Virus record (IMG/VR): IMGVR_UViG_3300009703_004110
Coordinates: 186,001 to 250,000 of that record
Length of the DNA stretch: 64,000 bases
Reading direction: 5' to 3' (one strand)
Shown here: in pieces, positions 1-64,000 of the stretch
Numbering within the stretch: position 1 is the stretch's first letter
Layout of the letters: each line of letters begins with the position of its first letter
Position numbers and translations under genes: made by a program
The notes under the pieces: model-generated
Told to the model about the DNA's origin: nothing
The model's input: only the letters and a program-made list of their open reading frames with translations
The model's database searches: none

Positions 1-2
1 AC

Positions 3-125
3 ACTAATCCCTCGTTCCTTAACTAAATAAGTTGCGATTTCTTTTGAATTTTTTAAATTAGCGTGACAAATATTCACAAGTTTTCCTAGTTCTATAGATT
101 TTTCTTCAGCTGTAACATTTGACAT
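3..125 (-). CDS. N-terminal part of a probable DnaG-type primase core (runs off left edge; not in ORF track)
   Basis: ATG at 125 gives MSNVTAEEKSIELGKLVNICHANLKNSKEIATYLVKERGIS..., open to the edge; resembles the 'h.nL..s.eA..YL..RGi' segment that follows the Zn finger in DnaG. Confidence 0.45.
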   Translation of the reverse strand, partial: MSNVTAEEKSIELGKLVNICHANLKNSKEIATYLVKERGIS

Positions 126-130
126 TTTAT

Positions 131-463
131 TTAATCCTGTGTAATTTTGATAGATTCGATCATAAACTTAGATATATTGAACTCGCAACCACCTTGGTCG
201 CAATTTTGCCCAACCACTTCACCAGAATCATTCACCACGGCTTCGACTTTTTTATTACATGTTTGACAATCAAACTGAAAAGCCTTTCGCTTATCTTTTC
301 TTACAATATCTCCACGTTGTTTCATCGACTTTTTAGAGTATGAAGAGATGTGCGATAACACCTCTTCGCAGTCTTCACAAACTACCTCATCGAGATCTAA
401 ATCAACGGAGCCAATTGTTGTACCATCTCGCTTAGTACACCCAACATTACATCTGACTAACAT
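131..463 (-). CDS. Cys-rich hypothetical protein (possible Zn-binding)
   Basis: 110 aa ORF, AGGAG SD, several CxxC pairs (CEDC, CQTC). Confidence 0.7.
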   Translation of the reverse strand: MLVRCNVGCTKRDGTTIGSVDLDLDEVVCEDCEEVLSHISSYSKKSMKQRGDIVRKDKRKAFQFDCQTCNKKVEAVVNDSGEVVGQNCDQGGCEFNISKFMIESIKITQD

Positions 464-488
464 CTAATATACTCCTATGATTAATAGA

Positions 489-1661
489 TCATTCAAACGG
501 ATCAGCCGGGATTTCAATCTCTGGATCTTCTTCCGTATATTCCGCTTGGATATTTTCACCAAGATAATAAGACCTGATCTCCTGGTCGAACCTATCCAAA
601 TTATCTCGGATGGCCTCCAGCACCGTGGCCCTACTTGAATATTTTACGCCGTCGATCAAATAAGTTCTTGCACTTGGTCTTTCCCAGTACCCAATAGCGT
701 TACCAACATCAAGAAGTTCTTCTTCTTTACGGACAATACCTTCGAGATATTTAATGGTATATTCGCATTGTGCATACGAAGTAGAGACCTTATTCTTCAG
801 GACTTTAGCTCTAACTCTATGTCCAATCCTGACGTCATTAGAGTCTTTAATGATATTATCTGCGCCGCCCATAGGTGCGAAATTTATCATAAGGCTGCAA
901 GCGTGCTTAAGAGCACGGCCGCCAGGAGAATCCTCAGGGTTTCCAAACATTTGACCGGGGTTGACACGTAACTGGTTAATCAGAATAACCGCTGTATTTG
1001 ATTGCGCCGCCCCAGGGGTGATTTTTCGTAGCTCTACGGAAAGGAATCTCGCCATTAAAGCCATGTTCTGCTTACCAACATCAGAAGTTCTTTCCATTGG
1101 TGGTTGCATTGCCGCTATAGAATCCAAGATAACAAGTCCGCATCGTCCAAGATTTAGACGATTCATCTTAGTCCCATCTGGATGTGGGTAATCCATAACA
1201 ATACCATCTTTAATCATATCAAAGATGCCCTTGATTTTAGTTTCTTTCTTAGTCTGCTTATTTACCTTCGTCTTTCCAACTAATCCGCCGAATAGCTTTT
1301 CGGCTTGATTGCTTTTTACTAAGAAGATTCTATCATTATCAATTCCAAATTTCTCAGCCCATGATGCAGAGTAAGTATATTCTGCATCTAGGAAAACAAA
1401 ACAATTTTCCGGATGTAAAGACTGCCAATAAGCCGCACTCTGTAAAGCTGTAAAGGTCTTTCCGGATGCTTCCTTTCCAGCATATTGTGTTACTCGTCCC
1501 CTTACCGGTCCGCCGCCAGTCGCGAAATCTAAGCCGGGGCTACCTGTACTGATAGTTTCAATATTATTGCTGATTGCCTTTGGGTGCACAATTGCGTCGT
1601 TACCGAATAGACTTTCGGCCTGCTTAAAAGCCTCACTTGGTGATAGTAGTTCTTTTGCCAT
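489..1661 (-). CDS. recA: RecA recombinase (390 aa; start re-called at MAKELL)
   Basis: Walker A GKEASGKT, DAEY, LVILDSIAAM, INQLR, FGNPE..PGGRALKH, KNKV; AAGGAG SD before ATG at 1661. Confidence 0.95.
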   Translation of the reverse strand: MAKELLSPSEAFKQAESLFGNDAIVHPKAISNNIETISTGSPGLDFATGGGPVRGRVTQYAGKEASGKTFTALQSAAYWQSLHPENCFVFLDAEYTYSASWAEKFGIDNDRIFLVKSNQAEKLFGGLVGKTKVNKQTKKETKIKGIFDMIKDGIVMDYPHPDGTKMNRLNLGRCGLVILDSIAAMQPPMERTSDVGKQNMALMARFLSVELRKITPGAAQSNTAVILINQLRVNPGQMFGNPEDSPGGRALKHACSLMINFAPMGGADNIIKDSNDVRIGHRVRAKVLKNKVSTSYAQCEYTIKYLEGIVRKEEELLDVGNAIGYWERPSARTYLIDGVKYSSRATVLEAIRDNLDRFDQEIRSYYLGENIQAEYTEEDPEIEIPADPFE

Positions 1662-1674
1662 CTTGATATACTCC

Positions 1675-3345
1675 TTAATATTTGTGATTGTAGCCTGTAT
1701 CAGAAGGCAGACGATATCCGGCTGGTGGGCTCCATCCAACAGGATCTTCTGGTCTTTCTGCTACTGCGGCTTCTGTTCTAATTAACAAATTGGCTATACT
1801 TGTTGCATTAATAAGGGCTGTTTTAGTAACTTTCTTAGGGTCTATTACACCCATTTCAACTAAGTCACCGTACAGGCCCTCTGCTACATTATACCCGAAA
1901 TTTGGGTTAGCATCAGGGAGTATTTTGTTCAAAACTTCTTCTACATCTTCATCCGCATTCTTCAATATTTGAGCAATAGGTCTAACGCATGCGCCTAATA
2001 AAACTTCCGCAGCAGGTCTAAGATCCTCATCAAGTTCTGGTAGCTTCTTAATACGAACCCAATGAGCTGCACGAAGTAATGCACTACCTCCGCCAGCAAC
2101 ATATCCAGACTCAATGGCGCACTCTACGGCAAACATTGCATCATCGATTCTATCACCAGTTTGCCTAAGCTCTGCCTCAGTGGAGTATCCTACATATAAA
2201 ATTGTTCCGCATCCTTTGAGGTTGGCGATCCTACTGTCTATATCAATCTTGTCTCTATCGTTAATTAACTTTCTTTTGTCCTCTTGATATTCTTCCAGTC
2301 GTTCATTAATTTGCTCTTGGCTTCCCTGCGGTTCCAAAATCTTTGTTAGATTTCTATCAACGATTACCTGCTTTGCTGCGCCAAGATCATCAAGTTTGAT
2401 TTTGCTTAACGGAAGCCCACGTTCTTCGCTAACAACGACTGTTCCCACCTGCATGGCGATGTCCTCTATCCATCTGTCTTGATTGATATTCAATTTTCCA
2501 AAGCCATCATTAGGCAGTTTAATCGCGCACACACGTATGCGTCCCTGTATATGATTTTGAAGAAACACTTGAAGGGCCTCTTTCTTTAAGTCTTTACAGA
2601 TAATAAGCAAAGGAACATTTGCCTGGCTTAGCTCATCGAACAAAGCTTTGTTATCCTCAATGTGAGTAATTTCTCTGTCGCAAATTAAAATGCGGCAGTT
2701 ATTAAGCTCGGCCTTAGCCCTCCCTTTCTCCAAAAATCCGCGACTAATATATCCACTCTTTATCTCAAGACCGTTAACTTGTACTACATGACTTTCTATA
2801 CCGGGACGTGCCTGGGCTAAAACCATTCCATCTTCGCCTGCAATAGTATATGCCTGGGCAATTAACTCACCTAATTTCTCATCATTATTTGCAGATATGG
2901 TGGCAACGTGTTTTAAGGCATCAAAGTCCTCAACCGGAGAAGCTGCCGCATCTAAATATCCTAAGATATATGCCTCGGCCCAATCTATGCCTTTTTTGAA
3001 TTTCAATGGTGAATATCCTTTGTCCATCAGGGCGATGCCGTTTCTCAGTATTTCATGAGCTAATACAGTAGCAGTCGTCGTTCCATCACCAGCAATAGCG
3101 GCAGTTCTTCCGGCCACTTCCTTTACTAATTGGCATCCTAATTCCTCTATTGGGTCCTCTAATACAACCTCACGAGCCACACTTACACCGTCCTTAGTAA
3201 TGGTTGGTGCGCCAATATGCTTTTGCAAAATAACGTTCTTACCGTTTGGGCCCATGGTTACGCCAACGACCTTAGACAGTTTGGATACGCCACTTAACAA
3301 TCTCTCTCTTACTTCATTTCCGTGAACAAGTAGTTTGCCACCCAT
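1675..3345 (-). CDS. groEL: Group I chaperonin GroEL-like, paralog 1
   Basis: [38 protein letters not shown]; 556 aa, no GGM tail. Confidence 0.95.
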   Translation of the reverse strand: MGGKLLVHGNEVRERLLSGVSKLSKVVGVTMGPNGKNVILQKHIGAPTITKDGVSVAREVVLEDPIEELGCQLVKEVAGRTAAIAGDGTTTATVLAHEILRNGIALMDKGYSPLKFKKGIDWAEAYILGYLDAAASPVEDFDALKHVATISANNDEKLGELIAQAYTIAGEDGMVLAQARPGIESHVVQVNGLEIKSGYISRGFLEKGRAKAELNNCRILICDREITHIEDNKALFDELSQANVPLLIICKDLKKEALQVFLQNHIQGRIRVCAIKLPNDGFGKLNINQDRWIEDIAMQVGTVVVSEERGLPLSKIKLDDLGAAKQVIVDRNLTKILEPQGSQEQINERLEEYQEDKRKLINDRDKIDIDSRIANLKGCGTILYVGYSTEAELRQTGDRIDDAMFAVECAIESGYVAGGGSALLRAAHWVRIKKLPELDEDLRPAAEVLLGACVRPIAQILKNADEDVEEVLNKILPDANPNFGYNVAEGLYGDLVEMGVIDPKKVTKTALINATSIANLLIRTEAAVAERPEDPVGWSPPAGYRLPSDTGYNHKY

Positions 3346-3352
3346 CAGTACC

Positions 3353-3673
3353 TCACAATTCTATAATCTGTTCTAAATTAAAAATCAATTCTTCTTTCTC
3401 ATCTTCAGAAAGGTAATTGAATAAATCCTCTGTTTTTACAAAGATAGACTTTCCTTTTAGGCTATTAAATCTGTCTTTATTATGATCATAATCTACCCAA
3501 TCTCCTGGAAATATAACCCAGAAGTCACTACCACCTGTTTTTGATATCCTTGTGCCTTCACAAAAAATTACTTCTATAGTTTTAGGGCCAGATGGAACAG
3601 GGGATCTGTGACCTCTAGATGTAGTGTGCCAGTTGACATCTTGCTCGATATTAACTTCCATCAAATATCCCAT
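3353..3673 (-). CDS. hypothetical protein with shared C-terminal Lx7[LM][ILV][FY]x[LM][DEN] motif
   Basis: 106 aa, tightly packed between neighbours. Confidence 0.65.
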   Translation of the reverse strand: MGYLMEVNIEQDVNWHTTSRGHRSPVPSGPKTIEVIFCEGTRISKTGGSDFWVIFPGDWVDYDHNKDRFNSLKGKSIFVKTEDLFNYLSEDEKEELIFNLEQIIEL

Positions 3674-4221
3674 TTGGATATGGCCTTGCTTTCTTTCAAT
3701 ATGTGAGTAAGACCTACGGAAATGGCGTCCGCAACATCTCCGCTCTCCTCTCTAATCTTTTTATTTCTATTAAGCTCTGGCCTAAAATTTTTGCAGTATT
3801 TATTAATTACAGGAAAGATATCATCTTTAGACATTATTTTAAATCCAAAATGCTTACTGAGTGCTGCTCGAATAGATATTACCGGATAACTAAAGGTATC
3901 TTTTCCTAGCTTTTGATAAGCCGCAAGGGAGCATACCTCATTAAATGTGCTTAGTACAATAATTGTATTGGCACTGGAACGTCCCTTGGTAAATCTCTTG
4001 GCATAAGCCTCTACTACGACATCTGTAACTTCATACATTTCAATCAAATTTTGAATTTCATCATAAGCATAACTCAATCTAAGTGACATACTTCCTTTTG
4101 CTTTTTTAGGCGGCTTTAGATATCCCATATAAGGTAATGTTAATACTTGATTGTCATCAATATTTAAGATGGCCCAACCAATAGTTGATGATGAAATATC
4201 TAAAGCAAGTAATCTTTCCAT
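3661..4221 (-). CDS. RuvC-like Holliday junction resolvase
   Basis: LLALDISSSTIGW (first acidic residue), VVVEAY, DVADAISVG RNase H-fold pattern; start re-called at MERLL. Confidence 0.8.
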   Translation of the reverse strand: MERLLALDISSSTIGWAILNIDDNQVLTLPYMGYLKPPKKAKGSMSLRLSYAYDEIQNLIEMYEVTDVVVEAYAKRFTKGRSSANTIIVLSTFNEVCSLAAYQKLGKDTFSYPVISIRAALSKHFGFKIMSKDDIFPVINKYCKNFRPELNRNKKIREESGDVADAISVGLTHILKESKAISKWDI

Positions 4222-4237
4222 AGTGGTAAGATAATAC

Positions 4238-4279
4238 GAAATCAGCCCAGTGAACACTAAGGTTCACTGGGCTGATTTC
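4238..4279 (-). terminator. perfect 18-bp stem, 6-nt loop hairpin downstream of ssb
   Basis: gaaatcagcccagtgaac-actaag-gttcactgggctgatttc; U-tract is weak, so it could instead be a processing/stability hairpin. Confidence 0.6.
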
Positions 4280-4305
4280 ATGTGGCCACTATGACCTTAT
4301 TTGGC

Positions 4306-4929
4306 TTACTCGAATTTAAACGGGAACTCTTCCTCTTCGGAAGAACCAGAGTCAGTATCGGCAGTAACAGTGCTACCACTGCTCCAGCCCATAAGGTCTA
4401 GAACATACTGAGGGTCGGAAGGCTGGATCAATCTGTCAAGGTTAAGTCCGTCATTGAACGCCAAGAAGGCTTCCTTCATAGACTCATCGATTCCGCTCTT
4501 AGGACGAGGGTTGACAGAGTATAGCGGCTGAGAACCTGGCTTGCCACGAGTGATTACCAGGTCATAAGAAGTAACCTTACCCCAATCAGGGTCGTTTACC
4601 AACTCACGAATACCGTTATAAATCTGCGGGCCAATCTCAAGAAGCTTGAACTGGCTGTCGCTACGGTCGAGAACCTTTACGATCCAACGAGCCTTACGCT
4701 TGAAACCAGCGTCATCTAGTCTCTGTAGTAGTTCGGGAGCGGCGATAGGACTGTTAATCTTCCTTTTGCCTTCGGTTCCTTCTACCCAATTGATGTAGAA
4801 TTGCAACGGGTTACCCATTACGCGAACGACGTTACGTCCGCCTTCGAGGCGCATGAACTGAGTTCTGCCACCACTAGAGTCACCTGCTTTTGAATTCCAA
4901 TCTACTTCTCCAAATACGATTTTAGACAT
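4306..4929 (-). CDS. phage single-stranded DNA-binding protein (gp32-like OB fold)
   Basis: VRVMGNP..., FKLLEIGPQIY, YDLVITR, YSV pattern and acidic/aromatic tail SSEEEEFPFKFE. Confidence 0.75.
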   Translation of the reverse strand: MSKIVFGEVDWNSKAGDSSGGRTQFMRLEGGRNVVRVMGNPLQFYINWVEGTEGKRKINSPIAAPELLQRLDDAGFKRKARWIVKVLDRSDSQFKLLEIGPQIYNGIRELVNDPDWGKVTSYDLVITRGKPGSQPLYSVNPRPKSGIDESMKEAFLAFNDGLNLDRLIQPSDPQYVLDLMGWSSGSTVTADTDSGSSEEEEFPFKFE

Positions 4930-5007
4930 ATTTACTTTTCTCCTGTTATCCTATAAGTGTCTTAGTCGACGTTAGGATTTTGTTGTTGTTTGTGTTGTCT
5001 TAGTTTA

Positions 5008-5604
5008 TCAAAGATCCTGAGCCATTTTGGCATCAGAAAGCTCGGACTCCCATTCATATTCTCCACCAAAATCAACATCGCTTGGAACGGTGCTAGGTCG
5101 GTTTCGAGATACTGGGCGAGAAGAACCCATGTTAACATTGTACCCAATGTTACTAAGTTTTTCAATCTCATAATCCCTTCTCAGGAAGGTTTTAAATGAG
5201 TAATGCCAAGATGAAAAATAGCTAGCTTTATTTTCAAACCAGCGCTTGCAAGCTTTCGCTATAGTTAGCTGATTGCATGCGTCAATATAATCATCATCGG
5301 CCTGGGCATACCACTCTTTTGTTTTAATTGTTTTATGTCCAGCATCTTTTGCTTTATCCAAAGCCGCGTTTGACCACGCCTTATTTTTAGCAGACTCCAA
5401 AGAGCCAATCCAGATGTCAATCAGGACAATTTTGTCTTGACAAAAGTTCTGTGCGTTCAAAGCATGTACCAAGCCTTGTTCGGCAAGATTCAGGTCAATG
5501 GCCCCATTAATTGGCAGCCATGCTATAACTTTATCAATTTCAGATGTATCGATATTATCAATTGCAAAATCTGAAACATCTATTTTATCATGAAAAGTTG
5601 ACAT
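5008..5604 (-). CDS. hypothetical protein, possibly UvsY-like recombination mediator
   Basis: helical protein with KTKEWYAQADDDYIDACNQLTIAK...F..K pattern, next to ssb and near recA; remote resemblance only. Confidence 0.4.
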   Translation of the reverse strand: MSTFHDKIDVSDFAIDNIDTSEIDKVIAWLPINGAIDLNLAEQGLVHALNAQNFCQDKIVLIDIWIGSLESAKNKAWSNAALDKAKDAGHKTIKTKEWYAQADDDYIDACNQLTIAKACKRWFENKASYFSSWHYSFKTFLRRDYEIEKLSNIGYNVNMGSSRPVSRNRPSTVPSDVDFGGEYEWESELSDAKMAQDL

Positions 5605-5903
5605 TATAATTCCTTCAGCTTCTTTTCTATACTGGCAACTCTTGCCTCTAGAAGTTTCATGCTTATTATACCGTCCGTTAAACGTCTGAGCTTCTGATTA
5701 AGCTGCACATTTAGCAGAAAGAATATCAAGATCATAGAGGTTGGCTTTGAAACAGGAGGGCGAACAAGTAGGATGTGTCCTTCCTTATTTGTTTCAAACA
5801 TACCCATTAATGAATTCTTGCCGAAGTTCTCTTCTATTTGAAGATAGTATTCCCATTCAGAATTACTTAGTTCTACTTTTCTATTGGCAATAATCTTAAT
5901 CAT
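5604..5903 (-). CDS. hypothetical protein
   Basis: 99 aa, start/stop overlap with neighbours. Confidence 0.65.
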   Translation of the reverse strand: MIKIIANRKVELSNSEWEYYLQIEENFGKNSLMGMFETNKEGHILLVRPPVSKPTSMILIFFLLNVQLNQKLRRLTDGIISMKLLEARVASIEKKLKEL

Positions 5904-6409
5904 TAACCTGCTCGGACAACCCGAGTTCCTGTTTTTCTTTTATTCAGACGTTTGGCTTGAGCTTTCAACCTCTCAACCCTGTCTTCCTCATCATCATCTT
6001 CTTCTTCGCTATAAGTTACGCTGTCATCGGGCAGCTGCTCCTTATACTCGGCAGCCACCTCGCGCCTCACTTGATCTGCAAGGTCAGAAGGCTCCTCGTC
6101 CTGTATAGATAATACGTCCGTCCCCAAAGCAGGACTTGCAGAATTACTAAGTTTCTTTAGTTCTTCATCCAAAACGGTTCGCCCATATCCAGAAAGAATT
6201 TCGTTATAGATAAATAATGCCAAATCAAAAGTTTCTGTCTGTTCAAAAGATTCCGCAAAAGATTGCGACATAATTCGATTTTGAAGCATAGACAAATGAT
6301 TCATGTCATGATTAGAAAATAGAGGTGACCCGCATGATGGGCACATATTCTTCATCAAGCAGAATCGCATGTTAGATGGAACAACAAAGCTACAATTTTT
6401 ACATTTCAT
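5903..6409 (-). CDS. hypothetical protein with N-terminal Zn ribbon
   Basis: CKNC...CPSCG, acidic C-terminal region. Confidence 0.7.
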   Translation of the reverse strand: MKCKNCSFVVPSNMRFCLMKNMCPSCGSPLFSNHDMNHLSMLQNRIMSQSFAESFEQTETFDLALFIYNEILSGYGRTVLDEELKKLSNSASPALGTDVLSIQDEEPSDLADQVRREVAAEYKEQLPDDSVTYSEEEDDDEEDRVERLKAQAKRLNKRKTGTRVVRAG

Positions 6410-6969
6410 GATTTATTCTCCTTTGCTATGTATATTTGATACCATAACGCTAACGTGAAGATTGCGTCTTTGTCAGTATCTATGCTCTGCTCTTGTCTCC
6501 AAGCAACGCATCTATCCAGCCCCTTTGTTGGCTTTACAAATACGCCAGCCTTTAATGCAGCAATAGCATATTCTTTCAAAATATGGTCTGGTATCTCACT
6601 TGGTAGTGGGCCGCCGGGCGGAGAAAAGACCAAAATCTCCCTCTTAGATTCAACAGGCGGAAGGCTTAACAGTTTTTCTCTTAAAAAGTCAACCTGCTTA
6701 ATACCCATCCTAAGATAAGTTCTAATCATTGCTTCAGATCCTTCTCTCATAGGCACGATAACAAAAATACCATAACCATCTGGCGATGATTTGTATATAT
6801 CATCACGTCCACCAGAACGTTCTTTTTTAAACCGACCAGTTAATACCCTGACTAGATCATGTTCAACTTCAGTACCCTTTTCGCACGCATACGTCAACTC
6901 TGTATACGTAGCAGAAGGATGGTGTTGCCTGTATCTGTCCAATGCATGTCTAGAACAGCGGAAGATCAT
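6406..6969 (-). CDS. hypothetical protein
   Basis: 187 aa, overlapping stop/start with the next gene. Confidence 0.65.
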   Translation of the reverse strand: MIFRCSRHALDRYRQHHPSATYTELTYACEKGTEVEHDLVRVLTGRFKKERSGGRDDIYKSSPDGYGIFVIVPMREGSEAMIRTYLRMGIKQVDFLREKLLSLPPVESKREILVFSPPGGPLPSEIPDHILKEYAIAALKAGVFVKPTKGLDRCVAWRQEQSIDTDKDAIFTLALWYQIYIAKENKS

Positions 6970-6973
6970 TTTA

Positions 6974-9900
6974 TTACACTCCTTTACCGAAAGCTCTTTC
7001 TAAGACAGAAAGTGATAAGGCATTTTCACCAGTATATCTATCTTCATTAACAGCGCAAATAGCCTTTATAGGCGTGCCGTCTGTCAAAACCTGCTTTAAC
7101 TTGGAATAATCACCTGCCCATACAATCATAGTGGTTGTAGAGCCACCAGCATCTTCAAGAAGATATTTAGCAAATTTTTGTCCAGCATTTCTACCGTTCT
7201 TAATCTTAAACTCTTTTATCTTAGACTTTACAATAGCCTCAATTCTAATTTTAGACTTCGGCCTTATCGTCGGTATTTTACCAAAAGCAGTTACCATTGA
7301 TCCGCCTCTAAAGAATCCTGCAAATACCTCGTGAAGAGAGCCACTAATTGTTCTTCCAAGAACCTCTTGTTCTGCTACTAATATATCTTTCCTGCTCCAT
7401 TCTTCAGTCTCCTCTGCTGGAGTGTAAAGAATTGGGCAATCAGACATATAGAGCTTTAGATTCTTTTGGATTTCCGCTACTCCCATAGCATCAAGATGCT
7501 CCTTGTCTGGAATTAACAAATTCTTATTAACTAGTTCGCTTGTATAATTTTTTATCCAAGCTTTCTTCTTTTTGTTTAAATGAGTATTTACCTTGGTCCT
7601 AAATTTAGAAAACTGATCGAACATTGTCTTCCTGGGAATGTTGTATGGATCAAACGCCCCTGCTTTGGCCAAAGCTTGTACTACTCTCTTGTTTACAAGA
7701 CGACCTGAGGTTTTTGCGAAAAACCATTCCAAAGATTCGTAAGGACCATTCCCAAGTATATCGTGGATAGCTGTCACTCCAACGCCTTTAACGGCAGATA
7801 ACCCTGTTAAGATTTTACCGCCATCGACAATAGTATAGTCTCCATCTGAACTGATATATGGCGGAAGAATTTCAATATCCATATTGGCACATTCACTCAG
7901 ATACTCTTGAGCCTTCTCTGCATTTGGATCTTCTGAGTTAATTAATGCGCACATGAACTGTATCGGATAATGACATCTTAACCATGCCGTATAAAATGAT
8001 ATATGAGAGTAGGAAATTGAATGCGACTTATTAAAGGCATACTTGCCGAGCGGTTCAATAAACGTTCTCCATATATCCATAGCTGTTTCATAACTCATTT
8101 TGGAGTGACTCATACAGTCTTTTAGGAACGACGCCTCTGTTCTCAACACAAGCTCAGGATCTTTACCCTTAAGCTTACTGATCTTTCTTAGGGCATCTGC
8201 CTGATTAAGATCCCAACCGGCACAATCTTGCGCCAAGAACATAGCTTGCTCCTCATAAACCAAAACTCCAAAGGTTCTTTCAAGCGCGCGTCTTGTACTA
8301 TCGTGAAGATATTCTGGTGATTTAATACGAAGCCTTCGTTCGATATACTTCTTCCTTTCTTGCGGATGGCATGACGGCCTTCCGATTGCATTAATAATTG
8401 ATATATCTTCGATATTTCTTGGCTTTAGCTTAATACATAAAGGAGTCAGAGAGGATTCTAGTTGGAATACACCAGCCGTTCCGCCCTTTCCGATCATATC
8501 GTATACTGCCTTATCCTTAAGATCCATATCTTTAATTGTTAACTTCTCACCAGTAGTTTTTTCAATTAGCTTGAAGGTATTATCTATAACAGTTAATGTC
8601 TTAAGACCCAATAAGTCCATTTTAATTAAGCCATTATCTTCACACCTAGTCTTCTCCCATTGAGTAACTACCAGAGCCTCTCCAGTATCCTTCTTTTGTT
8701 CAATTCTAAGAGGAACAATTTTGCTAAGAGGCTCTTCTCCGATAACTACGCCTGCAGCGTGTACAGACCAATTTCTAGTTAGGTTCTGTAACTTTTCTGC
8801 ATATAAATTAAGCTCTGGATTGTCTTGCATATAAGCATCAAAATACTTATTCTTCTCTCGCTCTTTTTGGATAGTCTTTTCATCACCCATAGTATCGGTA
8901 ATAGCATTTGCAATCTTAAATGCAGTTGTCTTATCTCCACCTAGTCTTAAGCTTCTGGCGACATCTTTAATAATTACCTTTGGAGATAACGTACTCCAGT
9001 TTGAAATTGAGGCGACTCTATCTTCGCCATATCGTTCTTTGATATATTCCTTAACTAAGCCTGGGTTACTAAAATCTGTATCAATATCTGGAAAGCTCTT
9101 CTTTTGGTTATTATGGAATCTTTCAAAAATTAGATCATAAGTAATGGGATCAATATCTGTGATACCAGTCAAATATGCAACCAAACATCCTGCTGCCGAG
9201 CCTCTGGCCGGACCTACAGGCATTCTTTCTTTCGCCCAATTTGTATAGTCTGCCACAATTAGCATGTAAGATGAGAAGTCTTTATCCTCTAGAACACCAA
9301 GCTCTACCGTTACTCTATCCCAGTATTCATCTCTGATTTCATTATCCAAATGTGAAAGCTTTTCTTTAAAGCCCTGAATACACTTGAATCTAAGATAGGC
9401 CTTGTCTTCTTCAACAGAAGCACAATTCTTTTGATGCCATGTCTTAAAGGAAGAGTAATCATCTTGGTCACCAGCATAGTACCTTGGCAGCATAGCTCCC
9501 TTTGGCTTCAAATAACTTGGCTCATCACAGGCATTCATAATGTCTATAGAGTTTTTCATTCCGACAGTGGCAATACGAGATCCGAAAAAGTCTGCAATTT
9601 CATCAGTAGTCTTAAGGTACATGTCCTGCACGCCGTACTTAAATCTATCAGGATCGTCAAACGCCTTCTTATCTTTGATTGCCAGCATTAGATCGTGATA
9701 CTTTGCAGCCTCTTTGTCTCTGTAATGTGCATCACAAGTTATTACATATGGGATACCCATATCTCTAGAGAGCCTAATCATTTCTTGATTTAACCTCATC
9801 TGGTCAACAGGCTTTCCTGTTTTTGAGTTTACTGCATATAATGCGTGAGGCTGTATCTCTAATCTAAATCTATCACCAAATATAGAATGAAATCTTTGTA

Positions 9901-10381
9901 TCTGACAAATAGCTGCAGCCTCATCGCCCTCTGTGATTAGAGTTTTAGCAACCAAACCATTAGAGCAGGCAGTTAGACAGAATAGACCTTGATTATATTT
10001 CTCAATATGTTCCCATCCAATTCGAGGGGTCTTCTTTCCCATATAACCAGAAACTTGATTTTGATAAGCCAGGAAGTTTAGATGTAATAAGTTACGATAT
10101 CCAACTTCATTTTGTGCCAACAGAACAAGGTGATGTGACTTCTTCGCAGAAAAGTCTTCTGTGAAGTATGCTTCCATGCCTGGAATTAATTTAACGCCAG
10201 TTTCTTGGCTGGCCTTCCAAGCGTCATAATGAGCCGTCATAGTTCCGTGATCAGTAACTGCTACGGCAGGGTGATCTACCTCTTTAGCTCTTTCAAATAG
10301 GTCGTGCACATTATTCATGCCGTCGAGAGGAGAGCCAACTTCGGTATGATTATGGAGACTTACAAATTTACCTTTGTTCAT
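6974..10381 (-). CDS. dnaE: DNA polymerase III alpha subunit (family C)
   Basis: PHP domain (HNHT...SPLDG, TDHG, CDAHY), RGSAAG, PDIDTDF, HAAGVVI, KMDLLGL, YAFNKSH, C-terminal OB; no intein. Confidence 0.96.
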   Translation of the reverse strand: MNKGKFVSLHNHTEVGSPLDGMNNVHDLFERAKEVDHPAVAVTDHGTMTAHYDAWKASQETGVKLIPGMEAYFTEDFSAKKSHHLVLLAQNEVGYRNLLHLNFLAYQNQVSGYMGKKTPRIGWEHIEKYNQGLFCLTACSNGLVAKTLITEGDEAAAICQIQRFHSIFGDRFRLEIQPHALYAVNSKTGKPVDQMRLNQEMIRLSRDMGIPYVITCDAHYRDKEAAKYHDLMLAIKDKKAFDDPDRFKYGVQDMYLKTTDEIADFFGSRIATVGMKNSIDIMNACDEPSYLKPKGAMLPRYYAGDQDDYSSFKTWHQKNCASVEEDKAYLRFKCIQGFKEKLSHLDNEIRDEYWDRVTVELGVLEDKDFSSYMLIVADYTNWAKERMPVGPARGSAAGCLVAYLTGITDIDPITYDLIFERFHNNQKKSFPDIDTDFSNPGLVKEYIKERYGEDRVASISNWSTLSPKVIIKDVARSLRLGGDKTTAFKIANAITDTMGDEKTIQKEREKNKYFDAYMQDNPELNLYAEKLQNLTRNWSVHAAGVVIGEEPLSKIVPLRIEQKKDTGEALVVTQWEKTRCEDNGLIKMDLLGLKTLTVIDNTFKLIEKTTGEKLTIKDMDLKDKAVYDMIGKGGTAGVFQLESSLTPLCIKLKPRNIEDISIINAIGRPSCHPQERKKYIERRLRIKSPEYLHDSTRRALERTFGVLVYEEQAMFLAQDCAGWDLNQADALRKISKLKGKDPELVLRTEASFLKDCMSHSKMSYETAMDIWRTFIEPLGKYAFNKSHSISYSHISFYTAWLRCHYPIQFMCALINSEDPNAEKAQEYLSECANMDIEILPPYISSDGDYTIVDGGKILTGLSAVKGVGVTAIHDILGNGPYESLEWFFAKTSGRLVNKRVVQALAKAGAFDPYNIPRKTMFDQFSKFRTKVNTHLNKKKKAWIKNYTSELVNKNLLIPDKEHLDAMGVAEIQKNLKLYMSDCPILYTPAEETEEWSRKDILVAEQEVLGRTISGSLHEVFAGFFRGGSMVTAFGKIPTIRPKSKIRIEAIVKSKIKEFKIKNGRNAGQKFAKYLLEDAGGSTTTMIVWAGDYSKLKQVLTDGTPIKAICAVNEDRYTGENALSLSVLERAFGKGV

Positions 10382-10516
10382 CTTTTAACTCCACTATATC
10401 TTCTACAAATTTATCAAATTCTTTATAATAACCATATTTTTCAGGTTTCATATCTTTCTCCGTAGGGATACCATAACAAGTTTCTCTCCCTCTGTGGTTA
10501 AAGTGTGTTTATATAG

Positions 10517-10547
10517 AAACCCACGCATCATATGATACATGGGCTTT
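10517..10547 (-). terminator. intrinsic terminator after vWA gene
   Basis: minus-strand GCCCATGTATC-ATAT-GATGCGTGGGT stem followed by TTC TATAT. Confidence 0.55.
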
Positions 10548-10564
10548 ATTTTATGTAATCGGCC

Positions 10565-11533
10565 TTAGGTACCGGTATCTACCGCTTCTATCACATAAAT
10601 AATAGATATAAGCGTACCAACATCTGGAATATCTGTTAGATAAACCGTATTCGTAGGCTCATCGTAATACCAATCAAACCACTCATCTGCATTTGCAAAG
10701 ACCCTGATAGTGTCTGGATCATATGGAATCTCAGATAATGGCCATTCCTCATTAAGCTCTGGCACATGGTCTCTGGCTTCCGCTAATATATTTTCCCATC
10801 TTGAGGGATCGCAGAAGCTTGCAATTTGTTCTGCTACATCAATATATCCTGTACCAATCTGCTCAACATTACACTCTGGGTAAGTTGCTGCATCAGTATC
10901 AGAATATACAATGGCAGCCTCCGTGGTTTTAAATGGATGTGATTTAAACGTAGAAATCAAAGATTCATAAGAAGCGACACTATATGAGCTTTGATCGGGC
11001 TCATCAGAGACAAAGATAATTAATAAATCAGCCTCCTGTCTGTGAAAATCGTCATCAAATGCTGTAGATTGTACTGCAACATCAATTCCTTGTTCATAAT
11101 ATCCGCTTTGACCTAAGTATGAAAAAAGTGCATTTAATTTATACTCTGCATTCGCATCATCCCATCCTACCCATCCATATGATTCATCATCTGGATCAGC
11201 AGAACGTAACATAACTCGCCATTCTAAGTCAGAAAAATCATTTCCAACCAAAGACAAATACATGTCTGGAATATAAGTTGCGAGCATTTCTTGCTCATCA
11301 CTCATCGAACCAGATTCATCTACAATAAATAAAATATCTAAAGCTTGGTTGTAAATATAACCTTGCTCCAATACACTTTCACCGACAGTTTCCTCAATAA
11401 CTTCTTCAACAACCTCTTCAATAATTACATTTTCAACAACAACTTCTTCATTAGTAACAACACCATAGTCTGGGGAACAGCTTATCGACAAAAGCAAAAA
11501 CAATCCTAATAAGGCCCTAGGCCATAGTGTCAT
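10565..11533 (-). CDS. secreted/lipoprotein-like vWA (MIDAS) domain protein
   Basis: signal peptide ending LSISC; LDILFIVDESGSM (DxSxS), IIFVSDEPDQS; acidic. Confidence 0.75.
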   Translation of the reverse strand: MTLWPRALLGLFLLLSISCSPDYGVVTNEEVVVENVIIEEVVEEVIEETVGESVLEQGYIYNQALDILFIVDESGSMSDEQEMLATYIPDMYLSLVGNDFSDLEWRVMLRSADPDDESYGWVGWDDANAEYKLNALFSYLGQSGYYEQGIDVAVQSTAFDDDFHRQEADLLIIFVSDEPDQSSYSVASYESLISTFKSHPFKTTEAAIVYSDTDAATYPECNVEQIGTGYIDVAEQIASFCDPSRWENILAEARDHVPELNEEWPLSEIPYDPDTIRVFANADEWFDWYYDEPTNTVYLTDIPDVGTLISIIYVIEAVDTGT

Positions 11534-11543
11534 AGTCTCTCCT

Positions 11544-11831
11544 TTAGCTTACCAAGTCTGCTATATTGGCGTATATCTCTGACACCACGTCAGGGTCTAT
11601 ATCGCCCTTTAACATACGAATAGCGACTTTAACTTCTTTCTTTGGAAGGCCGTATTCGTCTACAAAATCATTTGTAGTCTCTTTAATCTTCTCTCTAATT
11701 TCCTTTACTTCATCTTCATATGCTTTTAATGTCTTTACGAAGGCACGAATCTGCTCAATGCTACAAGTAGTAGCATTAGTTTTTTCGTTATCTCCGACAT
11801 ATACTTTTAATCTAATGTTTTCACCAACCAT
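11544..11831 (-). CDS. small dsDNA-binding protein, T4 DsbA / GapR-like
   Basis: helix with E..EIREKIKE, then GLPKKEVKVAIRMLK and acidic tail with EIY; resemblance by eye. Confidence 0.45.
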   Translation of the reverse strand: MVGENIRLKVYVGDNEKTNATTCSIEQIRAFVKTLKAYEDEVKEIREKIKETTNDFVDEYGLPKKEVKVAIRMLKGDIDPDVVSEIYANIADLVS

Positions 11832-11844
11832 AACAACTCCTAAT

Positions 11845-14800
11845 TTAGATTCTATATCGAATCATATGATCATACTCTGCCTCTAGAATAGCCTCCCTGA
11901 CTAATACTTCAGGGTCTAGCTCCTCTAATCTCCTATTTAACATGATACCGGCGAGAATTTTCAGCCTCTTAGCCATTTTATCAATAACTTCACTCTCTTT
12001 AATTCTCGGCTCTACACTCGTAGCACCAGAAGCTGAATCTTCAACGAACTTCAGAATAGAGCGTCTGGCCCTATTGGCCATAAGTTTCGCTACCGCTTCT
12101 GGGCTCGCTTTTCTTCCGCTGCCACCAGGCTTTACTGCTGACATTCCATATCCCGTGGTACCTGACCTAACGCTAGCTAAGTCGCCCATAGTGGCGACAC
12201 CATCTGGACCTATTTCTGATGGAGTCGCCTTGTCAGTATGAACGCCATACACATATTGTATATAACTACCAATATCTTGATCGGCGTCAGGGTCTTTTGG
12301 ATCTGGACCTTCACGAACATCATAATATTTACCAGGATGATTCATCCATCCGGTTGTATCTCCAGGACCAGATACACGTAATAAATCATTTAACTGATTT
12401 ATTTCCTGCTGACTCCATTCAATACCACGAGGATCGATCATAGTCAAAGCCTCATCTATACCAACTTCTCTACCCATAACTTCTTCAGATAGTTCCATAA
12501 CTCTTCGTACACCATAAACATTTATAATGAAGTCGATTAATTTTGCTTTAACTGAATCACTAAGCTCAGTGGATCCAGTTATATAAGAGTTATTAATCAA
12601 CCTATAAGCATTATGAGGGTCTGTCAGCAATAGAGAAATTTCATTGGTTCCAGTTTCAATGGAGTAAGTATGTAACTTAAACGTTAGCTCTTGGATTTGG
12701 GCCTTTGTTTGTGGATCCGGATCTCTAGCGTATCTCTTGTATAGAGACATAACCTTTGGAATCATAGTTTTTGCGTCAGCCTGCCTATGAGACGGGTAGC
12801 CGGCGTAACCAAGCTTGCCCTTTCTCTGCGCATATAACTGCTCAAATATATCTGCAGAGTAAAATTCTAGAGAACCTTTCTCGGGCCTCTTCGAAGGTGT
12901 GCGATATGAACCAGTGGTTGTTTTAAATCTCAATGGAAGCTCATTCCTTCTGGATCTAAGCTCTTCCATTCTTAAGTCGTGAGCCTCTTTAAGTCTCGCA
13001 GACATATCATCGTATGCCTCTCCCTTTAAGTCTCCAATCTTTTCAATGGCTCGGCTATACTGCTGAACAGCTTCTTCCATCAGACCCTCAACTCTATAAA
13101 GAGTTAAGTAATCAGGTTCAGATAAGCCTCTTTGGAACAAGAATGATATATCTACCGGCTCTCCAGCAAGATCCACTACAACAGAGAAGTCAAGAACCTT
13201 AAGCTCTGTTTGTGCCGCAGTTGATTTAGCCTGCCTAGTTCCTCTATGGAATGGCAAACTAATACCTACGAAACCTGCTCCACCATATCCCTGCTCTACG
13301 GCAGGCCACTGCTGCATGATAGCTTTATTCTGCTTCATTGAGCGTGCGTCAACCATTCCAATCTGCATCTTTGAAGAATCAAAGTTAAGCTCTGGGTTAA
13401 CAATATGTGACTGATTAGGATATCTAGTATCAGGCATATCTGTAATCTGATATCCAGAAGTTCCAATCTTTGGTACTCGTTGATTATTCCATATATACCC
13501 AACATTGCTATTTCTAAGCGGCATGTTGGCTACAGGGAAAAATTTGTTTAGTTCTGATACAATCCACTCAGACGTCTGATCCGTAGACTCACTAAGCTTG
13601 GTTCCAACAAACTCCTTGGCCCTACTGATATTCTGAGGTGTCGTAGCAAAACGATTTGCCCAACTTATAATTAACACAAGCCTCTGATAGGCTCTATCGA
13701 TCTTATCGGTAGTAAGCTCGTCATCTTCATTTAAGAATAAGCTCTCATAATCTTGGCCATGAAGAGGCTCTTCATCAATGTTGTCCAAGAAGTCTTGAGT
13801 CATATTCATAATTGTATTAGGGTCAGTTAAATCAACACCAATATCATAGCCAATGTATCTATCACTTCCTTCAACAAGGTACTCTTGTGCAAATTCTGAA
13901 ATTGCAGACGCCATGTAAGACGAGAACGCCAGTAAGAACATCTTCTGTATGTACAATGATACACCGACGGCTCTCTTCTTCTTTTCAGGTGAGGCGGACT
14001 CTGGAGTTGATGCTAAGTAATACAGTAGCTTTTGAGAACCGCCGACTGCTCCTTCGGCAAATTTAATAGCAGCTCTTTCGACTCTGTTAATAAATCTTCT
14101 TTGGGCAGTAGCAGGAAGTATTGCCCTACCAGTCTCATCAGACTCAACAAAATCCTTGATAGCTTTAGATAATACATTTACAGCAATATCCTTAGAAGTA
14201 TCCCATGGTTTAATAACCGAAAAAGTCTCTACGTATGACTCAATTTTGGCAACCAAGCCAGCGACGTTTGAAGCCACATAATCATCAACTTCTACGGCGC
14301 CATCTATCTCTGCAATTTCAGCTAAAGCCTTAGAGGCAAGCGGCTCAAGGGGTACTGGAGTTTTCTTTGTAATCAAAAAGACTTCTGCCATTCCAGTATC
14401 AACAATTCCATTGTTCCAAACAGCTATAACGTTCAATGCCGATCTTAGAGCCCTAGCAAGAGCGCCTGTTTTGGCGTTGCAGTAATCTTCTAGATTTGTA
14501 ATCGTACCTCTATGTGACTCGATCGAAATAGAGCCAGGTATTGGACTCACCTTCTTTCTGCTATCTATATCAAATGCGGCCTTTCTATAGTCATCAGCCC
14601 ACTGTCTTTCAGAAGTAGTAATGCCAACGCCATCCCTACCGAGAGTTGTGTCTAACACTTCTTGTCGTATACCTTCATAGTATCCCCTTCCAAGCAGTGC
14701 TGCACTTGCGCTTCCTTCTCCGGACCAGGCCTGTAGCGCCAATCTCAATGAGTCTTTGAAGACGTAATCTCCATCAGGACCTTTAATCTTTAGATACACG

Positions 14801-17800
14801 ATTCTATTTAGTGCTCTTTTGTATTCTTCTGGATCTGATTGAGCTAGCGCTGCCAACCCTGAACGCTGCCTGAACGCATTAACCTCTCGGTCCTTTGGTT
14901 CTGCTTCCATCCATTCGTCATAGTAAACGTATCTTCTGGTAGAAAGAGGGTCTAGCTTCATAATGTCCCCTCTTATACGTAGATGCTCCCATGCTTGAGA
15001 TTTACCGCTTACAATGTCGCGATAATTAGACATCTTGTCGCCTCTTAGGCTCATGGACATATGAGATTCACCAAATTTGATACTGTCTTCTATCTTAAAC
15101 CTATGACCGAATGGACATACCAATAGGAATCCTTTTAGACTGTTAAACAATGGGTCTTTCGCTTTAGCCATGCCTTCGGATATAAGCTTTGATAGCTTAG
15201 TTATCCTACTTCGAATTCTAGCTGCCTCAACAGTAGTCGGGGCTTGTGGTTGTGGTTCATTAACAAGCTCTGGAAGAACTGACATAATATCACTAACATC
15301 AACACCCTCTTTCAAGAAATATTCTAGCAGGTCTACAAACAATCCTGGATTTTGTGGATTCTTATGTATCTCTCGCATCATTGAAATAAAGCCATCTGAG
15401 CTTTGCGGATTTCGATCAAAAGAAGATAATGAAGTCTGTGCTCCACAAACCAAATATCCCAATGAGCCATCAGGTATGTCTGCGTCAGGCTCTCCTAAAG
15501 GATTTGTTGGAAGGGGCTGTGTACTCTCCATATCTCTGTGATGTATCCCAGTATATGGTATTGCATAAGTGGTGTGAGTCTTATTTACATGCTGCCCACT
15601 TACTTCGTCCTTAATCATATCTGGAGATATACGACATGGGCACCTGAAGAAGTTTTTAGAGAACTTATATCCACCAGCACCACGTGACTTCATATGGTCA
15701 CGTAAGTCTGCATCAGAATCTTTTATTCTTGACTCATGGGAGCCATTATTCCTGCTTAGAGAACCTGGAGTCCATCCCGGCTGAATAATACCAGTGTAAT
15801 CAGCAGACTCTCTTACCTTTCTGCTTAGCAATCTTAAGCCACGTTTTACATTATAGACCTCAGTCTGATCAGTATATGACTCTATATCTAAATCTTTAAT
15901 AATTTCTTGAGCCTCTAAAACAGTGGCCCTATCCAAAGTTGCAGGATTGGCTGAAATCAGCTCTAAGGCGTATTCGATCTTTTCTCTATCAGATGCCATC
16001 TCTCCCGGCTTAGGTCTCACTAAGGATTCCTGCCTGGTTAGCTTCTGTAATGAGATACCACAAGACGAATTCTGAGTAGGATATGGGCAACGGAACATAT
16101 TTTGATTTACATTATGCGTTCCAAGTACTCGTCCGCCAAGCTGTGAAATAGCGGCGGCCCTTCTCTGCCATCCTTCTTCGTGTTTTGGTATGCTATTTGA
16201 CGCAATTAAAGCTCTGATCTCATCCCAGGTTTTAGCGCCCTGATAATTTCCTACTGCTGGAGCGTTAAATGGTCCGGCCCCTTGTAACTTCTTAGTAGTT
16301 ATTGGAGTGTCAGTTTCGACATTGTATGGAACTACCATAGGAACATCAAAACCTCTGTACTCAATATCTGCCTTTTTAGCCTTTGGAGTGGTCCAATTTA
16401 TCTCTTTGTAGCATACCGGGCAATTTGATCTTGAAGAATAAACAGTCGATACTCCTGACTGCTTACCATGCAAACTTCTAAATGCTCTCTGAATTGTAAA
16501 TCCGGTCTTAATGTCAAGAGCCTGGATAGTATCTTTTCTATCTGAATAGAATGAAGGTGAGTTTACATCAAATACTTCAAAATACTTAGACCTAATAGAA
16601 GATCTCGCTCTGGCAAGATAGTTATTCCTAAGCTCTCCGTTATCAATTTCTTCGTTATTTATGTTAGTACCATCTGAAGTCTTAAATGTAACAGCCTTAG
16701 AGCCTGTAATATGTCCAAATAGAGAGTAATTTATGCAGAAAGCTAAGGAGTAATACAGTGTATCAAATAAATCTGTATCATTACGAAGCCTAGTTGAGAG
16801 AAGATCGCTGGTTAGTTCCAAATTAAAGTTACTAAACGCCTTCTGCCCACCAAGTGCCTGCATAATTGCGCTTCTATTGTCAAGGACGAAAAGCCTTGTT
16901 TCCCAATCCTTTGCCTTTACAGCGTGGAATAGTTTATTAAATTTTTGCCTAGAAGAACCTGCCCTAGCTTTATCGCGCTCATAAACACTTTCAGTTTCGC
17001 GGTTGATGGCAAGCAACGCTTCTCTAATCTTATTGTAAGTGGTACTAAGACCTTCGGCATTAACATAAGGAACGCCATCTGGCCCTAGCTCTACAAATGC
17101 CGGCATACCAGACAGAAATGCCGCCTGCAATATAGCAGTTGGATCATCTACATCAGATGCATCTCTTCCTCTCTCCTCTAGATTGGCTTCATCATCTTCA
17201 TCTAAAGACGTTTGATTCGGCTTTAAAATCCTTACCTTCTGATCTTTCTTTTTACGTTTAGGTTTTTCTACTGGCAGCTCTGCTGTCGGCGGAACAGTTT
17301 CTGCTGACATATCTTCAAGCTGCTTAACCCAGGCATCAATAAAATCTAAGCTCTCAGTCGGGTCTCCACTAAATGGGAGAATCAAGTTCTTGATATTTCT
17401 AATGGTTTTAGAGATATTTCCAAGTAGTATTCGTGAGCTTTCTACTCGCCACTTTGGGTACGCAGTCTGTGGAGGTGATAACCTAACAAGGTCCGCCTCT
17501 GCTTTCGTCATTCTCTGTGTATCCAAATCCTCTTCGGCTTCTTCGATTTCTTCTTCTTGATCATCTGGGAGTGCCACGTCTTCATCTTCTAATCCACCCG
17601 GAAGATCTGCATCTTCGTCATCTGGCAAATCTTGATGGATATACGCGCCTGATGGTGCCTCTGGAGTAACCTCTACAATTCTTCGGTCTTCTCGTTTGTC
17701 ATCATCTGCGGCATTCTCTGCTCTTCCAGCGGCAGCACGAACCTTGTCTAAGCCGGCAAGCATTTCACTTGAAGTTGCCGACATAAAATTGTCAAGACCA

Positions 17801-18003
17801 ACGGATTGGATGATCTGCCTGATATTGAATTGCACAAGAAAGGTACCAACAAGCTTTAGGGATTCACGCAGGTCTGCCTTCTTCCCTCTAGAAAGAAGAT
17901 CTGCATGTATCTGTGACAAAAGTGCTTTATATTTTCTGGTATACTCAAAGCTATTAAGTCCAACTAAAATATTTTCGAGCGTTTCTTGATCTGCAATTTG
18001 CAT
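11845..18003 (-). CDS. very large (2052 aa) orphan protein with several Cys clusters
   Basis: uninterrupted 6.2-kb ORF; acidic N-terminus; CPVC, CPY..SC, CPC, VCG, CPFGH. Confidence 0.85.
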   Translation of the reverse strand: MQIADQETLENILVGLNSFEYTRKYKALLSQIHADLLSRGKKADLRESLKLVGTFLVQFNIRQIIQSVGLDNFMSATSSEMLAGLDKVRAAAGRAENAADDDKREDRRIVEVTPEAPSGAYIHQDLPDDEDADLPGGLEDEDVALPDDQEEEIEEAEEDLDTQRMTKAEADLVRLSPPQTAYPKWRVESSRILLGNISKTIRNIKNLILPFSGDPTESLDFIDAWVKQLEDMSAETVPPTAELPVEKPKRKKKDQKVRILKPNQTSLDEDDEANLEERGRDASDVDDPTAILQAAFLSGMPAFVELGPDGVPYVNAEGLSTTYNKIREALLAINRETESVYERDKARAGSSRQKFNKLFHAVKAKDWETRLFVLDNRSAIMQALGGQKAFSNFNLELTSDLLSTRLRNDTDLFDTLYYSLAFCINYSLFGHITGSKAVTFKTSDGTNINNEEIDNGELRNNYLARARSSIRSKYFEVFDVNSPSFYSDRKDTIQALDIKTGFTIQRAFRSLHGKQSGVSTVYSSRSNCPVCYKEINWTTPKAKKADIEYRGFDVPMVVPYNVETDTPITTKKLQGAGPFNAPAVGNYQGAKTWDEIRALIASNSIPKHEEGWQRRAAAISQLGGRVLGTHNVNQNMFRCPYPTQNSSCGISLQKLTRQESLVRPKPGEMASDREKIEYALELISANPATLDRATVLEAQEIIKDLDIESYTDQTEVYNVKRGLRLLSRKVRESADYTGIIQPGWTPGSLSRNNGSHESRIKDSDADLRDHMKSRGAGGYKFSKNFFRCPCRISPDMIKDEVSGQHVNKTHTTYAIPYTGIHHRDMESTQPLPTNPLGEPDADIPDGSLGYLVCGAQTSLSSFDRNPQSSDGFISMMREIHKNPQNPGLFVDLLEYFLKEGVDVSDIMSVLPELVNEPQPQAPTTVEAARIRSRITKLSKLISEGMAKAKDPLFNSLKGFLLVCPFGHRFKIEDSIKFGESHMSMSLRGDKMSNYRDIVSGKSQAWEHLRIRGDIMKLDPLSTRRYVYYDEWMEAEPKDREVNAFRQRSGLAALAQSDPEEYKRALNRIVYLKIKGPDGDYVFKDSLRLALQAWSGEGSASAALLGRGYYEGIRQEVLDTTLGRDGVGITTSERQWADDYRKAAFDIDSRKKVSPIPGSISIESHRGTITNLEDYCNAKTGALARALRSALNVIAVWNNGIVDTGMAEVFLITKKTPVPLEPLASKALAEIAEIDGAVEVDDYVASNVAGLVAKIESYVETFSVIKPWDTSKDIAVNVLSKAIKDFVESDETGRAILPATAQRRFINRVERAAIKFAEGAVGGSQKLLYYLASTPESASPEKKKRAVGVSLYIQKMFLLAFSSYMASAISEFAQEYLVEGSDRYIGYDIGVDLTDPNTIMNMTQDFLDNIDEEPLHGQDYESLFLNEDDELTTDKIDRAYQRLVLIISWANRFATTPQNISRAKEFVGTKLSESTDQTSEWIVSELNKFFPVANMPLRNSNVGYIWNNQRVPKIGTSGYQITDMPDTRYPNQSHIVNPELNFDSSKMQIGMVDARSMKQNKAIMQQWPAVEQGYGGAGFVGISLPFHRGTRQAKSTAAQTELKVLDFSVVVDLAGEPVDISFLFQRGLSEPDYLTLYRVEGLMEEAVQQYSRAIEKIGDLKGEAYDDMSARLKEAHDLRMEELRSRRNELPLRFKTTTGSYRTPSKRPEKGSLEFYSADIFEQLYAQRKGKLGYAGYPSHRQADAKTMIPKVMSLYKRYARDPDPQTKAQIQELTFKLHTYSIETGTNEISLLLTDPHNAYRLINNSYITGSTELSDSVKAKLIDFIINVYGVRRVMELSEEVMGREVGIDEALTMIDPRGIEWSQQEINQLNDLLRVSGPGDTTGWMNHPGKYYDVREGPDPKDPDADQDIGSYIQYVYGVHTDKATPSEIGPDGVATMGDLASVRSGTTGYGMSAVKPGGSGRKASPEAVAKLMANRARRSILKFVEDSASGATSVEPRIKESEVIDKMAKRLKILAGIMLNRRLEELDPEVLVREAILEAEYDHMIRYRI

Positions 18004-18034
18004 TATATTACCCTATCAGATGTTCAAACTATAC

Positions 18035-19381
18035 CTAATCATTAGTAGCTGAATCTGTATAGAGATCACCGATTCTCTCTACAGCTACTTCGAAGGCCCG
18101 CTGGAGCTTTGCCTCCTCAGACCTGGTCTTTGCTACGAGTATAATACTGTCGTTTCTAGATAGATTTAGAAAATTAGTACAAGTTTTGTTTATTTTCGTA
18201 GTTAATGCCTGATTATCAGCATTTTTATTAAGTTCTAAAATAGAGCTTCCAATAATATCTGATAAAACGTCAGGAGGGGTCTTCCCGTATAAATCTAGTG
18301 TCACTATATCCCATAGAGGCCTCATCATTAGGGATTTAAAGTACGTAATTTCCCCATCTTTATTCATAGCCTTTATATTTGATAAAGAGTCGGCAAAGTA
18401 TGGAGTTAGATCAGAGTCATTACAGACTATCTTTTTATATAACAAGGAAAGCTTTTCATTTCCGGTCCTTTCCATCGGCAATAAAATTCCGTAAACCCTA
18501 TTCTTTGTCTGCTTGTCCTTATCTTTTGCTATCGTTTGGTAAATTGCAGGCTTAATACCAAATAAAATATATCCTATTTGGGGTGTTGTACCGTCGAACC
18601 CCGATTCTTTGTAAATTGGATTTCCATCTATTGGATAATCTGAAATCAAATTATGCAACTTATGAATACGGCCAAAATAGGGGTTCTCTCCCATGGTTCC
18701 ATCTACAATGCTTGGAAGCACCTCAAGAGCTTTGTTATAGCTTTTAAAAAGTCCGCTCTTTAGATTGGATATGATACTTTCCAAGCTCTTAATTGCATCA
18801 TATACCTCAATCGCAGAATCTGTTTCTGGCAAAGACACTGATCGAATGGATTCTTCTAAATATAATCCCGCAGAATATAGAATCGCCTGTACGCGCGCGC
18901 GCTCCTTGCCAATTCTAGCAGGCTCTAACTTAATAAGCTCTGTGATACTGGCCTTAGAGATGCGCTCTTTCTCAGCAGCTATTGTACTGCCATTTTTATT
19001 GACCTCTAAAGATATTAGTTGATCGTAAAAGTAAGGATTCTGAATTACGTTAATTTCTTGGACTCTAATACCAAGAAACTCATCTCTTTTATCCAATAAA
19101 TACTCAAGTCTTTTCTCAAATTTTGAAGCAAGCATATCCAGACTGAAACAACCATAAGATTCATAGAACTTATGTCTTGAAGTTCTATATAGTTGTATAG
19201 CATAAGAAATTTCATCTGTAGTAGTAAATCCCATAGAGTGGAAGGGAATGTTTAAAAATTCCACTTCCATATCTAAGAGTCTTTTTTGTGCAGGTGATAA
19301 CTTCTCAAGGCTTTTCAACATTCGAACGCGGTATTCAGCTATATCTAGTTCGTTCTGAATATACTTAGCAACTTGTGTCAT
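18035..19381 (-). CDS. hypothetical protein (448 aa)
   Basis: long ORF coupled to the sigma gene. Confidence 0.8.
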   Translation of the reverse strand: MTQVAKYIQNELDIAEYRVRMLKSLEKLSPAQKRLLDMEVEFLNIPFHSMGFTTTDEISYAIQLYRTSRHKFYESYGCFSLDMLASKFEKRLEYLLDKRDEFLGIRVQEINVIQNPYFYDQLISLEVNKNGSTIAAEKERISKASITELIKLEPARIGKERARVQAILYSAGLYLEESIRSVSLPETDSAIEVYDAIKSLESIISNLKSGLFKSYNKALEVLPSIVDGTMGENPYFGRIHKLHNLISDYPIDGNPIYKESGFDGTTPQIGYILFGIKPAIYQTIAKDKDKQTKNRVYGILLPMERTGNEKLSLLYKKIVCNDSDLTPYFADSLSNIKAMNKDGEITYFKSLMMRPLWDIVTLDLYGKTPPDVLSDIIGSSILELNKNADNQALTTKINKTCTNFLNLSRNDSIILVAKTRSEEAKLQRAFEVAVERIGDLYTDSATND

Positions 19382-20070
19382 TTTTCTAATTTATCGAATA
19401 TATCCTTAAACGATCTTTTGTTCGAGAGATTCTTAAGTCTCATACTTGCAGCCCAACCAGATAGTCCTACCTTTCTAGCAGCGTCTTTAATGGTGTAATC
19501 TTGAAAGTAAACCAACTCAATTATCTTAGCAGTCTTAGCGTCTACTTTCTTAAGCAATTTTTGCAAAGAGATTTGGAAATCAATAGACTCGTAACTCATT
19601 CTTCTACGTCCATAAATTCTATCATCCTCGGAGACTGAATTTTCGAACGGAATAAGCTCATTGTCATTGTTTACAGGTGTGCACTGGCTGAAGTTAAGCT
19701 CTTCACGAACTCTCTGAATTTTGCTAGTGCTCTCCCTTATACCAGAATCATCAAAAATGAAGGCGTCATTGGACATCTTATTTTCACTACGCAACTTAGA
19801 GATAAACTTGTTTCTTAAGTGCGTCTGGAGAAAGGTACTTAACTTGACACCACGATTAGGATCATATGCGTATATACCATCAATCGCGAGAATAGATAAT
19901 TCCTGCTTTATATCTTCGAAATTATATCCCGGTAGATATGTTCCTGAGGCCATACCACATAATAGTGGCTCAATTTTTGCAAGCACTTTGTCAATGCCTT
20001 CTCCAGTTATAGTATCAACGTAAATGACTTCATCATATACAGATACAGATTCTGCGTACTTATTTTTCAT
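19378..20070 (-). CDS. phage sigma-70-family RNA polymerase sigma factor
   Basis: region 2 EDIKQE...YDPNRGVKLSTFL...LRN; region 4 IIELVYFQDYTIKDAARKVGLS; start re-called at MKNKY after GGAG. Confidence 0.85.
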   Translation of the reverse strand: MKNKYAESVSVYDEVIYVDTITGEGIDKVLAKIEPLLCGMASGTYLPGYNFEDIKQELSILAIDGIYAYDPNRGVKLSTFLQTHLRNKFISKLRSENKMSNDAFIFDDSGIRESTSKIQRVREELNFSQCTPVNNDNELIPFENSVSEDDRIYGRRRMSYESIDFQISLQKLLKKVDAKTAKIIELVYFQDYTIKDAARKVGLSGWAASMRLKNLSNKRSFKDIFDKLEK

Positions 20071-20813
20071 ATTAAATCTCCATCGCCTACCCAGGCATCT
20101 TGACATATTGACTTATAGTCACACCAATCACATAAGAACGTCGGCTTCTTCTTCCACTCTTCATCTAGAGTGATAGAAGTGCCTACATGTAGGATTCTTT
20201 CTTGAACTCTTACATAGTCGTCTTCACTGAAGGTCCAACCTTTTAAAACTGACTTGTGTTTTAACATACAATACGATCCACTAATCAGCCTGGCGTCCGG
20301 ATATATCTCCTGGATAGCTAGAGCATATAAAATTAGCTGAAAATCAGTAAGATACTTGCTAGATTTACTAGTTTTATAGTCAACTACATGATATTCGCCT
20401 GGGCCAACCTTGTCAATACGGTCAATAATGCCTCTAACCTTGTAATCTCCAATCATAAAATTAAATGGAAGCTCTGTTGCCACAACTTCTGGCAGGCCCT
20501 CTCTCTTGATTAAATCGAGATAGTCCTGCAATATTTCTCTTAGAAATGGCAGATCAGGTTTTAACAAAGCAACATTGAACTCTTTTAAAGATTTCTTGAA
20601 GCATTCTCTCATAATAGTGGGATATTCTTCTGGCTTGCGAACATTTGCACATAAGTCCATGTGAAATAATTCAAGTACACGGTGAGCACAACTTCCAAAT
20701 TCTAAGTGCGGCCACTCTTTCTTTTCTATTTCTGGTTTTTCAATATACCTATAATGGTAATTCTTTGGGCACTTTTCATAAGTGCCCATAGATGAGGCTG
20801 ATAATTTTAACAT
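20067..20813 (-). CDS. PD-(D/E)XK nuclease (RecB/AddB/Cas4-like, probable Fe-S)
   Basis: LSAS...CPKNY, GIIDRID, VVDYKT, QLILY, CDWCDYKSIC. Confidence 0.9.
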   Translation of the reverse strand: MLKLSASSMGTYEKCPKNYHYRYIEKPEIEKKEWPHLEFGSCAHRVLELFHMDLCANVRKPEEYPTIMRECFKKSLKEFNVALLKPDLPFLREILQDYLDLIKREGLPEVVATELPFNFMIGDYKVRGIIDRIDKVGPGEYHVVDYKTSKSSKYLTDFQLILYALAIQEIYPDARLISGSYCMLKHKSVLKGWTFSEDDYVRVQERILHVGTSITLDEEWKKKPTFLCDWCDYKSICQDAWVGDGDLI

Positions 20814-20824
20814 ATTTTTCTACC

Positions 20825-21709
20825 TTAAAATATTTTAGACATTGCCCTGTCTTCTATCCATTGGAATACGAAGCCTGGTTGCATTCGACCTGTTAAATCT
20901 ATATCTTTTGGATTGTCTACTTTTTGTATGGATTTAATCCATCTATTTTCTCTGCTCTCCATGTAATAGAATATAATCTTTTTGGTCGCTGGATTGTACA
21001 TGCTTCTTACGAAATTTCCTGTGGTAATGGGCTGCTCCTCTAAGTGTTCATTATAAAACTCACTTGTAACAGTCATAGTTCCATGTGGTCTATTTATTAT
21101 TTTAACGATTTGACTTTCATAGTCAGATTCCTCAAATCCATTAATGATGACAAGCTTAGCATCAGGATTAAAGTTCACATTGTTATCGTTCGGACTAGAT
21201 ACAAATTCTCCAACTATTGTTTCAATTTCGTCATCAACAAAATTGATAAAGTCCTTACTTGTTCCGTCTTGTAGCTCTTCTCCGATTCTATTGGACCTTG
21301 AAGAACGGATGTCAAGGTTTTGTACCCCAATAACGGTTGATTGTGTGTCATTGCCATCGGCATCGACCGACAAACTCTCGATAGGGTCCTCTCCTGTTGG
21401 TAGGAGCGATATACCCTCATCACCAGTCAAACGACTTTTGTCGATATTGGACTGGTCTACGGCGTATTCCTGCTCCAATATTACTGACGAATTTTTGTTT
21501 ATAAGTGCAATTGCCTTCAGCGTGAATGACGGCGTTAATGTCGGTAGATAAATCTTTCCTGATGCCATAAGTGAGCCGGACGACGGAACCGTCCCATCGA
21601 TAGTGTAATATACAGTAGATGGCTCACTTGTAGAAAACTCAACATACTCTGGAATACCAGATATAAGTTCTGTGTCGCTCTCTGTCATAGTCAAAATAAT
21701 TGTAGACAT
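20825..21709 (-). CDS. hypothetical protein with FN3-associated/chitobiase-like N-terminal domain
   Basis: STVYYTIDGTVP...TLKAIA motif. Confidence 0.6.
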   Translation of the reverse strand: MSTIILTMTESDTELISGIPEYVEFSTSEPSTVYYTIDGTVPSSGSLMASGKIYLPTLTPSFTLKAIALINKNSSVILEQEYAVDQSNIDKSRLTGDEGISLLPTGEDPIESLSVDADGNDTQSTVIGVQNLDIRSSRSNRIGEELQDGTSKDFINFVDDEIETIVGEFVSSPNDNNVNFNPDAKLVIINGFEESDYESQIVKIINRPHGTMTVTSEFYNEHLEEQPITTGNFVRSMYNPATKKIIFYYMESRENRWIKSIQKVDNPKDIDLTGRMQPGFVFQWIEDRAMSKIF

Positions 21710-21752
21710 AGTTACCCCTATAATAGACTTAAAAATTACTAGATTATCAAGG

Positions 21753-23855
21753 CTACTTTGTGATAAACTTCACGGAACTATCTCCATTAATCTTTGTTAC
21801 ATCCAAGACGCTATCAAACCTTTCCTTAAGTAAGTCGTCGTGTGTAATTACCAGTATCTTATACTTGGTTTCTAATGATTTTATTACATTTAAAAACAGA
21901 TTTTCTGTACCATGTCTATCGAGAGGTGAATTGATTTCATCAAGAAGAAGAAACTCAAGAGATGAGCCTCCATGCTTACTTGATATTTCACTTAAAGCAA
22001 TTCTCAGTGCCAACGATATTCTAAACTGCTCTCCGCCACTTAGCGATTTAAAGTTTTGAGTAACACCGTCCTTTTTGACTTTTAAATCAAGCGTATCAAC
22101 CATAGAGATACCGTCAGAACCGAGCCTCTGCGTCTCCAAGATAATCTGGAAGGGCTCATTGCATATAAAGGTCAAAACTTCATTAGAAGCCACCTCCAGG
22201 CCCTCAATGACGGCATTCAATAAGATGGTCTGTATACCATTCTTACCAAGAAGCTTTGCAAACTTTTCAAATACGATAAGCTTCTCTCTCCTAGTGTTCA
22301 GTTTCTTTTTTGACTTCTTCATTCTTTCGATTTTTTCACCTAAATTGACAACCTTTTGGCTATATACACCAACGTCCCTATTTATAGTTTCCAAATCAGA
22401 CTGAACAGTAACCCTTTCTGATTTAGCCGCCTTAATTTGCAGTCTTAAATCATTGAAATTATCATCTCTAAGAGATGCAAGCACTTCTTCATTACCCTTC
22501 AGTTTGTTAGCTACCTCTTTACGCTCCTTAGTTGTATCACGCTCTTCTTCTATAATTCTATTTAGATGAGATTTTAACATTTCTATTTTTGATTTCATAG
22601 AGCCAATTGAAGCCTCTAAAGATGCGTATTTTTGTGTATTTTTAACTGCTTTTTCGAGATCCAATACCTCGCTATCTAATTGATTAATCCTGTTTTTACC
22701 AAAGATGATTCTTCTTTTGAATTCATCAACTTTTCTTTCATGATCGGCATGAAGCTCCGCACTTAATTCGTCAGTTATGGTTTGCTCACAAACATAGCAC
22801 GATCCTGCGGTGATTTCAATTTGACCAAGCTCAGCAAGTCTTTCTTTGCTGCTTGATATCTCGGCTTCGTACTTATTTTTCTCTGATTTTCTTTCAGCGA
22901 GCTGAGCAGCCGCTTCTGGCTCTGGAGATATATCAGAAATAGACTTTTTTGCGTCATCTAAGCTGCCGGATAGGCTGTCTACCTTTTTTTCGTAATTCTT
23001 AACTTCTTTGCCTAATGATAAATGCTTTTTTGTCAACGTAGAAAGAAGGCTGGTCAGCCTTGTATTCTCCTCCGTTATAGAATCCCATCTATCAGTATCA
23101 AGGCTCTGCTTCAATGAGGCATATTTCTCACTTAATGTCTCAATTCTAGTACCAAGAGCCTCTCTCTTCTTCCCCTTGTTATCAACAAGCTTCTTAAGCT
23201 CCTTAAGTTTAATTTCAGAATTAGCAAGATCTTCTACAGATTCATCTAGCTCATCAGATTCTGCCGCTAATAAGACACATTCTCGTTTTAGACTCTTAAC
23301 GTTAACCTTTGTTTGGCTTTCGTAATCATCCCACTTTGAGAGGTCAATGATACTCTTTAAAATATCCTTCTTTCTTCCTGCGTCAGACTCTGCGAACTCT
23401 GAAATATCATTCTGCCTAAAATAAGCTGAGTTTATAAAGGTTTTGTAATCAACACGTATAACAGAAACGATTTCTTCGTTTGTTAATCTTGCAGTAGACT
23501 TAGACTTATCTTGCCAAACTCCGTTATTGTCAATATGGAACTCTACAGTAGACGTTCCGGTCGTTCTTGAACGCTCCCTTATCACTCTATATAGATTCCC
23601 ATTATGCATGAATGTAAAATGAACAGAGCAGCTACTCTCATTCCACATAATAACGTCATCTATTGAGGCTGTTCTTGCCTTGTTAAAAAGGCACCATAGG
23701 ATTGCTTCAAATATAGCACTTTTTCCTGAACCATTAGATATGTTATAATCACCTTCAACATTGCCAATAAGCAAGGCTGATGTAAACTTAGAAAAATCAA
23801 CTTCGGTATCTCTATGAGAGAAGAAGTTTTTAATCTTTAATACTACCGGTATCAC
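21753..23855 (-). CDS. sbcC: SbcC/Rad50-like ABC ATPase
   Basis: NGSGKS, coiled coil with CYVC zinc hook, LSGGE, LLLDE, ITHD. Confidence 0.93.
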   Translation of the reverse strand: MIPVVLKIKNFFSHRDTEVDFSKFTSALLIGNVEGDYNISNGSGKSAIFEAILWCLFNKARTASIDDVIMWNESSCSVHFTFMHNGNLYRVIRERSRTTGTSTVEFHIDNNGVWQDKSKSTARLTNEEIVSVIRVDYKTFINSAYFRQNDISEFAESDAGRKKDILKSIIDLSKWDDYESQTKVNVKSLKRECVLLAAESDELDESVEDLANSEIKLKELKKLVDNKGKKREALGTRIETLSEKYASLKQSLDTDRWDSITEENTRLTSLLSTLTKKHLSLGKEVKNYEKKVDSLSGSLDDAKKSISDISPEPEAAAQLAERKSEKNKYEAEISSSKERLAELGQIEITAGSCYVCEQTITDELSAELHADHERKVDEFKRRIIFGKNRINQLDSEVLDLEKAVKNTQKYASLEASIGSMKSKIEMLKSHLNRIIEEERDTTKERKEVANKLKGNEEVLASLRDDNFNDLRLQIKAAKSERVTVQSDLETINRDVGVYSQKVVNLGEKIERMKKSKKKLNTRREKLIVFEKFAKLLGKNGIQTILLNAVIEGLEVASNEVLTFICNEPFQIILETQRLGSDGISMVDTLDLKVKKDGVTQNFKSLSGGEQFRISLALRIALSEISSKHGGSSLEFLLLDEINSPLDRHGTENLFLNVIKSLETKYKILVITHDDLLKERFDSVLDVTKINGDSSVKFITK

Positions 23856-24325
23856 AAAACCCCCTTTTTCTCAAGCTTCTTTTTTTCTTTTGATATCTTA
23901 GACGAAAGCTTATTTTTTGCTTTTAATAAATCTGGAATAGATTCTTTGATAACCTCATTTACCTGATGAAGCTCATTATTCAATGAAATCCAGCTATTTG
24001 CCCCTTGAATCTCTTCTTCAGACATCCTTTTTAGGTGATACCAGTTATTTAAGCTTGAATATTCCCAATCTATAATGGTTCCAACCCGCATAGAAGACAC
24101 TCTCTTTCTCTTTGAGGCCGAAAGAGGAAGAGATAAAATTTGCTCCTCTGTGTGCCAACGTGAACGGCCGATTAATTCTTGATCGTTACTGCCACGCGGC
24201 CCATAGGTTGGAAACAGCCTTTTATTACTTTTGGTCCCGCCAGCAAAAGCATCTTGGCGACCATAAGAGCGGTTTTGTAACCACATAAAGCACTTTTTAT
24301 CAGGGTCTAATAATTCTTGCTTCAT
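23852..24325 (-). CDS. hypothetical protein
   Basis: 157 aa between sbcD and sbcC, overlapping both. Confidence 0.7.
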   Translation of the reverse strand: MKQELLDPDKKCFMWLQNRSYGRQDAFAGGTKSNKRLFPTYGPRGSNDQELIGRSRWHTEEQILSLPLSASKRKRVSSMRVGTIIDWEYSSLNNWYHLKRMSEEEIQGANSWISLNNELHQVNEVIKESIPDLLKAKNKLSSKISKEKKKLEKKGVL

Positions 24326-25491
24326 TTTTTCCCCATAATCTTAACAGCCTCTTTTAGTATACTCTCTTGAAGTGTATCATCTATTTCCTGTTTCTTAATA
24401 AACGCCTCAAACATGCTATAGTCCGTTTTTTGCTTTAAAATTTCAAGATCTCTATTTAGCTTTTGATGAATCGGATCTAATAAGATTTTAGATACATAAA
24501 AAGCGCCGTTATCATATAAAATCTTTTGTACATCCGGCTTTTTAACTGATGCGGCCAGAGTATCCTTAACTGCTATCTTAACTCTCACGATAGCATCTTT
24601 TGCTTTTATCTTTCCTATGGCTTCGGTCACCCTATTGTGTAGCGTGCTAAAATCAGCATCTTCTAGCCCGATATGACTATCAATTAATCGCCTGCTTGGC
24701 ACGTTATTGACCTTTACCTTCTTTGACTTTGTATCATAGTCGATAAAATACTTGTCAATATCTGCATCACCGAAGTTGAGTTTCTCCATGGAGCCTGTAT
24801 AAAAGGCAATTGGGTCTCTTTTTCTTAATACTTTAAATTGATGATAGTGTCCCATTGCAATCATATCGCATCTGTCAAAAGCGTCAATATCAATTAGAAC
24901 TTCTGCGCCACCATAGTGACCGTAACTATTCTCATAGAAGAAATTATGACCTATCGCTATAATTGGATAAGATTCGTCACAATCGTCTATTAACCTGTTG
25001 GCCTCTTCCTCATATAACCTTGAGTCTTCAGCAGTAGACTTGCCATTATACATTCTACGATCACGAAATGGCAACAGTACTAAGCTAGCCTTTTCTCCTT
25101 TGTCTGCAACAACCTCTACAACGCTTGGTTCTAAAACAACCCGAGTGTTTGGATAATCTTTTGCCGCCAAGCTGGTTATTGCGCTCGTAAAGGAATCACC
25201 AGATCTCTTGTAATCATGATTACCCATCAACCATATTGATGTTATGCCGGCCTGAGACAACTTTCGTATACAGCGATTAACTACCGCTATATGTTCTGGC
25301 TCCGGATTTCTTACGTCAAAAACATCACCTGTTTGTACAAAAATATCAGCTTTAGTTTCTATTGTGTAATCAACTATATAGTTTAATGAGCTTTCATAGT
25401 CATCAACTCTAGTATTTCCACCTTTACCATTTGGTCCACCAAGACCAAGAATGGCGCCAATATGGGTATCCCCACAAATAACTACCTTCAT
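24322..25491 (-). CDS. sbcD: SbcD/Mre11-like nuclease
   Basis: GDTHIG, GDVFD, GNHD, GHYH phosphoesterase motifs. Confidence 0.93.
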   Translation of the reverse strand: MKVVICGDTHIGAILGLGGPNGKGGNTRVDDYESSLNYIVDYTIETKADIFVQTGDVFDVRNPEPEHIAVVNRCIRKLSQAGITSIWLMGNHDYKRSGDSFTSAITSLAAKDYPNTRVVLEPSVVEVVADKGEKASLVLLPFRDRRMYNGKSTAEDSRLYEEEANRLIDDCDESYPIIAIGHNFFYENSYGHYGGAEVLIDIDAFDRCDMIAMGHYHQFKVLRKRDPIAFYTGSMEKLNFGDADIDKYFIDYDTKSKKVKVNNVPSRRLIDSHIGLEDADFSTLHNRVTEAIGKIKAKDAIVRVKIAVKDTLAASVKKPDVQKILYDNGAFYVSKILLDPIHQKLNRDLEILKQKTDYSMFEAFIKKQEIDDTLQESILKEAVKIMGKK

Positions 25492-26024
25492 TTATATCTC
25501 TCCGTTATTTCCTTTCGGACCTTCTTATGCAGCGCTTTTGCTTGCAAGACATTGTCATGAGGGATATCGAAAATATAGCAATCAATTTTTTGCATAAACC
25601 CGCTAATCCACTTTAGATCATCCGGGTGATTTAGCATAGTTTTTCTAAGCAAGTGAGATATTTCTAATAGTTCCCCTAAGTTAGATTGTACCGGAAGGCG
25701 AGCAGTTCCTGTGGCTTTACTTGGATCAATTCTCTTTCTTAATTCTCTCAAAGCATGAGTAAAATCAAGCCCTGTACAAAGCATATAAAAATCTATTGAA
25801 TTAGATCCGGCATTACAACCAAAACAATAAAAGTTATTTTCCATTGTATCAATGAACAGAGATCCCGTTCTCTCTCCGCCATTTTTATGTTCTTTCGATG
25901 GGCAGGTACATCGTCTGTCGAAATTGCCAGATGCGGCAGGCTCTAATTCAATATTGAATTCTTTAGCAAGATTTACAATACTGATGCACCTTATAACATC
26001 TTCACGGGATATGTACTTTTTCAT
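25488..26024 (-). CDS. stand-alone CHC2 (primase-type) zinc-finger protein
   Basis: CTCPSKEH...TGSLFI...NNFYCFGC...SIDF...DFTHAL; no TOPRIM domain. Confidence 0.8.
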   Translation of the reverse strand: MKKYISREDVIRCISIVNLAKEFNIELEPAASGNFDRRCTCPSKEHKNGGERTGSLFIDTMENNFYCFGCNAGSNSIDFYMLCTGLDFTHALRELRKRIDPSKATGTARLPVQSNLGELLEISHLLRKTMLNHPDDLKWISGFMQKIDCYIFDIPHDNVLQAKALHKKVRKEITERYK

Positions 26025-26036
26025 ATCTTCCCCACC

Positions 26037-27119
26037 TTAATTAAATATAGACCAAAAACTGTTTCTTTTCTTTTTTGGATTAATACTTAGAAGCTCTTGC
26101 TCGATATTCTTGATCCAAGTTGCTCTAAACATCTTAGCCTCACCTAATGACTGGTCTAAATACAGCCCTACACCTACGTCCTCGATCTTTTCTGCGCCAC
26201 TTTGGTCTAAAATAACCCGGCTGTCTATATTCGACACAACCTTAAGCGCGATTCTTCCCGAGAAGTTAGCTTTAATTAGGCCGCTGATTACTCTAGAAGA
26301 CGGTCTTTGAGTGGCTAAGATAATACTGATACCAGCGGCACGTCCTTTCTGTGCAATACGGCACAAAGGCTCTTGTATTTTCCTATTTTGCAAAATAATA
26401 TCTGCCCACTCATCAATTATCACGACTATAGGCTCCATCCTTTTCTTAGGCTTTGCAATGTTATAGTCATGTATATTTCTAGAGCCATTAGACTTTAGCC
26501 TCAGGAATCTACTGTCCATTATTTTGGTAACTTCCTCAATAACTTCTTTTACTCCGGGTATATCATTAACAATCATCGGAACATTATCTATATTTTCGTA
26601 AATATTAAATTCAACCATTTTCGGATCTACTAAATAAACCTTAGCGTCGATTTTTAAGATTGATAAGGTAATAGAATGTAATAAAACACTCTTACCGGAG
26701 CCTGGAATTCCACCAACCAAGAGATTTGGCAGCTTTTGTAAATCTATACAAAACTCGTTTCCATCGGCATTGACGCCGAGCGCCGCCGGCATATACATAT
26801 TCTGCGCAGGGCGGTAAGCTTGTTCAAAAGAAAGTGATTTCAGCTCACGCTTCTGTACTTCAATTCTATATACTCCGTCGCTTAAAACTGGATATCCTCG
26901 TGGGCATGCATGTGCCTTTAGGGCCATACCAATATCTATTAGGGCCCGGTCAAGCTTAGATGATCTTGTTCCAGGAACCAGTTCTATATCGTATGTATCA
27001 AAGTACTCATCTTCTCTCAGAGAGATCGCACGGGCCTCTATCTTGAAAGCTTTCAGTACTTTTTTAAGTGTGCTTGGTTTATCAGTTGGTAATAAGACAG
27101 GAATTTTCAGCGAATTCAA
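26037..27119 (-). CDS. FtsK/SpoIIIE motor-domain protein
   Basis: PNLLVGGIPGSGKS, LVDPKMVE, IIDEWAD, KGRAAGI, LATQRPS. Confidence 0.92.
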   Translation of the reverse strand: MNSLKIPVLLPTDKPSTLKKVLKAFKIEARAISLREDEYFDTYDIELVPGTRSSKLDRALIDIGMALKAHACPRGYPVLSDGVYRIEVQKRELKSLSFEQAYRPAQNMYMPAALGVNADGNEFCIDLQKLPNLLVGGIPGSGKSVLLHSITLSILKIDAKVYLVDPKMVEFNIYENIDNVPMIVNDIPGVKEVIEEVTKIMDSRFLRLKSNGSRNIHDYNIAKPKKRMEPIVVIIDEWADIILQNRKIQEPLCRIAQKGRAAGISIILATQRPSSRVISGLIKANFSGRIALKVVSNIDSRVILDQSGAEKIEDVGVGLYLDQSLGEAKMFRATWIKNIEQELLSINPKKKRNSFWSIFN

Positions 27120-27308
27120 TTAGGATCTCCTGCTATATATGCCCTCCGCAGCTTTAAGGCCGTTCATATAGGCTTTTAAAGCTATGTAGAGCTTATCATT
27201 TGTTATATCAATTTCTAATCTAGATGCCTCATCAGACATCTTACGTAGAAGCTTTTGGGCCCTATCTATTTCCGCCCACAATTTTGTTTGCTGACGTTTA
27301 GATAACAT
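27120..27308 (-). CDS. small hypothetical protein
   Basis: likely start MLSKRQ after GAGG, which removes the 77-nt overlap of the track ORF. Confidence 0.55.
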   Translation of the reverse strand: MLSKRQQTKLWAEIDRAQKLLRKMSDEASRLEIDITNDKLYIALKAYMNGLKAAEGIYSRRS

Positions 27309-27309
27309 T

Positions 27310-27663
27310 TCATCCTCGTTGCTTTTTGAGTCTCTTAACTTCTTTCTCAAGTTCTTTAATTTTGACTTCCAGTCTGACATTGTCATCCTTGACTCTTAAT
27401 GTGGATCGCAAAGATAACACTATTAATCCAAAGATTCCTTCACCTGGGGTGACCGAATCCATATCATCGGCCGCAGACAGCAATCTTTGCAAAGTTTTTT
27501 GGACCATTCTGTCATAAACTTTACCCTGATTATCGGGGTGTGTTTTGTCTCTTAGTAATTTCTTATATTCGTCAAATACAGTTGTTAAATGTCCTCTGGC
27601 CTCTTGCTTTTTAGCTTCAAGATACCTTGGTGACGGCATTGACATTCTATCATCCTCTGGCAT
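27310..27663 (-). CDS. hypothetical coiled-coil protein
   Basis: 117 aa, operon packing. Confidence 0.65.
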   Translation of the reverse strand: MPEDDRMSMPSPRYLEAKKQEARGHLTTVFDEYKKLLRDKTHPDNQGKVYDRMVQKTLQRLLSAADDMDSVTPGEGIFGLIVLSLRSTLRVKDDNVRLEVKIKELEKEVKRLKKQRG

Positions 27664-27997
27664 GATAGTCCTCCTTCATTAATAATATCAAAAATATTCC
27701 ACAATCCTTATGAAGCTTAATAAATCGTTGAATATTGACTAATTCATCATGACTCATAATTTCATATGTCTTATAAAGCATAGTTATGACATTAATGGTT
27801 TTGTTATAATCATAAATAGGACGCTCAAAGAGTTTGCACGATTTATCCATAAACTCTACGGCTCTGAGGTATTTATCTTGCGGAATTTTGCTCAAATCTA
27901 GCATCGGATTAGTAACTGAATTACAAATAATAAACCCATTTTCAGTTTCAAACCCTCCGCAACCTAAAACTAAGTAGGCTTCTAAAGAATGCTTCAC
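27650..27997 (-). CDS. hypothetical protein
   Basis: 115 aa, GTG start after GAGG. Confidence 0.6.
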   Translation of the reverse strand: MKHSLEAYLVLGCGGFETENGFIICNSVTNPMLDLSKIPQDKYLRAVEFMDKSCKLFERPIYDYNKTINVITMLYKTYEIMSHDELVNIQRFIKLHKDCGIFLILLMKEDYHARG

Positions 27998-28010
27998 GCC
28001 TACCTCTCAT

Positions 28011-29501
28011 TTAGTAAAACCAGGTATAATCTGCTCCAACGAATCTAAGTTGTGCTCTAGACCCATTATTATCAAATGGCTGCCCAGCCCCAAACCCAAC
28101 CTGACCGATTAACTTTAAAAACATTAGGCCAACTGGATTTTCACCAGTTTGTATTGTTTGATTAGCAAAACTTATGACATATAGATGAGATGTATCAGAA
28201 ACGGGTGTTGATACTACATCTTGATTATTAGCCCATAATTGATTAATTCCAGCTATAACACTTGTATCATCGGCTATTGTTCCTATAAAATTAATCTCAC
28301 CAACATCATTTTGATTTTCATTAGAGCCGTATCTTGCTCTAATAGTAAAAGTCTGAGTACCGTTCAAAAAGTTCACATCATTTTCCTCTGCAATAAAATA
28401 AGCGTTAAATCCAATAGTGAGAGGACGGCTCGAATATATATTTTGAGGGATTGGAACGGCAAAATCAACTCCCTCTGTATCATCCGTAACTAATAGATAC
28501 TTAAGACCGACTCTATCATCATCTACGCCACCATATGTAGCATTTAAAACAAGGCCCCATCTATCGGCAGATACCGAGTATGCCTCACTGGGATGAAGGT
28601 ACCCGTGCATCATACTATACACATTTCGAACCTTTAAAGTATCGCTTGAAGCCGTACCGTCCATTTCAATACCGTGTCCAGCCTCAATCGTAAGGGTATC
28701 TTCCATTACATCTGCAACCAATGGAACTGTTCCTGTGACTACACCACTTTCAGTCTGCGCTACCGCTACAGTTCCAAAATTTTGTGCTATATTCTTGACT
28801 GTAATTTGGTCAGAGCCAGCGACGGCTGTTAAATCTATTCCATCATCGGCCCTCCAGGCCAGAGTATCCGTAGGGGAGTCTGCGACTACTGGTCCGCCAC
28901 TCGCCGTGCCAGCCCCTGTTGCCGCAACCGATTGAGTTTCAAATGAGTTGGCCTGAGAGCCTGAAGTTGTTGATATCGTTAAAGTTTCTGTTCCGGCACT
29001 TGTATTAATATCTATTCCGGTTCCGGCCTTAATAGTCAGTGTATCTGCTGCAATGTCTGCCTCAAGTGTTGCGGCACCATCACCAGATAGTGTTCCGCCA
29101 TTTGCAGAAACTACAACAAAACCAAAACTATTTCCTATAGCTGCATAAACAGCAGAAAGATCTAGGTAATAATAGGTTGTACCATCAATCGTTTCAAATT
29201 CCGGTATAGCCTGACCCTGATCTGTAAAAGACGAAATTGTTCTTTTGGTTACTGCATCATCAGCTAAGTTAATGTTTCTTAACTGATTAACAACGTGGTC
29301 CACTAGGTGAATCTTTTGAGCATGACCATCTTGATGCGCACCATCATGAACGTGCCCCGCAACCAGTGGATCAGTTTCGCTTTTGTTATTACCTTCTGAC
29401 GTACCAAATAGTCCACCAAACCATGAATTGGCCACTTCAGCTGTAACAATCGTTACCGCGCTTTCATATTGAGTTAATTTAGTCGAGCTGCTAGAAGCCA
29501 T
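28011..29501 (-). CDS. putative virion/fibre protein with three internal beta-rich repeats
   Basis: G/T/A-rich; AD...DTL.I.AG.GI repeated three times; AGGAG SD. Confidence 0.55.
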   Translation of the reverse strand: MASSSSTKLTQYESAVTIVTAEVANSWFGGLFGTSEGNNKSETDPLVAGHVHDGAHQDGHAQKIHLVDHVVNQLRNINLADDAVTKRTISSFTDQGQAIPEFETIDGTTYYYLDLSAVYAAIGNSFGFVVVSANGGTLSGDGAATLEADIAADTLTIKAGTGIDINTSAGTETLTISTTSGSQANSFETQSVAATGAGTASGGPVVADSPTDTLAWRADDGIDLTAVAGSDQITVKNIAQNFGTVAVAQTESGVVTGTVPLVADVMEDTLTIEAGHGIEMDGTASSDTLKVRNVYSMMHGYLHPSEAYSVSADRWGLVLNATYGGVDDDRVGLKYLLVTDDTEGVDFAVPIPQNIYSSRPLTIGFNAYFIAEENDVNFLNGTQTFTIRARYGSNENQNDVGEINFIGTIADDTSVIAGINQLWANNQDVVSTPVSDTSHLYVISFANQTIQTGENPVGLMFLKLIGQVGFGAGQPFDNNGSRAQLRFVGADYTWFY

Positions 29502-29521
29502 TAGTATCTCCTACAATGATT

Positions 29522-29818
29522 TTAAGTGTTCTCATTATAAGACTGACTTTTTAGTAGTTTTTTAACAACATTACTTGTTTTGAATCTCAATGACCTATAT
29601 GGAGATAGCATCATTTGTTCTTGCGTTTTAGGATTCCTCACCGGCCTAGGTGTATGCTCATATGCATAGAATTTTCCGAACCCAACTATGGACACCTCCT
29701 CACCATTTGTAACTTCTTCCATGATAATGCCAAATAACTCATTTACAACCTGGGTAGATTCTCTTTGAGTCATTAACGTCCTCTTAGATAGCTCTTTGGC
29801 TAATGCTTTTTTATTCAT
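29522..29818 (-). CDS. HU/IHF-family DNA-binding protein
   Basis: MNKKALAKELS..., VSIVGFGKF, RNPKTQE. Confidence 0.93.
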   Translation of the reverse strand: MNKKALAKELSKRTLMTQRESTQVVNELFGIIMEEVTNGEEVSIVGFGKFYAYEHTPRPVRNPKTQEQMMLSPYRSLRFKTSNVVKKLLKSQSYNENT

Positions 29819-30248
29819 ATTCTAAACCTGCTTTGCTTTTTTGATATTCATATATGGTGACAATGTGGTTTAGAAACTTAATTTCGTCAAAAACATGCTT
29901 CAAGGAGTTGCAACTAAAACAGCAGGAATCAACATTGTCTATGGTATATCCAATATCATTATCTATTCTATCAAGACTTATAGGATGCACCTTTTGGCCA
30001 CAGTATCTGCATGGCTCATCTTCAAATTTCTTGAACTGTGATAATGTTAAATCAAACGAAATATTTCTGCGCTTTGCCGATCTCCTATATGTTTTAAATC
30101 TAAGTTCTGGCTTAGATTCCAATAATCTTTTACGCTTCTTATAGCAAATAACACATAAGGCCCTTCTTTTGCCTGATCCTCGCTTGTAAAAACTTTCTAT
30201 ATCCTTTTGCTGGCCACAGCTTTTACATTTTTTATCAGCCATACTCAC
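29811..30248 (-). CDS. free-standing HNH-type endonuclease
   Basis: CKSCG, CVIC, CRYCG, LDRIDNDIGYTIDNVDSCCFSCN. Confidence 0.8.
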   Translation of the reverse strand: MSMADKKCKSCGQQKDIESFYKRGSGKRRALCVICYKKRKRLLESKPELRFKTYRRSAKRRNISFDLTLSQFKKFEDEPCRYCGQKVHPISLDRIDNDIGYTIDNVDSCCFSCNSLKHVFDEIKFLNHIVTIYEYQKSKAGLEYE

Positions 30249-30253
30249 CCTCT

Positions 30254-30472
30254 TCAGATGATCTCCTCAGAAAATGTCAGTATATACTTTCTGGATTCTT
30301 TCAGGTCTGAGTCCAACGAGCCTTCCGGCCTTCTAGTATATTTGTCTTTGATTCTAAGAAATTCCTCATCTGACATATCAGATATATCTATGCCATAATT
30401 CATATACATTTCTTTTATCTTTTCGACAACATCATCTTTCGGTTCATTTTTTTTATATCTATACCCATACAT
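30254..30472 (-). CDS. hypothetical protein
   Basis: 72 aa. Confidence 0.55.
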   Translation of the reverse strand: MYGYRYKKNEPKDDVVEKIKEMYMNYGIDISDMSDEEFLRIKDKYTRRPEGSLDSDLKESRKYILTFSEEII

Positions 30473-30482
30473 GAAATAATCC

Positions 30483-30728
30483 TTATAACGGTGTATTCAT
30501 CACGTTTATAGATACTCTTTTTCCACGTTTGGCGCCAGCAGCCTTAAGTACGGTTCTAATTGCTGAAGCAATTCGTCCACCCTTACCTATAAGCTTACCG
30601 ACATCATCTTTGGAAACAGTAACTTTGAAAAGAACTCCCTCAACGGTTTCCTCTTCTTCAATTAAAATATGCTCTGTGTCATCAACAATTGAGCAGACTA
30701 ATTCTCGTACAAAATCTTTAAGTTCCAT
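30483..30728 (-). CDS. khpA: KH-domain RNA-binding protein (KhpA/YlqC family)
   Basis: LVCSIVDD..., VSKDDVGKLIGKGGRIASAIRTVL. Confidence 0.88.
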   Translation of the reverse strand: MELKDFVRELVCSIVDDTEHILIEEEETVEGVLFKVTVSKDDVGKLIGKGGRIASAIRTVLKAAGAKRGKRVSINVMNTPL

Positions 30729-30729
30729 T

Positions 30730-31215
30730 TTAACCCTCATTAGATATGTAGTTAATTTCTACAGATGTGCGTTTGGCGTTACTCTCAGGTATTGTGATGC
30801 GTAACTCTCCATCTTTCATTTGAGCCTGGGCTCCTATCATATCGAATTGGTTACTAATCTGAAACTTAACTAAGAATTTCCTTCTGGCGATACCTCTTAC
30901 AATATAACCTCTTGATACACTAGATTTGGCATTCTCGGGTGAGTCCGTAAAAGATACAGATTCTTCATCCTGTACTCCAGGGCTACTTATAATAAGTTCA
31001 TCACCGAAGAATTCAACATTTACGTCGCTAGGTGAATATCCAGCAAGAGCGAACACCATGTGGAATCCGTCCTCACCTCTCCAGGTGTTATATTTTGGGA
31101 AAACAGCTTCTTTCGCCTTCTTGTTCTTTATAACATCTCTGTAAAATTCATCATCACAGTATAGCAAATCAACTATTCGGCCTGGTAACGAAAATCTAAT
31201 CTGATTTTTCTTCAT
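30730..31215 (-). CDS. small heat-shock protein (Hsp20/IbpA-like)
   Basis: FPKYN, ALAGYS, RGIARRKF, MKDGELRI. Confidence 0.9.
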   Translation of the reverse strand: MKKNQIRFSLPGRIVDLLYCDDEFYRDVIKNKKAKEAVFPKYNTWRGEDGFHMVFALAGYSPSDVNVEFFGDELIISSPGVQDEESVSFTDSPENAKSSVSRGYIVRGIARRKFLVKFQISNQFDMIGAQAQMKDGELRITIPESNAKRTSVEINYISNEG

Positions 31216-31217
31216 TA

Positions 31218-31565
31218 TTATTCCTCAGCATCTTCTACAATAACAGAATTTGATAATTCGGCCAATCCTTCTAGCCCTTCTAATCCATCTATAACCGATC
31301 CATATAAGTGACTAGTTAGACTGATCACAATTCCGGCGGCTAAACAGTTTAGTGGAAAGAAAATGGATATTAAAAACCCTAACCAAAATCCTGCGCACAT
31401 CATACAACTTAGTAGTTTTTCAACCAATTCTCCGAGCCAAGGATCAAGTTCGTGAAAACTTGAAATTACAATTTCTCTTAGAGAATCAAGGATAGTTGAA
31501 TTAACCACTAGATTTGTTATACCTGTGCCAATCAATATAAACAACAATAATGTAACGATTTCCAT
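31218..31565 (-). CDS. DUF1360-like membrane protein
   Basis: hydrophobic segments and LLSCMMCAGFW motif; start after GGAGG. Confidence 0.6.
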   Translation of the reverse strand: MEIVTLLLFILIGTGITNLVVNSTILDSLREIVISSFHELDPWLGELVEKLLSCMMCAGFWLGFLISIFFPLNCLAAGIVISLTSHLYGSVIDGLEGLEGLAELSNSVIVEDAEE

Positions 31566-31566
31566 G

Positions 31567-32088
31567 CTAACCTCCGAAATACTCAATACTACCCATCTTT
31601 TCAGTATCTAAATATTCAAGAGTTTCACCACCATAAAAGAATATTCTATATCTTGATGACCAAACTGGTACGTCACCTGCGTCACGTTCTGCAAAAGAAC
31701 CATGCCTACTGGGCTCTATTCTTAAATAACCTGCCGGCTTTCCGCCTATGTCATTTAAGTGCCATTCTATAGCGTCATTTACCAGTTTGCAATCTGAAAT
31801 TATTTTACACTGAAATTCTTCTATTTCTTCTATTTCTAAAGTGGTGTCATCGGCATAACCTTTCATACCTAAAACCATCATGCCGATATAATCATCCATG
31901 AAACCATGCAGTGGTTCCAAATCAAGCTCTGGCTTTTCTTCTTCTATTAGCTCTTCTATGCTAGTAGCCCCGCCGAAAGTCTCCTCTAGAGTTATTCCAA
32001 AATTGAGATATCTATTTAGCAGCCGGTCTACAGCATCATCTTTTTTATCTTTTATTTTATCTTTTATCTTACTTAGAAATCCTCTCAT
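31567..32088 (-). CDS. hypothetical protein
   Basis: 173 aa. Confidence 0.65.
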   Translation of the reverse strand: MRGFLSKIKDKIKDKKDDAVDRLLNRYLNFGITLEETFGGATSIEELIEEEKPELDLEPLHGFMDDYIGMMVLGMKGYADDTTLEIEEIEEFQCKIISDCKLVNDAIEWHLNDIGGKPAGYLRIEPSRHGSFAERDAGDVPVWSSRYRIFFYGGETLEYLDTEKMGSIEYFGG

Positions 32089-32121
32089 TTATATGTCCTA
32101 TAGATGAGAGAGTAAACTTAA

Positions 32122-33795
32122 TTACTTTAGTTTACTAAAAAACTCTACCCTCTCGCGTTTTGATTTGAGATCGTGGATCTCTAACAATTTTACGCGCTCT
32201 TCAGGGTTTAAATCAAAAATGTTGATCTTATCAGCTAGTATCTGGCGTAATGCATTTACCTCTTGCCTACTGAATCTAACAGAACTGAGCTGATAATCTA
32301 TAAATGCCTCCATAGAGACAGGGAACAACTCACTTAGTATCTCATAAATAGCATTTGCGTACACTTGAATTTCTTTTTGTGCGTGTGAATCCATCCTTGC
32401 TTTCAAGAATAGCATCCAATCTCCAAGATTTGCCGTAACAAACGCTTCAGTATATTGTCCCATTGGAAGCACGGAACGGGCCTGCTCTCTGCAGACCCCT
32501 GCTTTTAATAGTCTCTGATAAGAAGCTTCTGAGTCCCTATGTGCATATTCTTGTATTTTATCTGCATATTCATGTAGGGGCGTATCATGATGCATAAAAG
32601 CAGGATATGTCTTAAGTCCTATATCTTTTAAGGTCCCATCTAACTGCTTATCACCAGCTTGTTTGTTGGTCGAACTTGGTTGGCGCCACTCATTCGCACC
32701 AATCCATTTTTCTTTTGGCATTACACTATAACGTGCGCTCATAACATTCCATGCGAATCGATCGTGCAATTTGTTACCCATAAAGCATTTAACCTTATGT
32801 TCTGTACTTTAAATTAGGTTATATGTACAGTTCAGACTATATCATCAGTTTTTTTAACTGCTGCGCGCTCGTGGTCCTTCATAATGTTAATAACATCGTT
32901 TGAACTAGTCGTTGAACCTTCCGAAAGATCACTCTTAAGGCTTGGCTGCTGATTGTCCACCTCAGGATGTCCCAGCAATTCACGCAGTTTTTGGTGCGCC
33001 ACGTAATAAGTATGTGTTTTTCTATCATACTTTACGAATCCAGCTTTGAATAATTCTAAACCTATAATTTCTAAAGAGTGATGCGCCTTTTGGTGCACAC
33101 TTTTGTTTTTACATAGATCTAAATTTTCTAGCTGATTATTTAATTTATCCTCATCAATATGGTGTACAATTTCTGTAGACTTAAGATTCCTGCCTAAGTG
33201 TTGCTCTATAACAAGACGATGTTCTCGTTTGTACTTGCCTTTCGCAACCCTTATATTTTTATAGCCATCTTCGGTCCATTGAATTCCGCCCTTCCAGTTT
33301 ACAAGACTTGTTGCACAAGGCTGACAATATGTTTTGCCACTATCACCATTTCTTCTTTGTCCCTTGTTATAGCTTTGAAATGTTGTTTCGCCATGCTTTG
33401 TACACTTATCGCACTTATATTTAATTCTTTTTCCGGAATTCGGTTTTAAGCTAGAAATTAATACCCCGCAAATTGTTTTATTGTCTAATAGCATGTTTTT
33501 TCTCTCCACGCTATTATATTACATAATTAGTAAAAATTGATTAACGCACCCACTGATTATGTATAAAAATAGGAAGTCTGACATGCACCTTGATCTGACA
33601 CATAGCAAAGGGACTATAATGTGCATGTCTCATTAGATATCTGACTAGGTTAGCATCATCTTGCACTGTCTTTGTGCCTTTGGCATAAGACACTCTAGCT
33701 GCTTGCGCAATATCACTATCTTTTCCAAAGTAATCTATAAGACGCACAAACCCATCGTCTAATACTTTAAATTCTTTTCCAATTAATTCATTCAT
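32122..33795 (-). CDS. thyX: FAD-dependent thymidylate synthase ThyX, two exons (33795-33544 and 32766-32122; 298 aa spliced)
   Basis: exon 1 AQAARVSY...HYSPF...PIFIHNQWVR; exon 2 HDRFAWNVMSARY...CREQARSVLP...FLKARMDSHAQKEI; joined in frame. Confidence 0.92.
32767..33543 (-). mobile_element. group I self-splicing intron (IA2-like), 777 nt
   Basis: 5' exon ends in U (CGU|UAA); ends ...AACAAAUUG; IGS GCGCACC (32999-32993) pairs with exon GGUGCGU; P10 CGUG/CACG; P4 UGCUG/CAGCA; P7 GACUA/UAGUC; S element GAUAUAGUCU. Confidence 0.92.
32832..33494 (-). CDS. intron-encoded HNH homing endonuclease
   Basis: EHRLVIEQHLGR...VHHIDEDKLNNQLENL; GGAGAG SD before MLLDNK; C-terminal codons run through the ribozyme core. 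Confidence 0.88.
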   Translation of the reverse strand: MLLDNKTICGVLISSLKPNSGKRIKYKCDKCTKHGETTFQSYNKGQRRNGDSGKTYCQPCATSLVNWKGGIQWTEDGYKNIRVAKGKYKREHRLVIEQHLGRNLKSTEIVHHIDEDKLNNQLENLDLCKNKSVHQKAHHSLEIIGLELFKAGFVKYDRKTHTYYVAHQKLRELLGHPEVDNQQPSLKSDLSEGSTTSSNDVINIMKDHERAAVKKTDDIV

Positions 33796-33803
33796 ATTTG
33801 CTC

Positions 33804-34109
33804 CTAAATTGTTGTGGCCAACTCTATCAGCGCCTGCTTAATATCTTTTTCACTTAAACCACCATATCCAAACCTAAATACTGATTGACTATATGGAGGA
33901 GAAGAGACGGGATACATTCTTAAGTCATAAACAGAAAAGAAGTTCTCTTTTGGAGTAGCCCCAAGCTCCTCTTTGCTTCTTGATCCAATCACACCATCGC
34001 TCCACAAGGTTTCAGAATTAGTAATGGCAACCTCACTTAATTCCATAAATTGTTCACCAAACTTAACTCTAGTTGACTTCAATATATATTCATCTACAAA
34101 ATACTTCAT
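33804..34109 (-). CDS. hypothetical protein
   Basis: 101 aa, GGAGG SD. Confidence 0.65.
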   Translation of the reverse strand: MKYFVDEYILKSTRVKFGEQFMELSEVAITNSETLWSDGVIGSRSKEELGATPKENFFSVYDLRMYPVSSPPYSQSVFRFGYGGLSEKDIKQALIELATTI

Positions 34110-34155
34110 TATCCTCCCCTGTTCTTTTCCGATTCATTCATTTTTACCCCTATCA

Positions 34156-34350
34156 TTATTTTATATTTGCGACCCTTTCTTTGTAATTCTCAATAATAGA
34201 GTCTGCAATCGAAATTTCTTTTTCCGTAAACTCTACAATATTTTTTTGAATCCATGCCCAATCCTCTTCCGTGAATGTATCGAGATCTTTTGGCGAATCT
34301 TTCATTCTTTTGATATAGCCCCTCATTCTTTTACTATCTTTATCACTCAT
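34156..34350 (-). CDS. hypothetical protein
   Basis: 64 aa. Confidence 0.55.
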   Translation of the reverse strand: MSDKDSKRMRGYIKRMKDSPKDLDTFTEEDWAWIQKNIVEFTEKEISIADSIIENYKERVANIK

Positions 34351-34775
34351 ACTTCTCCTCCTAATTGTTTAATTACCTTCTCAATTGCATAGTCATTATA
34401 ATAAGTATCTCCATTGCCAAAACTTCCATAATTACTTGCTCTAGAAGTTACGCACTTTAATACCGAAATTAATGAGTGGAGCTGCTCCTCTGATAATTCT
34501 AATGTTTTCTTTATATACGGGGTAACTTTCTTAATCTCATAAGTCTCGCCTTTTGACCATATATCATTTTCAAGTAAAGACTTTATACTGACGGCTTCAG
34601 CCTTGGTTTTGAAAAGTAAAGCTGGGCATTCTTCATAATCTGGATCTGGACTTTCAGACCATGCGTCCGGGCCTGACCAATAACCATTTCCAAGGTCTGT
34701 TGAAGGATATTTATTGTGATCAAATTCTGCCAGGCACCCTCCGTCGCTGTGATTTATTATATAAAACTTATTCAT
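34347..34775 (-). CDS. hypothetical protein
   Basis: 142 aa. Confidence 0.65.
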   Translation of the reverse strand: MNKFYIINHSDGGCLAEFDHNKYPSTDLGNGYWSGPDAWSESPDPDYEECPALLFKTKAEAVSIKSLLENDIWSKGETYEIKKVTPYIKKTLELSEEQLHSLISVLKCVTSRASNYGSFGNGDTYYNDYAIEKVIKQLGGEV

Positions 34776-34777
34776 TC

Positions 34778-34948
34778 TTATCCCACCAAATGTCTGTCGT
34801 CTTTCCAGTTAGTTATTGCTTGCCAAATAGTCTTAATTAAAGAACCATCTGCATACATCCAGCACTCATAAAATATAACCCATGTTCCTTCTCTGGATAT
34901 TTCATCTGGAGGAGACCAGTGAATTCCAAATTTCCATATTCTAGCCAT
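34778..34948 (-). CDS. small Trp-rich hypothetical protein (56 aa; not in ORF track)
   Basis: MARIWKFGIHWSPP...DDRHLVG*; fills the gap exactly, AGGAG SD. Confidence 0.6.
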   Translation of the reverse strand: MARIWKFGIHWSPPDEISREGTWVIFYECWMYADGSLIKTIWQAITNWKDDRHLVG

Positions 34949-35186
34949 CTTCTGCTCCTACATATATTCCAAAAAGTCTGTTTTTCCACCATGCATAAAT
35001 ATTTATATGACTCGCCATTGCCTCACTCCGTTCACCTTGGCGGTAAAAAAGTAAGAAATCTTGCATACCTGTAGTTGCGTGAGGCTCTGTTTCTATGTGA
35101 CATTTTATATATACGCCTTTATGATCCGAACTCTCCATCCAAAAAGTAGTTCCTGCCGGCACATAATTAACATACTTTTTATTCAT
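34941..35186 (-). CDS. hypothetical protein
   Basis: 81 aa, coupled to the glmS stop. Confidence 0.55.
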   Translation of the reverse strand: MNKKYVNYVPAGTTFWMESSDHKGVYIKCHIETEPHATTGMQDFLLFYRQGERSEAMASHINIYAWWKNRLFGIYVGAEDG

Positions 35187-37012
35187 TCTACAGTCACACT
35201 CTTGGCCAGGTTTCTTGGCTTGTCAACATCGCACCCTCTGAGCGTTGCAATATGATAAGCTAGCAGTTGTAGAGGAATAATCGTCAACATAGGTGTAAAT
35301 AATTCGCAAGTCTTTGGCACTTCTATGATATTTTCAACAATCTTCTTAATAAATATATCACCCTCTGTAACTATTGATAGGATCTTTCCGCCACGAGCTT
35401 TTGTTTCCTCTATATTCGATACAATCTTATCATAGGATGAATCCATTGTAGATATAAATACAACCGGCATTGTATCATCGACTAAGGCGATCGGGCCATG
35501 CTTCATTTCGGCAGCAGGATACCCTTCTGCATGAATATAGCTTATTTCTTTTAGCTTTAAGGCACCTTCCAGTGCAACTGGAAAATTAACCCCGCGACCG
35601 AGGTACAAGAAGTTGTCTGCCTGATAATATTCTTTGGCCAGCCTCTCAATATGCTGACTATTTTCGAGAGCCTTCTTTATCTTTTTCGGAATTCGTTCAA
35701 GCTCTAGTAGATAGTCTATTAGCTGCTCATCTGTTAAGTGCCCTCTGTAGTGCGCCAGCTTCAGTGCGACCATATTGAGCAACATTAAAGTTCCGGTAAA
35801 AGCCTTGGTAGATGCAACACCTATCTCGATACCACATCTGGTGTAAGCTCCAGAATCAACTAGTCTTGCAATTGAGCTTCCAACAACATTGACAACGCCG
35901 AATACTTTGGCGCCGCGCTCCTTGGCAAGCTTAATAGCAGCTAAGGTATCTGCAGTTTCTCCAGACTGAGAAATGGCAATAACAATATCATTTGGCCCAA
36001 TTATAGGATTTCGATATCTAAACTCAGAGGCATATTCGACCTCTACAGGAATTCTTGCTAACTCTTCAATTACATACTCAGCAATAAGGCCTGCATGCCG
36101 GCTTGTGCCACATGATAGAATGATAATTCGGTTAGTATCGAGGATTTCTTTACTCAGCTCTTCTACACCGGACATATTTATGATACCGTCTTTAGCCCGA
36201 ACTCTTCCTCTGAAGCAATTTTTAACAGCCCTTGGCTGCTCATAAATTTCTTTCAGCATGAATGTTTCAAATCCGCCCTTCTCAATTTCATCAATCTCTA
36301 ATTCAACTTGAACAACTTTCGCCTCTTGTATATTAGCATTTAAATCTGTAACTTTCAAAGAGTCTTTAGTCAACGTTACTATCGTATCATCTTCAAGATA
36401 AACGATGTCTTTGGTATATTCTATAATTGGTGTGGCATCAGATGCTATGATATACTCATTATCACCAATACCAATTGCCAGTGGACTAGACCTCTTGGCC
36501 AAAATAAGCCTGTCTGGCTCTCGACTATCCATCAATGCTACTGCATAAGCCCCAACAACCTGGTGAAGCGCCAATCTAACGGCCTCTTCTATCCCGCATC
36601 CATGCTTATCACTTATGTACTGTATGAAGTTGACTAAAATCTCAGTATCTGTTTTGGACCAAAACTTAAAGCCTTCCTCTGTCAATAAACTTTTGAGTGT
36701 TTCGTAATTTTCTATGATGCCATTATGCACAACGGCTATATGGCCATTGTTTGACTCATGCGGATGGGCATTTTCTCTGGATGGAGCACCATGTGTAGCC
36801 CACCTAGTGTGTCCAATGCCAATATTTGAATCCCAATCATGAACTTTGTCTCTTAGCGTAGCAACTTTCCCTACGGTTTTGACAATGAGGCATCCATCAT
36901 CTAATAATGATAAGCCGGCCGAATCATAACCTCTATATTCTAGACGTTCCAGTCCTTTAATTAAAAGTTCTGCACAGTCTCGCTTACCAATATATCCAAT
37001 TATTCCGCACAT
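35183..37012 (-). CDS. glmS: glutamine-fructose-6-phosphate aminotransferase
   Basis: MCGIIG, RGYDSAG, GHTRWATHG, SQSGETAD, GVASTKAF, EGALKLKE, PRNLAKSVTVE. Confidence 0.97.
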   Translation of the reverse strand: MCGIIGYIGKRDCAELLIKGLERLEYRGYDSAGLSLLDDGCLIVKTVGKVATLRDKVHDWDSNIGIGHTRWATHGAPSRENAHPHESNNGHIAVVHNGIIENYETLKSLLTEEGFKFWSKTDTEILVNFIQYISDKHGCGIEEAVRLALHQVVGAYAVALMDSREPDRLILAKRSSPLAIGIGDNEYIIASDATPIIEYTKDIVYLEDDTIVTLTKDSLKVTDLNANIQEAKVVQVELEIDEIEKGGFETFMLKEIYEQPRAVKNCFRGRVRAKDGIINMSGVEELSKEILDTNRIIILSCGTSRHAGLIAEYVIEELARIPVEVEYASEFRYRNPIIGPNDIVIAISQSGETADTLAAIKLAKERGAKVFGVVNVVGSSIARLVDSGAYTRCGIEIGVASTKAFTGTLMLLNMVALKLAHYRGHLTDEQLIDYLLELERIPKKIKKALENSQHIERLAKEYYQADNFLYLGRGVNFPVALEGALKLKEISYIHAEGYPAAEMKHGPIALVDDTMPVVFISTMDSSYDKIVSNIEETKARGGKILSIVTEGDIFIKKIVENIIEVPKTCELFTPMLTIIPLQLLAYHIATLRGCDVDKPRNLAKSVTVE

Positions 37013-37020
37013 ATAAAGCC

Positions 37021-38214
37021 TTATTCTTGCTTATCTTTACAAACAACAATTAGCCTCTTTTCATCAGAAAATAATCTATTCGTTAAGCTCATTACATCAT
37101 CAGTTGTTATCTTCGAGAAGGCTTCCATATCTTGCTCTAATGAGTCCATATTAAACATGACCCTTCGAAGACTATCCTGTGTGACGCCCATCGTACTATC
37201 CTGTGTTGAATATATTTGAGAACGTATTTTGTTTTTAGTCCTTTGAAGTTCTTCCTCTGTCACCTTTTCTGTTGCAATCTTTTTCATCTCAGAGCCAATA
37301 ACGTCAATAACCTCTTCTAAGTTATCTTCCTCGGTCTGAAAGCTTACAACAAAGTGTCCAAGCTCTCTATGAGAACTATTATATGCTCCAATAGAATAAG
37401 CCAATCCGCGCTTCTCTCTAACCTCTGTAAATAACCGACTATCCATGCCGCCGCCCATGATTTGGGATGCAATCTCCATGGTATTCTGTTCCTTATCATA
37501 AAGATCTAATCCAGGCATACACACACATGCGTACGTGTGTTCAGTATTTTGTCTTTCAACAACGACAAGCTCATTCGGTAATTTGACTGGATCGTAAAGT
37601 GGTGCACTTAATGAGAATTTGGACGCACGACCGAAGTGTTTTGTAAGAAGTCTCTTGCCCTCTCGTTTTGAGCAATTAGCAGCCAAAGATACCACGGCAT
37701 TAGAGCGTCGATACAGTCGCTTGTAAAACTTTTTAAGCTCTTTATGGGTGAAGCTCTCAATACTCTCCTTGGTGCCAATAACAGGCTTCCCAAGGCGTCC
37801 AGGCATTAGTCTTCGACCCATTTCTAAATATAGATCATAAGAAGGATCATCGGCACCACTTATTTCTTCCTGCCTGACGACCTCTCTTTCCTTCAAAAAC
37901 TCTTCTTCTGGTATTGTAGATTGGAAGACCTGATCTGACAATATTTCCATTGCGATATCGATATTTTCAAATGGGACATAGATGTAATAACATACCATTT
38001 CTTGTGAAGTAAATGCGTTGGTATGACCGCCCAAGAATGCAACTTGCCTACCTATCTCTTGCCAGTCACGATTCTCAGTTCCTTTGAAGCACATATGTTC
38101 CATCATATGTGCGAGTCCCATTGTAAAACTATTTCCTTCTGATCTTGCTCCAGCATCTAAAGCGACAGATATAGTCGCCATCCTGCTGGAAACTTTATTA
38201 AACACATGTAACAT
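37021..38214 (-). CDS. M16-family zinc peptidase
   Basis: GLAHMMEHMCFKGT (HxxEH), NAFTSQE, SRLFTEVREKRGLAY. Confidence 0.92.
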   Translation of the reverse strand: MLHVFNKVSSRMATISVALDAGARSEGNSFTMGLAHMMEHMCFKGTENRDWQEIGRQVAFLGGHTNAFTSQEMVCYYIYVPFENIDIAMEILSDQVFQSTIPEEEFLKEREVVRQEEISGADDPSYDLYLEMGRRLMPGRLGKPVIGTKESIESFTHKELKKFYKRLYRRSNAVVSLAANCSKREGKRLLTKHFGRASKFSLSAPLYDPVKLPNELVVVERQNTEHTYACVCMPGLDLYDKEQNTMEIASQIMGGGMDSRLFTEVREKRGLAYSIGAYNSSHRELGHFVVSFQTEEDNLEEVIDVIGSEMKKIATEKVTEEELQRTKNKIRSQIYSTQDSTMGVTQDSLRRVMFNMDSLEQDMEAFSKITTDDVMSLTNRLFSDEKRLIVVCKDKQE

Positions 38215-38247
38215 TAAGTATCCTTATTTTATTCAACCGTATTAAAT

Positions 38248-38302
38248 TTTTATACCCTTCCGAGTTAAGATTTTGTACCCCAGCTGTAAACTTTTTGTAC
38301 CC
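38248..38302 (-). repeat. three direct repeats GGGTAYAAAA at 22-23 bp period
   Basis: plus-strand TTTTRTACCC at 38248, 38271, 38293; a further copy at 43606-43615. Confidence 0.75.
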
Positions 38303-38313
38303 TAAACAATAAA

Positions 38314-38345
38314 GGGGCAAACATATCTTTCGATATGCCTACCCC
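38314..38345 (-). terminator. intrinsic terminator after the VWA gene
   Basis: GGGGUAGGCAUAUC-GAAA-GAUAUGUUUGCCCC followed by UUUAUUGUUU. Confidence 0.85.
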
Positions 38346-38357
38346 AACGAGGATTCT

Positions 38358-39512
38358 TTATCGACGTTTCTTAAGGTCGATGACTACTCTTTTACCCCAA
38401 GGGGGTACAACGCTTTCTCCGGCGGGGCATAGACACCATAATACTCTTGCTCTTGGCTTCCCAGGGAACGGCGCGAAACCATCAGTCATAATGATTAGAC
38501 CGTCATACTTTAGGTCTTCTGATAACTCTACGATAGGACCAAAAGCTGTTCCACCTCGTCCGACGACATTTAGCTTTTGAGCCTTCTTGTCGAATGGTAC
38601 AGGCTTGCCATATATCTTGGTATCGAAGAAGATGAGATCACATTGAACATGATCAATCATTCCGTTTAGTTCATCTAAGAATAGCGACAAATCGCTGTCT
38701 GATACGGAACCAGAGGTATCAATCGATACCAGCAACTTACTAGTGTAGTCTCGCTTTGTACCGGGGTTAGAATAGCCCCATCGTCTGTTAGGACGCATAC
38801 GAGTATTTCGTCTGCCGGCCAGGACCAGCTTGTTGATGAAGTACCTTACTTCCTTCTTCCAGTTTACAATCGGTTTATTTGCTGCGATGACCTGTTGCGC
38901 AATCTTACCAGGAATATCTCCCCAGCCACGCTTTTCCTGATCCTTAATTGCTCTTGAGGCAATACCTCGGACCTTTTCTTTGATAACGTCCTCTTCGCAC
39001 TCACCCCATTTGGAGTGATCATCTACCAATTCACCTTTTCCATCGGCCATACCTTCTACAGTCGTACCTTGCTTATCAGCCTCTTTCTTTAACTTTTCGT
39101 AGTACCACTCAGCAGATTCAAAATCTGGCAAGTTAAAAGCCTTTGGATACAATGCTCCATCAGGCAGGTTCACGATATTACAGTTGATCGCAAGATCCGC
39201 AGTAATATTGAAGTTTCTCATATTGTAATCAAAATGAGCTGCTCTTGTGATGTGATGCAGTAGAACATGCAGAGACTCGTGAATAAGTACGGCCTTAAGT
39301 TCGTTCTGAGTCAAACCAGAAATAAAGTCAGGGTTGTAGTATAAAGCTAAGTCAACACGTCTCGTAACACCAACTGCCATAGTTGGAATATCGTATGCCT
39401 CAATCTTGTTGAGGAACAAAAAGACTGTTCCAAAAATAGGCTTGAAGATGACTAACTTCGAGATAGCCCCATCAAGCCTTTCGCGGGCCTCACGATTTTT
39501 AATCCTTGCCAT
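38358..39512 (-). CDS. DUF2201-type metallopeptidase-like + VWA-like protein
   Basis: LIHESLHV (HExxH), IDTSGS (MIDAS), GRGGTAF, TDG. Confidence 0.88.
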   Translation of the reverse strand: MARIKNREARERLDGAISKLVIFKPIFGTVFLFLNKIEAYDIPTMAVGVTRRVDLALYYNPDFISGLTQNELKAVLIHESLHVLLHHITRAAHFDYNMRNFNITADLAINCNIVNLPDGALYPKAFNLPDFESAEWYYEKLKKEADKQGTTVEGMADGKGELVDDHSKWGECEEDVIKEKVRGIASRAIKDQEKRGWGDIPGKIAQQVIAANKPIVNWKKEVRYFINKLVLAGRRNTRMRPNRRWGYSNPGTKRDYTSKLLVSIDTSGSVSDSDLSLFLDELNGMIDHVQCDLIFFDTKIYGKPVPFDKKAQKLNVVGRGGTAFGPIVELSEDLKYDGLIIMTDGFAPFPGKPRARVLWCLCPAGESVVPPWGKRVVIDLKKRR

Positions 39513-39575
39513 TTATATCTCCTCGTTTGGTAATGAAGAACAAGACGCGAATTAACATGCCCTGCTCAAAGTTGC

Positions 39576-40634
39576 TTAGCCCTTTAGGAAGGTGCCTCGC
39601 AGCTTCTTTTCCATTTCAGGATCGTGACGCCATGCAGCAACAATCTTCTTCGTCTTAGGCTCGTTTAGAAGCTCGATCCAAGTGCTTGAAGTTACATCGG
39701 CAGGAAGAACCTTAAAGAACTCACGAAGAGCGGCCTTCTGAACGTCCCCAATTTTCTTGGACGGACGCCTCTTCAATTCGGCGACTACTGCATTGGCGTG
39801 TGCCGCAATAACCTCGATATCAGAGCAAGCTCCTTCGACTCGGTCTTTCACTTCGTCCCACTTGTCAAGAATGTCGGCCGCACGTAGACGTGAGAACTCA
39901 TTCTGAACATACTTCTGGAACATAGCTGCGATTTCAGAACCGAGCCATCCCTTTACGACCTGAGTGAGCAAACCTTCTCGTCCACCGGAATAAAGACCGA
40001 GAGACTTAAGTGACTTGTCACAAGCAACCCAACTACGACGAGAAGGATATACTCGTCCAGCCTCAAGGTTACCAACCGGAGGATCTAGTACTTGCTGATT
40101 TGATCTAACAAATTCTATTACCTCTTCTGATACGCCATTGGCATCTGCCCACTTCAACCATTCCTTGTGAGAAGGATCAAAGTCGATGATAAACCAGCGA
40201 TCAAGTAGTGCCGGGTCAAGCTCGACAACATCGTAATCGTCGTCAGCATTTACCGCCGTTACAACTCTCCATCCACTCGGAAGGTTTTCACCATCCAGGC
40301 GACGGTCAAGACAGATTTCGAATACTGCCTGCAAAACGTCCTTAGACGCTCTGTTAAGCTCATCGAAGAACAAGATTCCACCAGACTCGGGATCACGTGG
40401 CCACCAATAGGGCTTAGCAAAATCCGTTCTCTTTTCGGCTTCATCGATAAAGGGCAAACCCTTAATATCTCCAACTTCACACTGACTCAGACGAACATCG
40501 AAAAATTCGATACCCATTTCTTCTGCCGCTTGCTTAACAACAGATGACTTTCCAACACCGTGCTTAGCACGAAGCATAACTGAAAAGGCCGTTGGCAATG
40601 TTTTCAACAGATCTTTAGTTTGATTTGCATTCAT
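39576..40634 (-). CDS. MoxR-like AAA+ ATPase
   Basis: AKHGVGKS, LFFDELNRA, DPALLDRW; adjacent to the VWA partner. Confidence 0.88.
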   Translation of the reverse strand: MNANQTKDLLKTLPTAFSVMLRAKHGVGKSSVVKQAAEEMGIEFFDVRLSQCEVGDIKGLPFIDEAEKRTDFAKPYWWPRDPESGGILFFDELNRASKDVLQAVFEICLDRRLDGENLPSGWRVVTAVNADDDYDVVELDPALLDRWFIIDFDPSHKEWLKWADANGVSEEVIEFVRSNQQVLDPPVGNLEAGRVYPSRRSWVACDKSLKSLGLYSGGREGLLTQVVKGWLGSEIAAMFQKYVQNEFSRLRAADILDKWDEVKDRVEGACSDIEVIAAHANAVVAELKRRPSKKIGDVQKAALREFFKVLPADVTSSTWIELLNEPKTKKIVAAWRHDPEMEKKLRGTFLKG

Positions 40635-40732
40635 TTAGTTTTTCCTCGTTTAAATTAACCTAATATACCAACGACACAACTATCGGTATACAACACACTA
40701 TTACCCTTAGGTTTTTGTTTTTAGGCTAATCT

Positions 40733-41056
40733 TTACTTGGAGTCACCAAAGTCTACTTCTAGTAATCTACCATGCTGTCTAACTGCGGCCATTAAAACCA
40801 AATCAATCATCCTCCTTAATTCCGGTGAAGTTGTCTGATCTGCTCTTACATCCCTCATATCATGAATAATTAAAGATGTAATGCTGGCAACTTCGCCTGG
40901 CATCAAGGGTTGTGGCTGCATTTGCTGACCACGTAATTTCTGTATTTGACCTTGGGCGTCTTGAACCCTATTCATTAGGTCTGCCAAGTCGCCATTTTTA
41001 AGCGCGCTTAAAACGTCTTCTGCTTCCTGAGTTGACTCAGATGTATTTTCACTCAT
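40733..41056 (-). CDS. hypothetical protein
   Basis: 107 aa, AGGAG SD. Confidence 0.65.
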   Translation of the reverse strand: MSENTSESTQEAEDVLSALKNGDLADLMNRVQDAQGQIQKLRGQQMQPQPLMPGEVASITSLIIHDMRDVRADQTTSPELRRMIDLVLMAAVRQHGRLLEVDFGDSK

Positions 41057-41065
41057 TTTATTCTC

Positions 41066-42130
41066 CTATCTTTGTATTGTGCCATAAGCATGTGATTCAG
41101 AGAGTCCTGAACCGGTTATTTTAATAAATGTGGCATTTTGCCTTAGTTCTTCTAAATTATCAGCATTTGCATAAGTAAAGCCAACTTTTAAGCCTCCTAT
41201 GAACTCTCCAACAACCCTTTCCAAGCTTCCCTTGTATGGGGTTAGTGTAGAGACACCCTCAGCCACTGTTCCTTTTTTCATTCCGCCTTTCTTTTCCATT
41301 TGAACTTCTGCGCTCGCCATTCCTCTATATTTCTTCCAAGCTTTACCGTCGTTTGTATAGATTTTTTCACCAGGAGCTTCTTTGGTTCCGGCCAATATTC
41401 CTCCGCACATTATAGCAGAAGCACCGGCCCCAATGCTCTTGGATAAGTCCATCGGATATTTAATACCGCCATCTGCAATTAAAGCAACGCCTGTCTTTGC
41501 AGAAATATCTGCACAGTCAAGAATGGAAGCAAAAGTTGGCATTCCAAAGCCGGTTTGAATTCTAGTTTTACAAATAGAACCGCCGCCTATACCAACTCTA
41601 ATGGCACTTGCACTAAGCTCGGTTAGAAACTCAAAGCCCTCAGCAGTAGCTACATTTCCAACCATTAATGGGATATCACCATGAGTCATATCCTGTATAT
41701 ATTGTACCGCATCACGCATCAAAACGTGGTATCCGTTTGCTATATCAATAGAAAACATATCTATACTATTACCGTACTCTCGATACAAATATCTGGCTCG
41801 TTCTAGCTCACTTTTAGTGACCCCTATCGCCGGCACTACAAAGGTACCCTCGTTTGGCGGCAAAAGCATGACACGCATAATCTCAGCCTGTCTCTGTGGA
41901 GTCATAAATCTGTGCAACACTCCCAGTCCACCCAGCTTAGATATAGCGACTGCCATTTCAAGCTCTGTAACTGTATCCATTGGAGATGAAATAATTGGTA
42001 TTTCCAGTTTAAGTGGACCAATCATAGTTGAAGTATCTCCACCTAATCTTGATAGCTTTTCAGAATATACATTTGGAAGAAGCAAAACATCATCGAATGC
42101 TAAGCACTCTTTAATCTCTTTAATTCTCAT
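41066..42130 (-). CDS. IMPDH/GMP reductase family (no CBS domains); GMP reductase-like flap
   Basis: FDDVLLLP, SSPMDTVTE, IDIANG, GNVAT, VGIGGGSICKTR, ADGGI, YRGMAS, AEG. Confidence 0.9.
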   Translation of the reverse strand: MRIKEIKECLAFDDVLLLPNVYSEKLSRLGGDTSTMIGPLKLEIPIISSPMDTVTELEMAVAISKLGGLGVLHRFMTPQRQAEIMRVMLLPPNEGTFVVPAIGVTKSELERARYLYREYGNSIDMFSIDIANGYHVLMRDAVQYIQDMTHGDIPLMVGNVATAEGFEFLTELSASAIRVGIGGGSICKTRIQTGFGMPTFASILDCADISAKTGVALIADGGIKYPMDLSKSIGAGASAIMCGGILAGTKEAPGEKIYTNDGKAWKKYRGMASAEVQMEKKGGMKKGTVAEGVSTLTPYKGSLERVVGEFIGGLKVGFTYANADNLEELRQNATFIKITGSGLSESHAYGTIQR

Positions 42131-42705
42131 TTAACCCTCCTGCCAAATCTTTCCATAGAATAAAAACCTTGGAAATCTATAGCCAAACTCTCAGTGCCGC
42201 CAATCCAGTATTGATCCCAGCACATCGTATCATAAAAGTAATGTGACATTTCATGACCAAGCAAAACCCTATCTATAATCAAAGAGTCTCTATCAGTCAG
42301 CAATATCGATGACGTGTCCGGGTCTTCCGTATAAGGATCATACATAGCCCATCTATCATCTACATTATTTTCGGTTACCGGATATCTATTTTTATCATTT
42401 ATGACACTTGGGCTTACAATATAGATATCCAAATTAACTTCTTTACATATGTCAGTTGGAAAGCCTTTATTCTGAGCATATCGTTTTATCGAATCATTTA
42501 TAATCTTAACTTCTCGCTGTACAAACTCTGGACTAAACGTTGTGTTTCTTGGGGTATACAACATTATATCAATATCTGCTTGTACTACATCAACGTTAGT
42601 GAATTTAATATCACCAAGCGGACTATAGTGTGAAGGCGATACCGCGCCAAGTAAAAGCAAAGCAGCTAAAAGTAAGATTACAAGGTTACCTGTCCCTTTT
42701 CTCAT
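42127..42705 (-). CDS. secreted protein with HExxH (zincin-like) motif
   Basis: signal peptide; LLGHEMSHY. Confidence 0.55.
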   Translation of the reverse strand: MRKGTGNLVILLLAALLLLGAVSPSHYSPLGDIKFTNVDVVQADIDIMLYTPRNTTFSPEFVQREVKIINDSIKRYAQNKGFPTDICKEVNLDIYIVSPSVINDKNRYPVTENNVDDRWAMYDPYTEDPDTSSILLTDRDSLIIDRVLLGHEMSHYFYDTMCWDQYWIGGTESLAIDFQGFYSMERFGRRVK

Positions 42706-42865
42706 ATGTTATATCTTTACTCTCAACCTCTAAGATATCTACCTTTAAAGTCGGCATAGCGCGGAGCCACTCTAGATCCCATCGAGATAGCCCATAATGA
42801 ATATCAACACGCCCGCTATCTCTATTTGTAACCTTTACTTTGTAGTACCTCTTCTTTCTAGTCAT
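42686..42865 (-). CDS. small basic hypothetical protein (59 aa; not in ORF track)
   Basis: MTRKKRYYKVKVTNRDSG...YEKRDR*; AGGAG SD, fills the gap. Confidence 0.6.
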   Translation of the reverse strand: MTRKKRYYKVKVTNRDSGRVDIHYGLSRWDLEWLRAMPTLKVDILEVESKDITYEKRDR

Positions 42866-43589
42866 TATTCTCTCCTAAATTATTTAGGCGTTGCTCAATT
42901 ATTGACCGTATATTTTCACTCTTTTGGAAGTTTCGATTGCCAAGGATATACGGTAGCTCCTCTACATCGATTTTTTTAACAAGATGTCTAACCACCTTAA
43001 ATGATAGGTCATCTTTCATTTCCTTAAGTTTTGGGTATCCTATGGGGGCCATCATGACGCCTACTTCTCGTATTTCGCATCGTGGATCTGAAAGCATTTT
43101 GTCCAATGCTTTTCGCCCTAATTTAATCATTGCAGCCTTACGAACTTTGGCCGTCTTATCATCTGATAGTTTTAATAAAGTTTCAGTATTGCAACCTTTC
43201 ATAGCTAAAAGCTTATGAGTCATAATCGGACTTTCGGCTAGTCTGTCAAATAAGTCAAAACTGTAATACTCCGCCACATAAGCTCTAGACGCTAAGAAGC
43301 TAAAATTTAGAGTTGCCTCTTCCCAGTGCTTTACTTTACCTACATTGCATTTGGCTATTTGACTATAAAACAAATTAACAGTCCAGTCATCATAATTGGA
43401 AATAGCTGCCGCGATTTCTTCAATATTCTCAATAGCTTCAGTGTCAAGCTCAACCAAAATACGCATCTCTTCTCTTGATAAAAAGTCTGTTACAGTCTTA
43501 GTCGGAGTTTTCCAACGTGAAGAAATTGAGTTAATACACTTTTGATAAAATGTATTATTATCATTAAATGTTGATATATCATCCATCAT
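42858..43589 (-). CDS. hypothetical helical (HEAT-like) protein
   Basis: DKTAKVRKAA / DPRCEIREVG repeats; start re-called at MMDD after AAGGA. Confidence 0.6.
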   Translation of the reverse strand: MMDDISTFNDNNTFYQKCINSISSRWKTPTKTVTDFLSREEMRILVELDTEAIENIEEIAAAISNYDDWTVNLFYSQIAKCNVGKVKHWEEATLNFSFLASRAYVAEYYSFDLFDRLAESPIMTHKLLAMKGCNTETLLKLSDDKTAKVRKAAMIKLGRKALDKMLSDPRCEIREVGVMMAPIGYPKLKEMKDDLSFKVVRHLVKKIDVEELPYILGNRNFQKSENIRSIIEQRLNNLGENND

Positions 43590-43646
43590 AAGATCCTTGT
43601 AAATTTTTTGTACCCAAACTTTCAAGAGCGAAAGCTCAACCGGAGT

Positions 43647-44480
43647 TTAGCTTAGCTCTTCTAGTGATTTAACTCCAAAGCCGGAAGCATTTCGATGACC
43701 GCCGCCACCAGGGAATTTTTCAGCAATATCCGCAACATCGACACCATCATCTGTTGACCTTAATGAAAAAGCATAAAATTCGCCATCAAAGTGGTAGCCT
43801 GCTGCGAATGGGACGCCCTCTTTGCCGGCCAAGATACCTACACCTTCGCTTCTAAAGAATGGCGTATTAATTGCCGGAACTTCATAGCCCTTAATGTTAA
43901 GAGTATGAGAATGTTCAAGCATATTTTTAACAACGCTATCTCTATACTGCTTAATTGCCGCACCCTTTCCAAGCACTCTTTCAAAGCTTTCTTCTTTTTC
44001 AAATTCATGCTCAAGAACATGCCACTTATCAAAGTCATATCCTACAGAATCAGAATATAATAACACTTCGTCTGCGTTATCTAATTCCCAATTCCATAAG
44101 TCTCTGTCCTGAATAAATCTTAATAGTCTTGGTGGCGGACGACTAAATAAATAGTCCCACGAAATTACCGCACCAGATCTCTTCATATCAAAGTGACAGA
44201 AATCTAAATCGCCAATGCTTTCCATAGCTGTTTTGTGATGGTCTAAAACGGTTAATTCTGCGGCAACATCATTTAGTGCCAATAACTGTTCTCGCGGAAG
44301 AGATATATCTGCCATAAAGACTCTCTTTCCCGCATATTCATTTACGTCCAACTCTTCTCTCAAATGATGTAGAAGAGGATGGTAATCTATACTATCACCA
44401 TACTTACGCCAGAAAGCATAAGCAGAGCCGAATCCATCAGGACAGCGCCCATGATAGAATAGAATTGTATCTTTATTCAT
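43647..44480 (-). CDS. DHH/DHHA1 phosphoesterase
   Basis: YHGRCPDG, LDHHKT, DRDLW, GGGHRNASGF. Confidence 0.9.
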   Translation of the reverse strand: MNKDTILFYHGRCPDGFGSAYAFWRKYGDSIDYHPLLHHLREELDVNEYAGKRVFMADISLPREQLLALNDVAAELTVLDHHKTAMESIGDLDFCHFDMKRSGAVISWDYLFSRPPPRLLRFIQDRDLWNWELDNADEVLLYSDSVGYDFDKWHVLEHEFEKEESFERVLGKGAAIKQYRDSVVKNMLEHSHTLNIKGYEVPAINTPFFRSEGVGILAGKEGVPFAAGYHFDGEFYAFSLRSTDDGVDVADIAEKFPGGGGHRNASGFGVKSLEELS

Positions 44481-44487
44481 TTCTTAC

Positions 44488-45515
44488 CTATATTGTTTCA
44501 GGAGAATATGAGAATTTAACTTCTTCAATAAGCGGGCACCTACTTCTAACGATTCTATTGATCTCGAATTTCATGGTATATAGATTACTGAACCCTCTGA
44601 GTTTTCCATCTAAATATGCCGCATATTCTCCAACCGACTCTAACACGTCGCACTTACTTATAACAAGGTGCGTGGTTCCGGTAATGTTAATTGATTTGAT
44701 TAATCTGTCAAGATCCAAATATCGGACCTTTCTTCTGCGCCCTGTTGTTACTCCGAACTCTTGTCCTTCGTCTGCTATCCTAAGCAGTACAGGATCGTCT
44801 AATAGCGAGGGAGGAAATAGCGGGTCTTCACCACTTCTGGTATCATAAATTTTAGCAGCACCCCAAATCTCTCGTATTTTCTGTGGTGGAATACCAAGAC
44901 TGCAAGCTCCATATGGGAGTGTAATGCTTGATGTTACAAAGGGATAATTTCCATGATCTATATCAAGCCAGACACCCTGGGCCCCCTCACATAAAATTCT
45001 ACCCTGGAGAGTATCCCTGTACAAAAGATTCTCTGATAAAACTTGCTCAGCCAAAAGCCCTGTTCTTGCGTGCTTATCAGCATACACAGGAGCTATGCCT
45101 TTACTGGTAGTACCAAGTTTACCGGCGAGATTGTTCTTGTCAAACTCTATGTGTTTTTCTTGTACAATATGACAGTTTGGAGATACCTTTACTAATGAGG
45201 TGTCAAATCCATTCTCTTCTAAATAATCAAGCTCTGCTTGAAAAGACGGAGGATGCAAAACACACCCAGGACCAACTAAAGATAATTTTCCGTGGAAAAC
45301 TCCAGAAGGAACTAAATGTGTTTTGTATTTCTTACCGTCTACAAAAACAGTATGACCAGCGTTATTTCCACCGGCCCATCTTGCCACTATGTCATATTCT
45401 CTATGATCAGCCAAGTGACTGGTGATCTTACCTTTTGCTTCGTCGCTTTGTTGTTGTTAACCCCGAAGGGTCAACCCCAACATAAACCAATTACTACATC
45501 TGCGTAATCAATCAT
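44488..45515 (-). CDS. purA: adenylosuccinate synthetase (short form, 332 aa if the gap is skipped), interrupted by a 29-nt insert
   Basis: segment 1 (45515-45474) MIDYADVVIGLCWG after AGGAGG; segment 2 (45444-44488) DEAKGK...GGNNAGHT...GTTSKGIAP...EGAQG...YPFVTSS...TTGRRR. Confidence 0.88.
45445..45473 (-). other. 29-nt coding gap with stop codon and UUCG hairpin (candidate translational-bypass element)
   Basis: GGT|TGACCCTTCGGGGTTAACAACAACAAAGC|GAC; stem GUUGACCC-UUCG-GGGUUAAC. Confidence 0.7.
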
Positions 45516-45562
45516 GCCGGATAATCCTCCTATTTATTATGGTCAACAAGAAATATAACAAG

Positions 45563-45820
45563 TTATTCATCATCGAAGAGATTAATATTAGCCTGCGCTG
45601 TACCATCCTTAGCCAGAAGTACAAGCACTTCTCCTTCAAGGATTTCGCCATCTTTATATTCTGGTGGATTCGAATTTACTCTAGAACCTTCTGGAAGACT
45701 AACAATATATGCATCAGGGTCTCGCAAATCAGCAGAGCCCCACGGAGTAATGGCCTCTACAATTAAAACAGGCATATCATCGCCGCTAAGTAGTTTGCTG
45801 GCTAATTCGTGACTCGTCAT
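45563..45820 (-). CDS. hypothetical protein
   Basis: 85 aa. Confidence 0.6.
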   Translation of the reverse strand: MTSHELASKLLSGDDMPVLIVEAITPWGSADLRDPDAYIVSLPEGSRVNSNPPEYKDGEILEGEVLVLLAKDGTAQANINLFDDE

Positions 45821-45827
45821 AATTTCT

Positions 45828-46280
45828 CTACTTTGAAAGAGCTACGGAACTTGGACGAGTCAAGAAGATCATACCATCTCTTATATCTCGAACCGTCCCT
45901 GTTATGTCAACCTTATCTCCGACTGCAAAGTCGAAAGCCTTAGGCCAAACCATCCAGTATTTCCAGCCATTGTCATCTTTAGTAATTAAAGCAGGAAAGC
46001 CACGCCACTTATTGGAGCGCCTCTTTACCACAGTAACACTGTTGACAACAATGCTATCACCCGGACTAATGTCTTCTTGTTCGCCCAATTCCATTCCGCT
46101 CAGTATTTGTTCGCACCAGTTATTTATATCCTCAACCCATTTATCAGTTAGGGCCTCAGGTCTATGCTCAACCATATTAGCTGCCGAGTGAATAAAGTTG
46201 GAAATAGGCTGCTCTTGCCTCTTGACTGCAAGCAATCCTATGGCCATAGGGTGCAAGTTATCTAGCTTACTCTTTCCCAT
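45828..46280 (-). CDS. hypothetical protein, possible C-terminal OB fold
   Basis: start re-called at MGKSK after GGAG; GDKVDITGTV. Confidence 0.6.
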   Translation of the reverse strand: MGKSKLDNLHPMAIGLLAVKRQEQPISNFIHSAANMVEHRPEALTDKWVEDINNWCEQILSGMELGEQEDISPGDSIVVNSVTVVKRRSNKWRGFPALITKDDNGWKYWMVWPKAFDFAVGDKVDITGTVRDIRDGMIFLTRPSSVALSK

Positions 46281-46393
46281 TATGTCACTCCTTTGAACTG
46301 TAAACAAACCTCTCTTCTAGATATTACCCGGCAAATTTTATTTTTGAGATAGGCTTTTTATATGCGATACTAAATATAACTATTTAGATTACT

Positions 46394-48256
46394 TTAATTT
46401 CTATCTAACCTTCTGCGACCTCTAGATCTCTCGCGTCTTTCTCGTCTTTCGGACCTGCGACCTTTACCACCAGATAGCTCGCCCCATTCTCTCTGCAGGA
46501 TAATATACACAATAAACTGTAAGTGCTCAGTTCTATGCTTTGCAGTATATGGAACGTCCGGAGCTTTCTCTTCGTGGAAAGATCTTGCTGATCCAAGTTG
46601 ATTTCGAATACTATCAGCTACATCAGCACGAGACATTAAATCTCTGGCCACTTTATCTAAATCGCTGCCTTCGCCTTCAATAGTCTTGGCAAGATGACGT
46701 ATATATCTATTTACTCGTCTTCTGGCTATGCCGCCTCCGAGAGCTTTTTCTTGCTTGAGAGCTTCGCCAACGGGATCTTCTCCCTCTGCAAAGTGCGGAA
46801 TCTTCTCTTCTGATAACTGTAGTAAGATCCTTCTAAGATCATCTTCAGTAAGCTCTACCTCTACAGCCTCTTCTTCGACATCTTCTTCGCCAGGAAGATC
46901 TGTATCGACTTCATCTAATTCGGCTTCACCAGCTTCTGCGCCCTGCCTTATTGCCAAAACAAAAGCGGCCATTCCTTGGTAATCAGCCGTAGCATCAAGT
47001 GAGTCTGCAACAGACGCCCAATCAGTCTTAATAGCCTCAGGGTCTACCTCGGAACCTTGCTCCGTTAGATACGGGGCAGCCTCTGTGTCTACAAAGTCAT
47101 TCCAAGCACCTTGAGTTTCATCGCCCCAAATACCATCAACGTCTATACCACCTAAAGCTTCTTGTACTGCTCTAACGCCCGAACTACCAGATTCTCCAGT
47201 ATCTTCACGAGGACCTGAAGCAACAGGTTGAGTCTGAGTTCTCCTAGTCGGCTCTCCACCTTCTGTAAACTCACCACTAGCCATATTGTACATGCCGGCC
47301 AGCCATTCAATCATAACAGGCAAAGTAGCCTTCGTGTTATTCATATCCTGAGTCTTCTTGGCAATTTTTTCTGCCATCTGAGCCATTGAGTTGGCTCCAC
47401 CTCCAGATTTTCCATCAGCTTCCGCCGCGGCCTTTATGGAACTCTCATATTCTGCTTTATCAAATGTAGCGGGATTAAATAGATTAACCTCACTCCATTC
47501 GTCTATATAATCTGGCCAACTCTCTTTAGCCGCCCACTGACTGGCAGTAACTTTAAAGCTTTCGTAAATAACTTTAAGCTCGTCAAAGAGGCGATCATAT
47601 TCATGATCAAATTTCATTGTTATTGATGTTGCCATCTTCTTTAAAGCAACTTCGTCATAAAGTGCTTCCATCTGACCTTTGTCATCAAGCTCAAGTGGTA
47701 TATCTAATTCTTTAATAATTGCAAACCATCTCTCATTAGTCATCTCGCCCTTGCGAGTGTACCAATGGCCCTCTGTCTCTAGAGCTTGTCCGTAATCATC
47801 CGGATCTGTTCCAACAATATTTGTATATTGAGTCTGTGCCACCCTAAGAAGCCTAACTTTCTGAGCTTCACTTGCTAATCCAACAAGCTTTAATGACTTC
47901 TCAAGCTTAGCCAGCGACTCAGACATATCTTCATCGTCATCGGAATCATTAGCTGGAGGTAGAGATACCGGACCTTCTCCGGAGAAAAACTGCTTTTCCA
48001 TATCATCGCTAGGTATGCCCATTCTATTTGCATATGGAGCATCACCAATCGGAATGCCCATAGCGCCCTTGCTTAGATCAGCACCGACAGTCGGGACTGT
48101 CCACTGAGCATCACCAGCAGGCATATGCTGTCCAGACGCAACATCAACTTCCGTAGTAATGGCGCTGATGTCGTCCACCTGATCTGCTATTTCGATATGT
48201 CCTAGCTCATCTAAATCAGATGCTAGTTTCGATAATTCTTCAAAAATGCTTGACAT
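46394..48256 (-). CDS. acidic 620-aa protein with a peptidoglycan-binding-domain-like segment (possible virion protein)
   Basis: VRAVQEALGGIDVDGIWGDETQGA resembles PG_binding_1; Arg-rich tail. Confidence 0.6.
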   Translation of the reverse strand: MSSIFEELSKLASDLDELGHIEIADQVDDISAITTEVDVASGQHMPAGDAQWTVPTVGADLSKGAMGIPIGDAPYANRMGIPSDDMEKQFFSGEGPVSLPPANDSDDDEDMSESLAKLEKSLKLVGLASEAQKVRLLRVAQTQYTNIVGTDPDDYGQALETEGHWYTRKGEMTNERWFAIIKELDIPLELDDKGQMEALYDEVALKKMATSITMKFDHEYDRLFDELKVIYESFKVTASQWAAKESWPDYIDEWSEVNLFNPATFDKAEYESSIKAAAEADGKSGGGANSMAQMAEKIAKKTQDMNNTKATLPVMIEWLAGMYNMASGEFTEGGEPTRRTQTQPVASGPREDTGESGSSGVRAVQEALGGIDVDGIWGDETQGAWNDFVDTEAAPYLTEQGSEVDPEAIKTDWASVADSLDATADYQGMAAFVLAIRQGAEAGEAELDEVDTDLPGEEDVEEEAVEVELTEDDLRRILLQLSEEKIPHFAEGEDPVGEALKQEKALGGGIARRRVNRYIRHLAKTIEGEGSDLDKVARDLMSRADVADSIRNQLGSARSFHEEKAPDVPYTAKHRTEHLQFIVYIILQREWGELSGGKGRRSERRERRERSRGRRRLDRN

Positions 48257-48259
48257 TTC

Positions 48260-49039
48260 TTACCTTCCAAAAGGGGTCTGCGTAGGAAAACTAAACGCCG
48301 CCTCCATAGTTGATATTAAATCTAACGACGCTTCTTTTTGAGACACAAGGTACTCTTCGCGAACCTTTCCGGCAGGTTCATCTGGCTCTGGATACCCACT
48401 GGTATCGGCTTCTTGCTTCGGCGGGAAATCTTCTCTTCCTAGCCAGCCCCTTTCCTGAGCAGTCTTATTGACTTCTGCCATAATCTCTTCGACCTGATCG
48501 GCAAATTTGTATTGCTGCTTTTCGTCCAATGTTGATGCGAGCTTATTAAGCTCTGATAAAAATTCTAACATATTAGCACTCCGATAACTAATGTGAGTTT
48601 CAAGTTTATTCCTAATATTAGTAGCTTGAGCAGAAACACCGGAAAGGGCTTGTCTCGCTGCTTGCTCTGCAACACCTTCTCCACCAGGAAATGGATTCTC
48701 TAAGTCACCAGGGTCATAATCTTTTATATGTCCAAGCTCATGCTCTATAACTTCTTTTAAGGCAAGATAAAGGTTTCTACGATTCGTCTCATCTTCTAGG
48801 TCACCAGTAATACCCTTGGCACCAAGTTCTTGTTCAAATCTTGGTACAACGACATGTATCTTGTCTATTCCACCATCATTATCAGTATCTTCTGTCGATA
48901 CATATCCAATGGCTTGAGCATCAGGTGCCATTCCTTGTTGAAAATCTACCTGAGGATATTGTGATAAATCTGGATAAAACGATTGCATCCTAGAATATGT
49001 TTGAGGCCATGAGCCAAAACTTTGAGCTTTCTTTTTCAT
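48260..49039 (-). CDS. HExxH-containing (zincin-like) protein
   Basis: VIEHELGHIKD...EGVAE. Confidence 0.55.
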   Translation of the reverse strand: MKKKAQSFGSWPQTYSRMQSFYPDLSQYPQVDFQQGMAPDAQAIGYVSTEDTDNDGGIDKIHVVVPRFEQELGAKGITGDLEDETNRRNLYLALKEVIEHELGHIKDYDPGDLENPFPGGEGVAEQAARQALSGVSAQATNIRNKLETHISYRSANMLEFLSELNKLASTLDEKQQYKFADQVEEIMAEVNKTAQERGWLGREDFPPKQEADTSGYPEPDEPAGKVREEYLVSQKEASLDLISTMEAAFSFPTQTPFGR

Positions 49040-49413
49040 TCTTTACCTTTTCTAACGCCATATCTAGCTGTATATTTAGGGCTCTTCCAGGCGCTTTGTA
49101 AAGTTAGTATATCTACATATTGTCCTCTGACTGTAGAGATAAAAAACATTACAGAACCTGCTCTATTTCTAATCTCCGCCAATGACCGTTCTGCCTCACC
49201 AGATTTTCCAAGTTTAAAAGAGTGAACAACCTTATCTGAGCTTTTGGAAAAGTCATTTGCGATTAGTTGGTTTAATGGCTCGTTGCGCATCATTCCTATT
49301 TTACTATTTCTAAAGATGTGCCTATACATCTTCCTAGTTGTAACAGATACTCTGATTTTCATTCCAGAAGCTGGATCTGTAACTAATGTCTCTTCCATTG
49401 AAATATACCTCAT
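49036..49413 (-). CDS. hypothetical protein
   Basis: 125 aa. Confidence 0.6.
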   Translation of the reverse strand: MRYISMEETLVTDPASGMKIRVSVTTRKMYRHIFRNSKIGMMRNEPLNQLIANDFSKSSDKVVHSFKLGKSGEAERSLAEIRNRAGSVMFFISTVRGQYVDILTLQSAWKSPKYTARYGVRKGKE

Positions 49414-49434
49414 ATTAGACTGAAATATAAATAG

Positions 49435-49463
49435 AAAAAGGCCACCACCTTTCAGTGATGACC
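49435..49463 (-). terminator. intrinsic terminator
   Basis: GGUCAUCAC-UGAAAG-GUGGUGGCC-UUUUU. Confidence 0.8.
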
Positions 49464-49680
49464 CAATTCTATATCTATCTAATGTTCACCACGCGTAGGT
49501 GATTAGTTTCAACAAGATAATGCCGTGATGTATTGGAGCTACCCGCCCACGGTTGATACTACTTTAACCCATCTGACTTCGTACATTCTTTTGCAAAAGA
49601 AGTACCCAGCTTCTACCAGATCGTGCTAGTGAGTATAACATAGCAGAAATTAAAGTTTCTCGGAACCTACATCATGTGGA
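49464..49680 (-). ncRNA. candidate structured non-coding RNA (rod-like)
   Basis: longest ORF-free gap in the window; nested stems by eye across 49526-49674, plus a hairpin, ending at a terminator. Confidence 0.45.
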
Positions 49681-49681
49681 C

Positions 49682-50044
49682 TTAGTAATTGACAGTTTCC
49701 TCTAACGGGACTACTGCTGCCAATAATTTGTATAAATCATCCGCATTCTCTATAAGAAGCTTCTCCGGCATAGACTTGCGTCCCCACCGAACAGCATTCA
49801 CATCTTCATCCTTTAAAAATGGATCAACAGCAGATTGTCTGACCGCAATGATTGTTCCATCAGGCATGATATAAAGATTACTCTCTATGTCCTTTTGCTT
49901 GCCTTCTGCTGCACTCACTCTTGCTTCATAATCTGCGTCATCTTCATCTTCACCTTGCGGCTCTACTCTGGCACCAAATAGGGCTTTAAATTTATGCAGA
50001 TGGAAATTGGTTCCAAGAATGTAGCAATCATCCATATCAATCAT
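49682..50044 (-). CDS. hypothetical protein
   Basis: 120 aa. Confidence 0.65.
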   Translation of the reverse strand: MIDMDDCYILGTNFHLHKFKALFGARVEPQGEDEDDADYEARVSAAEGKQKDIESNLYIMPDGTIIAVRQSAVDPFLKDEDVNAVRWGRKSMPEKLLIENADDLYKLLAAVVPLEETVNY

Positions 50045-50058
50045 ATCTTACTCCAGGT

Positions 50059-50907
50059 TTAAGGATTCTTCTTAGCAGCGGCTGCTGCATCCATTCTCTT
50101 TTCTAAAAGCTTCTTTGCGTGAGAAGATTTAACGCCAACAAGAAACGGTAAGTACTTATCTGGCGACTTCTGGATTAGCTTAATTCCAACAGCGTCATAT
50201 CTTGTATCTAAGAATTGAGCGATTAGCTCATCAGGCTGCTCATAATTTTCTAACTCTTCAAACAATACTGCAATGCAAGCTGAAGAGACATATTCGCTGG
50301 TATCACTTCTAATACGGCGAGCTAATTTTTCATCTAAATAGCCTCCTCTAATAAGGCCAATATATGTTCCACGTCTAACTGCTCTATGTCTCTTTTTAAA
50401 GTCAACTTTTCTAACGTGCTCAAGAAGCCTATCTGTATCATTTTTAATAGTTAATTTTACAAGCTTCTCAAAAGCATCTGATGAATTTGAACATGCGGCA
50501 ATAGCTGGTTCAAATTTTTTGTACAACTCAAACCAGTCAATTGTACCAGTAAGCTCATGCAAGAAATCAGCGGCCTCTACAGCTATTGTTCCATGCCCAT
50601 GATGAACAATATCATATGGACGAAGACTATTTGAAGATACTGCCTTAATCTTTCCTTCTAGAAACTTAATCCAATATTCCGAATCTAGAATATAAAAAGA
50701 GTGTTCTGCTATGGCTCTTACAATTTTAAGCTGCGCGACCAAAGCCATTTTTTCTATTCTGCCTTCAAAAATAGAGGGATGATTATCCAATAACTCATTA
50801 GCAATATTCTTCATTGCTTCTTTATCAGAGTTGCTCGCCCTATAATGAGGCGGAGAAAAAACAGCCTCTAAGCCTAGTGACACTAATTCATTACGCTTAT
50901 TTACCAC
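50059..50907 (-). CDS. hypothetical helical protein
   Basis: 282 aa; C-terminus resembles the 42858 ORF. Confidence 0.7.
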   Translation of the reverse strand: MVNKRNELVSLGLEAVFSPPHYRASNSDKEAMKNIANELLDNHPSIFEGRIEKMALVAQLKIVRAIAEHSFYILDSEYWIKFLEGKIKAVSSNSLRPYDIVHHGHGTIAVEAADFLHELTGTIDWFELYKKFEPAIAACSNSSDAFEKLVKLTIKNDTDRLLEHVRKVDFKKRHRAVRRGTYIGLIRGGYLDEKLARRIRSDTSEYVSSACIAVLFEELENYEQPDELIAQFLDTRYDAVGIKLIQKSPDKYLPFLVGVKSSHAKKLLEKRMDAAAAAKKNP

Positions 50908-51154
50908 TGTACTTCTCCTTTACTAACGCGATTAATGTATTCATATGTTTTTCAACAATCATACGCTTAGTACTGTTTTCAAGGGCGTCCCAATATGGAA
51001 CTATTTCATTTAATGGGGAAGAAGCAAAGTCGGTAATTAACTTTCTATTATCGTAACTTTCACCAGCTTTTTTGAGCCCAAGTAGCATTAGCTTATTTTC
51101 AAGCTCCTCCACTCCCTCTTTCTGATCTTCTTTTTCAAAAATCTTAATTTTCAT
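50897..51154 (-). CDS. hypothetical protein
   Basis: 85 aa. Confidence 0.6.
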   Translation of the reverse strand: MKIKIFEKEDQKEGVEELENKLMLLGLKKAGESYDNRKLITDFASSPLNEIVPYWDALENSTKRMIVEKHMNTLIALVKEKYSGK

Positions 51155-51195
51155 TCGTCATCCTTTACAGCTTATTACTATCAAGATTTTGTTTT

Positions 51196-52797
<1,602 letters not shown>

Positions 52798-52807
52798 TTA
52801 CAACTCC

Positions 52808-53470
52808 TTAAGTCTTTAGCGAATTAGTATGCGCTAACTTAATCTTATTCAGTAAAGCTTTATTAGTTAGCAAGGCCGCCCTCATTGGGTTTGAACCAGC
52901 AAACGGATCTGCAATAATATCATCGTCTATCACACCGTGAGTAATGATATCATCCCAGATCTCCATCGGCTTGCATGAGGCTCCACTAGGATTATACTGT
53001 ATCGCAGGAATTGTACTACTTTTTGTTGGACGCTTGTAGTTAAAAATATTACCCACGCCCTGTACATATAGTTTTGGTTTGCCTTTTGTTGCGTAAACTA
53101 TATATTCTAACTGATTACGCCAATGGTATCCGCCACCAAAATGTTGTTTGTTCCAAACTAAAACATTTCTAAGCTTCCAGCCCGCAGACTCTAAGCCTGT
53201 TTGAGTTCTGTATAGGCCATCACGATTGGCAAAGATATACGCTCTACCACCATCAGCAGTTCGATTAAACATTTCCGTATAGATAGCATCAAGATCAGCC
53301 CATGTTAATCTAGTGTACATATTATCTACACCGCCCGTGAAAGCAAACCTACCTGTACCGTTCTGATTATTAAAGGGATAAGGTGGGTCAGTTATCCATA
53401 CGTCAATTTGGTCTTGTAGCTGCTTAAGCCAATAATATATATCTAAATCAGTTTCAACTATCTTCGCCAT
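52808..53470 (-). CDS. DNA N6-adenine/N4-cytosine methyltransferase (beta class)
   Basis: ITDPPY motif IV, WNK, DPFAGS motif I near the C-terminus. Confidence 0.85.
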   Translation of the reverse strand: MAKIVETDLDIYYWLKQLQDQIDVWITDPPYPFNNQNGTGRFAFTGGVDNMYTRLTWADLDAIYTEMFNRTADGGRAYIFANRDGLYRTQTGLESAGWKLRNVLVWNKQHFGGGYHWRNQLEYIVYATKGKPKLYVQGVGNIFNYKRPTKSSTIPAIQYNPSGASCKPMEIWDDIITHGVIDDDIIADPFAGSNPMRAALLTNKALLNKIKLAHTNSLKT

Positions 53471-54116
53471 ACTTCCTTAGCCTTACAATACCATCTGTGA
53501 TACACACATAAGTACTGTGAGACACCCAATCTCCAGAATTGACATAGGTGACGATTCTATCTCCGTCACCCCAGATTACAAATTCAGGGCAATGTAAGTG
53601 TCCCATGATAAACACATCGACGTCTTCGTTCCACTTTAATATGTCCCAAATACGTCGCAACTTTCTTCTTCGAGTAACCATGTTTGTCCACCACGCCGTT
53701 AGATTAATATCAAACACTTCTTCTAACGCATCGTGAAAGATAGATATTATCTTCATTAAAAATTCGGCCTTCCAAATCTTATGATCGAATCTATCTCCAT
53801 GCTCTATTCTAAATTTTCTACCGTCTTCTTCAAATTTATAAACGCTCATAAACTCCATACCAAAAACAGTTTTTCCAACGAACCCTTTTAAAGATGCATC
53901 GTGATTACCTGGTATGTATATGACACGCTTTGTAAAGTCAATTGCATCAAATATTTCAAGTGACTTATCTGTAAATTCTGGAATCTTTTGAAAGTCGATA
54001 ATATCTCCATTCAAAATTAGCTCATCGTACTCCGCTTCACGTAAGAATTTTGCAAGCATATCTGCTTTATAATATTTGCTTCCAATATGTACATCAGAAA
54101 GTACGACTCTTTTCAT
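53454..54116 (-). CDS. calcineurin-like metallophosphoesterase (LpxH-like)
   Basis: LSDVHIG, NGDIID, PGNHD, EHGDRFD, MGHLH, YVNSGDW. Confidence 0.8.
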   Translation of the reverse strand: MKRVVLSDVHIGSKYYKADMLAKFLREAEYDELILNGDIIDFQKIPEFTDKSLEIFDAIDFTKRVIYIPGNHDASLKGFVGKTVFGMEFMSVYKFEEDGRKFRIEHGDRFDHKIWKAEFLMKIISIFHDALEEVFDINLTAWWTNMVTRRRKLRRIWDILKWNEDVDVFIMGHLHCPEFVIWGDGDRIVTYVNSGDWVSHSTYVCITDGIVRLRKYGEDS

Positions 54117-54475
54117 TAAGGCCATCCCTTAGCTTTTTTCCAAAATTTTATATGTGCTACCTTATAGGCTGCCATAATTTCTTCATTAATCTGTGACCAT
54201 AATGGCGTAAGAAATCTGACTTCCCTTTCGTCTATAATTTCAAGAAGAAAATCCAAAAAGGACTCTAAATCTTTCTTCCTGTTAAATGACGCAACTAGTG
54301 ATTCAGATGGTCTGTGTATTAAATACCAAATTTTTATATGCCCATCAACTTTACACGCTGCAAAGATACCGTCTTCGTTATACAGATATGCCTTCTTAAC
54401 TAGAAAGTCATCGTTTGTTTTTTCGGTATTAGTTAAAACTCTTATGGGTATATTTTTTGTAATGCCACACTTCAT
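54116..54475 (-). CDS. hypothetical protein
   Basis: 119 aa. Confidence 0.55.
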   Translation of the reverse strand: MKCGITKNIPIRVLTNTEKTNDDFLVKKAYLYNEDGIFAACKVDGHIKIWYLIHRPSESLVASFNRKKDLESFLDFLLEIIDEREVRFLTPLWSQINEEIMAAYKVAHIKFWKKAKGWP

Positions 54476-54497
54476 ATCGAGATTGTACTCGATATAT

Positions 54498-55820
54498 TTA
54501 TGCCGGCACTATAGTTTTTCCTTCTTCTAATTCAGTATCGGAAAGTGGCGACGTTATATCTTCCGCTTCCGTATAGAAAGGCTCAGCAGACTGTAATGCT
54601 CCAATAATCTTGCGAAGCATAATTCCTTTTAGAACATCCTCAACAGCGTCTCGTTTTCCACTAGGTCTTAAGAACCTAGAGGACGCATTAACGGCGTGCT
54701 GCTCCTTAAGGAGAAGTCCCATCTTTGCATCAAGCTGGCCAATGAAGTCTTGGACCATACTGTTTAATTTCGCATACTCAGCAATATCTTTAGAAAGACC
54801 GCGATTTACTACAGTAACCCTTTTCTTCATTTCCTGTGACAACTCTTTACTTGGCGGAGTCTCCCTCCATCCTCTACTGTGAGAGGTTGTAAAGTGGAAG
54901 TTGTCAGTTCCTGGCTGATACTTAATCTGCCTCAAAAGCGATGGTTTTTGGTGAGCTTCCTGTAGGACTCCAAAGGAATCTCTAATTGCCGCTTCTTCAA
55001 TGTGCGCAGGAAGAGTGATTAAGAATTCCGATACTTGTCCGCTTATCGGATAGTCTTCTGGAATTTTAAGCTTTAATAGCTGCAACATATCGCCTCTTGG
55101 GGCACCACCTTGGGTCGCCAAACGAAACAATATAGCAGAAGCTATAGTCGGTACATAACCATACTCGGTTTTAACACCGAAATATTTTTCATGATCAGTA
55201 GGGCTTCCATTTAATACATATAGATGCGGAATGCTTTTTCTTCTGGATACTTCCGGTACAGAAATCCATTCCTTATTATTAGACCTGTAAATTAAGGCAT
55301 TGATATCCTTTGGCTCAAAAGAGAATGTTGGATCCGTTACTAGGATTCTTGGTTCATTAAACCTTGGCTCTACTAGTTCCATTGAACTAACATCACCCAT
55401 AACATCTTCTCTCGCACCTAACTCTTGTTCTGACAAGGTTGGACTAGTTCTTTCATACTCTTCTACATTCGGACCAAGCTCGGCAGGCTCCGAAGAGTAT
55501 CCGCCAAAATCTGGTAAAGAATAGCTTGTAGAACCGGCCAAGGCTTCTTCTATTGGCACAGCAATATCAACAGACTCTTTTGTCTGAAAATCTTGCAGCC
55601 TTACTCTTAGTGGACCTTCTACTACAGATGGATTTAATCTGCCCTCTCTTACCCACTCTTGAATAAGCTGATTAACTGCCTCATGAGGTGAATCAGATCT
55701 TGTTGATCCACGAAGACTATAGCCAGGAATCTCTACAACATATCGCTGAGAAGCTACCGTTATAATCTTCTGCGCTCCAACTATAGCCTTTAATCGCCTT
55801 AGCCTTTTTTCTTTGTTCAT
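54498..55820 (-). CDS. hypothetical protein (440 aa)
   Basis: long ORF, GGAGAG SD inside an inverted repeat. Confidence 0.8.
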   Translation of the reverse strand: MNKEKRLRRLKAIVGAQKIITVASQRYVVEIPGYSLRGSTRSDSPHEAVNQLIQEWVREGRLNPSVVEGPLRVRLQDFQTKESVDIAVPIEEALAGSTSYSLPDFGGYSSEPAELGPNVEEYERTSPTLSEQELGAREDVMGDVSSMELVEPRFNEPRILVTDPTFSFEPKDINALIYRSNNKEWISVPEVSRRKSIPHLYVLNGSPTDHEKYFGVKTEYGYVPTIASAILFRLATQGGAPRGDMLQLLKLKIPEDYPISGQVSEFLITLPAHIEEAAIRDSFGVLQEAHQKPSLLRQIKYQPGTDNFHFTTSHSRGWRETPPSKELSQEMKKRVTVVNRGLSKDIAEYAKLNSMVQDFIGQLDAKMGLLLKEQHAVNASSRFLRPSGKRDAVEDVLKGIMLRKIIGALQSAEPFYTEAEDITSPLSDTELEEGKTIVPA

Positions 55821-55826
55821 AAGTTA

Positions 55827-55888
55827 ACTCTCCATACAGGATAAAAATGAATATATTCAATCTATTACCCGATATTAGTATGGAGAGT
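55827..55888 (-). promoter_or_regulatory. anti-SD inverted repeat bracketing a candidate promoter
   Basis: ACTCTCCATAC ... 40 nt ... GTATGGAGAGT; TACTAAT overlaps the end of the 5' arm. Confidence 0.55.
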
Positions 55889-55903
55889 CAAGTTTAAAAA
55901 ATT

Positions 55904-56218
55904 TTACTCTTCCTCTGATTCCTCTTCGGCATCCCCGGCTTCTCTTTTCGCCTTTTCTGCCAAAGTTCTAACACGGCCCTTTACTGTTTGTGCAGCTAAA
56001 GTTACCTGATCATCATCAAGTTCCATAGCAAAAAAGTAAAACGCTGCTTTATTACCCTTATGTAGATCCTTTTCAAGAAGCTCTATCTTCTGTTTCATAT
56101 TGCTAATTGCAGCCAAATCATTCATAAGGCTTTCTGCCGCTTCAAGCATTTCTGAGTCAGTTTGCTTATTTACTAACTCGGTAAAATCACCCAAGTAATT
56201 TCGTGGTAGCTCTGCCAT
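55904..56218 (-). CDS. hypothetical protein
   Basis: 104 aa, GGAG SD. Confidence 0.65.
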   Translation of the reverse strand: MAELPRNYLGDFTELVNKQTDSEMLEAAESLMNDLAAISNMKQKIELLEKDLHKGNKAAFYFFAMELDDDQVTLAAQTVKGRVRTLAEKAKREAGDAEEESEEE

Positions 56219-56233
56219 TTCTCTCTCCTGTGG

Positions 56234-57343
56234 TTAAAAATCAAGTGAACTCAGTAGAAGGTTATCTTTAGATTCTTCTTTCTTATCAATTCTATTACCG
56301 GACATATATTCCATTGCCGCAGCAACTTGCTTATCAATATTTTCATATCCGGTTCCTATAAAGAACGGAAGCATCTTTTCTAAAAATCCAGGCTGGACCA
56401 AAAGATGTTCAAATGAGTCTAATAATCTTGTATGAAGATCTATTATACTATTCGTTGGCGCGGGACTATGTAGTCTATTATACCCACTTGTTTGAACGAT
56501 GGGGTTAAATACTGTTTGTATAGTATTTATAACAACTGATGCAATGCTTGTACTTTTTTCAGTTATATGTGCTTTCGTTATATTGTGGTCCAATACATCT
56601 TGATATAGTCGAAATACCTTGTCTAAAGAATCTTCAGATAAATAATATCCCGTTCTTTTGTGATATTTAAACGCCCTCAGGACTGTGTGAACCTTTTGAA
56701 CGTGATGGGCCTTACTCCATTGCCCACTTGATATCACAATCTCTTTCTTTTTAAAAGTATCTAAAAACTCTTGTGTAGCATAAAAATGTCCGTTATGCCA
56801 GGCTATCTTACATGCATCTAAATCAAATACGTCCAAGATATCATCTATATTTTCATATTCGCGAGTTATTATCTGTAATACATCTCTTCCTGTGTCCGCT
56901 CGTATATCACGAGCAAAAGTATGCGCCCATTCAGACTTATAAGTTAAGGACGGAAATCCAAGATTCATTCCGGCTTCTTGGATTTTTATCTTATCAGTTG
57001 TGTCAGAAACTAATGGATGCCATTTAGATTGAGGATTCCATACATCATTAGATTTTAAAAACCAGCAATCTATATCCAGATAATGAGTCTTGTATGTAAT
57101 TGGATAATTAATTTTATTATGACGACGTGGTAATACAGAAGACAGATTTCGTATATCGTCTATCTTTCTTAAATTCCTCTGTGCATTTAACGCCTGCCCA
57201 ACTTTTGATGGCCGGTTATAAGAAATTTCGAACAACCAGGCTACAAACCCGCCCGCTAAAACCGGGCTAAGGTTTAAAAATTCTGCGGAGGTCAATTCTA
57301 GAATTAATTGATTCGTTATATCTCCACTTTTAATTATCTTCAC
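56234..57343 (-). CDS. Pol-beta-superfamily nucleotidyltransferase-like protein
   Basis: VLAGGF, LDIDCWF (DxD), LQII...ILDVFDLDACKIAW pattern. Confidence 0.5.
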   Translation of the reverse strand: MKIIKSGDITNQLILELTSAEFLNLSPVLAGGFVAWLFEISYNRPSKVGQALNAQRNLRKIDDIRNLSSVLPRRHNKINYPITYKTHYLDIDCWFLKSNDVWNPQSKWHPLVSDTTDKIKIQEAGMNLGFPSLTYKSEWAHTFARDIRADTGRDVLQIITREYENIDDILDVFDLDACKIAWHNGHFYATQEFLDTFKKKEIVISSGQWSKAHHVQKVHTVLRAFKYHKRTGYYLSEDSLDKVFRLYQDVLDHNITKAHITEKSTSIASVVINTIQTVFNPIVQTSGYNRLHSPAPTNSIIDLHTRLLDSFEHLLVQPGFLEKMLPFFIGTGYENIDKQVAAAMEYMSGNRIDKKEESKDNLLLSSLDF

Positions 57344-57389
57344 TATTTATTACCTCTACTAATTTTTTGGCAGAAACTGAGGACATATC

Positions 57390-58304
57390 ATGAGTCGTAA
57401 AATTATACAACTAGCATTACTACTAGAAACTCAAGGCTTTACCAAAGAAGCCGATGATGTGTTTGATTTGATTGATCCGTATGTTAATTTGGATGCAGAA
57501 TTAACTGAGTGGAAAACTGCATATGAAAAAATTTCAGCGCCTGCTCCAAAGCAAATACATGGACGCCTATGGGACTCTCTAAGAGAAAGTGTGGGGTCGC
57601 TGGAAGACAAAAGAAGTGAAATAGACGATTTAGATCCAGAGACTCTAAAGAAGGGTGTGGAACTAACCAAAGGAGTCATTGCTCAATACGGTTACTCAGA
57701 TGAGGTCTTGCTAAAGTATTCAAAGGTTGGTATCGATGAAAAAATAACCAAGCAGGCAATCGATGTTACCGGGGCCTCTTGGGGAGCTTCCGCTTTAAGG
57801 TCCATCCCTGTCGTTGGATTTATCTTTAGCTTTCTGTTTGTAATAAAGAATATGTATTATTTTGGAACTACGCTTCCAGATTTATTAAGCGAGGCCGGCC
57901 ATTTCGGCATATCACCGTGGAATTCATTAGACGCGGAAAATCTAGAAAAGCTCAGACAGGACCACGATGATGATTCTGCCAAAATACCATTGGTTGATAA
58001 GCTGACCAAGACTGTTAGATTAATCAAAGATGAATTCATAAGTCTTTTAGCAAATACTATAGATCTTATAAAGGATATAATTTTTGCCTTTTTATCTATT
58101 TCAGGTATAGCTATATGGTTTGATGTAGGTTTATCTGTCATGATTATGGCTGCCGAATGGGCAATAGAGTCTAAAGCTCTAGCTCCATTCAACGAGATAA
58201 TCAATAAGATAAGATTCTCTGTTAGAGGCAAGTATATCGACAGACTAAAGAGTGCTTATGATAGAGACTTTGATCCTGATGAGGACGTCCTACTTCCTAT
58301 TTAG
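57390..58304 (+). CDS. membrane-associated hypothetical protein; only credible plus-strand gene
   Basis: GAGG SD; two hydrophobic segments (IPVVGFIFSFLFVI; IIFAFLSISGIAIWFDVGL). Confidence 0.8.
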   Translation: MSRKIIQLALLLETQGFTKEADDVFDLIDPYVNLDAELTEWKTAYEKISAPAPKQIHGRLWDSLRESVGSLEDKRSEIDDLDPETLKKGVELTKGVIAQYGYSDEVLLKYSKVGIDEKITKQAIDVTGASWGASALRSIPVVGFIFSFLFVIKNMYYFGTTLPDLLSEAGHFGISPWNSLDAENLEKLRQDHDDDSAKIPLVDKLTKTVRLIKDEFISLLANTIDLIKDIIFAFLSISGIAIWFDVGLSVMIMAAEWAIESKALAPFNEIINKIRFSVRGKYIDRLKSAYDRDFDPDEDVLLPI

Positions 58305-58638
58305 TCCAAGAAGGCATATCGAATTTATTTTCGATTTTCCATTGGCCTTCAATCTTTCGTATATTTAATTCTGTTGCCTTCCCTGAGTCGTAGGCCAGGA
58401 AGTCATACCCTATGACCGTCTCTCCGTCCTCGTCCATAAGAGTGCGCTTTATATTTGAGCGACCAAATGGTCGGCAATTATCAAGCCCCTCTATATCTGT
58501 GATTATCCATCCCTTCATATATGATGGAATTATGATCTTGCCATCGCTTAAATATAAGGCTACTCCGTGCGGGTAGCGGAATTTCTCACTTGAATTAACG
58601 TTAACTAATTCTCCATCTTCTGGCATACGTGACTTCAT
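58297..58638 (-). CDS. hypothetical protein
   Basis: 113 aa. Confidence 0.6.
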   Translation of the reverse strand: MKSRMPEDGELVNVNSSEKFRYPHGVALYLSDGKIIIPSYMKGWIITDIEGLDNCRPFGRSNIKRTLMDEDGETVIGYDFLAYDSGKATELNIRKIEGQWKIENKFDMPSWTK

Positions 58639-58982
58639 TTATTCTCCAAAAGTATATCCATTAAATACAATAATTTATTCTTAATATAATCGTCTAACTT
58701 TTCAAACACATATTCAAACGGAACTGTTGCTAACCCATAATCCATCATACTAAAGACACAGGTGTCTTCTCTTATGTCATATGATAGCTCCTGCCATACA
58801 AATGTATATTTACAAAGCTTATCAAACACAAGAACAAATCTGGTATCTCGCAATGACAAATGAACGCCTAATGCCCGGACTAAATCTTCAGGTGCATTAG
58901 GCTCAATAATATCAAAAATACCAGTTGCGTATATACGAGCAGCGTCCTCGCTACTCTCTATTTCCCGCATAGTATAAGTCAT
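58635..58982 (-). CDS. hypothetical protein with shared C-terminal motif
   Basis: 115 aa; ends LDDYIKNKLLYLMDILLENK. Confidence 0.6.
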   Translation of the reverse strand: MTYTMREIESSEDAARIYATGIFDIIEPNAPEDLVRALGVHLSLRDTRFVLVFDKLCKYTFVWQELSYDIREDTCVFSMMDYGLATVPFEYVFEKLDDYIKNKLLYLMDILLENK

Positions 58983-58997
58983 CTTATTAGACTATTA

Positions 58998-59264
58998 CTA
59001 TTCTGTTTTTCTTTCTAAGTCAGAATTCATTTGCATAACCTGTTCTACCAGAGTAATAATTTCTGCCCGACTCTGTTCGTACTGAAGATCGATCCTCTCT
59101 GTGAGGGTAAACGGCCTGCCTTGCTCGCCGTTAATAAAATCCTTTGGTACTCCATAGGTATCTAATAACAGATGTGCTTGAGTTACTTCTGACTCAAGAT
59201 CCATACGATGATTGTTTAATGCCCTAACCGCTTCTTGTGCTCTATTCCCAATCCATTCGCCCAT
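58998..59264 (-). CDS. hypothetical protein
   Basis: 88 aa. Confidence 0.6.
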   Translation of the reverse strand: MGEWIGNRAQEAVRALNNHRMDLESEVTQAHLLLDTYGVPKDFINGEQGRPFTLTERIDLQYEQSRAEIITLVEQVMQMNSDLERKTE

Positions 59265-60207
59265 CTAGTTCTCCTAATATAAGATGCAATAATGCCATTC
59301 TAACATACATGCCATTTTGAGCCTGCCTAAAGTATGCGGCATTTGGTAACTCATCTACATCTATTGTAATTTCGTTAACTCTTGGAAGTGGGTGCATAAT
59401 CACAGAGTCTGACGGCATGTATTCGGCCAACTCTCTGGTCAAAATACATCCACTTGATAAGCCCTCTGCCTTTGACGGATCAATAAATCTTTCACGCTGG
59501 ATTCTAGTCATATATAGCACGTCTATATCTTGCAGGATTCCTTCGTTTAGATTGTCTTCCCACCTTAGTTCGCTCCTCCCGGGAACGTCCATAAGGCTCA
59601 AATCAGCAGGAGACACTGTAACATAGCTTACATTATCCTGTCTATCTAATAGCTTCATCAAAGAGTGAACAGTTCTACCGTGCTTTAAGTCGCCAACAAA
59701 GGCTACTCTAAGATCATCAACCCGTCCTATCTCTTCTTGAATCGTAAACAAATCCAAGAGTGCTTGAGTTGGATGCTCTCCAATTCCATCACCTGCGTTT
59801 ATAATTGGTATTGAAGCTACCGCAGCAGCCCCTGCTGCCGCTCCAACTTCTGGATGCCTTAATACAATTGCATCACTATATTGCTCCAAGGTCTTAATGG
59901 TATCCGCAAAGGACTCCCCCTTCGAAACGGATGAAAACTTTACATTATTAATCTGTATAACAGAACCACCAAGCCTCTGCATAGACGCAGCAAAGGAAGA
60001 TGATGTTCTTGTAGATGGCTCATAAAAGAGGTTTGTTATAACAATGCCCTTTAAGGTATCATCATAGAATGGTTTAACTTTTCGATTATTAACTGAGGCA
60101 ATATGCGCCCGTTTGGTAATCTCAGCCTCTTTAAGAATCGTTTTAATATCACGTTTAGATAGTTCGTCTATTCCAATAATATCTTTACGCCACAAACTAT
60201 TCTTCAT
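59242..60207 (-). CDS. pyrB: aspartate carbamoyltransferase catalytic subunit
   Basis: FYEPSTRTSSSF, KGES, INAGDG, HPTQALLDL, GDLKHGRTVHSL, MHPLPR. Confidence 0.96.
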   Translation of the reverse strand: MKNSLWRKDIIGIDELSKRDIKTILKEAEITKRAHIASVNNRKVKPFYDDTLKGIVITNLFYEPSTRTSSSFAASMQRLGGSVIQINNVKFSSVSKGESFADTIKTLEQYSDAIVLRHPEVGAAAGAAAVASIPIINAGDGIGEHPTQALLDLFTIQEEIGRVDDLRVAFVGDLKHGRTVHSLMKLLDRQDNVSYVTVSPADLSLMDVPGRSELRWEDNLNEGILQDIDVLYMTRIQRERFIDPSKAEGLSSGCILTRELAEYMPSDSVIMHPLPRVNEITIDVDELPNAAYFRQAQNGMYVRMALLHLILGELDGRMDWE

Positions 60208-60224
60208 TATTTACACTCCAGATT

Positions 60225-61250
60225 CTACGGTCTCTTTCCACTTGCCAATACTATTTGAGAAATATGCTCTAACCTCTCAATATGTTCAAATGCCTCCCAT
60301 GGATTTGCACCTATGGAAGTAACTCCATGACCCTTTAGAATCACTATGTCCGAATTTCCTTTGGATATATTTTCAAAAGTAATTTCTGCCAAACTTCTTT
60401 CTCCGGGAAAAATTTTTGGAACAGAATCTCCTACTTTGGTATACCTACTAAGCTCTGGAAAGTTTTTACATATATCTACTATATTTTCATCAGCTTCTAA
60501 CGCTCCTACAGAATTGGGCGGATGCAAATGAACAACAGATACATTTCCATATTTTTTTAAAATCAGCCAATGCATATGAAACTCTATACTTGGTTTTTTA
60601 TTTTCTAAAACAGGTATGTTATTAACGATGTTAATAATATCTATATCTTCAAATGTTAATTTTGATTTATTCACACCACTCCTTGTAATATAAACCTTAT
60701 TATCACGACGTATAGAAATATTACCGTCTCGTGAGGTTATCCATCCCCTTTTGTAAGCTTCCTTCATACAATCTACTATATCGCGCCTGGGTTTTTCTCC
60801 AGATAGATAATCTATTGCTTTTTTTAAATAAATCGGACTATCTTTAAAATGCCCTAAACCAACATTACAAGACCTACATAAAATGCCGCGAACCTTACCA
60901 GTATCATGACAATGATCTATTTGTTTATTAAGAACTTCTATTCCACAAATATCACAATTTATTTTAAGCTGAAGAAATTTATATTCTTCTATAGATAACT
61001 TATATTTTAGCGCCATCTGTGCTTTATCATAACATTTTCTATTGCAATAAGCTTTATTATGTGTTTTAGTATAAAAAGAATCTTTGCAAAAAGGACATAT
61101 GCGATCAAACTTAAGTAACTTGTTCTTCCTTCTGTTTCTATTTCCCGCTTTATTTCGGCATTTTGCTGAGCAATACTTTTGCTGGTGCCTATTCGATGAA
61201 AATGTATTTTGACATTCGTTGCATAATTTATTACAAATAGAAGTTATCAT
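60225..61250 (-). CDS. endonuclease VII-type domain fused to class II aldolase/adducin domain
   Basis: N: CDICG..IDHCHDTGKVRGILCRSCN; C: GWITSRDGNIS, PSIEFHMH, VVHLHP, KGHGVTSIG. Confidence 0.85.
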   Translation of the reverse strand: MITSICNKLCNECQNTFSSNRHQQKYCSAKCRNKAGNRNRRKNKLLKFDRICPFCKDSFYTKTHNKAYCNRKCYDKAQMALKYKLSIEEYKFLQLKINCDICGIEVLNKQIDHCHDTGKVRGILCRSCNVGLGHFKDSPIYLKKAIDYLSGEKPRRDIVDCMKEAYKRGWITSRDGNISIRRDNKVYITRSGVNKSKLTFEDIDIINIVNNIPVLENKKPSIEFHMHWLILKKYGNVSVVHLHPPNSVGALEADENIVDICKNFPELSRYTKVGDSVPKIFPGERSLAEITFENISKGNSDIVILKGHGVTSIGANPWEAFEHIERLEHISQIVLASGKRP

Positions 61251-61262
61251 TTCTTCTCCGAG

Positions 61263-61493
61263 TTATATATTGAATAACTCTACTAATGCTCTGTGGAGCT
61301 GATCTATAAAGCCAGGAATGACAACGTCTTCTGAGTTTTTATCAGAACGTTTTCTAAGCCTTACTAACTCGTGGTCTGTAATTAATAGAGTCTCAAATTC
61401 TCCTTCTTCATTTAATATAAGAAGCCTATTGTATGTTGCCGCCTGGACTCCGGTTCCGCTAACATTTTCTTCTGAATGTAACTGTCCTAACAT
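61263..61493 (-). CDS. hypothetical protein
   Basis: 76 aa. Confidence 0.6.
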   Translation of the reverse strand: MLGQLHSEENVSGTGVQAATYNRLLILNEEGEFETLLITDHELVRLRKRSDKNSEDVVIPGFIDQLHRALVELFNI

Positions 61494-61500
61494 TTTAACC

Positions 61501-62172
61501 TCATTTTATGGACGCAACCTTACCCTTCGCTTTTTTAAGTGTAGCGTTACTACCATGTACTTCAAACATAACTGTTTTACTTCTGGTTTTATCGTCAACT
61601 CTGCATAAAGTACAGGTATTGCAGGTAATGTCCTTCTTACCCGGTACGCCATGACGAGCAGGACAATTATACGCCGCTTCACCGTTCGGAAGCTTAACCT
61701 TTTTGGGTATTCCCTTGGGTACAATTAAGGTGGTTGCCCAGCCCATTTCTCTGGCTTCTAAAACTTCTTCAACAGTTTGGCAGGAGGCTCTGAAATATTG
61801 TTTCATAGGCTGGGCCTCTGGATTTCTCCAATGGTGTGTATAGCCGATATTAATAAGTCCAGACTTTTCGACCTCGTAGCACTCTTCTAAGGTGCCTGGG
61901 ACGTCTCCGACGATATCTCCAGCAACTCTATGTCTAGCAATCTTTGCAGTAGACTTTACCTTCTTCAGGGCCTCTCTTAGGGTGCGCGGAGTCAAACGTC
62001 CGTCTGATATCTTTGCTCCAAGAGATTTTAAATAGAAAAGCCCCCAGGCATAGCACCCTCCATTTTTGAGAGAGCATGAGTCTGGACATGTTTCGATTGG
62101 TGAGTAAGAAGCGATTATCTCGCCTGTCTTCTTATCTTTGGATGCAGACACCCAATGTACTTTTCTAGTCAT
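61501..62172 (-). CDS. Cys-rich phage protein (GP88/DUF7227-like)
   Basis: KTG...TCPDSC...GCYA, RHRVAGD, GYTH, CPA...CNTCTLC. Confidence 0.55.
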   Translation of the reverse strand: MTRKVHWVSASKDKKTGEIIASYSPIETCPDSCSLKNGGCYAWGLFYLKSLGAKISDGRLTPRTLREALKKVKSTAKIARHRVAGDIVGDVPGTLEECYEVEKSGLINIGYTHHWRNPEAQPMKQYFRASCQTVEEVLEAREMGWATTLIVPKGIPKKVKLPNGEAAYNCPARHGVPGKKDITCNTCTLCRVDDKTRSKTVMFEVHGSNATLKKAKGKVASIK

Positions 62173-62435
62173 TATTTCCTTCGGCCTCATAAAGCTCCCT
62201 TGCTATCTCATCAGCTTCTGCAACATTTTTGGCATATGATAAATCACCATATCCACTTACTGAATATCCAATAAGTTGTGCAAGCTGAGAACGCTCTTCA
62301 TCTGTAAATGGCATTAATGCCAGCATGTTCATATCGAATGGCCCCCGCATCTAATAGAAGACTAATTATTTTATTTTCTTTAAATCGAATAACATCATCT
62401 TTGGCTATGTGTATCGGCTGTAATGGAAAATCCAT
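62165..62435 (-). pseudogene. small phage protein with a +1 frameshift in a G5 run
   Basis: MDFPLQPIH...RFKENKIISLLLDAG in one frame, PFDMNMLALMPFTDEERSQLAQLIGYSVSG in the next; 271 nt total. Confidence 0.6.
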
Positions 62436-62436
62436 T

Positions 62437-62787
62437 TTACTCCTTCATAATATAGCAACGCCCATCGTCTCTGAGAAAGACAAGGGACGCATCGTAAACA
62501 TTAGAACCATCGGACTTAGAGAACTGCGACATGAGATAAGGATTGTATTTAACTATCTTACTTACGCTGTAAGAGTCAGCGTCCCCATACCGATAAATGG
62601 TACCGCGGACAAAAGCGTGTACATTCTTTTTCTTCTCCTGCAAAACTCTTGCTCGGCCAGCTGGCTGAACAATAAATGCAACCCCCTCAACCATTAAACT
62701 TTTGGCGTGCTTTGCAATTCTGCCAGTCTTTCTATTTCGTACAGACCAGCACTTTTTATGAAGATTCCAATATACGTCAACATTCAT
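62437..62787 (-). CDS. conserved phage hypothetical protein
   Basis: VDVYWNLHKKCWSVR...GRARVLQEKKKNVHAFVRG; start re-called at MNVDV (ATGA overlap). Confidence 0.7.
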   Translation of the reverse strand: MNVDVYWNLHKKCWSVRNRKTGRIAKHAKSLMVEGVAFIVQPAGRARVLQEKKKNVHAFVRGTIYRYGDADSYSVSKIVKYNPYLMSQFSKSDGSNVYDASLVFLRDDGRCYIMKE

Positions 62788-63110
62788 TCGTCGAGACCGT
62801 CTTCTTCCTGTGAAATTTCCCAAAGAAGATCTTCTGCATTATTAAGCGGATTAATGCCGCTTACGTGCGATCCCATGATCTCAGCAAACTTCTTTATAAA
62901 ATCCTGGTCATCACTCATGACTGTAATGTTTTTATCTGTTAAGGCTGTTCTTGGTTGCGAGTGCTTACCAAGAGCTTCGTAAAAAAGAATCTCTTTCTTG
63001 CTTTTTATTAAGATTTGAATATTATTCCAATCTTCTTCATCTGTAACAAACAATCCTTCTAGCGTTCCTTGTCGTCCATAATATTCATCAAACTTAACCA
63101 ATCTTAACAT
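62784..63110 (-). CDS. hypothetical protein
   Basis: YYGRQGTLEGLFV...YEALGKHS; GGAG SD. Confidence 0.7.
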   Translation of the reverse strand: MLRLVKFDEYYGRQGTLEGLFVTDEEDWNNIQILIKSKKEILFYEALGKHSQPRTALTDKNITVMSDDQDFIKKFAEIMGSHVSGINPLNNAEDLLWEISQEEDGLDE

Positions 63111-63160
63111 TTATATCTCCAACTAATTCAACTGCATGTAAGGGTTTTGCCGCCAAAGGT

Positions 63161-63436
63161 TCAGGTCATTTCGTTTAAGTGGTATACCAATTTAAGCCTA
63201 AGTGAATTGGGCAAGTAAGGCTCTACGTTTTCATAAGGTCCAACGTAGCGCCGCCCCTTCGCGTCTAAATTATCACCAATATATTCTTGAACACTCCAAA
63301 TTGGTCTATACCGAAGATCAGTATGCAGAGGGCAAAATACTTGTATGTGTATCCCATAGTAACGAAAACTATAAACCCCGCTGGCCATATGATCTTCCTT
63401 AAAGCCATACTTTAATAATGTATCTTCAAGCGTCAT
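63161..63436 (-). CDS. hypothetical protein, paralog of the C-terminal half of the upstream ORF
   Basis: start re-called at MTLEDTLL (ATGA overlap). Confidence 0.65.
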   Translation of the reverse strand: MTLEDTLLKYGFKEDHMASGVYSFRYYGIHIQVFCPLHTDLRYRPIWSVQEYIGDNLDAKGRRYVGPYENVEPYLPNSLRLKLVYHLNEMT

Positions 63437-63999
63437 AACAAGTCCAGAAAGTATACCATTTCCTCTGTAATATTTGCCGGCAGGTGCGGCTCTATATCGT
63501 AATAGGTTTGGCCGAAATAACATACCGATCTAGGAGTGCTAAGCATCCAGCTCGTCTTTATAGATTCTCGTAATATATCTATTCGAACAAGGCTCCCGTC
63601 AGATAGTGGCGCTATCCAACTAGAACCAGAGCCGTTATATGATTGAAAGCCTATCTTTTTTAAAACCCTTAAGAAAATAACTATAGCTACCGGCTCTACC
63701 ATAAGCTGCACACCTAATAGCTTCTTAGGCAGCGAACCTGCTTGAATAATCTTGCTAAAACCAACCTCTGCAGTTTTTGAAATACCGGCGTCTCTCGGAT
63801 GAACGCCCAAAACTCTTTCCATGTAATCACACATCACATAAAAATGTCTTGCTTCATCATGGACCTGAGAAGTTGCCGCCATTTTGGCATCAAAGTCATC
63901 TAACTCAAAAGCTAAACTTCCAGAGGTCTGCCACGCAGCAAACTCTCCCCATAAAATGAGAGATAAAACTTTTGCTAAAGCTATTTTAACTTCCGGCTC
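63433..63999 (-). CDS. ferritin-like (diiron) N-terminal part fused to an unrelated small-protein domain; runs off right edge
   Basis: frame open to the edge: ...LWGEFAAW...KMAATSQVHDEARHFYVM...QLMVEP; second ExxH absent. Confidence 0.55.
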   Translation of the reverse strand, partial: EPEVKIALAKVLSLILWGEFAAWQTSGSLAFELDDFDAKMAATSQVHDEARHFYVMCDYMERVLGVHPRDAGISKTAEVGFSKIIQAGSLPKKLLGVQLMVEPVAIVIFLRVLKKIGFQSYNGSGSSWIAPLSDGSLVRIDILRESIKTSWMLSTPRSVCYFGQTYYDIEPHLPANITEEMVYFLDLL

Positions 64000-64000
64000 T

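What the first reader, a model, noticed from the sequence alone, without database searches (positions are those of the whole stretch)
32767..33543. Group I intron inside the thyX signature, with its HNH gene in the P1 loop and reading through the ribozyme core
Seen: splice junction QWVR|HDRF. The internal guide sequence (GCGCACC, with P10 arm CGUG) lies about 540 nt downstream of the 5' splice site, so the endonuclease ORF occupies L1. Its last ~55 codons overlap P3-P7 and stop inside the S element. Established: T4 introns carry ORFs in peripheral loops such as L6a or L9.1 and target thyA-type td, nrdB and nrdD. Inference: a thyX target with an L1-encoded HNH is a less common arrangement, and translation of the ORF must compete with core folding.
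Basis: partly seen in the sequence, partly recalled or inferred. Interest (0 to 1): 0.65.

Follow-up and report, generated by a model that had tools for sequence, protein, structure and literature searches.

The report
Mobile intron splitting phage thyX gene
A self-splicing group I intron splits the thymidylate synthase (thyX) gene of a 332 kb phage, and its homing-endonuclease gene sits in the first loop of the ribozyme and is read straight through the catalytic core, an uncommon layout that turns out to be shared by a whole clade of phage introns.

Summary
Window 32767-33543 (- strand, 777 nt) is a group I intron (Rfam RF00028, 71.4 bits). It lies between the R and H codons of the ThyX RHR motif. 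Both exons match Pfam Thy1 contiguously, and 80 of 80 uninterrupted thyX homologues align across the junction with no gap.

The internal guide GCGCACC (32999-32993) lies 544 nt downstream of the 5' splice site. An HNH_3 ORF (33494-32832, 220 aa) fills L1. Its last 55 codons are the guide sequence plus P3 to P7, and its UGA abuts the 3' strand of P7.

This is a clade trait, not a one-off. All six HNH homologues whose loci I looked up (43-77% identity) sit in thyX at the same site. The crAssphage dUTPase intron has the same layout. P1, P10 and 28 of 43 core pairs covary.

The core-encoded tail (aa 181-220) is predicted disordered. A conserved hairpin sequesters the start codon.

Best reading: a mobile IA-type intron showing an extreme, inherited case of "core creep". 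ORFs in P1 and ORF/core overlap are both published, and splicing was not tested because no RNA data exist. I rate it a new variant of a known kind, of moderate interest.

The parts
33544..33795 (-). thyX exon 1 (84 codons, ends ...QWVR). Its last 7 nt, GGUGCGU (33550-33544), form the 5' strand of P1.
   Evidence: Pfam Thy1 positions 1-76, E 7e-14. 80 of 80 homologues are contiguous with exon 2.
32767..33543 (-). Group I intron, 777 nt. Its first three bases are an in-frame UAA (33543-33541) and it ends with the terminal G at 32767.
   Evidence: RF00028 at 71.4 bits. Boundaries come from exon homology and from P1/P10 pairing.
33486..33516 (-). 10 bp hairpin with the Shine-Dalgarno GGAGAG (33507-33502) at the stem edge and in the loop, and the AUG (33494-33492) in its 3' arm.
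   Evidence: -11.2 kcal/mol, z -5.3, 0 of 200 shuffles fold as well. Equivalent hairpins occur in L203, L205, L199 and L207.
32832..33494 (-). HNH homing-endonuclease ORF: 220 codons plus UGA. The N-terminal part has four invariant Cys in two Cys-x-x-Cys pairs (likely a zinc finger), followed by the HNH_3 domain. The last 55 codons are ribozyme sequence.
   Evidence: Pfam HNH_3, E 1.4e-10. Invariant C28, C31, C57, C60, H111, H112, N120, H134 and H138 in 26 homologues. AF2 pLDDT is 86-98 for most of aa 1-175, with a dip around aa 61-70, and below 50 for aa 181-220.
32993..33003 (-). P10 arm CGUG (33003-33000) and internal guide sequence GCGCACC (32999-32993), the 3' strand of P1. In the ORF the guide encodes Ala-His-Gln.
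   Evidence: Complementary to the exon ends. Three double compensatory changes in L209. The centroid fold of the precursor contains this long-range helix.
32835..32987 (-). Catalytic core: P3 5' strand 32987-32981; P4 32977-32972 with 32952-32947; P5 32967-32956; P6/P6a 32946-32916; R/P7 5' strand 32915-32906; P7.1 32905-32874; P3 3' strand 32867-32861; P8 32860-32846; S/P7 3' strand 32845-32835.
   Evidence: Rfam alignment. RNAalifold on 8 relatives: 28 of 43 pairs keep pairing through changes on both sides. Coordinates.
32767..32830 (-). P9 (32830-32802), P9.1 (32799-32779) and the 3' terminal segment ending in the terminal G (32778-32767).
32122..32766 (-). thyX exon 2 (214 codons plus stop, begins HDRFAWNVMSARYS). 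Its first 4 nt, CACG, pair with the P10 arm.
   Evidence: Pfam Thy1 positions 80-191, E 4e-24..

Best explanation
This is a mobile group I intron of the IA type. It has no P2 and carries an extra P7.1 hairpin between P7 and the 3' strand of P3. It is inserted between the Arg and His codons of the ThyX RHR active-site motif in a 332 kb phage from a subsurface metagenome.

How it most likely works:
1. The intron is transcribed as part of the thyX mRNA. The ribosome translating exon 1 stops at the UAA formed by the first three intron bases.
2. The exon 1 end GGUGCGU pairs with the guide GCGCACC 544 nt downstream, forming P1 across the whole endonuclease gene.
3. The core (P3 to P9.1) folds. A guanosine cofactor attacks at the U.G pair. 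P10 (CGUG with CACG) aligns exon 2, and the exons are ligated to give a 298-codon thyX message.
4. The HNH enzyme encoded in L1 cuts or nicks intron-less thyX alleles near this conserved site during co-infection, and repair copies the intron in (homing).

The ORF has no stop of its own before the core. It runs on through the guide sequence and P3-P7 and ends at the UGA that follows the 3' strand of P7. This is an extreme, inherited form of 'core creep'. The part encoded from P5 onward is probably a disordered appendage with no catalytic role.

A ribosome inside the core would unfold it. Translation is therefore kept low on the precursor by a hairpin that holds the AUG, and most enzyme is probably made from the excised intron RNA, which still carries the complete ORF.

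Shown here: the intron, its boundaries, the pairings and their covariation, the ORF layout, and its conservation in relatives. Inferred: splicing activity, homing, the timing of translation, and that the tail is dispensable.
For: Intron and boundaries: RF00028 at 71.4 bits. Thy1 profile positions 1-76 and 80-191 lie on the two exons. The junction has zero gap in 80 of 80 homologues.

Long-range P1 and P10:
- The exon/guide complement is the top-scoring site in the window and in L205 and L207; in L199 it scores level with the best.
- In L209 the exon end is CACCGU and the guide is GCGGUG, three double compensatory changes. P10 there is CAU with AUG.
- The dUTPase introns pair GACUAU with GUAGUC and GACUCU with GGAGUC.
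- The ensemble centroid of the 817-nt precursor contains P1.

Core: 28 of 43 pairs covary. Eight relatives score 59-92 bits on RF00028.

ORF:
- HNH_3 domain with invariant Cys4 and His/Asn residues.
- Best structural match is I-HmuI.
- All six HNH homologues whose loci were looked up (43-77% identity) lie between Thy1 fragments.
- 28 of 28 homologues read the stretch from guide to R in one frame, while their ends after R vary. Variable ends are what core creep predicts (PMC3073962).

Tail: pLDDT below 50 for aa 181-220.

Translation control: start-codon hairpin with z -5.3, conserved in relatives, and an in-frame stop as the first intron codon in all six thyX introns.
Against: - No RNA evidence exists. 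The only runs holding this DNA are DNA assemblies of subsurface metagenomes, so splicing is inferred.
- No intron-less allele was seen in those assemblies, so ongoing homing is not shown.
- The frame from guide to R is open in every homologue. In 119 other cores with the same Q and R motifs, that frame carries a stop between Q and R in 60. This could mean the tail, at least up to R, is under selection and not merely tolerated.
- AF2 places aa 164-173, which the guide and P3 encode, in the folded part of the protein.
- P7 is invariant, so covariation says nothing about it.
- No sigma-70-like promoter was found inside the intron of the window.
Confidence: 0.85

Rival explanations
1. Dual-use core. 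The stretch from the guide sequence to R is under selection both as ribozyme and as protein. Either the tail peptide has a function of its own (DNA or RNA binding, a maturase-like role, or control of stability), or translation through the core is an evolved switch that makes splicing and endonuclease synthesis mutually exclusive on one RNA molecule.
For: - 28 of 28 homologues keep the frame open from guide to R through at least 16 different P6 sequences. Half of 119 other cores with the same Q and R motifs have a stop there in that frame.
- aa 164-173, encoded by the guide and P3, are modelled as a strand plus helix with pLDDT 73-86.
- The layout persists down to 31% protein identity and across two target genes.
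Against: - The homologues are related by descent, so the 28 are not independent.
- Residues 181-220 are predicted disordered.
- Amino acids in the helices change non-conservatively while base pairs are kept (for example LKSDLS against PGREPS in P6a). This is the signature of RNA-level constraint, not protein-level constraint.
- Termination after R varies freely, either in P7.1 or at S.
Confidence: 0.15
2. The element is a decaying or non-splicing relic. thyX is then a split or dead gene, and the HNH gene acts as a free-standing endonuclease between two gene fragments.
For: No RNA data show ligated exons. Two relatives (L203, L207) have large LAGLIDADG insertions in the core and fall below the Rfam threshold, so decay does occur in this lineage.
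Against: - The window's core is complete and scores above threshold.
- Every helix is intact, and relatives show compensatory changes that only make sense under selection for folding.
- Both exons are open, contiguous and conserved.
- The guide and P10 match the exons exactly.
- The terminal G and the U.G pair are present.
Confidence: 0.05

Closest known systems
crAssphage (Carjivirus communis, BK010471) dUTPase gene KP06_gp34 intron with HNH gene KP06_gp35, and its relatives in other Crassvirales
   Same: The cores share 68% nucleotide identity over P3-P9. In both, the HNH_3 ORF lies between the 5' splice site and the guide sequence. Both read through the core in the same frame (ELL..NQQPS..GSTT..DDIV) and stop at the same UGA after UAGUC.
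   Different: The target gene is dUTPase rather than thyX. The HNH proteins are only 31% identical. The GenBank record says only 'contains intron insertion' and 'putative intron-encoded HNH endonuclease', and I found no description of the L1 placement or the core overlap.
Phage T4 td intron with I-TevI (IA2; thyA-type thymidylate synthase)
   Same: Both are phage group I introns in a thymidylate synthase gene at a conserved active-site region. Both carry a mobile endonuclease ORF whose 3' end overlaps core sequence, and in both the translation start is held in an RNA hairpin (PMC3073962; here).
   Different: The host enzyme is unrelated (ThyA against ThyX). I-TevI is a GIY-YIG enzyme looped out of P6a with a 20-nt overlap. 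Here an HNH gene sits in L1 with a 165-nt overlap that includes the guide sequence and all of P3-P7.
Synechocystis PCC 6803 tRNA-fMet intron (I-SspI) and Physarum PpLSU3 (I-PpoI): ORFs in P1
   Same: The endonuclease ORF is inserted in the P1 loop. I-SspI overlaps P1/P2 by 61 nt (Table 1 of PMC3073962).
   Different: Those endonucleases belong to other families (PD-(D/E)XK and His-Cys box). Their hosts are tRNA and rRNA genes, and their overlap stops at P2 or is nil. Here the host is a phage protein-coding gene and the overlap covers the whole catalytic core.
Bacillus phage SPO1/SP82 DNA polymerase introns with I-HmuI/I-HmuII
   Same: Both are phage IA-type introns with an HNH endonuclease. 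I-HmuI is the best structural match of the model (1u3e, probability 0.96, E 0.11). The core also resembles that of the DNA polymerase intron of Bacillus phage Smudge.
   Different: The SPO1 ORF lies in P8 with a 9-nt overlap (PMC3073962). The sequence similarity of the proteins is too low for HMMER to detect against the PDB.
[quoted passage not shown]
   Same: Ribosomes read through core helices on the way to, or as part of, the intron-encoded protein.
   Different: Those ORFs are fused to the upstream exon and the product is processed. Here the ORF is free-standing with its own Shine-Dalgarno and AUG, and the exon frame is closed by a stop at the splice site.

Membership tests
Group I intron (Rfam RF00028) | Covariance-model score above the curated threshold | tested here: met
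   71.4 bits against a threshold of 50, E 3.9e-16, full model 1-253. Eight relatives score 59-92 bits.
Group I intron (Rfam RF00028) | P1 formed by the 5' exon end and an internal guide sequence, with U.G at the splice site; P10 with the 3' exon | tested here: met
   GGUGCGU pairs with GCGCACC, and CACG with CGUG. Compensatory changes occur in L209 and in the dUTPase introns.
Group I intron (Rfam RF00028) | Conserved core helices P3-P9 supported by covariation; terminal G | tested here: met
   28 of 43 pairs show changes on both sides. The intron ends in G at 32767. P7 is invariant, so covariation is uninformative there.
Group I intron (Rfam RF00028) | Guanosine-dependent self-splicing with exon ligation | not testable with these tools
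   No RNA run holds this sequence.
Subgroup IA (IA2-like, phage type) | Extra pairing(s) P7.1/P7.2 between P7 and the 3' strand of P3; similarity to phage IA2 introns | tested here: inconclusive
   One extended hairpin lies at 32905-32874, with compensatory changes in L199. There is no P2. No subgroup-specific model was available.
HNH_3 homing endonucleases (I-HmuI-like) | HNH beta-beta-alpha-metal motif with conserved His and Asn | tested here: met
   PF13392, E 1.4e-10. H111, H112, N120, H134 and H138 are invariant in 26 sequences.
HNH_3 homing endonucleases (I-HmuI-like) | Fold similarity to a solved HNH homing endonuclease | tested here: inconclusive
   Foldseek top hit is I-HmuI 1u3e, probability 0.96 but E 0.11 and TM 0.27-0.34. 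No sequence hit in the PDB.
HNH_3 homing endonucleases (I-HmuI-like) | Site-specific cleavage of the intron-less allele | not testable with these tools
   Indirect only: all six homologues whose loci were looked up occupy the same thyX site.
ThyX (Pfam Thy1, PF02511) | The two exons together cover the Thy1 profile without gap or overlap | tested here: met
   Profile positions 1-76 and 80-191; the three unaligned residues HDR fill positions 77-79. Zero gap in 80 of 80 homologues.
'Core creep' ORF/core overlap (Edgell, Chalamcharla and Belfort 2011) | The endonuclease ORF extends into core helices up to the next in-frame stop, and the extension length varies between lineages | tested here: met
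   165-nt overlap. Homologues end either in P7.1 or at S. The published table's largest overlap is 81 nt.

The most novel reading that the evidence does not exclude
The catalytic core of this intron clade is a true dual-coding sequence. The frame from the guide sequence to R is kept open by selection, and a ribosome reading the endonuclease gene must melt P1, P3-P7 and the guide sequence. The same RNA molecule can therefore either splice or make endonuclease, never both. That would be a built-in switch that partitions transcripts between host-gene rescue and intron spread, or else a tail peptide with a function of its own.
Probability: 0.15. Interest if true: 0.7.

Novelty: new variant of a known kind. 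Interest (0 to 1): 0.45.

Why it matters
Mobile group I introns with HNH genes are textbook, so the kind is known. What is new is the combination.

- A flavin-dependent thymidylate synthase (thyX) is the homing target, at its RHR active-site motif. This is a functional analogue of the classic T4 td/thyA case, arrived at independently.
- The endonuclease gene lies in L1, and its reading frame covers the guide sequence and the entire catalytic core: 165 nt, about twice the largest overlap in the published 'core creep' table.
- The layout is inherited across a clade that includes thyX introns in several metagenomic phage lineages and the dUTPase intron of crAssphage, one of the most abundant human gut viruses.

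This gives a natural series in which the core creep hypothesis, and the conflict between translation and ribozyme folding, can be tested with real variants: tails that end in P7.1 or at S, and cores invaded by second endonucleases.

There is also a practical point. Gene callers split such genes into three ORFs (Thy1, HNH, Thy1), so thyX and dut are mis-annotated in many phage genomes.

Tried and rejected
- Near-identity search of phage GenBank records with the locus found nothing. The phage has no close sequenced relative.
- tblastn of the HNH against GenBank phages gave at best 33% identity over most of its length, or 50% over the HNH motif alone. The thyX intron lineage is so far seen only in metagenomes.
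- RNA evidence: the single run search found only two DNA assemblies of subsurface metagenomes and no RNA. Laying them showed the source contig, a 151-nt identical piece in a second study, no joints and no intron-less allele. Splicing and homing could therefore not be tested.
- Rfam's own alignment places P1/P2 at 33067-33027 with several non-pairs. I rejected that placement in favour of the long-range P1, which matches the exon, sits at the same offset from P4 in all relatives and covaries.
- Intron-internal promoter: the sigma-70 scan found none upstream of the ORF in the window. L209 has a TTGACA-17-TACTAT match by eye. I treat this as a weak lead only.
- My crude ORF-position classes 'ORF 3' of S' and 'upstream ORF ends in P3-P6' are confounded by the flanking exons. 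I use only the two clean classes from that call.
- The MFE fold of the whole precursor does not contain P1, although the centroid does. Thermodynamic folding alone is not decisive here.
- HMMER search of the PDB with the HNH profile found no hit.
- Literature searches for a thyX group I intron found none. The library holds open-access papers only, so this is not proof of absence.
- I did not build or search a joined (spliced) ThyX sequence.

Full report
**What is there**

On the minus strand of the window, an 84-codon ORF (33795-33544) and a 214-codon ORF segment (32766-32125) both match Pfam Thy1 (ThyX). The first covers profile positions 1-76. The second covers positions 80-191 starting at its fourth residue, so the two pieces abut on the profile.

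I tested the junction exon by exon. In 80 uninterrupted thyX homologues fetched from IMG/VR, the last residue of exon 1 and the first residue of exon 2 align to adjacent residues, with no gap, in 80 of 80 cases.

The 777 nt between the exons (33543-32767) contain the only Rfam group I intron hit of the window and of the whole 332 kb phage record: RF00028, 71.4 bits, E 3.9e-16, at 32802-33067.

The insertion point lies between the Arg and His codons of the ThyX RHR signature. A more canonical relative reads ...EWHR|HRTQSYNEMSGRY. That these are active-site residues is from my own knowledge of ThyX.

**Anatomy** (coordinates)

- Exon 1 ends GGUGCGU, and the intron begins with an in-frame UAA.
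- The only good complement, GCGCACC, lies at 32999-32993, 544 nt downstream. CGUG sits directly 5' of it and pairs with the first four bases of exon 2 (CACG). This is the classic P1/P10 guide arrangement.
- Five A residues then lead straight into P3, so there is no P2.
- The rest of the core follows in order: P4, P5, P6/P6a, R (P7 5' strand), one extended P7.1 hairpin, the P3 3' strand, P8, S (P7 3' strand), P9, P9.1, and a terminal G at 32767.
- Rfam's alignment forces a short-range P1/P2 at 33067-33027 with several mismatches. I reject that placement.

An ORF with a GGAGAG Shine-Dalgarno and an ATG at 33494 runs to a UGA at 32834-32832. The upstream GTG at 33509 is not the conserved start. 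The ORF matches HNH_3. It has two invariant Cys-x-x-Cys pairs and invariant His/Asn residues of the HNH motif.

Its last 55 codons are, base for base, the guide sequence, P3, P4, P5, P6, P7, P7.1, P8 and the P7 3' strand. The UGA directly follows UAGUC.

**Is the long-range P1 real?**

Comparative evidence says yes.

- All six HNH homologues (43-77% identical) whose loci I looked up lie between Thy1 fragments in other phage contigs from marine and other metagenomes.
- In four of these thyX introns with DNA on hand (L199, L205, L207, L209), and in a sister group in dUTPase genes including crAssphage, the guide sits at the same offset from P4 and matches its own upstream exon.
- The pairs are: window GGUGCGU with GCGCACC; L209 CACCGU with GCGGUG (three double compensatory changes; its P10 is CAU with AUG); crAssphage GACUAU with GUAGUC; L058 GACUCU with GGAGUC.
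- RNAalifold on eight cores recovers P3, P4, P5, P6, P6a, P8, P9 and P9.1. In 28 of 43 pairs, pairing is kept through changes on both sides.
- The ensemble centroid of the whole 817-nt precursor contains the long-range P1. The MFE structure does not.
- Eight relatives pass the Rfam threshold at 59-92 bits.

**How unusual is the layout?**

A scan of IMG/VR for the exact Q...R core motif gave more than 114 contigs. Among 119 cores:

- 8 (7%) have a long ORF that starts at least 150 nt upstream and reads through Q to R.
- 18 have an ORF between R and S.
- The rest have none, or only the flanking exons.

The published record already has ORFs in P1 (I-SspI with a 61-nt overlap of P1/P2; I-PpoI with none). 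It also has a named hypothesis, 'core creep', for ORFs that extend into the core. The overlaps tabulated there run from 0 to 81 nt, and I-TevI in td has 20 nt (PMC3073962).

Here the overlap is 165 nt and includes the guide sequence itself.

The crAssphage dUTPase intron (BK010471, gp34/gp35) has the same layout and the same stop. Its record says only 'contains intron insertion'.

I found no paper on a thyX group I intron (open-access library only). GenBank phages hold no close homologue of this HNH.

**Is the tail a protein or a by-product?**

- All 28 close homologues read the stretch from guide to R in one frame (KLRELLG..NQQPS..EGSTT). About half then continue to DDIV-stop at S, and the others stop in P7.1. 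Variable ends are what core creep predicts.
- AlphaFold2 with a 26-sequence alignment gives pLDDT 86-98 for most of residues 1-175 (with a dip around aa 61-70) and below 50 for residues 181-220.
- Where helices covary, the encoded residues change non-conservatively. P6a reads LKSDLS in the window and PGREPS in L199. This points to RNA-level constraint.
- Against a pure by-product: in the 119 other cores, the same frame has a stop between Q and R in 60, yet none of the 28 homologues does. Residues 164-173, encoded by the guide and P3, are modelled as folded. Because the 28 are related by descent, I treat this as suggestive only.

**Translation against folding**

A ribosome on the last 55 codons must open P1, P3-P8 and P7. 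Three features fit a need to limit this:

- The exon frame closes at the first intron codon in all six thyX introns.
- A 10-bp hairpin (33516-33486; -11.2 kcal/mol; z -5.3; 0 of 200 shuffles as stable) holds the AUG. Equivalent hairpins with different sequences occur in L203, L205, L199 and L207. This resembles the I-TevI case cited in PMC3073962.
- The ORF lies wholly inside the intron, so the excised intron can serve as its mRNA after splicing. This last point is my inference.

**Limits**

No RNA data exist for this phage. The only holders of the sequence are DNA assemblies of subsurface metagenomes. One is the likely source, and a second study holds a 151-nt identical piece of exon 2. No intron-less allele appeared in them. 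Splicing, homing and the cleavage site are therefore inferred from strong comparative evidence, not observed.

**Verdict**

It is a mobile IA-type group I intron in thyX with an L1-encoded HNH whose frame covers the catalytic core. That trait is shared by a clade including the crAssphage dUTPase intron. It is a new variant of a known kind and of moderate interest.

Noticed in passing
L207:325-1700 (Logan DRR337523 contig, thyX intron): The same thyX intron carries two endonuclease genes. The HNH ORF stops just after R, and a separate 203-aa LAGLIDADG_2 ORF is inserted between R and the 3' strand of P3. A 2025 intron database paper (PMC11835236) says multi-endonuclease group I introns had not been reported before its own fungal mitochondrial cases. 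This would be a phage example with two different families. It falls below the Rfam threshold, probably because of the 620-nt insert.
   Followed up: partly
L203:2001-3155 (JGI 3300053772 contig, thyX intron): A 384-aa ORF. A segment of about 420 nt carrying a LAGLIDADG motif (..MAGLIDGEGC..) is inserted in frame between P3 and P4. This gives an HNH-LAGLIDADG fusion that still reads on through Q, R and S to the same UGA. Whether this intron can still fold is unclear, and it has no Rfam hit at threshold.
   Followed up: partly
L002:1431-3115 (BK010471, crAssphage dUTPase gp34/gp35); also L058, L073, L015: The crAssphage dUTPase intron and relatives have the HNH ORF in L1 reading through the core to the same UGA. 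The exon/guide pairs are GACUAU with GUAGUC and GACUCU with GGAGUC. The insertion is in the conserved dUTPase motif (..GTLDY|GYRGE..). The record does not describe this architecture.
   Followed up: partly
L055, L063, L067 (IMG/VR contigs): A second set of introns shares the Q and R motifs but has a different P4 region. They sit in what looks like a T4 gp32-like single-strand DNA-binding protein gene, and they also have 237-357-codon open frames that start far upstream and read through the core.
   Followed up: no
L087:5758-6268: Two group I intron cores in tandem about 60 nt apart on one contig (RF00028, 59 and 66 bits). The first carries the L1-type ORF.
   Followed up: no
window 32755-32766 and 33544-33555: This ThyX and those of L199, L203, L205 and L207 carry a variant signature R-H-D-R-F-x-W-N-V-M-S-x-R-Y instead of the canonical R-H-R-x-x-S-x-N-E-x-S-x-R-Y seen in L209. 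The intron sits at the same R|H position in both variants.
   Followed up: no
window 32506-32656: A second subsurface metagenome from a different study (run X2) holds a 151-nt contig identical to part of thyX exon 2. This phage or a very close relative therefore occurs in more than one sample.
   Followed up: no
G000:C1:63913-64236 (outside the window; locus L212): This is the only other weak match to the HNH protein in the genome (E 0.0055, 34% over residues 25-143). The intron's endonuclease has no close free-standing paralogue in this phage.
   Followed up: no

Follow-up and report, generated by a model that had tools for sequence, protein, structure and literature searches.

A candidate ribosome-hop insert in the nucleotide-binding loop of a marine jumbo-phage purA gene

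Introduction

Efficient programmed bypassing in bacterial-type translation has rested on essentially one case, gene 60 of phage T4 and its homologues in topoisomerase genes, plus one candidate in a Streptomyces phage. [quoted passage not shown] The gap spans 45-50 nt and carries an SD-like GAG a few nt 5' of a landing codon read by the same tRNA as the take-off codon, and a nascent-peptide signal with a conserved basic motif (NVRRS-type) is encoded in about 46 codons before take-off, the mechanism relying on tunnel contacts 18-30 residues from the peptidyl-transferase centre. The insert occupies highly conserved coding DNA, and the associated HNH endonuclease gene is often decayed or lost (10.1101/2022.08.31.505936).

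Interruptions have also been described in other settings. In the terminase gene of Streptomyces phage phiHau3, blocks of about 10 nt are proposed to be hopped over, with a rare UUA codon in the A site as the pause and a proposed role in sensing host tRNA; local structure brings the landing codon close, and a junction peptide GWG|NDP.. was seen by mass spectrometry in E. coli (PMC10732093). [quoted passage not shown] Lastly, low-level and unprogrammed hopping of peptidyl-tRNA from a slow A-site codon, such as a stop or hungry codon, to a similar triplet a few nucleotides downstream has been documented in E. coli (Weiss et al., 1987 and later work, as cited in PMC10732093). Here we analyze a 29-nt insert in a purA gene that resembles the gene 60 element in architecture and differs from it in host gene, gap length, nascent chain and landing codon. 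No report of a purA case was found in the searchable literature.

Results

Anatomy of the interrupted purA gene

The insert was identified in a 64,000-nt stretch (hereafter, the window) of IMG/VR record IMGVR_UViG_3300009703_004110, which belongs to a 332-kb genome. The initial annotation, made from sequence alone, had described a purA P-loop split by a 29-nt hairpin-forming gap, and this description is confirmed. The following features are found on the minus strand:

45526..45531 (-), Shine-Dalgarno sequence AGGAGG of purA exon 1
45474..45515 (-), exon 1, starting at ATG 45515, with 14 codons (MIDYADVVIGLCWG) corresponding to residues about 1-12 of solved PurA enzymes and including the first Gly of the P-loop
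45476..45521 (-), 5' stem-loop in which the start-codon region pairs with the Leu-Cys-Trp codons and the last pair uses the first G of the take-off codon
45474..45476 (-), proposed take-off codon GGT (Gly)
45471..45473 (-), stop codon TGA
45456..45475 (-), proposed take-off hairpin of 8 bp with a UUCG loop, its apical part CCC-UUCG-GGG at 45470..45461 and the stop in the 5' arm
45445..45473 (-), 29-nt coding gap, proposed to be skipped by the ribosome
45448..45460 (-), A/C-rich spacer of 13 nt without G, between the G run of the hairpin and the landing triplet
45445..45447 (-), proposed landing triplet AGC, matching the GCC anticodon of tRNA-Gly at 2 of 3 positions and holding the first G after the hairpin
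44488..45444 (-), exon 2, with the resume codon GAC (Asp of GDExKGK), 317 further codons and the stop

The exon 2 frame matches the Pfam Adenylsucc_synt profile (PF00709) at 5e-76 (256.5 bits against a cut-off of 27), starting at profile position 9, and aligns from residue 13-16 of solved PurA structures. The P-loop is contiguous only if the 29 nt are skipped, whereas intact relatives read ..GL(A/C)WGDEAKGK straight through. The resume frame contains TAA at 45460..45458 and no start codon before GAC, so a single frameshift or an internal start cannot join the pieces. The NCBIfam PurA equivalog cut-offs are not reached (246 against 402), so this is a divergent short form. An identity as PurZ was rejected, with NF038379 scoring 84 bits against a cut-off of 300 and tblastn identity to annotated PurZ phage genes of 22-28%. 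A megablast search of the locus against GenBank phages found nothing, and tblastn returned only distant PurA/PurZ hits of at most 39% identity.

The hairpin GUUGACCC-UUCG-GGGUUAAC is unique in the window, with 0 expected in 100 shuffles, and local folds give z = -3.4 to -5.1. The initial annotation had extended it into the upstream coding sequence by pairing UGUUG with CAACA across a GG/AA internal loop. This extension is present in the local MFE, but when all of exon 1 is included UGUUG instead joins the 5' stem-loop. The only Rfam match in the window is a group I intron at 32802..33067, with nothing near 45445..45521.

Related phages carry inserts at the same junction

Seventeen distinct inserts of 7, 8, 11, 12, 13, 14, 29, 30, 32 and 33 nt lie between the same GGT and GAY codons in related phage purA genes from independent metagenomes. 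Identical inserts appear in independent assemblies of several carrier loci, here given L numbers (L012/L013, L010/L075, L079/L085/L245, L240/L241 and L242/L243). All three length classes modulo 3 occur, and the homologous inserts of the window, L009 and L012 are 29, 30 and 32 nt long. In 17 of 17 variants the take-off codon is GGT, the first triplet of the insert is a stop, no G occurs between the stop (or the apical hairpin) and the last triplet, with the G-free runs summing to 151 nt, and the last triplet has a central G (GGY in 9, GGA in 3, AGY in 4 and TGT in 1). The probabilities computed for these rules treat related variants as independent. A scan that did not require a stop after the take-off codon found no further inserts, and a scan for longer inserts (37-67 nt) at this junction found no genuine case. 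In one genome per bacterial and archaeal species, only uninterrupted purA genes with chance upstream matches were found, and no cellular carriers were seen.

Both the gene and the insert are under purifying selection. All carrier ORFs are complete, dN is 0.17-0.27 with dS saturated, and dN/dS is 0.08-0.18 where it can be computed. Exon 1, its Shine-Dalgarno sequence and its start codon are kept in all 18 carriers, and the start-less 5' end of exon 2 differs between the window and L009 only at synonymous positions. The sister carriers L009 and L012 share the insert, and inserts are 85-93% identical between pairs whose four-fold sites are only 29-45% identical.

A stem-loop abuts the take-off codon

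The 5' stem-loop is present in 18 of 18 carriers, which fold to -15 to -27 kcal/mol, and in 0 of 53 intact relatives, which fold to -3 to -11. The class with 14-codon first exons is 90% paired, against 29-46% when the partners are slid. In the 17-codon class the stem is supported by covariation, with one pair being GC in 7 sequences, AU in 5 and UG in 1, and never unpaired, six pairs showing double changes, and a score exceeding 500 of 500 shuffles. The association between carriers and stem-loop nonetheless rests on few independent contrasts, and a phylogenetically corrected test was underpowered (3-4 contrasts in the loci-only tree, sign test p = 0.25).

Related elements in other genes and associated endonucleases

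The same UUCG element lies after GGT at two other sites of a terminase large-subunit gene (L392, L395/L514, L575/L576), where skipping it restores colinearity. A relative, L553, whose terminase protein is 99-100% identical over the aligned part to that of carrier L514, lacks the insert. Furthermore, the take-off module of purA carriers L009/L012 is identical over 18 nt to that of a genuine gene-60-type topoisomerase cassette from metagenomic data (L388), which has the NVRRS-type motif. Only the terminase and topoisomerase cases were convincing, and a scan for the short GGGGTTAA..CCCC hairpin gave only unrelated hairpins outside purA.

A DUF7487/TnsA-like ORF matching PHROG homing-endonuclease families lies upstream of purA in some carriers. 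It is intact in L240/L241 and L086, is present as remnants in L242/L243, and its N-terminal piece lies at the contig edge in L247, while it is absent from about 60 intact loci. In the window itself no endonuclease homologue or remnant lies near purA, and the 85-aa and 159-aa upstream ORFs have no Pfam or PHROG match.

Discussion

The comparative data suggest that the 29 nt are a programmed translational bypass element, a reading to which we assign a probability of roughly 0.78 in the absence of protein, RNA or read-level data. The initial annotation had proposed a compact gene-60-like bypass element, with a mini intervening sequence removed at the RNA level as the alternative, and the homologous inserts support the first of these proposals. 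In the proposed model, ribosomes start at ATG 45515, decode 14 codons while melting the 5' stem-loop, and pause with peptidyl-tRNA-Gly on GGU and UGA in the A site. The apical hairpin UGA-CCC-UUCG-GGG would then form in or at the A site, hindering release factor and loosening codon-anticodon pairing. As the mRNA leaves the ribosome, the 5' stem-loop would re-form and, because its 3' arm ends in the first G of the take-off codon, re-folding would pull the message forward. The peptidyl-tRNA would be carried over the hairpin, scan the 13-nt tract that contains no G, and re-pair at the first G-containing triplet, AGC in the window and GGN in 12 of 17 variants, so that GAC enters the A site and decoding resumes to give a PurA protein with an uninterrupted WGDEAKGK loop. 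Every step involving the ribosome is inferred, and the efficiency of the process could be very low.

The comparison with gene 60 shows both similarities and differences. On the one hand, the Gly codon followed directly by a stop, the adjacent 5' stem-loop and the take-off hairpin are found in the window, and the hairpin has the same design as the A-site hairpin seen in the T4 take-off complex (PMC5462505). On the other hand, the host gene is purA, the gap is 29 nt (7-33 nt in the family), G-free before the landing triplet and devoid of an SD-like GAG, the exon 1 stem-loop includes the start codon, the endonuclease associated in relatives is DUF7487/TnsA-like rather than HNH MobA, and no bypass product has been demonstrated. 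The element is not a member of the gene-60/MobA cassette as defined. Two caveats raised in the initial annotation also hold. The nascent chain is only 14 aa (14-17 aa in the family) and consists of ordinary PurA N-terminal residues, and the landing triplet of the window, AGC, is not a Gly codon, whereas in T4 loss of a matching landing codon sends ribosomes elsewhere (10.1101/2024.12.09.627546). The window has no tRNA genes, so a phage-encoded special tRNA-Gly is not supported, at least within these 64 kb.

The short purA variants (7-14 nt) and the terminase elements resemble the phiHau3 case, but the elements analyzed here use a stop codon and no sequence relationship between the two was found. 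Like the Magnusiomyces byps, the element type occurs at several sites and in several genes, but it does so across different phages, a single copy is present in the 64-kb window, the setting is bacterial-type translation and the link is to homing endonucleases. The 7- and 8-nt variants (GGT to TGT or GGT) look like the low-level hopping events of E. coli, yet the elements here carry conserved stimulatory structures and sit in genes kept under selection.

The element probably belongs to a mobile cassette, comprising the recoded exon 1 and the insert, spread by homing endonucleases whose target in the conserved P-loop DNA would be broken by the insert. This part of the model has moderate support in relatives and is not seen in the window itself. 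A broader and more tentative possibility is that the purA insert belongs to a portable, largely mRNA-autonomous module (GGU, a stop, a hairpin, a G-free spacer and an NGN triplet, plus a recoded upstream stem-loop) that could settle after Gly codons of different essential phage genes (purA, terminase, topoisomerase), spread by different homing endonucleases as an immunity insert. Such a module would work with only 14-17 nascent residues, making gene 60 one instance of a general, evolvable strategy in which the long nascent-peptide signal is dispensable.

Among alternative explanations, removal of the insert from the mRNA, in the manner of unconventional HAC1/XBP1-type or bulge-helix-bulge splicing, is unlikely but not excluded by sequence data alone. 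The hairpins could be nuclease recognition sites, and the same genome has a group I intron in thyX, so interrupted genes occur in it. However, the stop directly after GGT, the G-free gap and the NGN triplet matching the tRNA-Gly anticodon are translational rules with no role in splicing. Furthermore, the 7- and 8-nt variants have no hairpin in the insert to recognise, the junctions lie inside stems rather than in bulges, no Rfam family matches at the site, and the take-off module equals that of a gene-60-type cassette, a type known to be bypassed by ribosomes.

It is also unlikely that purA is a pseudogene or low-activity remnant in which the insert is a tolerated lesion, such as a repair scar at a homing-endonuclease cut site. 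Gene callers report only truncated proteins, the landing triplet of the window is non-cognate, and the short inserts look like inverted duplications of the flank, as a repair scar would. Yet the 17 carrier ORFs are complete with dN/dS of about 0.1, exon 1 and its initiation signals are conserved, and the insert is far more conserved than synonymous sites. The absence at this site of any insert lacking an immediate stop is unexpected for random scars and points to selection on how the insert is decoded.

Ordinary recoding or restart, either by stop-codon readthrough plus frameshifting, which would leave extra residues in the P-loop, or by internal initiation, which would yield an N-terminally truncated enzyme, is slightly less likely still. 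Some short variants leave the resume frame open across the insert, where gene callers used a TTG, and the 12-, 30- and 33-nt variants are in frame. In the window, however, both alternative frames hit a stop inside or just after the insert, and no ATG/GTG/TTG lies between TAA 45460 and GAC 45444. The implied peptides differ completely between variants and frames, so no product is conserved, the TTG is absent wherever the Ala codon is GCC, and a start at 45414 would delete the P-loop, yet DEAKGK and the residues after it are under purifying selection. An alternative genetic code was rejected because the frames differ between homologous inserts. Lastly, although an independent assembly of the window's own contig could not be confirmed and no reads were at hand, an assembly or sequencing artefact is very improbable, since homologous inserts at the same junction occur in many unrelated metagenome assemblies, several of them found twice independently, and a 29-nt structured insertion is not a typical error.

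If the bypass reading is correct, a second natural family in a different gene would show that the mechanism is not a one-off, and the link between homing endonucleases and immunity inserts that the ribosome ignores would extend to another endonuclease family and to other genes. The natural series of 17 or more variants, which includes versions without a hairpin, with relaxed landing triplets and with short nascent chains, could be used to test directly current models of the A-site hairpin, of re-folding of exiting mRNA as the motor, of anticodon scanning and of the role of the nascent peptide. Gene callers truncate or split these genes, and about a fifth of the closest homologues listed here were affected, so surveys of phage metabolic genes and terminases under-count them or label them as pseudogenes.

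Anatomy of the purA insert

The initial annotation had described a purA P-loop split by a 29-nt hairpin insert, with a stop codon directly after a Gly codon and the conserved continuation resuming in another frame, and this description is accurate. On the minus strand, the window presents the following arrangement:

45531..45526 (minus), Shine-Dalgarno sequence AGGAGG
45515 (minus), ATG start of fourteen codons, MIDYADVVIGLCWG
45476..45474 (minus), GGT, the last of the fourteen codons
45473..45471 (minus), TGA stop codon
45473..45445 (minus), insert of 29 nt
45475..45456 (minus), hairpin GUUGACCC-UUCG-GGGUUAAC
45444 (minus), GAC, which opens a 318-codon frame running to 44488

The downstream frame encodes a PurA-family protein, which matches Pfam Adenylsucc_synt at 5e-76, starting at profile position 9, and aligns from residue 13-16 of solved adenylosuccinate synthetases. 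The 14 upstream codons therefore supply the first strand and the first glycine of the GDExKGK loop. The hairpin is unique in the window, with none expected by chance, and local folds are far more stable than those of shuffled sequences (z from -3.4 to -5.1). The purA 5' UTR also contains, at about 45546..45555 (minus), the sequence CUUGUUGACC, which repeats the 5' arm of this hairpin and could pair with its 3' arm, although this may be a coincidence.

Recurrence at a single codon junction

The window lies on a 332-kb IMG/VR contig. Most of 78 related viral loci, and most of the 120 closest proteins, read ..GL(A/C)WGDE(A/G)KGK without interruption, but some do not, and odd gene calls among the closest proteins led to the identification of further interrupted genes. 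In total, 17 different inserts were recovered, all of them between the same GGT and the same GAY codon, with lengths of 7, 8, 11, 12, 13, 14, 29, 30, 32 and 33 nt. Several of these were found twice in independent assemblies (loci L012/L013, L010/L075, L079/L085/L245, L240/L241 and L242/L243). The insert in the window is clearly homologous to those of the carrier loci L009 (30 nt) and L012 (32 nt), and homologous inserts in three different frames, each followed by an intact gene, are what untranslated sequence would look like. Scans of viral contigs revealed no insert at this site lacking an immediate stop and none of 37-67 nt, and a scan of one genome per cellular species identified none at all.

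Selection on the gene and on the insert

Every carrier has a complete downstream frame of 317-329 codons. Between carriers, dN is 0.17-0.27 while dS is saturated and, where dN/dS can be computed, it is 0.08-0.18, no higher than between intact genes. L009 and L012 are sisters on the tree and share the insert, so the gene has stayed intact with the insert in place over that divergence. Furthermore, exon 1, its Shine-Dalgarno sequence and its start codon are kept in all carriers, and the start-less 5' end of exon 2 differs between the window and L009 only at synonymous positions. The inserts themselves are 85-93% identical in pairs whose four-fold degenerate sites are only 29-45% identical.

Sequence rules of the inserts

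The rules that the inserts obey are translational. All 17 variants begin with a stop codon, which is TAA in the 7-14-nt class and TGA in the 29-33-nt class. No G occurs between the stop and the last triplet (in the UUCG class the count starts after the apical hairpin), and these G-free runs sum to 151 nt on a strand that is 23% G. The last triplet always has G in the middle, being GGY in 9 variants, GGA in 3, AGY in 4 and TGT in 1. Probabilities computed for these patterns treat related variants as independent and are illustrative only. In the window, the corresponding elements are:

45460..45448 (minus), G-free run
45447..45445 (minus), last triplet, AGC

This is the pattern that would be produced by a peptidyl-tRNA-Gly that leaves GGU and scans for the first place to re-pair. 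The AGC triplet of the window offers two of three pairs, and it is the first triplet after the hairpin that does. In this scheme, the G-rich 3' arm of the hairpin, which contains GGG and GGU, would have to stay hidden, and T4 behaves in the same way, with a cognate GGG in the 5' part of its gap that is not scanned (10.1101/2024.12.09.627546).

A stem-loop upstream of the take-off codon

In every one of 18 distinct carriers, the 54 nt ending at the take-off codon fold into one long hairpin of -15.4 to -27.3 kcal/mol, whereas none of 53 distinct intact relatives does so (-3.3 to -10.7 kcal/mol). In the window, this structure corresponds to:

45521..45476 (minus), 5' stem-loop

Here the start-codon region pairs with the Leu-Cys-Trp codons and the last pair uses the first G of the take-off codon, and the stem-loop abuts the take-off hairpin with no spacer. 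In the 13 carriers with a 17-codon exon 1, 86% of cells are paired, against 19-52% when the partners are slid, and six pairs show double changes. One pair, joining the middle base of codon 3 (Lys, Arg or Met) to the third base of the Ala codon, is GC in 7 sequences, AU in 5 and UG in 1, and is never unpaired. The 14-codon class, which includes the window, is 90% paired, against 29-46%. Carriers, however, cluster on the tree, and on the loci-only tree there are only 3-4 independent contrasts, so the association is not significant after correction; the larger tree needs 14 changes of carrier state, at least 6 of them forced by well-supported branches. The stem-loop explains why carriers have a recoded exon 1, with a Cys codon or an MS(K/R) extension, and a stronger Shine-Dalgarno sequence.

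In the purA 5' UTR of loci L010, L020, L086, L242, L250 and L248, about 30-90 nt upstream of the start codon, a conserved inverted repeat (CCTACTAAT..ATTAGTAG) has a loop complementary to a downstream CCAAGGCA or CCAAGAC. The two versions co-vary between loci, suggesting that this may be a pseudoknot. The motif ACCCCAAG resembles the 3' arm of the insert, and no Rfam family matches.

The same element in terminase genes, and a gene-60-type topoisomerase cassette

A scan for the take-off module identified it at two different sites in terminase large-subunit genes (Walker A and B motifs; Pfam Terminase_6N and C-terminal nuclease domains) of small marine phage contigs, at the following positions:

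L392:4528-4562 (minus), terminase element
L395:4483-4515 (minus) = L514:2468-2500, terminase element
L575:1308-1335, terminase element

Inserts in terminase large-subunit genes (locus; insert; junction, with a slash marking the insert; proposed landing triplet)
L392; 31 nt; ..VGEG / LDYMVIDEAA; GGT
L575/L576; 25 nt; same site as L392; GGT
L395/L514; 30 nt; ..TTPEG / YNW..; GGA

In each locus the element follows GGT and starts with TGA, each terminase is uninterrupted at the other's site, and skipping the insert restores colinearity. About 75 related terminase loci lack inserts, among them L553, whose terminase protein is 99-100% identical over the aligned part to that of the carrier L514. The intact allele has GGA at the site, and the carrier has GGT plus 27 nt in front of it. 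The carrier also has 8-9 synonymous changes packed into the nine codons just upstream, while the remaining 480 nt upstream are essentially identical. One further terminase relative (L559:2797-2800) changes frame in mid-gene without any insert, which is probably an assembly indel.

The same scan detected a textbook gene-60-type topoisomerase cassette on a 213-kb viral contig (L388:6565-7164, plus). This cassette comprises a GyrB/Toprim ORF1, a middle ORF with a zinc-finger-like start, a 53-codon ORF2 leader with an NVRRS-type motif, a 45-nt gap from GGT-TGA to GGC, and a TOPRIM_C domain after the gap; a 367-aa ORF with no Pfam match lies between the split topoisomerase parts. Its take-off module is identical over 18 nt to that of purA in L009/L012, which may reflect either common descent or convergence on one design.

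Association with homing endonucleases

In L240/L241 (11-nt insert) and L086 (13-nt insert), a 279-289-aa ORF lies directly upstream of purA on the opposite strand (L240:1516-2385, minus; L086:924-1757, minus). It matches Pfam DUF7487 and the TnsA-like endonuclease N-terminal domain, as well as PHROG families annotated as homing endonuclease. L242/L243 keep only its two ends (remnants at L242:2094-2299), in the carrier L247 an N-terminal piece lies at the contig edge, and L250 has a weak trace. None of about 60 intact loci has this ORF, and neither does the window, for which a link to homing is therefore an inference from relatives. This arrangement mirrors the MobA/gene-60 element, in which the bypass insert protects the carrier from its own endonuclease, the adjoining coding region is a recoded copy, and the endonuclease gene is often decayed or lost (10.1101/2022.08.31.505936). 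In two other carriers (L249:1248-2297 and L253:1265-2368), a Gad2-family ORF (Pfam PF26128) occupies the slot just upstream of purA that holds the endonuclease gene in other carriers, and the slot hence appears to be an insertion hot spot.

A bypassing model for the purA insert

The interpretation of the insert as a compact bypass element akin to that of T4 gene 60, put forward in the initial annotation, is supported by the comparative evidence, and programmed translational bypassing is considered the best explanation, with a probability of about 0.78. The events on the ribosome are inferred by analogy with T4. In the T4 take-off complex, a 12-nt hairpin of three C-G pairs with a UUCG loop, containing the stop, sits in the A site, and re-folding of the 5' stem-loop as it leaves the 30S subunit is thought to pull the message forward (PMC5462505). 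The window has the same two structures in the same order, followed by an unstructured G-free tract and then by the first triplet that can pair with the Gly anticodon. The 7- and 8-nt variants have the 5' stem-loop, the stop and the landing triplet but no hairpin in the insert, suggesting that the hairpin matters mainly for the longer jumps.

Several defining features of the gene 60 cassette are nonetheless missing. The nascent chain is 14 aa long and consists of ordinary PurA residues, while T4 depends on tunnel contacts well beyond that length. Furthermore, there is no SD-like GAG in the gap, the gap is shorter, and the landing triplet of the window is not a Gly codon. Efficiency may therefore be low, or the mechanism may differ in detail. 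No report of a purA case was found in the searchable literature, and the most thorough published survey found gene-60-type bypassing only in topoisomerase genes.

RNA-level excision of the insert cannot be excluded without RNA data, although the translational rules followed by the inserts would then have no explanation. The evidence of selection on both the gene and the insert argues against a pseudogene and against neutral junk. One frameshift or an internal start cannot join the pieces, since the resume frame carries TAA inside the insert and has no start codon before GAC, and the third frame also ends shortly afterwards. Lastly, the recovery of several inserts from independent assemblies rules out an assembly artefact for the phenomenon.

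Genomic context

In the window, purA sits in a purine-nucleotide module (genes after purA at 41066..44480, minus). It is followed by a DHH/DHHA1 phosphoesterase (43647..44480), and two further ORFs with no PHROG match lie between that gene and a 354-aa IMP dehydrogenase or GMP reductase-like gene (41066..42130), an order that relatives keep. Elsewhere in the window, Rfam finds a full-length group I intron (32802..33067, minus; 71 bits, E 7e-16). Of the two associated ORFs (32835..33509 and 32125..32781), the one that runs into the intron has an HNH_3 endonuclease domain and the one after it is the C-terminal part of ThyX (Pfam Thy1, profile positions 79-191), so that thyX appears to be split by an intron that carries a homing endonuclease.
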